Source of the DNA: an uncultured virus (IMG/VR IMGVR_UViG_3300023109_001853)
Taxonomy: Duplodnaviria; Heunggongvirae; Uroviricota; Caudoviricetes
IMG/VR virus record: IMGVR_UViG_3300023109_001853
Reading direction: 5' to 3' (one strand)
DNA: 20,000 nt
Both the position numbers and the translations under genes were made by a program. Positions 1 to 20,000 of the stretch are shown in pieces (position 1 is the first letter of the stretch; every line of letters begins with the position of its first letter). The notes below the pieces were generated by a model. The model had not been told where the DNA came from, did no database searches, and saw nothing but the letters and a program-made list of their open reading frames with translations.

Positions 1-429
1 GCTAGACACAGCTATGACGTATTGGGCGACTCGGTTTCAACGGCAGCAAGAATTGAAAGCAAGTGTAAAGAATACGGATGTTTGTTGCTCGTTGGAGAAT
101 CTACATACGAAGCAACAAGAACAGATTTCTTCTACCTCAAAGTAGATGACTTACAAGTTAAAGGTAAGAGTGTAGGACTTAAAATTTACACAGTTCTAGA
201 TAAAACATATCCTGCCTGGCGTAGTGCGCAGAAGAAACACGAGCAGATGCACGAAGATTATCGTGCGCAGCGTTTTGATGATGCTATAGACAAGTGTAAG
301 ATGTTGTATACACACTTTGATCACAAGATGGAAGGTTACTACGACATGTGGATTGAACGCTGTGAGTATATGAAAACACAGGACTTACCCAAAGACTGGA
401 ACGGCGTGTTTATTGCTACTTCGAAGTAG
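1..429 (+). CDS. Class III adenylate/guanylate cyclase, C-terminal part (gene starts upstream of the window)
   Basis: Frame is open from base 1: RHSYDVLGDSVSTAARIES, LLVGESTY, VKGK, ending with the PKDWNGVF..TSK tail typical of bacterial/phage class III cyclases. Confidence 0.85.
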   Translation, partial: ARHSYDVLGDSVSTAARIESKCKEYGCLLLVGESTYEATRTDFFYLKVDDLQVKGKSVGLKIYTVLDKTYPAWRSAQKKHEQMHEDYRAQRFDDAIDKCKMLYTHFDHKMEGYYDMWIERCEYMKTQDLPKDWNGVFIATSK

Positions 430-613
430 CTTCGTGTTTTAACAGCAGAGCATTAACTTCATCTGTTTTAATTAACCAACCGCTTTCGTTTACAATGAAA
501 ACATCGCCTGGTTTGTACAACCCTTTGTCCATTACTTCAGTTGGTGTATCACCTACAACTTTAAAGCCTCTACCTCCTGGTATGCTATCAATAGTATAAT
601 CCATCCACATCAT
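416..613 (-). CDS. Hypothetical protein (65 aa)
   Basis: ORF coupled by an ATGA overlap to 610..879; converges on the cyclase gene. Confidence 0.6.
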   Translation of the reverse strand: MMWMDYTIDSIPGGRGFKVVGDTPTEVMDKGLYKPGDVFIVNESGWLIKTDEVNALLLKHEATSK

Positions 614-879
614 ACTAGTTCTACCTTTCTTACGTTTGAAAATTTAAGTGCAAACAATGTTGCTTGTTTACTATCTGGAACTTCTACATAGATATCGCAA
701 CGGCAATATATATCCCCTGGCATGGTTTGACTGCTACTACGCAACAGATGCCATTCCCAGTTGTTAGATTCTACAGTTTTGTAAAGTTCGTCACCTAGTT
801 CACGCCTTATCCATATGTGTTCCATGCTTTTGTGAGCGTGTGACCATTTGTACTCGCATTGTCCTAAATAATACTTCAT
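610..879 (-). CDS. Hypothetical protein (89 aa)
   Basis: ORF in a minus-strand run; TAAATA box 5 nt upstream of the ATG. Confidence 0.7.
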   Translation of the reverse strand: MKYYLGQCEYKWSHAHKSMEHIWIRRELGDELYKTVESNNWEWHLLRSSSQTMPGDIYCRCDIYVEVPDSKQATLFALKFSNVRKVELV

Positions 880-884
880 AAAAA

Positions 885-890
885 TATTTA
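885..890 (-). promoter_or_regulatory. TAAATA late-promoter-like box
   Basis: Minus strand reads TAAATA-TTTTT-ATG (ATG at 879); resembles the T4 gp55 TATAAATA core. Confidence 0.5.
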
Positions 891-1223
891 TTTTTTAGGT
901 GCAGGCTTTCCTGTAGAATTGAATGTTTCGCCGCGGCTTTGATATTTTACAATAGCTTCATCTAAGAACGCTTGCTGTTCTGGATTAAGACTGGCTCTAT
1001 GCTCTAACACCATACTAAGTTTGCTGTTAAGTCTAATCATGTCGTTGTCTAACATACGCACACGATCAACAAGACGTATAAGTGTACCCATGCTTTGTCC
1101 AATAACAGGATCGATAGTTTCAGTCACCCACTTCCAGATAAAGAATATGAAATATCCCATGCCCATCGCAGCAATAACTGGAAAGCCAAAGTCTTTGATT
1201 GCACCTGCGATATCAATTTCCAT
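888..1223 (-). CDS. Small membrane protein (N-terminal TM helix plus coiled coil; holin-like/YvrJ-like)
   Basis: GFPVIAAMGMGYFIFFIWKW TM segment; LVDRVRMLDNDMIRL; paralogue of 1226..1504. Confidence 0.7.
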   Translation of the reverse strand: MEIDIAGAIKDFGFPVIAAMGMGYFIFFIWKWVTETIDPVIGQSMGTLIRLVDRVRMLDNDMIRLNSKLSMVLEHRASLNPEQQAFLDEAIVKYQSRGETFNSTGKPAPKK

Positions 1224-1225
1224 TG

Positions 1226-1504
1226 TCAGTCCCTTCGAGCATCGTCTTTGCCTTCATTAGCAGCTATCCTGTCAATGTTAGGTTTAACTCCAAGTGCGTA
1301 ACTTAGTAGTGCATCTATCTTAACTAAATCGTTGTTCATAGTTTGTACACGATTGTCCAGCGATCCGATAATACCATTCAGTGTTTTTACACTGTCTTCA
1401 ACTCCGCCTAAGATAAAACTAAGTGTTAAAAAAACAAAATATCCAGCCGCTAATGCCCCAGCGATTGGAAATCCTACTTCACTTGCTAGTGTTAGAAAAT
1501 CCAT
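1226..1504 (-). CDS. Small membrane protein (N-terminal TM helix plus coiled coil; holin-like/YvrJ-like)
   Basis: GFPIAGALAAGYFVFLTLSFIL TM segment; LDNRVQTMNNDLVKI; AGAGGGA SD-like site upstream. Confidence 0.7.
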   Translation of the reverse strand: MDFLTLASEVGFPIAGALAAGYFVFLTLSFILGGVEDSVKTLNGIIGSLDNRVQTMNNDLVKIDALLSYALGVKPNIDRIAANEGKDDARRD

Positions 1505-1529
1505 ATGTTCCCTCTTTGCCCTATACTAT

Positions 1530-1543
1530 TATTTATATAAATA
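1530..1543. promoter_or_regulatory. Back-to-back T4-type late promoters (TATAAATA on both strands)
   Basis: Perfect palindrome TATTTATATAAATA between divergent genes at 1504(-) and 1562(+). Confidence 0.65.
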
Positions 1544-1561
1544 TTATCAAGGGAGAGGGCA

Positions 1562-2092
1562 ATGAAATATTTACTAGGCGCAACAGTTTTGGCGCTATCA
1601 GCCGCTTGCACAACACCGGGCAACAGTATAGAAAACCCCATATCAGAACCTAGACAAAAAATACGTGTAGGATTAGATAATCCGGCAATTCGAGCATTTA
1701 AGTACATAGACTATACAGAACGCACACACAGAGCAGAACTTAGAGAACTTACAGGCATTGACCCTGTACGTACAGAATGGTGTGCAGCTTTTATAAATGC
1801 CGTACTAGAAGAAAGCGACATTGTAAGTAATAACGATCACAAATATCCATTAACAGCAAGAGCGTTCCTGCAATGGGGTGTCGAAGTATCAGAACCAGAG
1901 CCGGGTGATGTTGTTGTATTTCCAAGAGGCAACTCAAGTTGGCAAGGGCATGTTGGATTTTATTTAAAAGCTGAAGTTCTAAATGGAGTAGAGTACTATT
2001 GGATACTAGGCGGAAACCAATCTAATAAAGTTAGCATAGTAAGATATCGTGCGAGCAATGCATTAGGCATTCGTCGAGAATCTTCTATATAA
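1562..2092 (+). CDS. TIGR02594-type CHAP/NlpC-P60-like cysteine peptidase with lipoprotein signal (putative cell-wall hydrolase)
   Basis: Lipobox-like LSAAC; WCAAF (catalytic Cys), PGDVVVF, GHVGF (His), LGGNQ. Confidence 0.85.
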   Translation: MKYLLGATVLALSAACTTPGNSIENPISEPRQKIRVGLDNPAIRAFKYIDYTERTHRAELRELTGIDPVRTEWCAAFINAVLEESDIVSNNDHKYPLTARAFLQWGVEVSEPEPGDVVVFPRGNSSWQGHVGFYLKAEVLNGVEYYWILGGNQSNKVSIVRYRASNALGIRRESSI

Positions 2093-2097
2093 AACAG

Positions 2098-2125
2098 TTG
2101 ACATCTGCTGTAAATCGTGTATACT
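2098..2125 (+). promoter_or_regulatory. Sigma70-type promoter
   Basis: TTGACA-N16-TATACT, followed by AGGAG SD and ATG at 2154. Confidence 0.7.
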
Positions 2126-2153
2126 AGTAAAGTACTACAAGGAGACACACAGT

Positions 2154-2705
2154 ATGATTGAAGGATTTAAGCCACCATGCGTGGTATTTCAAACTCGTGT
2201 TCGCGATGAAAGTATTGGCGGACCAAACCCATTTCGTTGGGAACAAGTAAACAGTGACGCATTGCTTACAGGCAAGCGTGTAGCAATCTTTAGTTTGCCA
2301 GGAGCATTTACACCTACTTGCTCAACATATCAACTTCCAGGCTTTGAAGCTAACTATGCTCGTATCAAAGAAGCAGGCGTAGACGAAGTGTATTGTATTA
2401 GTGTAAACGATGCGTTTGTAATGAACGCTTGGGCTAAACAGCAAGAGATTAAAAACGTAAAAGTTATTCCAGATGGCTCAGGCAACTTTACTCGCTTTAT
2501 GGGTATGTTGATTGGTAAGAACCATGTAGGCTTTGGCAATCGCAGCTGGCGCTATATGACAGTGATTAACAATGGTGTTGTAGAGAAGTGGTGGCAGGAA
2601 CCTGGCATTAACAACGACGGTACTGACGAAGATCCGTATGGTGAAACTACACCTGAGAATATGGTCGACTATCTCGAAAGTAAACTAGAAATTAGCATCG
2701 ATTAA
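2154..2705 (+). CDS. Peroxiredoxin (Prx5/redoxin family)
   Basis: SLPGAFTPTCS active-site motif; SVNDAFVMNAW; PDGSGNFT; RSWRY. Confidence 0.95.
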   Translation: MIEGFKPPCVVFQTRVRDESIGGPNPFRWEQVNSDALLTGKRVAIFSLPGAFTPTCSTYQLPGFEANYARIKEAGVDEVYCISVNDAFVMNAWAKQQEIKNVKVIPDGSGNFTRFMGMLIGKNHVGFGNRSWRYMTVINNGVVEKWWQEPGINNDGTDEDPYGETTPENMVDYLESKLEISID

Positions 2706-2708
2706 AGG

Positions 2709-2737
2709 TTGACAAATGAAGTCCAGTCTGTTAGTAT
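2709..2737 (+). promoter_or_regulatory. Sigma70-type promoter with extended -10, probably giving a leaderless mRNA
   Basis: TTGACA-N17-TAGTAT with TG at 2729-2730; ATG at 2744 and no SD. Confidence 0.6.
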
Positions 2738-2743
2738 AGTATT

Positions 2744-3283
2744 ATGATTGAATATGAATATTACGACTGGACTTCTCTTATCAACGCTGATAGTAAACAG
2801 CGTATGGTAAAAGACATTGACTATTTGATTTCAAATGGTAGTTATTGGAAAAATAGTCCGCCCTACCAAACGGACGTTAATATATTTGGGTTACCTACAA
2901 CTGATTGGGTAAACCTTAAAATGAGTTTTATTTGGAGTTGCTTTGCGTATATGCAACAAGAGCGCCAAATTAAAACAGTTAAAAGCTGGGGATATCAAAC
3001 TTGTCTTAAAACACAAGAAGATCGTAATAGATACTGGCACCAGCATATTAGAGAAGACTCTACAGTATTAAGTGGAGTATACTATTTGCATTTACCCCAA
3101 GGTGTAGACTTAACTACGTCTGGGACAGAGTTTGCACCAGACGGTGTAGAAGGCAATGGCAAATTCTTTGCCGAAGCACGTTTAGGAAACTGGATAATCT
3201 TTCCAGGCAAGAGCTGGCATCGTCCAGGAATATTACAATCAAACGAAAACCGCTACATTGTAGCAGCAGACATGGAGTTTTAA
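2744..3283 (+). CDS. Putative 2OG-Fe(II) oxygenase
   Basis: WHQH...LSGVYYL...IIFPGKSWHRP...RYIVA double-stranded beta-helix motifs. Confidence 0.75.
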   Translation: MIEYEYYDWTSLINADSKQRMVKDIDYLISNGSYWKNSPPYQTDVNIFGLPTTDWVNLKMSFIWSCFAYMQQERQIKTVKSWGYQTCLKTQEDRNRYWHQHIREDSTVLSGVYYLHLPQGVDLTTSGTEFAPDGVEGNGKFFAEARLGNWIIFPGKSWHRPGILQSNENRYIVAADMEF

Positions 3284-3284
3284 A

Positions 3285-4013
3285 ATGGCAACCTCAGAAC
3301 AAAAAGAAGAATTAGTAGAAACACTCAAAGGCCCACGCTTCTATAATATTCAACTAAATGGATACGGCGGCGAAAGTGCGTACATGAGTATTCCAAAAGA
3401 AGCACACGACTTTTGGCAACCACTCTGTGAAAAACACGGTGATTATGATTTAACCACTTACATGAACAGTGATGGCGAGGAAGAAGACGAGTACGAAAAC
3501 ATTGAAAGCGTTCCACCAGAAGCACAGTTCTTGCATGATCCAGATCACGACAACTACAAGCGTCCTTGGTATGAGTCGCACACAGAGTTTGAACACTCAA
3601 TGGGAGTCGAATGGAGTAGTGCATACATAGTAGTGGATGAAGTTGATTCAATGAAATACGATGCAAGTCATGTTGATAGCGTTATCGACGGCGAGAACTT
3701 GCAAGACATGCTCAACGAACTTGATGAAGCAAGTGGTTATGAACTTGAACCGGTTGTCATGGGCTGTGAAGATGAAGCACCAGAAGGCACAGAATATATT
3801 GCACAGTTATACTCAAGCGAAAAAGGACAGTTCTTTAATGGTGTTATTGAAACTATAGGTGAGTTTGATATTAAGAAACTAAAAGTTTATACAACAGAAT
3901 ATTTAAACGGTGAAGACACTGTAACGTCAATTGAGTATGACGGTGTTGAAATTGAAAACGATGGTGGGGATACTAACGGAAAAGGTTACTCTGCGAGTGT
4001 TTGGAGGTATTAA
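3285..4013 (+). CDS. Acidic hypothetical phage protein (242 aa)
   Basis: Long ORF, very rich in D/E; GGAG upstream. Confidence 0.75.
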   Translation: MATSEQKEELVETLKGPRFYNIQLNGYGGESAYMSIPKEAHDFWQPLCEKHGDYDLTTYMNSDGEEEDEYENIESVPPEAQFLHDPDHDNYKRPWYESHTEFEHSMGVEWSSAYIVVDEVDSMKYDASHVDSVIDGENLQDMLNELDEASGYELEPVVMGCEDEAPEGTEYIAQLYSSEKGQFFNGVIETIGEFDIKKLKVYTTEYLNGEDTVTSIEYDGVEIENDGGDTNGKGYSASVWRY

Positions 4014-4398
4014 CTGTTAGTTCAATGAACTCGCTTAGAAAGTTGAAATGTGTAGCTAGTGTATTAAACAACTCAGGATGTTTTTCGCCTGCTACTATTT
4101 CATATGATGATGAACCTATGTCTTGATAGTATCTACGACTAAGTCCTTTACGTTCTCCTATACTAGGAAATACTCCACTTACAAACAAACAAGTGTCGCC
4201 CAATGATTTTGCATCTCTACTATTTTTTATTGTTAAAAATGCAGTTGCAAAAGTGTCTGGGAGGAAATCTTTTTTGTCAACAAAGTTAGCAAGAAGCATA
4301 ACAACATATGCTTCGATCGGTTCAGGTAAGTCATATCCGCGTGTTGCAGATGTTTCTTTTACAACGTCAAACAACGCTGTCGTATAGGCATCATTCAT
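3973..4398 (-). CDS. Conserved hypothetical protein; probable start MNDAYTT at 4398
   Basis: LGDTCLFVSGVFP...YYQDIGSSSY resembles an uncharacterised bacterial family; TAAATA-N5-ATG at 4398 avoids overlap with the 4426 gene. Confidence 0.7.
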   Translation of the reverse strand: MNDAYTTALFDVVKETSATRGYDLPEPIEAYVVMLLANFVDKKDFLPDTFATAFLTIKNSRDAKSLGDTCLFVSGVFPSIGERKGLSRRYYQDIGSSSYEIVAGEKHPELFNTLATHFNFLSEFIELTVNTSKHSQSNLFR

Positions 4399-4410
4399 AT
4401 AAGTATTTAG
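4398..4410. promoter_or_regulatory. Divergent late-promoter-like boxes
   Basis: Minus-strand TAAATA at 4404-4409, 5 nt before ATG 4398; plus-strand TATAAGTA at 4398-4405 before the AGGAG and ATG at 4426. Confidence 0.45.
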
Positions 4411-4425
4411 TACAGGAGAAAAATC

Positions 4426-4632
4426 ATGAGTGAACAAAAACAATGGTTATATAAGGTAGAAGACATTTTTGAAGACATACCCGATGATCCAAAAAATGTT
4501 AATATGAATATTCCAAAAGAAATTTCAGACGAAATTGGACTAGTCCCTGGAGATCCGATTAAAATAAGCTGGGGAGACCAAGGTAGTATTATTATAGAAA
4601 AAATAGAAAAGGATTCAAGTGGCGAAAAATAA
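4426..4632 (+). CDS. AbrB/MazE-like DNA-binding domain protein
   Basis: [33 protein letters not shown] fits the swapped-hairpin pattern; AGGAG SD. Confidence 0.6.
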
Positions 4633-4840
4633 CGAGTTATTTGAAATGGAGGGCACAGTAGTAGAAGTTCTCCGTAATCAGATGTTTAAAGTTGAATTAG
4701 ATAATGGGCATATAGTTACTTGCTACACAGGCGGCAAAATGCGTAAATTTAAGATACGTATTGTAGTAGGTGACAGTGTTACGGTAGAAATGACACCATA
4801 TGACTTAGAAAAAGGCCGCATTATATATCGTGACAAATAG
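4619..4840 (+). CDS. infA: Translation initiation factor IF-1
   Basis: [19 protein letters not shown]...[36 protein letters not shown] start. Confidence 0.95.
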
Positions 4841-4873
4841 CTAAGTCATTGATTTTTAACGATATCATTTTGG

Positions 4874-4901
4874 TTGACATTATATGATATTAGTGTATAA
4901 T
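4874..4901 (+). promoter_or_regulatory. Sigma70-type promoter
   Basis: TTGACA-N16-TATAAT. Confidence 0.75.
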
Positions 4902-4920
4902 AGTATATGTAATAACAACT

Positions 4921-4940
4921 AAGGCAACTAAAGGCAACTA
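4921..4940 (+). repeat. Tandem 10-mer AAGGCAACTA x2 in the mRNA leader
   Basis: Exact direct repeat at 4921-4930 and 4931-4940, just before ATG 4946. Confidence 0.9.
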
Positions 4941-4945
4941 TTACT

Positions 4946-5383
4946 ATGGCTATTAGAATTACTGGTGGTACTAAGAATCAAAAGAAGTACGCAAGAAGTA
5001 TGGTTAAGTTTTGTATTAAAACACTCATGCCCCGTATGACAACACTTGATATTACTATTAAACTAAAGCGTCCTAATGGTGCATTGGGCTATTGCTTAGA
5101 GCTAGATGATAAACGCACTTTTGAAATCGAAGCCGATCGAACACAGCGTATGCGTAGATTGCTAGAAACTATTGCACACGAAATGGTACACGTTAAGCAA
5201 TATGCTCGCAGAGAGTTGCACCCGGCAACTGACACATGGTGTGGCAAAACATACAATCCTGAGAAAGTGAGCTACTGGGATCTTCCTTGGGAGATTGAAG
5301 CACACGGGCGTGAATTAGGATTGTTTGTACGTTGGGCAGAAGAAAACAACCTCGGTGATAAGAAGTGGACACACTATGTCTAA
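4946..5383 (+). CDS. Zincin-like (HExxH) metallopeptidase
   Basis: TIAHEMVHVKQY and LPWEIEA (third zinc ligand). Confidence 0.8.
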   Translation: MAIRITGGTKNQKKYARSMVKFCIKTLMPRMTTLDITIKLKRPNGALGYCLELDDKRTFEIEADRTQRMRRLLETIAHEMVHVKQYARRELHPATDTWCGKTYNPEKVSYWDLPWEIEAHGRELGLFVRWAEENNLGDKKWTHYV

Positions 5384-5633
5384 ATACAAAGAAAAATTCT
5401 TTAAGCCTACTGATGTATTTGATTTTAAAACGCATTGGGCAGTAGGACTTGAATATCCTATCAAAGGTAGCAAAGACAATACCTATCTTGTTGCTATCAC
5501 AGCTAAAGGCTTTACGTGTGACTGTCCTGGATTTACATTTCGTGGCAAGTGCAAACACACAGAAGCAGTAGCACAACGATGGCGTGATGTATTGTCAGAT
5601 GACTTTGAAGAAAAGTTCTTGACAATTAAGTAA
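5376..5633 (+). CDS. SWIM zinc finger protein
   Basis: FTCDCPGFTFRGKCKH (CxC-x8-CxH); ATG at 5376 overlaps the end of the upstream gene. Confidence 0.8.
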   Translation: MSKYKEKFFKPTDVFDFKTHWAVGLEYPIKGSKDNTYLVAITAKGFTCDCPGFTFRGKCKHTEAVAQRWRDVLSDDFEEKFLTIK

Positions 5634-5646
5634 ACGGTGCTATACT
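5619..5646 (+). promoter_or_regulatory. Sigma70-type promoter with extended -10
   Basis: TTGACA-N16-TATACT with TGn immediately before the -10. Confidence 0.7.
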
Positions 5647-5677
5647 TAATTTAACAACAAAATATGGAAGAAAAATC

Positions 5678-6223
5678 ATGGCAAAAGTAATTAGATCTAA
5701 GTGGTATAAATTTATAGGCGATGCCTACGAATATCACGGTCAAGATCGAGACTCCAAAGAACGCACACACAGTGATGTAGGTTGGCGCCTTCGTAGTAAA
5801 AAATACGGCGGAGTTGCTACATTTGCTAAAATTCCTTTAATCGAGTCTGTACAAGATAGACCGTGTCCTCTAAAAGAAAAACAAAGCGGAATTTATATCT
5901 TGCGAGATAGTATTTTTCCTGAAGGGTTTTATATTGGCAAAGGAAAGTGTATACATGATCGAGTATGGAAACACGGTGTTAAACTTGAAGGTACTAGTAA
6001 GTGGAACAAAGGCGTTGAAACTACAAAAGAATTTGAAAAATATCGCCAATTGCGTAATGCAAAGGGTTTAACAACACTAGATGATGTTGAAATTGCTTTT
6101 TGGTTTACTGATAAAATTGATGAGCTAGAAGATCAGTTGTTAGGTGCTTATACTGCAAAATATAATAAAACTCCAAGTTGTAATGACACTGACGAAGCAA
6201 TGTTCGACGAATGGGACATTTAA
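5678..6223 (+). CDS. GIY-YIG nuclease family protein
   Basis: SGIYILRD...FYIGKG..I.DR..KH; later LE and P.CN motifs. Confidence 0.75.
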   Translation: MAKVIRSKWYKFIGDAYEYHGQDRDSKERTHSDVGWRLRSKKYGGVATFAKIPLIESVQDRPCPLKEKQSGIYILRDSIFPEGFYIGKGKCIHDRVWKHGVKLEGTSKWNKGVETTKEFEKYRQLRNAKGLTTLDDVEIAFWFTDKIDELEDQLLGAYTAKYNKTPSCNDTDEAMFDEWDI

Positions 6224-6255
6224 GGCCAGTTTTATCTCTGTTAAAAATATGAGAT

Positions 6256-6263
6256 CATAAATA
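6256..6263 (+). promoter_or_regulatory. Late-promoter-like box CATAAATA
   Basis: Upstream of AGGAG and ATG 6288. Confidence 0.45.
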
Positions 6264-6287
6264 AATGTACCAATAGGAGATAACTAA

Positions 6288-7184
6288 ATGACAGTACAGG
6301 CACAAACTAATAAAATATTAATTGAAAATAAAATCGGTCGCAAGATGTGGGTATGGGACTCGGATAGTTTTTATACACAAAGGTTGCAAGCAGGTCCGTA
6401 TCAAAAACAAAATCTATTGCATTTACGCAATCTTTGTCCTAATCCAAGAACTATTTTAGATATTGGAATGAACATCGGAATGAATACTTGGGAATATGCT
6501 ACATTTGCTAAAACAGTACATGGGTTCGAGCCTGTTCCTGAAACTTACAAGGTTGCATTAGATAATATTGCAATGAATGTAAAAGATTATAAAACAGACA
6601 CTGGCTGGCTACGCCGCAAAGATGGAACTTTTGAATCATTAGAAATTACAGGTGACATCCATACACATAATATTGCACTAGGCCCAGTAGGAGGTCCTAG
6701 TAAAGTAGAAATGCATATTAAGAAAAATGATGGACACAATCGTGTAGCAAATGACAATGGCGAGTTTAAAACTGTAACAGGAAAAGATATTAAACGAAAC
6801 ACAGGATACGAACGTGTAGAAATTGATCAACGTACTCTTGACAGTTACGGATTTGAAGATGTTGATGTTATTAAAATTGACACAGAAGGTTACGAACTTT
6901 TAGTACTAGAAGGTGCTGATCAAACTATTACAAACAACCGTCCGATTGTACAAGTTGAATGTGTAGATATTCAGCCACGAGCATTTGGTAGAACTATACA
7001 AGAATTGTTTGATTATTTTAATGATAGAGATTATATAATAACCACAGCGGACGGTGTAGTTCGTGGTCCAGAATGGTGTTATGTTAAGAAGATGATGGAC
7101 AGGTTTATGATTCCAAAAGAACGGACTGACTTATATACACTTCCTGAAGAACAACCGTTTAATCAATTATTTGAAGAAATTTAA
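6288..7184 (+). CDS. FkbM family SAM-dependent methyltransferase
   Basis: ILDIGMNIG, GFEPVP, TLDSY, IKIDTEGYELLVLEGA, RPIVQVE. Confidence 0.92.
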   Translation: MTVQAQTNKILIENKIGRKMWVWDSDSFYTQRLQAGPYQKQNLLHLRNLCPNPRTILDIGMNIGMNTWEYATFAKTVHGFEPVPETYKVALDNIAMNVKDYKTDTGWLRRKDGTFESLEITGDIHTHNIALGPVGGPSKVEMHIKKNDGHNRVANDNGEFKTVTGKDIKRNTGYERVEIDQRTLDSYGFEDVDVIKIDTEGYELLVLEGADQTITNNRPIVQVECVDIQPRAFGRTIQELFDYFNDRDYIITTADGVVRGPEWCYVKKMMDRFMIPKERTDLYTLPEEQPFNQLFEEI

Positions 7185-7193
7185 ATAAAAAAC

Positions 7194-7222
7194 TTGACTT
7201 TATTGTGTTTTGGTTATATAAT
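7194..7222 (+). promoter_or_regulatory. Sigma70-type promoter
   Basis: TTGACT-N17-TATAAT. Confidence 0.7.
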
Positions 7223-7263
7223 ATACATATAGTAAGAAATTAGGCAACCACATAGAGGCTATT

Positions 7264-7785
7264 ATGAATTATAAACTTTTACTTCCTGCTGTAGTAATAT
7301 CAGCAGTTACACTATCAGGATGTTCGTCGTTCGGACCCAATCGAATGGTAGAACTTGATGCTATTAAAGCAGACGAAGCAGATAAAGTTCCTGCATTTTA
7401 CATCGAATCACAGCCTGAAAACAGAGCTGCTGGGCGAGGTGTAGCAGATGGACCGGACGCAATTAACATTGCTATGACACTAGCTCGTCATAACGCTATG
7501 ATGCGACTGTGTCGAAATTTAGAAAGTACTACTGAAGGTAGAGTAACTACTAAATCTACACAAACCGCTCGCGGAACATCAAGCGGTACTGCTTCACAGG
7601 CTAGTATCTTTTCTCAGTCACAGTGCCGAGCTGAAGTTGGCAACATTGAACCTTTAGAAATTAAAGTACTTCAAGATGGCAACAATCGAGTAGCATACGT
7701 TTTGATCGAATCTAATAGTGTGCGCCCTGTGGTTGAAAATACATTTAGTGCCCAGGATCAGGCTGCGTTAAACGAAGTACAATAA
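7264..7785 (+). CDS. Lipoprotein (LPP20-like)
   Basis: Signal peptide with LSGC lipobox; P.FY...GRG...AMTLARHNA pattern. Confidence 0.7.
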   Translation: MNYKLLLPAVVISAVTLSGCSSFGPNRMVELDAIKADEADKVPAFYIESQPENRAAGRGVADGPDAINIAMTLARHNAMMRLCRNLESTTEGRVTTKSTQTARGTSSGTASQASIFSQSQCRAEVGNIEPLEIKVLQDGNNRVAYVLIESNSVRPVVENTFSAQDQAALNEVQ

Positions 7786-7786
7786 T

Positions 7787-7990
7787 ATGGATCAGTTTCT
7801 AACAGGATTAGTAGTTGGTGCAATTGGTTTTGCTTTGATGTTTTCACAGCCGCCAAAGGTAGTAGAAGTACTTCCGGAGAACTATACAATTATTACTGAT
7901 ATATCAGAAGATATATGCACAGCACCACTAAATTCTACAGTAGTAGGGCGTGAAGTAAAAACACAAAGAGTTGTTTATACCGGTAATTAA
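7787..7990 (+). CDS. Small membrane-anchored hypothetical protein
   Basis: N-terminal hydrophobic segment FLTGLVVGAIGFALMF. Confidence 0.6.
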   Translation: MDQFLTGLVVGAIGFALMFSQPPKVVEVLPENYTIITDISEDICTAPLNSTVVGREVKTQRVVYTGN

Positions 7991-7994
7991 AAGG

Positions 7995-8022
7995 TTGACA
8001 CCTAACTAAAAGATGTTATTAT
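7995..8022 (+). promoter_or_regulatory. Sigma70-type promoter with extended -10
   Basis: TTGACA-N16-TATTAT with TG at 8014-8015. Confidence 0.65.
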
Positions 8023-8055
8023 TAATACATAGGCAAACAAACAAAGGCACATACA

Positions 8056-9174
8056 ATGACTAACTGGCAAGATTTTAAGTTTCAAGTACAATACATTGAA
8101 ACAGATAACCTAGCATTTGCACGTCGAGCATTTGCATCATTTAACGGTAAGGGCAAAAAACGCCAAAGTGCGTTTTCAAGATTGCGTAACGAAGTTCACG
8201 TAGTACGTATTGATAACGATACAACAGATGAACAAGATGTAGCAATCGAACGTAAAGTTTCTATTGTAGAAAAGCACGATTGCTATCCAGTAGAAGAAAA
8301 AAGTTCACTAGCACAATACCCCGGAACGTTTACTAACGTTTCAACATTCCGAACACTATCAGAAGCAGAACTAGAAGTTGCGTGTAACTGGCACAATACA
8401 TATTTCCATTATGTACCGTTACATGTTAGTTGCTTTTTTATGTTTAGAGACATTGTAAAAACATATGATGCTTACAAGAAAGACCTAACACCAAAATTGT
8501 TAGAAGAACTTGCGGCAATGGTGCAAGGCTTGTTTGGTGACTTACCGCAATACCAAGAAAGTGTAGCTGAAGCATATCGTAAGTATCACACAACAAAGTA
8601 CGGCTTCAAAGGTAGCTGGCATGATGATGCTTATGCTGTTGCACTACTACAATTGTACAAGCGACTAGGTGGTGAAGAATCTATTCCACTTACTTTGCTT
8701 GATCGTTTTGAAGACCTAGACACTTACTTTGATCCTGCAATTTTAAACATTGCTAACTTTAACTTTGAATACCAAGAAGTTCCACGCAGGCCAAACCCAA
8801 TGCGTAATCTAAATGAACTTAATGGTGGTAAACAAAGTGTTGTGAGCTTGCAAAATAGAATTGATACACTTGCTGACAGTCATAAGTGGAAGAAAGCCGT
8901 ACAACGCCTGCAAGAGTCGGATTGGACATTTGATATGTCTCGTTTACCAAAAGTTGAAATGGTTCGATTAGGAGATATCTTAATTGACGAAGATATTCAG
9001 CGTATCTTAGATGCTCCGCATTGTGCAGGCATTATTGATGGTAACAAATTTGACCCAGCACTACTACAGTGTCTACAATGTATTAAGAACTCCAATGGCG
9101 AGTTTATTAGCATTGATGGTCAGCATACTGCCAGTGTACTAGCAGGTCTAATTGTAGCAGGGTTGCTGGGCTAA
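8056..9174 (+). CDS. ParB/Srx-like DGQH-motif protein, apparently circularly permuted
   Basis: IDEDIQRILD and ISIDGQHT lie at the very C-terminus; ARRAFASFNGKGKK lies at the N-terminus. Confidence 0.7.
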   Translation: MTNWQDFKFQVQYIETDNLAFARRAFASFNGKGKKRQSAFSRLRNEVHVVRIDNDTTDEQDVAIERKVSIVEKHDCYPVEEKSSLAQYPGTFTNVSTFRTLSEAELEVACNWHNTYFHYVPLHVSCFFMFRDIVKTYDAYKKDLTPKLLEELAAMVQGLFGDLPQYQESVAEAYRKYHTTKYGFKGSWHDDAYAVALLQLYKRLGGEESIPLTLLDRFEDLDTYFDPAILNIANFNFEYQEVPRRPNPMRNLNELNGGKQSVVSLQNRIDTLADSHKWKKAVQRLQESDWTFDMSRLPKVEMVRLGDILIDEDIQRILDAPHCAGIIDGNKFDPALLQCLQCIKNSNGEFISIDGQHTASVLAGLIVAGLLG

Positions 9175-9524
9175 TGGAACAGTATTATTTTTATATAGTA
9201 CAAGGTGATAGAGCTGGCTTTGGTATTGCACAAGATATGAAGCACCGAAGTCAGCAATACTCAAGCCACAGTGGCAGGATAGTAAACTTTCCTTTTGTAT
9301 TTGCAGGGCATAGGCCACATGCAAAAGCACTTGAAAGAACTATTAAGACTGAGCTGTACGATGACATTTGGATGATAGAAGACTGGCGAACTGAATGGCT
9401 AAATGACAATATCACAATTGACATGTTAAAGGAAATAGTTGATAGGTTAATAGCAGAAAGACACTATAAAGTAGAGTGCATTGCTACTGATTACAACTTT
9501 ACAAAAGACTTGACAACTTCGTAG
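9174..9524 (+). CDS. GIY-YIG/T5orf172-like protein
   Basis: YFYIVQ..AGFGIAQDMKHR..QY...ALERTIK...TEWL; TAATG-coupled to the upstream gene. Confidence 0.6.
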   Translation: MEQYYFYIVQGDRAGFGIAQDMKHRSQQYSSHSGRIVNFPFVFAGHRPHAKALERTIKTELYDDIWMIEDWRTEWLNDNITIDMLKEIVDRLIAERHYKVECIATDYNFTKDLTTS

Positions 9525-9538
9525 TTTGAATGTATAAT
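9510..9538 (+). promoter_or_regulatory. Sigma70-type promoter (perfect consensus)
   Basis: TTGACA-N17-TATAAT. Confidence 0.85.
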
Positions 9539-9574
9539 AGTTATATTAATTAGGCAAACACACAGAGGCACACA

Positions 9575-10450
9575 ATGTCGGCAACAACAATTTATCAACC
9601 AATTGGCTGGGCAAATCAAATGAAAAAGACACTTCCAGATCCTAACACCCTTGATTGGGGTAGCATGAGCAAAGCAGAGTTCAAACGTAACGAACTTGCT
9701 TATGAGCTTGCACACGAAGACAACGCCCCTGTCACTCGCAAACCGCTTCCTCCTAAGACTGTAAAACTAGTAGACGCACTTGCTGTAGCATATGCAGCCT
9801 ATCGCATCAACAATAATACATATACCAAAGACACTCGCCGCTTTAGCTGTGACGAAAACAAGACACAGTTTGACAACAAGAGTCTTGTACGCTACTACTG
9901 GGAGAAGAAGCAAGACACTCGCGATGCACAATATCTTCCTACAGACTTTGAAATGTTTGAACCTACTGAAGCAGACTATGCTAGTGTACAAGAAGCAATC
10001 AAGTGGATGAAGCGTTATGTAATGCTTGGCTTGGGTGACTTAGACGGCTTCAAAGCAGACATGGTTAAAGAACTGTCGCAAGATGAAGTAGCTGTTAAGA
10101 GCATGGGTCGTATTGCTTATGCTCCAGAGTTTATTGCTCGAGACCGTCACGAAAGCGAATTGAAGAAAGAGATTCGTGTAGAGTATCGTGACAGCCAGCA
10201 TTTGGGTGCAGAGAAGGATAGTGTAGAAGCAGTGATTGCAATCCTTGACCAGCGTTACAGCGCACAGTGGGAGAGCTACAACTACACTGCGGTTACTACA
10301 GAAGGTAACTTAGTGAGCTTCATGAACAAGTTCGCATACGATGTAGGTGCTATGCTACGCTGTAAAGCTAAAGTAAAAGCACAAACTAAGAACAAGTTGT
10401 TCGAAGCAAACGAAACACGTCTCAACTACGTAAAACTATACAAGGTATAA
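9575..10450 (+). CDS. Conserved phage hypothetical protein, possible C-terminal OB-fold
   Basis: Long ORF with highly biased codons; beta-rich C-terminus (HLGAEKD...GNLVSF...KAKVK...TRLNYVK). Confidence 0.75.
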   Translation: MSATTIYQPIGWANQMKKTLPDPNTLDWGSMSKAEFKRNELAYELAHEDNAPVTRKPLPPKTVKLVDALAVAYAAYRINNNTYTKDTRRFSCDENKTQFDNKSLVRYYWEKKQDTRDAQYLPTDFEMFEPTEADYASVQEAIKWMKRYVMLGLGDLDGFKADMVKELSQDEVAVKSMGRIAYAPEFIARDRHESELKKEIRVEYRDSQHLGAEKDSVEAVIAILDQRYSAQWESYNYTAVTTEGNLVSFMNKFAYDVGAMLRCKAKVKAQTKNKLFEANETRLNYVKLYKV

Positions 10451-10453
10451 ATT

Positions 10454-10654
10454 ATGTCTACAGAAATGTTATTATGGTTACTTGGAGCATATGTAGCAGG
10501 TTCGGGTGCTACATATTATTTGTTCTTAAAAAAGAACTTCTTAGATGCAACAGAAGCAACAATTGATTCATTGATCGAAAATGGGTTTCTACGCACTAAA
10601 CGTGGTACAGATGGCGAAGTTGAAATTCTAAAATGGAATGACATCGATGAATGA
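10454..10654 (+). CDS. Small membrane protein
   Basis: N-terminal TM segment; TIDSLIENGFL. Confidence 0.65.
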   Translation: MSTEMLLWLLGAYVAGSGATYYLFLKKNFLDATEATIDSLIENGFLRTKRGTDGEVEILKWNDIDE

Positions 10655-10745
10655 AGAAGAGCATGAATTAGGTAAAGCAATTTTTGGAGTTACTGTGCTG
10701 AGTATGATTCCTATTTTTTGGATGATTTGTTTGTTATTCTCATGA
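10647..10745 (+). CDS. Small membrane peptide (32 aa, not in the ORF track)
   Basis: MNEEEHELGKAIFGVTVLSMIPIFWMICLLFS; fills the gap and overlaps the tilS start by ATGA. Confidence 0.55.
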   Translation: MNEEEHELGKAIFGVTVLSMIPIFWMICLLFS

Positions 10746-11347
10746 TTAAACTACAAGGCAAAGTTCCTCGCAAAGTCTATGTTGCATGCTCAGGTGGAGT
10801 TGACAGCATGGCTGCACTTGACTTTCTAAAACGCAAACACGATGTATTTGTACTGCATTTTAACCATGGCACAGATTATGGATTTAAAGCACTTGAGTTC
10901 GTGAGCAATTATTGTGCAGACAACGATATTGGATTCTTAACTAATGTTACAGGACAAGAGCGTGAAAAGCAAACAAGAGAAAGCCAAGAAGAATACTGGC
11001 GCAGTATTCGTTATGATTGGTTAGAGCGTTGCACTGAACGACAAATTGTTACTGCACATCATTTAGACGACTGTGTAGAAACTTGGGTATGGAGTAGCAT
11101 GCATGGTACAGGCAAAATTATCCCCTACAGTCGTAATGAAAGAGTACTTCGTCCATTCCGTAGTACACGTAAAAGAGATTTAGAATTGTGGGCTAATTTA
11201 AACAATGTACCTTATATTGAGGATGACAGTAATAAAGATACATGTTATACTCGTAACTATATTAGACATGAAATGATGCCCAATGTGTTACGAGTTAATC
11301 CGGGTATTCACAAAACTATCGCTAAGAAAGTAAAAGAAGATGTTTAA
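10742..11347 (+). CDS. tilS: tRNA(Ile)-lysidine synthetase (PP-loop domain only)
   Basis: VACSGGVDSM, HFNHG, AHHLDD.VET, RPF, DDSN...YTRNYIRH; probable start MIKLQ at 10742. Confidence 0.88.
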   Translation: MIKLQGKVPRKVYVACSGGVDSMAALDFLKRKHDVFVLHFNHGTDYGFKALEFVSNYCADNDIGFLTNVTGQEREKQTRESQEEYWRSIRYDWLERCTERQIVTAHHLDDCVETWVWSSMHGTGKIIPYSRNERVLRPFRSTRKRDLELWANLNNVPYIEDDSNKDTCYTRNYIRHEMMPNVLRVNPGIHKTIAKKVKEDV

Positions 11348-11969
11348 AAAAACAACTGTTGAATTAAAAAATTTATTTCCAACTTGTTTCTTAGAATTTG
11401 AGATTGATCCAAGACTAGCCGATCAAGTTGAAGATATTTTAATTCCTCAAATAAACAAAATGCCAACTGATCACACTGGCGAACTTCATACTGATTATTT
11501 TACTGACGAACGTATTAACATTAAAGTACTATGTCCTAAACTGTATAAAGAAATGGAAAAGGCAAAAGATCAATTTAGAACGTTAACTACTTTTAAAGCA
11601 ACAAATGAGTTCGATGCTTGGATACAAGATTACAGATCTGAAAAGGCGGTACATCCAAGACATCAACACGGAATTAGTGGTATTAGTGGAGTATACTACA
11701 TCAGAGCAAATGAAGGTGCAGGACCTTTAATTTTTCATAATCCTGATCAAGTATTAGATTATACTGCTGCTGATGATTGGTTTAATATGTATAGAAGTAC
11801 TATCTTTGAATATATGCCGGTTAAAGGCAAAATGATATTGTTTCCGTCGTATATACACCATGAAGTAATGCCTAGTCAGCCGGGTGCAATACGAACTACA
11901 ATTGCATTTAACTTTGTAAGTCCAGATCATAAAGATCCTGACAAAAAGTATATCGAGGTAACTGAATGA
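11340..11969 (+). CDS. Putative 2OG-Fe(II) oxygenase (TIGR02466-like)
   Basis: HPRHQH..ISGVYYI...LIFHNP...GKMILFPSYIHHEV...RTTIAFN. Confidence 0.85.
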   Translation: MFKKTTVELKNLFPTCFLEFEIDPRLADQVEDILIPQINKMPTDHTGELHTDYFTDERINIKVLCPKLYKEMEKAKDQFRTLTTFKATNEFDAWIQDYRSEKAVHPRHQHGISGISGVYYIRANEGAGPLIFHNPDQVLDYTAADDWFNMYRSTIFEYMPVKGKMILFPSYIHHEVMPSQPGAIRTTIAFNFVSPDHKDPDKKYIEVTE

Positions 11970-12418
11970 ATATACAACACGAGCCACTGTTTGACACAGC
12001 AGAAGTAGAAAAGATTTATAGTGAAAAAGACGGTGTAGAAGTAAAGTATGTTTGTACTACAGACTTGCGAGCAAGTGATGTACCTGTAGATGTATTTTAT
12101 CGTGCAACACCACATCCCGAGTTTGGCAATCACTACTTTGGTATCTACTATGATCATGTGCGCGGTTGTACAATGATTACAAATGCCGACGTAGTAGAAG
12201 AACTTGAGTTTGGTATGATAGAAGCTGACGGTAAATACTACTACAGTCAATCACACCACGACTACAAAGTTGTAGAAGGCAAAATGATTGACGGTGGAAG
12301 AGCGTATATTAGAAGTAGTGGCGGTGCTACAGTTATGCGTATTACCAACGGCAAGTTCTATGCCAAAGATGTTGAAGATTTAGTTGCACTAGGTAACAAA
12401 CACGAACAAGATTTTTAA
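11966..12418 (+). CDS. Hypothetical phage protein
   Basis: ATGA-coupled ORF; YSQSHHDY..MIDGGRAYIR. Confidence 0.75.
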   Translation: MNIQHEPLFDTAEVEKIYSEKDGVEVKYVCTTDLRASDVPVDVFYRATPHPEFGNHYFGIYYDHVRGCTMITNADVVEELEFGMIEADGKYYYSQSHHDYKVVEGKMIDGGRAYIRSSGGATVMRITNGKFYAKDVEDLVALGNKHEQDF

Positions 12419-12470
12419 TATCTAAGCAGAGACTGCCAACAATAACTGAACTATATAAAGGAGCAAGACT

Positions 12471-12683
12471 ATGAGTAAAAAGATTACTTTCGAAGAATCC
12501 TTAGGCGACAGTGACTGGGGGCTTATTATAGACAAGAATGGAAGATTAAAAGGTTTGTTTATTCCAGAAGGATCAGACGAAGATGATGTACCCGAAAGCA
12601 TTATTCAGGTATGTTGTACACAGTTTGGTATTAATCCTGACGAATTTTATGGATCTGATAATGAACACGCAACCCTTCATTGA
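12471..12683 (+). CDS. Hypothetical protein
   Basis: AAGGAG SD upstream. Confidence 0.7.
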   Translation: MSKKITFEESLGDSDWGLIIDKNGRLKGLFIPEGSDEDDVPESIIQVCCTQFGINPDEFYGSDNEHATLH

Positions 12684-12693
12684 TAAGATAAAA

Positions 12694-12936
12694 ATGACAC
12701 CTCAAGAAATTTTTGAGTACAAAAATACCTGGAAGCCGCAAGGCTTTCAGGTTGACATACATAGTGACTTGGATGTACAATGTAAGGACTGGTGTAGGAA
12801 AAACCTAAACCGTTGGGAGTGGAGCATGGACACATACACAGATGTGTATAGTCACAGTTTCTACTTTGAAGAAGAACAAGCCGCTGACAAATTTAAACGT
12901 AAGTTTGAAAAGTGGGTAGACAAAGGCAAAGGCTAA
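12694..12936 (+). CDS. Hypothetical protein; probable start MTPQE
   Basis: Non-overlapping start at 12694; W/F-rich pattern (WCRKN..W...FYFE..AA.KF). Confidence 0.65.
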   Translation: MTPQEIFEYKNTWKPQGFQVDIHSDLDVQCKDWCRKNLNRWEWSMDTYTDVYSHSFYFEEEQAADKFKRKFEKWVDKGKG

Positions 12937-13010
12937 TGAGTGACGATAAAGAAAAAGCACTACAAGCTTTGAGTGACAAGATTACTAAAATAAAGTTAGA
13001 TGACTTATGA
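12936..13010 (+). CDS. 24-aa ORF, possibly a truncated gene remnant
   Basis: MSDDKEKALQALSDKITKIKLDDL; TAATG-coupled upstream and ATGA-coupled downstream. Confidence 0.4.
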   Translation: MSDDKEKALQALSDKITKIKLDDL

Positions 13011-13897
13011 TTAGAGATATTTGGGTAATTGTATTTGATGATGACGAGGAAATTTTTCTTCTCAAAAAACAAATTCAAAGCCTCATTCTATACAAAAACA
13101 CATTGACATATAATATAATCATTAATTGTTCTAATGATATAGAAGTTAGAAAAAAATTTAAAAAACAAGGCATAACAGCCTTATTAGATACTGCTAAGTT
13201 TGAGTGTAATATTTTTAAAAGGTCAGATTTTTTAACTAACGATGACTGCACGACTCCACATACAAGAGACAATTACATTTGTCAGCAACTGTTAAAATTA
13301 CAAATATACAAACGTTCACGTTCTAAAGAACATTTAGTTCTAGACAGTAAAGTAATACTACTAAACTCTAGAATTTTAAATGTAAATGAACCTAATAGAG
13401 ATATTTCATACCCTATAAATTTTTACGGTTGTTATGACTATTTTATTACCGAGTGGCACAACGGCAGTATTATACCTGTAAAAGGTACAGCTACTCCGTT
13501 TTTGTTTAAAAGAGATGTGCTAGAATCATTAGAACAATATTTTAGCAGCAAAAACCAATATTTCGAAACACTAAAGAAAGTGTTTTATGTTAAATCAAAA
13601 AAGGTAGAAAAAATTGCAATTGCTAAAAATCCAAATTTTAAAAATAGCCCAGATTGTTTGAGTGAATTTTTAATTTATAGTCTTTTTGAAAAAAAAATTA
13701 ATAGTGACAATATAACTGTGCCAAAGAAAAAAAATATAATTCAGCGGGCTGATCAAATCAATGATCAGTTGTACTCAAAAAACTTTTTAAAAAAATGTGA
13801 TGTATTATTGTTCCATAGAAAATTCGTTAAGGAAATAGGTATTAAAAAAGCAGAGCTTATTATAAATTATTATTTAGAAAAGAGGGAAAATTCATGA
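13007..13897 (+). CDS. AT-rich glycosyltransferase-like protein (DUF6492-like)
   Basis: YICQQLLKL...LVLDSK, TPFLF and SEFLIY motifs; visibly more AT-rich than neighbouring genes. Confidence 0.55.
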   Translation: MIRDIWVIVFDDDEEIFLLKKQIQSLILYKNTLTYNIIINCSNDIEVRKKFKKQGITALLDTAKFECNIFKRSDFLTNDDCTTPHTRDNYICQQLLKLQIYKRSRSKEHLVLDSKVILLNSRILNVNEPNRDISYPINFYGCYDYFITEWHNGSIIPVKGTATPFLFKRDVLESLEQYFSSKNQYFETLKKVFYVKSKKVEKIAIAKNPNFKNSPDCLSEFLIYSLFEKKINSDNITVPKKKNIIQRADQINDQLYSKNFLKKCDVLLFHRKFVKEIGIKKAELIINYYLEKRENS

Positions 13898-14283
13898 AAG
13901 TTGGATTGAGCCTAAGTCGTTGTATGCGGGATGTGTATACAAGTAAAGTAGATGAAGAAGATGTACTAGTAATTATTGCTCGTACAGACTTTGACCCACA
14001 CAATGACAATCATTGGAACGCTATCTGGGACGGTTATATCCATGGTGGTTTGGCCTTCGGACCGAACGCTGAATGGGCAGACTTTAAAGACGAATACGAT
14101 GACTTTAGGCGTATGGCTATCAGACTGTATGACAACGGTAAGATTCATCAACCACGACAGTTTGGTGCACATCCTAGTCGCATGCCTTACTACTGGTTGG
14201 ACTGCGTTGTACCGCAAGACGAAATGAATCCTGCACAACAGAAAGCGTGGGATAACTATCAACTTATAACGGATCTAGCATGA
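13894..14283 (+). CDS. Hypothetical phage protein
   Basis: ATGA-coupled ORF (MKVGLSLSRC...GKIHQPR). Confidence 0.75.
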   Translation: MKVGLSLSRCMRDVYTSKVDEEDVLVIIARTDFDPHNDNHWNAIWDGYIHGGLAFGPNAEWADFKDEYDDFRRMAIRLYDNGKIHQPRQFGAHPSRMPYYWLDCVVPQDEMNPAQQKAWDNYQLITDLA

Positions 14284-14471
14284 CATTACCAATTGAACGC
14301 ACAAACGCAGTATTAAATGTAGAACGATTCCTAATAGACTTGCGAGATCCTAAGAAGTATCCTCGTGTGCCACGAGCAGTTAGAGAAGAAGCAGGTAGAC
14401 TGTTAAAACACTATCCTTCCAAATACAATATGGCATATATTGCAGATAGTTTTGAAGAGGTAGATTACTAA
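14280..14471 (+). CDS. Hypothetical phage protein
   Basis: MTLPIER...PRVPRAVREEA..LLKHYP; coupled to both neighbours. Confidence 0.7.
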   Translation: MTLPIERTNAVLNVERFLIDLRDPKKYPRVPRAVREEAGRLLKHYPSKYNMAYIADSFEEVDY

Positions 14472-14659
14472 TGTATGCAGTAATGGTTTGTCTTGACGGT
14501 AAAGACGATTGGATATATATTACTAAACAAACAGAGAATTGTTGGGACTTACAGCCCGAACTGTTTGAAGACGCACATGAAGCAATGGAGTTTGCAAAAA
14601 CATTCCAACTCCCTGACAAACCAGAAAACGTAATGGTGGTAGATTATTATGAAGATTAA
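14471..14659 (+). CDS. Hypothetical protein
   Basis: TAATG-coupled ORF. Confidence 0.65.
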   Translation: MYAVMVCLDGKDDWIYITKQTENCWDLQPELFEDAHEAMEFAKTFQLPDKPENVMVVDYYED

Positions 14660-15263
14660 AATAAACAAATATCCTAGTAGATTGATCTGCAACATATACA
14701 GCAACCATATGAATAAAAAGTATGGTTATGTAGATTGGCCAAAAGAACAATCATACGAAGATCATGTACTAGAAGCGATTGACGACGGTATACAAAGTGT
14801 ATACAATGTGTTCAACTGGATTTGGTTTGATAGACGCACACAAAAGATTAAAGTGCGTATTGATAAGTGGGACACATGGAGTATGGATCACACCCTTGCT
14901 CATATTGTCTTGCCTATGCTAGTACAATTAAAACGTACCAAGCACGGCGCTCCATGTACTGATGATAAAGACGTACCAAAGGAATTGCGTAGTACTAGCG
15001 CACCTCCAAAAGAAAATGAGTATGACACTGATGACAATCATTTTAAGCGTTGGGATTGGATCCTAGACGAAATGATTTGGGCGTTCCATCAAAAGTGCCG
15101 TGATGATTGGGAAAGTGATTACTATGAATACAAAGATGATGATACTGAACGGTTTGGTTTGAAACTTGTATGGGAAGACCGAGAAGGCAGTAAAGCACAT
15201 CATCAACGTATGATAAACGGTTTTAAATTGTTTGGAAAATATTTTGAGAACCTCTGGGATTGA
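14649..15263 (+). CDS. Conserved phage hypothetical protein
   Basis: WDTWSMDHTLA...WDWILDEMIWAF...GFKLFGKYFENLWD. Confidence 0.8.
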   Translation: MKIKINKYPSRLICNIYSNHMNKKYGYVDWPKEQSYEDHVLEAIDDGIQSVYNVFNWIWFDRRTQKIKVRIDKWDTWSMDHTLAHIVLPMLVQLKRTKHGAPCTDDKDVPKELRSTSAPPKENEYDTDDNHFKRWDWILDEMIWAFHQKCRDDWESDYYEYKDDDTERFGLKLVWEDREGSKAHHQRMINGFKLFGKYFENLWD

Positions 15264-15264
15264 A

Positions 15265-15651
15265 ATGGAATTAAACGACACAACAACGCAAGAAGAATAC
15301 AAAGAAGCCTCATCTGAAAGTAGGGCTCGTAACCTTGCGATGGAGTTGTCAAAAGAACGCAAGCGACTAAAACAAGAACTGTCTGAATTACAAACAGAAG
15401 TAGAGGATCTTACGCCTACTACGCCCACCGGTACTCCAGATTGGTATGTAAAGTGGGCAGCGACTATCCTTGCTGTCGCAGGTGTGTTTATCATCAGCGC
15501 AGGATTTGGTAGTTACGGACAAGTTTTATACTTGCTATCCAGCATCTGTTGGGTATATGTAGGTATGGCATGGAGCGACAGAGCTATTATGATTGGCTCA
15601 AGTATTACAGGCACAGCAGTTGCTATGAATTTAGTAACATCATTTGTATAA
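15265..15651 (+). CDS. Membrane protein with N-terminal coiled coil and about 3 TM helices
   Basis: Probable start MELND at 15265; hydrophobic C-terminal half. Confidence 0.7.
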   Translation: MELNDTTTQEEYKEASSESRARNLAMELSKERKRLKQELSELQTEVEDLTPTTPTGTPDWYVKWAATILAVAGVFIISAGFGSYGQVLYLLSSICWVYVGMAWSDRAIMIGSSITGTAVAMNLVTSFV

Positions 15652-15664
15652 TCAGAATATATTT

Positions 15665-16101
15665 CTCAGGCACAACACTAGATAACTACTAAGCTAAGGC
15701 ACACTTCAGGCACATCAGAACTCCGTTTGATCGAGGCAGCTCGATCCGTCAAGAACCAGCCGAGGTAACGCTCGTCGCCGGTGGTGTGGCGTGTTCACCC
15801 CTTTGCGAAAGCAAACATCTCCTAAACACTATAACACTAGGAACGAGGTTATAGGTAGCGCAAGCTATGTCAGTGCAGGTAAGGAAAAGACTAGAGTCCT
15901 TGGAGATGCCCTTAAACACCTGCTTCCAATGTCTCGGCTGGATAAAACTCACATGAAGCTAGATTAGGTGGAACCTGTAAATAGGTTCCGTCTGACTGAA
16001 ACAATCTACATGAAACTAAATTAATTATAATCCATATACGAAGTATAATACGAGTCTTGTTAAAGACGAGTAGTTTCGTGTGAGCGAAACTTAGTATATG
16101 G
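15665..16101 (+). ncRNA. Unclassified highly structured non-coding element (candidate ncRNA); boundaries and strand approximate
   Basis: No credible ORF; multiple stems including 15756-15767/15930-15941, 15948-15961/16071-16084, GNRA hairpins at 15802-15815 and 15856-15867; G-U pairs and GNRA loops favour the + strand. Confidence 0.65.
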
Positions 16102-16130
16102 TTGACATTGTCTCTAAACTGTTGTATACT
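16102..16130 (+). promoter_or_regulatory. Sigma70-type promoter
   Basis: TTGACA-N17-TATACT. Confidence 0.8.
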
Positions 16131-16162
16131 ATATAGGTAATCAAAAATCACAAAGGTACTGT

Positions 16163-16405
16163 ATGACTGATATGTTTGAACCTGATGACGAAGCAATCCG
16201 TAATCTTGTAATGCTTGCTAAAGAAGGCGAAGCAATGGATCCTATAAATTGGGGAGACTTAAACATTACTAAGGACCAAGCGTACATAATGATGGCAACG
16301 CACGTTCTTGAAATGGAAAGAAATCACTTGACAGATGGCGCAATCATTGTTAAACTGTTAGTTGAGAACTTTGTATTAAACATGAAACTGTTAGGAAAGC
16401 AATGA
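16163..16405 (+). CDS. Hypothetical protein
   Basis: First ORF after the promoter; coupled to the next gene. Confidence 0.7.
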   Translation: MTDMFEPDDEAIRNLVMLAKEGEAMDPINWGDLNITKDQAYIMMATHVLEMERNHLTDGAIIVKLLVENFVLNMKLLGKQ

Positions 16406-16626
16406 AAACTATAGCAGATAATAAAGCAATGCTCACTAATACTCGTAGTGATGTTGCAGTAGAAGCAGAAGCAGATAACTTTAGAGAAGGCGAGCGGTTT
16501 GATGCTTTCCTAGCAAACAATAAGATTCCTATGTATTGGAATGGAAAAGTATTTGTAGGTAATGCACACGGGATGGAGTTTACTTCACCTGGCCCGCAAG
16601 TACGTTATATTAAGGAGACACGATAA
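16402..16626 (+). CDS. Hypothetical protein
   Basis: ATGA/TAATG-coupled ORF. Confidence 0.7.
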
Positions 16627-17243
16627 TGCCATTAGTACCTATGGTAGTAGAACAAGAAGCTCGCGGCGAACGTTCATACGACATTTACAGCCGCTTAATG
16701 AAAGACCGTATTGTTATGCTAAACGGTCCAGTAGAAGATAACATGGCTAACTTGATTGTAGCACAGATGTTGTTCCTAGAGTCAGATAATCCTGACAAAG
16801 ATATTCAATTGTATATCAACTCGCCAGGCGGTGCTGTAACAGCAGGATTAGCTATCTACGACACCATGCAGTACATCAAATGCGATGTGCGTACTATTGT
16901 AATGGGCCAAGCATGTTCAATGGGATCGTTCCTAGCACAAGCAGGCACAGCAGGCAAGCGTGTAGTACTGCCAGAGTCACGTACAATGATCCACAGAGTG
17001 TCAAGTGGCACACGTGGCACAAGCGGCAGTGTACATGTACAAGAGCTACAGTTTGAAGATGCACAACGAGCGTTCGAAGAGTCTAAGAAAGTCAACAAGC
17101 GTCTTACAGAGCTGTATGTTAAGCACAACACAGCAGGCAAGAAGTATGACGAACTATTTGAAACAATGAAGTTTGATACATTCCTTACAGCTGAACAAGC
17201 TGTTGAGCAAGGACTTGCTGATAAAGTAGTGGAGAAACGATAA
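16626..17243 (+). CDS. clpP: ATP-dependent Clp protease proteolytic subunit
   Basis: [26 protein letters not shown] (catalytic Ser), MIH (His), [17 protein letters not shown]. Confidence 0.97.
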
Positions 17244-17497
17244 TGGATATCATTTTAATTGCAGTTATTTTTTCAGGCCTAATAGGCTATTGGGCTCATA
17301 ACTGGGGACGCAACGGATGGATTTGGTTTGTGGCCTCGTTGATATTGTCATCGCTAATTACAGCAATCGCTTTGCTGATTATGGGCAGAGATGGTACTGC
17401 AAAGGAAGAAAAAGAAGCACAAGAGATTGAAGCAGAAGCACAGAAATCTGCTGCTATCGAGAAACGTAAAGCAGAATTAATGAAGGATAAAAAATGA
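17243..17497 (+). CDS. Small membrane protein (2 TM helices plus charged tail)
   Basis: Hydrophobic N-terminal half with GRNGWIWF. Confidence 0.7.
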   Translation: MDIILIAVIFSGLIGYWAHNWGRNGWIWFVASLILSSLITAIALLIMGRDGTAKEEKEAQEIEAEAQKSAAIEKRKAELMKDKK

Positions 17498-17673
17498 CTG
17501 AAGGACCATTTAAAAATGCCTTTGACGCAGATACAAACGGTGTAGTACGTAGAGAGATTGTAACTTATCGTATGCGGAATGGCATGATGACAAAAGAAAT
17601 AGCATATCGTGATTACTATGAAAGTGGTGATTATCACGATTCACAATCATCAACTCCATTGGTATCACGATAA
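17494..17673 (+). CDS. Hypothetical protein (59 aa, not in the ORF track)
   Basis: MTEGPFKNAFDAD...STPLVSR; ATGA overlap upstream, TAATG downstream. Confidence 0.7.
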   Translation: MTEGPFKNAFDADTNGVVRREIVTYRMRNGMMTKEIAYRDYYESGDYHDSQSSTPLVSR

Positions 17674-17837
17674 TGGAAATAGCAAATAAAGATCCAGGCA
17701 AGTTTCACTTTTATGTAAGCCTTGCTAAGAGCGGAGTGCGCATTGCAGCAGGTATTGCACTTTGCATGGGTGCGTTCTTTGTATCAGGAATGCTATTTGT
17801 AGCAGCAGAAGTATTAGGAATTGTGGAGGAACTATGA
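17673..17837 (+). CDS. Small membrane protein (54 aa, not in the ORF track)
   Basis: MEIANKDPGKFHFYVSLAKSGVRIAAG...AEVLGIVEEL; coupled at both ends. Confidence 0.7.
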   Translation: MEIANKDPGKFHFYVSLAKSGVRIAAGIALCMGAFFVSGMLFVAAEVLGIVEEL

Positions 17838-18154
17838 ACAAAGTAAGCGACACAGTAGCCACACTAAAAGGTGTGCCAACTAGAACAGATTTGAAGATGC
17901 AACTAGAACAGAATGTAATAGTTGTAGACTTTACTAAACTCAACGGTGATAAGCGTGTAATGACTTGCACACTACGTGAAGACATAAAACCGCCTGCAAC
18001 TAAAAAAGATCCAATGAGTACAAAGAAAGTTCGAGAGGTATCTGATGCTGTTGTAAGTGTATGGGATGTGAACGCAAAAGGTTGGCGCAGTTTCCGATAT
18101 GATCGTATTAACAGTATAGAAATTGTTGAAGATTACAAACAGGAAATAGTATAA
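17834..18154 (+). CDS. SH3-like beta-barrel (WYL_2/DUF2693-like) phage protein
   Basis: VDFTKLNGDKRVMTCTL...VWDVNAKGWRSFR; GGAGG SD before ATG 17834. Confidence 0.75.
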   Translation: MNKVSDTVATLKGVPTRTDLKMQLEQNVIVVDFTKLNGDKRVMTCTLREDIKPPATKKDPMSTKKVREVSDAVVSVWDVNAKGWRSFRYDRINSIEIVEDYKQEIV

Positions 18155-18166
18155 AGGAACAGAACA

Positions 18167-18601
18167 ATGAAAAGTTTACTAGCAACGGCACTAATTTTAG
18201 CAACAGCATCTCCTGCTCTAGCTGAAACGACAAATGCAAACATACGTGATCACTACAAGACTGTGATTGAGCAAACTCCTTACAGCGTTGAAGTATGTAA
18301 AGACGTTAGAGTTCCGCAAAAAGGCGAAACCAATACAGAAGGTGCTATCCTTGGCGGAATCATCGGCGGCGTTATTGGTAACCAATTTGGCAAAGGTAGC
18401 GGCAAGGAAGCTGCTACTGGCATTGGTGCGTTGACAGGTGCTATCATTGGCGGACAAGACAAAGGCCCACGTGCAACACGCACAGAGCGTAGATGTCAGA
18501 TTGAAACACGCTACGAAGAAACACAGCGTGAAGTATACAGTCATAGCATAGTTTCGTTTGTTGCGGACGGTAAGCGTTACAAACTAAAGTTCCAAAAATA
18601 G
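18167..18601 (+). CDS. Exported glycine-zipper 2TM protein
   Basis: Signal peptide ending ALA; GAILGGIIGGVIGNQFGKGSGKEAATGIGALTGAIIG. Confidence 0.85.
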   Translation: MKSLLATALILATASPALAETTNANIRDHYKTVIEQTPYSVEVCKDVRVPQKGETNTEGAILGGIIGGVIGNQFGKGSGKEAATGIGALTGAIIGGQDKGPRATRTERRCQIETRYEETQREVYSHSIVSFVADGKRYKLKFQK

Positions 18602-18628
18602 TAGTCAACTGCAAACAGGAATGATATA

Positions 18629-18853
18629 ATGAACGAAGATAACAAATGGTCAATTAATTACAGTTGGACACAATCATATCCTGGTTGGGATAACAACTTT
18701 GTAAACACACTATTTAATGCTGTAGATAAAGAACGTAAAACTACAACTCAAAACGAACTAGCTCGATTAGATTTCTTAGAAGATGAAATCCAAGAAATGA
18801 CAGAGTATCCGGATGCAGAAAAAATTATTAAAAAGGTGCAACATGGAATTTGA
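18629..18853 (+). CDS. Hypothetical protein
   Basis: AGGA upstream; ORF in the plus-strand run. Confidence 0.55.
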   Translation: MNEDNKWSINYSWTQSYPGWDNNFVNTLFNAVDKERKTTTQNELARLDFLEDEIQEMTEYPDAEKIIKKVQHGI

Positions 18854-19037
18854 GATGTCTCTAGAAGAATTAATTCTTGATGATATGCAAGAATGGGTGC
18901 AGGAACGTCTTTTGAGTGGTCAAGATATGTATGACTACTTAGATGATATTGAAGCAGAACTTGGTAAACTAGCAAGAAAAAAAGAACTAAGTTCGATAGT
19001 TGAAAATTATTTTAAAAACCACATTTTACCTCTATAG
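18843..19037 (+). CDS. Hypothetical acidic protein
   Basis: Probable start MEFEM at 18843 with AAGGT upstream. Confidence 0.55.
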   Translation: MEFEMSLEELILDDMQEWVQERLLSGQDMYDYLDDIEAELGKLARKKELSSIVENYFKNHILPL

Positions 19038-19045
19038 GAACAGTT

Positions 19046-19435
19046 ATGTTAAGTACGGAAAGAATTTTAAAAAGTAAAATTGCATTTTACGAAAAGGATA
19101 TTGACAAACCATATACATTAAACAATTTTAATGGCACGTTTGCAATCCAAAGCCATGCAGGTATTGCAGAGCCGTTGCGTGGCTTTTTACAACGACATTT
19201 CGGTGTAATGCGTTTAGAACGTGTTAAGATTGATTTAATCAACGAAGCGTTAAACGAATTGTGGGACGGGCCCGGCAGTCTAGAAAAGATCCTACGACTA
19301 GAGCATCAGTATATGCTCGAAGGCAAAGAAGTTAAAATTATGCCAAGTGATATTGTTAAGAAACAAGCGTCCGAAGATGATGATACAGTTGTTTTTGATT
19401 CATCATCGCCCGGATTATTTGATCTTAACGGTTGA
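19046..19435 (+). CDS. Hypothetical protein
   Basis: AGGA SD; 129-aa ORF. Confidence 0.65.
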   Translation: MLSTERILKSKIAFYEKDIDKPYTLNNFNGTFAIQSHAGIAEPLRGFLQRHFGVMRLERVKIDLINEALNELWDGPGSLEKILRLEHQYMLEGKEVKIMPSDIVKKQASEDDDTVVFDSSSPGLFDLNG

Positions 19436-19460
19436 CAACTACTAAATAAAGTGCTACTAT
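19432..19460 (+). promoter_or_regulatory. Sigma70-type promoter for the tRNA cluster
   Basis: TTGACA-N17-TACTAT with extended TG; a TAAATA box lies inside the spacer. Confidence 0.7.
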
Positions 19461-19556
19461 AATTAAGTAAGCTGAAAAGTTTACAACGCTATTTGACAAT
19501 TTAGATAGAAAATTTTACGCTCCTTAGCGCAAGCAATGATAGGAGATGTAAGTAGA

Positions 19557-19685
19557 GGCTCTACTTACACGTACATTGTGAACAATGGTAGGAAGGCGGT
19601 TCGATTCCGTTCGCCTAGGTGGTCCTCATTTGCCCACGGGCATCCGCAGTTCGAGTCTGTAAGCAGTGTACTTGTAAGTAGAGTT
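19557..19685 (+). ncRNA. Candidate tRNA-like small RNA with long terminal stem and two T-loops
   Basis: 19557-19579 pairs with 19663-19685 (22 pairs, 1 mismatch); GCGG-TTCGATT-CCGT and GCAG-TTCGAGT-CTGT arms inside. Confidence 0.6.
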
Positions 19686-19688
19686 TAT

Positions 19689-19764
19689 TCCTCCTTAGCT
19701 CAGTTGGTAGAGCAATTGACTGTTAATCAATTTGTCGCTGGTTCGAGCCCAGCAGGAGGAGCCA
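19689..19764 (+). tRNA. tRNA-Asn (GTT)
   Basis: Acceptor TCCTCCT/AGGAGGA; anticodon arm ATTGA-CTGTTAA-TCAAT; GGTTCGAGCCC; encoded CCA. Confidence 0.97.
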
Positions 19765-19770
19765 GAATAC

Positions 19771-19861
19771 GGAAGCGTGGCTGAGTGGTTTAAAGCACCC
19801 GCCTACTAAGCGGACGAGGGTTAATAGCCCTCCTAGGGTTCGAATCCCTACGCTTCCGCCA
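19771..19861 (+). tRNA. tRNA-Ser (ACT), long variable arm
   Basis: Acceptor GGAAGCG/CGCTTCC; G73 discriminator plus CCA; anticodon loop CT-ACT-AA; variable arm GAGGGTT/AGCCCTC; GGTTCGAATCC. Confidence 0.9.
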
Positions 19862-19875
19862 TAATGGCAAACAAT

Positions 19876-19949
19876 GCGGGTATTGTGTAATGGTAAGACC
19901 TTAGCCTTCCAAGCTAATGATGCGAGTTCGATTCTCGCTACCCGCTCCA
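19876..19949 (+). tRNA. tRNA-Gly (TCC)
   Basis: Acceptor GCGGGTA/TACCCGC; U73 plus CCA; TTAGC-CTTCCAA-GCTAA; GTTCGATTC. Confidence 0.97.
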
Positions 19950-19977
19950 ACAACTAGTAACATGAAAGGTTACAACA

Positions 19978-20000
19978 ATGAGTGCATATGTACAAGAAGC
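19978..20000 (+). CDS. Probable start of a CDS running off the window (MSAYVQE...)
   Basis: GAAAGG SD-like site upstream of ATG 19978. Confidence 0.4.

Follow-up and report, generated by a model that had tools for sequence, protein, structure and literature searches.

The window analysed here, a stretch of 20,000 nt from an uncultured virus (IMG/VR IMGVR_UViG_3300023109_001853), contains in its long intergenic gap an element that consists of an RNA of ~310 nt (about 15706–16014) and an AT-rich tail. T4-like aquatic phages of ~350 kb, a size implied by CheckV estimates on related contigs, carry the conserved RNA in well over 100 contigs; it also occurs in small elements integrated in the genomes of freshwater bacteria, and in every group of the family it ends in the same way, with ACTC and a 7-nt repeat (R1), a hairpin, and ATCT and a second repeat (R2). 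From comparative analysis we tentatively propose that replication may be primed by RNA at this locus in the manner of ColE1 RNA II, which would make it an origin of an unusual kind; we regard this reading as quite possible.

Fold of the RNA core and its setting

By its gene content (three tRNAs and genes for ClpP, a peroxiredoxin and a PP-loop protein), the window looks like a section of a large aquatic phage of the T4-like kind. The gap lies between the end of a DUF6552 gene (15651) and the strong sigma-70-type promoter of the downstream operon, which is the 3′ boundary of the element and stands outside the RNA (Table 1). As first noted, the core is richer in GC than the window (0.48 versus 0.38). 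The AGGCAC boxes at its 5′ edge have counterparts throughout the phage family, where AGGC(A/T) boxes recur at the RNA 5′ end, often ~21 nt apart; such a box is found upstream in 147 of 157 copies with enough flank, sometimes inside the upstream gene, and the boxes persist where the GIY-YIG gene described below is inverted. A promoter search at the window locus identified none for the RNA itself, and the TAACTA box (15683–15688) that the original prediction took as a possible promoter is absent from most relatives in the alignments. The window has an ACTACT motif, a possible promoter element, immediately before the RNA (15683–15692); the Polynucleobacter copies (L560–L582) have it as well, ~100 nt upstream of the anchor. 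A protein-coding reading of the gap was rejected: it holds short frames only, no ORF is conserved, and indels disrupt the frames in relatives, a 58-codon frame among them.

Every stem drawn in the original prediction is present where it was placed. Compared with shuffles, the single-sequence fold is modest (z −2.9 for 15665–16101 and −2.0 for 15706–16020). Covariation in 33 aligned non-redundant homologues, the 33 shortest of 73, supports the fold: the 43 named pairs are 94.4% paired and 21 of them show two-sided changes, slid controls are 31–44% paired, and no shuffle of 500 reaches the observed pairing, a figure that differs from a probability because the homologues are related by descent. 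The number of distinct compensatory combinations is convincing for the fold. The paired columns contain 99 G-U cells versus 10 A-C cells, which points to folding on the + strand, as RNA. Large RNAs that have several pseudoknots and covariation support are uncommon and have often turned out to be ribozymes or core machinery.

The pseudoknot predicted between CAUCUCC and GGAGAUG (pseudoknot 1) shows two-sided changes at every pair tested. When the two strands were anchored in 144 sequences, they gave 20 distinct combinations with 81% pairing, compared with 50% after shuffling, and none of 2000 shuffles did as well. Pseudoknot 2 is new, is formed by the loop of the hairpin at 15882–15900, and is 100% paired, with nine distinct combinations that are all fully paired (0/2000 shuffles). 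A third pseudoknot is possible between the loop GGAA (15840–15843) and UUCC (15924–15927); this pairing holds in 99% but is invariant, so that the pseudoknot is a candidate.

Ten close relatives, 84–98% identical to the window in the core versus 48–75% in the tail, allow the individual stems to be followed. All cells are paired in the 5′ hairpin (70/70), which is common to the window RNA, a second subgroup of the major type and the group B RNAs, as well as in pseudoknot 1 (70/70), the UUUGC hairpin (50/50) and the GGAACC hairpin (130/130). The helix thought to close domain 1 is retained in its core (100/120 cells), toward its center. The 14-bp helix proposed to close domain 2 is not conserved, since its outer pairs fail (107/140 cells); a 7-bp part of it is kept in 10/10 relatives, and a rival hairpin at 16073–16090 fits better (60/60 cells). 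Alternative pairing at this helix is possible in the window subtype. A 5′ alternative partner for the repeat hairpin was tried and rejected (44/80 cells).

The window copy has no Rfam match at gathering level, and at E ≤ 10 nothing beyond two chance matches. In agreement with the earlier note, which recognised no RNase P, tmRNA or group I or II intron consensus, it has no Rfam match or ARAGORN call as any of these or as a tRNA, and a resemblance to RNase P-like or group I-like motifs noted by eye was lost once divergent homologues were seen. Of the description as a large unclassified structured phage ncRNA with a pseudoknot, the structure is borne out, by covariation and on the + strand, and the word unclassified needs the caveat that distant relatives carry Rfam RF01718.

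Table 1. Coordinates of the element and its borders in the window
Feature	Position	Strand	Basis or remark
Three AGGCAC boxes at 5′ edge	15668–15713 (starts 15668, 15697, 15708)	+	sequence
5′ hairpin	15729–15746	+	compensatory A-U to G-C change
P1, closing helix of knotted core	15756–15767 with 15930–15941	+	only central pairs conserved
UUUGC hairpin, window-subtype-specific	15802–15815	+	loop varies
Pseudoknot 1	15816–15822 with 15902–15908	+	6/6 pairs covary
Hairpin with invariant GGAACGA loop	15829–15854	+	stem with two-sided changes at 5/7 pairs
Variable-length hairpin	15856–15867	+	12 nt here, up to about 60 nt in relatives
Pseudoknot 2, new	AGU 15872–15874 with ACU 15890–15892	+	loop of hairpin 15882–15900; 3/3 pairs covary
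Helix GCAGGU/ACCUGC around hairpin 15882–15900	15875–15923	+	both 100% paired, compensatory changes
Repeat unit 1: ACTC + R1 (ACATGAA)	15947–15957	+	sequence comparison
Hairpin between repeats	15964–15995	+	130/130 cells
Repeat unit 2: ATCT + R2 (ACATGAA), identical to R1	16004–16014	+	end of conserved core
AT-rich tail, degenerate form of family tail	16015–16090	.	C-GAA-G triloop hairpin 16035–16047; final hairpin 16073–16090
Sigma-70-type promoter, downstream clpP-containing operon	16102–16130	+	11/12 consensus; −35 box retained in relatives

Matching repeats and the AT-rich tail

R1 equals R2 in 217 of 221 distinct copies, over 19 repeat sequences, in a set that was pre-filtered to at most two mismatches and therefore somewhat overstates identity. 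Re-anchoring R1 on the hairpin gives 210 pairs, of which 201 are identical, four differ at one base and five are anchor errors. The repeats change between lineages yet match, and the changes include a double A-to-G change between otherwise near-identical copies. Positions flanking the repeats are not identical, and the repeat spacing covers 47–67 nt continuously. Within the hairpin between the repeats, the 3′ strand is almost invariant in the group and the 5′ strand varies through G-U. A third covarying partner for the repeat was found neither within 320 nt upstream, nor between the repeats, nor in the tail (mean rank 0.46–0.64; chance 0.5). Mini-ORFs starting in the repeats were rejected as an explanation, being lost where the repeat changes.

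Tails of the family average 0.34 GC versus 0.44 for cores, and the first part of the window tail (16015–16050) has 17%. Hairpins of the type C-GNA-G or C-GNNA-G occur on the + strand of 119 of 210 tails and on the − strand of 121 of 210, compared with 1 of 162 control stretches on each strand. The commonest tail loops are triloops (C-TTC-G, 92; C-GAA-G, 63; C-GTA-G, 21), and a tandem-GA hairpin motif is present in 187 of 210 tails. Apart from its single C-GAA-G hairpin, the window tail is degenerate and lacks the tandem-GA hairpin of the family. A review (PMC13037366) describes C-GNA-G-type loops as extraordinarily stable in DNA and much less so in RNA, and places such DNA loops at the phage G4, ssiA and N4 initiation sites.

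Spread among phages and integrated Polynucleobacter elements

Two sequence patterns from the 5′ half led to nine contigs, and a 3′-end pattern gave at least 120 matches in IMG/VR, of which 118 were retained and two dropped by eye; a metagenome scan yielded 82 homologues among 119 loci. DNA searches of GenBank phages and plasmids gave no real match. Because the element stands beside the two downstream proteins in only three of the 116 loci fetched with those proteins, its position is not fixed to clpP. The window subtype is in fact located elsewhere than the usual family locus, beside clpP or glyA, and ClpP was found in none of five major-type contigs, which are fragments. A 3′-domain model matches the element in 14 of 20 large contigs, most of them chosen for carrying the element or the nuclease, with a single copy in 13 and two in one. 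The six contigs without a match comprise five incomplete fragments and one complete but smaller, distant phage.

In the major type, gp46-like and small genes are followed by a SegE-like GIY-YIG gene (PF19835, phrog_447; little more than the catalytic domain), the RNA and a convergent baseplate-hub gene. The GIY-YIG gene is directly upstream in 57 of 60 loci with enough upstream sequence, and its stop codon falls inside the 5′ end of the RNA. The position between gp46 and the baseplate hub is kept despite flips of the GIY-YIG gene or inserted genes. A protein-side search gave 119 loci with 700 nt downstream; 103 of these fall into 16 clusters, each with a representative in which ORFs are few and the 3′ layout recurs, and in at least 12 of the other 16 loci the element is further on or beyond an inverted gene. 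The RNA thus belongs to the locus and not to the nuclease, and the GIY-YIG gene is dispensable. The SegE-like family is labelled NAD synthetase in PHROGs and in many phage records (for example L210, 460–906), which looks like a propagated mis-annotation.

The 5′ domains of the RNA differ greatly between subgroups and the 3′ repeat-and-tail module is constant. In 7 of 13 representatives (group A), the 5′ domain, the first 141 nt, is Rfam RF01718 (Polynucleobacter-1), with scores of 72–106 bits at a cut-off of 37; the other six representatives and 20 major-type loci have no Rfam match, the window copy has no RF01718 covariance-model match above 37 bits, and the threshold is reached only by group A relatives and bacterial copies. 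Nevertheless, the major-type HMM matches the group A locus L276 (E 2.5e-9), one 3′-domain model built from all phage groups recovers each of them, and group A shares the gp46-to-baseplate junction with the family's usual locus. On this sequence comparison, the window RNA is related to Polynucleobacter-1 at family level, by the 3′ domain (repeat, hairpin, repeat), the tail and the locus that its family shares with group A, whereas the Rfam model spans 141 nt only and the window copy has another 5′ half in place of that domain. The repeats, tail, phage range and satellites all lie outside the model. Weinberg et al. (2010, PMC2864571) list 16 examples of Polynucleobacter-1 as possibly cis-regulatory, with no function given in the portion available, and in their 16-sequence alignment a few rows run past the 3′ end of the model. 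Literature searches gave no description of this RNA other than PMC2864571, and fragments of it may sit among the 8,497 DNA-virus candidates of PMC10690425 (Fremin et al., 2023). The present comparison contributes the link between the major type and group A, the window subtype that has no nuclease gene, the rule of matching repeats and the recognition of the satellite-like elements.

A GTDB scan returned 23 loci, of which 18 were judged family members and five chance matches. The Polynucleobacter-type records have the full repeat-and-tail layout with repeat sequences of their own; they are linked to the family via RF01718 and layout, the phage 3′-domain model having no match to them. In five regions read (L604–L606, L608, L609), RF01718-type copies are carried by elements of ~9.5–14 kb where both ends are seen, which are integrated at tRNA genes and bounded by a duplicated tRNA 3′ end. 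They are satellite-like and apparently undescribed (L604, 2080–12972; L606, 10385–19949), and they are sporadic, with 2 of 151 sampled family genomes above the cut-off. They carry genes for two tyrosine recombinases, one large and one small, for DUF6641, which no paper in the literature search names, for a T4-like clamp-loader ATPase and for unknown proteins. The clamp loader (phrog_168) is present in 4/4 scanned elements, and the satellite ATPase matches a gene, the phages' own relative of this clamp loader, in four of five large phage contigs (27–30%). Among 21 scanned proteins, a set smaller than all ORFs, none has a primase, helicase or Rep as best match. One conserved helical protein of 270 aa gives a confident model (pLDDT 86.5) that has no match at E ≤ 0.001 in PDB or BFVD and only unnamed clusters in the Atlas. 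We infer that these phages infect Polynucleobacter. In L604 and L605, a repeat of 60–75 nt, partly the tRNA-Phe 3′ end, occurs in many copies through the island, which suggests repeated insertion at the same site.

Possible functions of the locus

In the proposed origin, the RNA would fold during transcription and present R1, which, being identical to R2, is complementary to the R2 template strand and could re-anneal to it. This pairing would hold the duplex open as an R-loop running into the AT-rich tail, where mini-hairpins formed by the displaced DNA would serve for loading of primase or helicase; the phage replisome would clamp the RNA at its 3′ end and extend it. On this view, each integrated element would act as a satellite that has an origin and a clamp-loader subunit and borrows the rest from a helper phage. 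A primer RNA plus origin would explain most simply why an RNA-type body is combined with a repeat that drifts and still matches, with a tail bearing DNA-type hairpins on both strands, and with capture by elements carrying a clamp loader. The alternative raised in the original prediction, a replication origin, now looks at least as good as its ribozyme, and the two readings fit as one unit, an RNA body with a DNA-structured tail.

The similarity to ColE1 RNA II lies in a long folded RNA that precedes an AT-rich stretch with hairpins, in an upstream segment of the RNA that could pair with the template strand of its downstream copy, and in the presence on small elements without a recognised Rep. 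For ColE1, the persistent hybrid requires pairing of RNA to template (PMC4412123). ColE1 differs in using pairing of rG with dC, whereas the repeats here are not G-rich; there is also no sequence or Rfam similarity, the core here is pseudoknotted, the setting is phages and integrated elements rather than plasmids, and the persistent R-loop, RNase H processing and priming of ColE1 would here be predictions. Rfam gave no match to an antisense RNA I on either strand. T4 oriF and oriG, which use a MotA-dependent middle promoter, resemble the locus in belonging to a T4-like phage and, if it is an origin, in a transcript that would run into an AT-rich stretch to be unwound and in a role of the clamp loader, which T4 R-loop origins need (PMC3016281). 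These T4 origins need no specific RNA sequence or fold, in contrast to the strongly conserved RNA here, and three pseudoknots thus exceed the known needs of priming alone, which counts against an origin. Also counted against it are the displaced locus and degenerate tail of the window subtype, the contig with two copies, absence from 72,556 plasmids searched, and two conserved satellite proteins without assignment that could be an unrecognised Rep. The single copy in 13 of the 14 matching large contigs and the kept locus position count in its favor. Cumulative GC skew in one complete genome turns ~6 kb from the element but tracks the coding strand, and is therefore uninformative. A fuller scheme, in which a clade of aquatic jumbo phages would prime replication by a triple-pseudoknotted RNA and an R-loop formed via a swap between identical 7-nt repeats, Polynucleobacter satellites would have captured the RNA origin and clamp loader, and Polynucleobacter-1 would be its 5′ domain, seems to us doubtful as a whole.

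Among other readings, a trans-acting large ncRNA or ribozyme (a scaffold, RNA-processing, homo-oligomeric or GOLLD/ROOL/RaiA-like RNA), with R1 and R2 as twin docking or protein-binding motifs and the tail as a terminator region, is a serious if on the whole unlikely candidate. The ribozyme-like compact core with two covarying pseudoknots, the invariant purine-rich loops and the RNA-type wobble speak for it, as do contigs covering part of 15682–16012 in 4/4 metatranscriptomes examined out of 24 listed, from four studies (7–10 differences, ~96% identity). These lend weak support to expression, since the metatranscriptomes were chosen for holding the stretch, the contigs show neither strand nor level, and such libraries can contain DNA. 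Such an RNA would however leave unexplained why a repeat whose two copies must match drifts freely, the triloops of minus-strand DNA and the carriage by clamp-loader satellites, and it sits poorly with 5′ domains that vary so much beside a constant 3′ module. GOLLD, ROOL and RaiA are large, ornate RNAs of unknown function in phages or aquatic metagenomes, and the RNA here is likewise large, ornate and from aquatic phages, but neither the window nor the 33 homologous loci tested match GOLLD, ROOL, RaiA or IMES in Rfam. HDV-like ribozymes form a nested double pseudoknot with a catalytic C in J4/2 and P1.1 between L3 and J1/4. The strand order of pseudoknot 1, the enclosing helix and the inner hairpin resembles this arrangement in the theta and CPEB3 members; the RNA here differs in that no catalytic C is conserved in the matching linker, the linker before the ACCU strand varies in the alignment, the inner loop pairs 5′ of the helix, and Rfam gives no match. 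Another cis-acting signal of helper and satellite, for packaging, recombination or regulated antitermination, with a phage protein binding both repeats, appears quite unlikely. It would account for an element common to phages and integrated elements, and the satellites carry two tyrosine recombinases, enzymes whose overlap regions are 6–8 identical bases; still, phage copies have no adjacent recombinase, the continuous repeat spacing is not helically phased, and a pseudoknotted RNA would be superfluous for a DNA site. An MK(I/V)xEI-type N-terminus is encoded close to the element in phage and satellite alike, but the resemblance is not significant by BLAST (E 0.14).

That the RNA serves the small SegE-like nuclease as guide or scaffold is suggested by the gene order of the major type and by a protein reduced nearly to its catalytic domain. 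We nevertheless hold this to be very unlikely: the gene adjoins neither the window copy, nor its subtype, nor the bacterial elements, it was found elsewhere in none of five window-subtype contigs (11–35% complete), it is inverted or separated in other phages, and in cultured phages that have the gene, such as Melnitz (73% identical), no RNA follows it. A variable guide segment is also lacking, and the obligate nuclease–RNA linkage and variable guide of OMEGA-like RNA-guided nucleases have no parallel here. Identical short repeats around a hairpin, with a pseudoknot upstream, are the logic of DRT2- or telomerase-like repeat synthesis, and the element matches it, so that the RNA might be a template on which a reverse transcriptase jumps from R1 to R2. 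This is highly improbable given that no RVT_1 was detected in 5/5 large phage contigs (one complete) or 5/5 carrier bacterial genomes, with controls detected in both and very divergent enzymes possibly missed; the element differs in this from retrons and DRT ncRNAs, which have a cognate reverse transcriptase, and no tandem copies of the R1–R2 unit were seen. Least probable of all is a purely single-stranded DNA structure with no functional RNA, which would suit the DNA-type hairpins of the tail but has against it the excess of G-U over A-C cells, the GNRA-type loops, the pseudoknots and the presence of the element in RNA libraries.

In this widespread group of uncultured phages of ~350 kb, the RNA almost always occurs as a single copy. 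Through it, an Rfam motif that has lacked an explanation since 2010 would gain a function that can be tested. If the locus is an origin, it reveals how these jumbo phages begin replication and points to a new phage–satellite pair; otherwise, it is an RNA still to be explained, in which the rule of identical repeats is puzzling. Cultured Polynucleobacter strains carry the RNA on small integrated elements, where it can be tested without phage isolation.

Several further observations concern the contigs and the window. The contig with two copies (G009) has different RNA subtypes at 76.3 kb and 255.9 kb (L274, L617), one at the usual locus and one elsewhere, and may show how the window subtype moved. 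Many contigs (L149–L228) end ~600 nt or less from the element at no fixed position, probably by assembly breaks at a sequence common to strains. Phage-like contigs with the GIY-YIG gene and the RNA occur inside bacterial MAGs (L578 and L563); they are probably mis-binned, and L563 looks chimeric. The window itself carries genes of translation and proteolysis at 4619–4840 (IF-1-like, recognised by eye), 10718–11347 (PP-loop/TilS-like) and 16626–17243 (host-type ClpP), and two further GIY-YIG-like ORFs (5678–6223 and 9174–9524), unrelated to the SegE-like gene, one of which was recognised by eye and the other by a weak T5orf172 match. At 19771–19861, ARAGORN calls a tRNA-Ser with the anticodon ACT, which is unusual for bacteria and phages.
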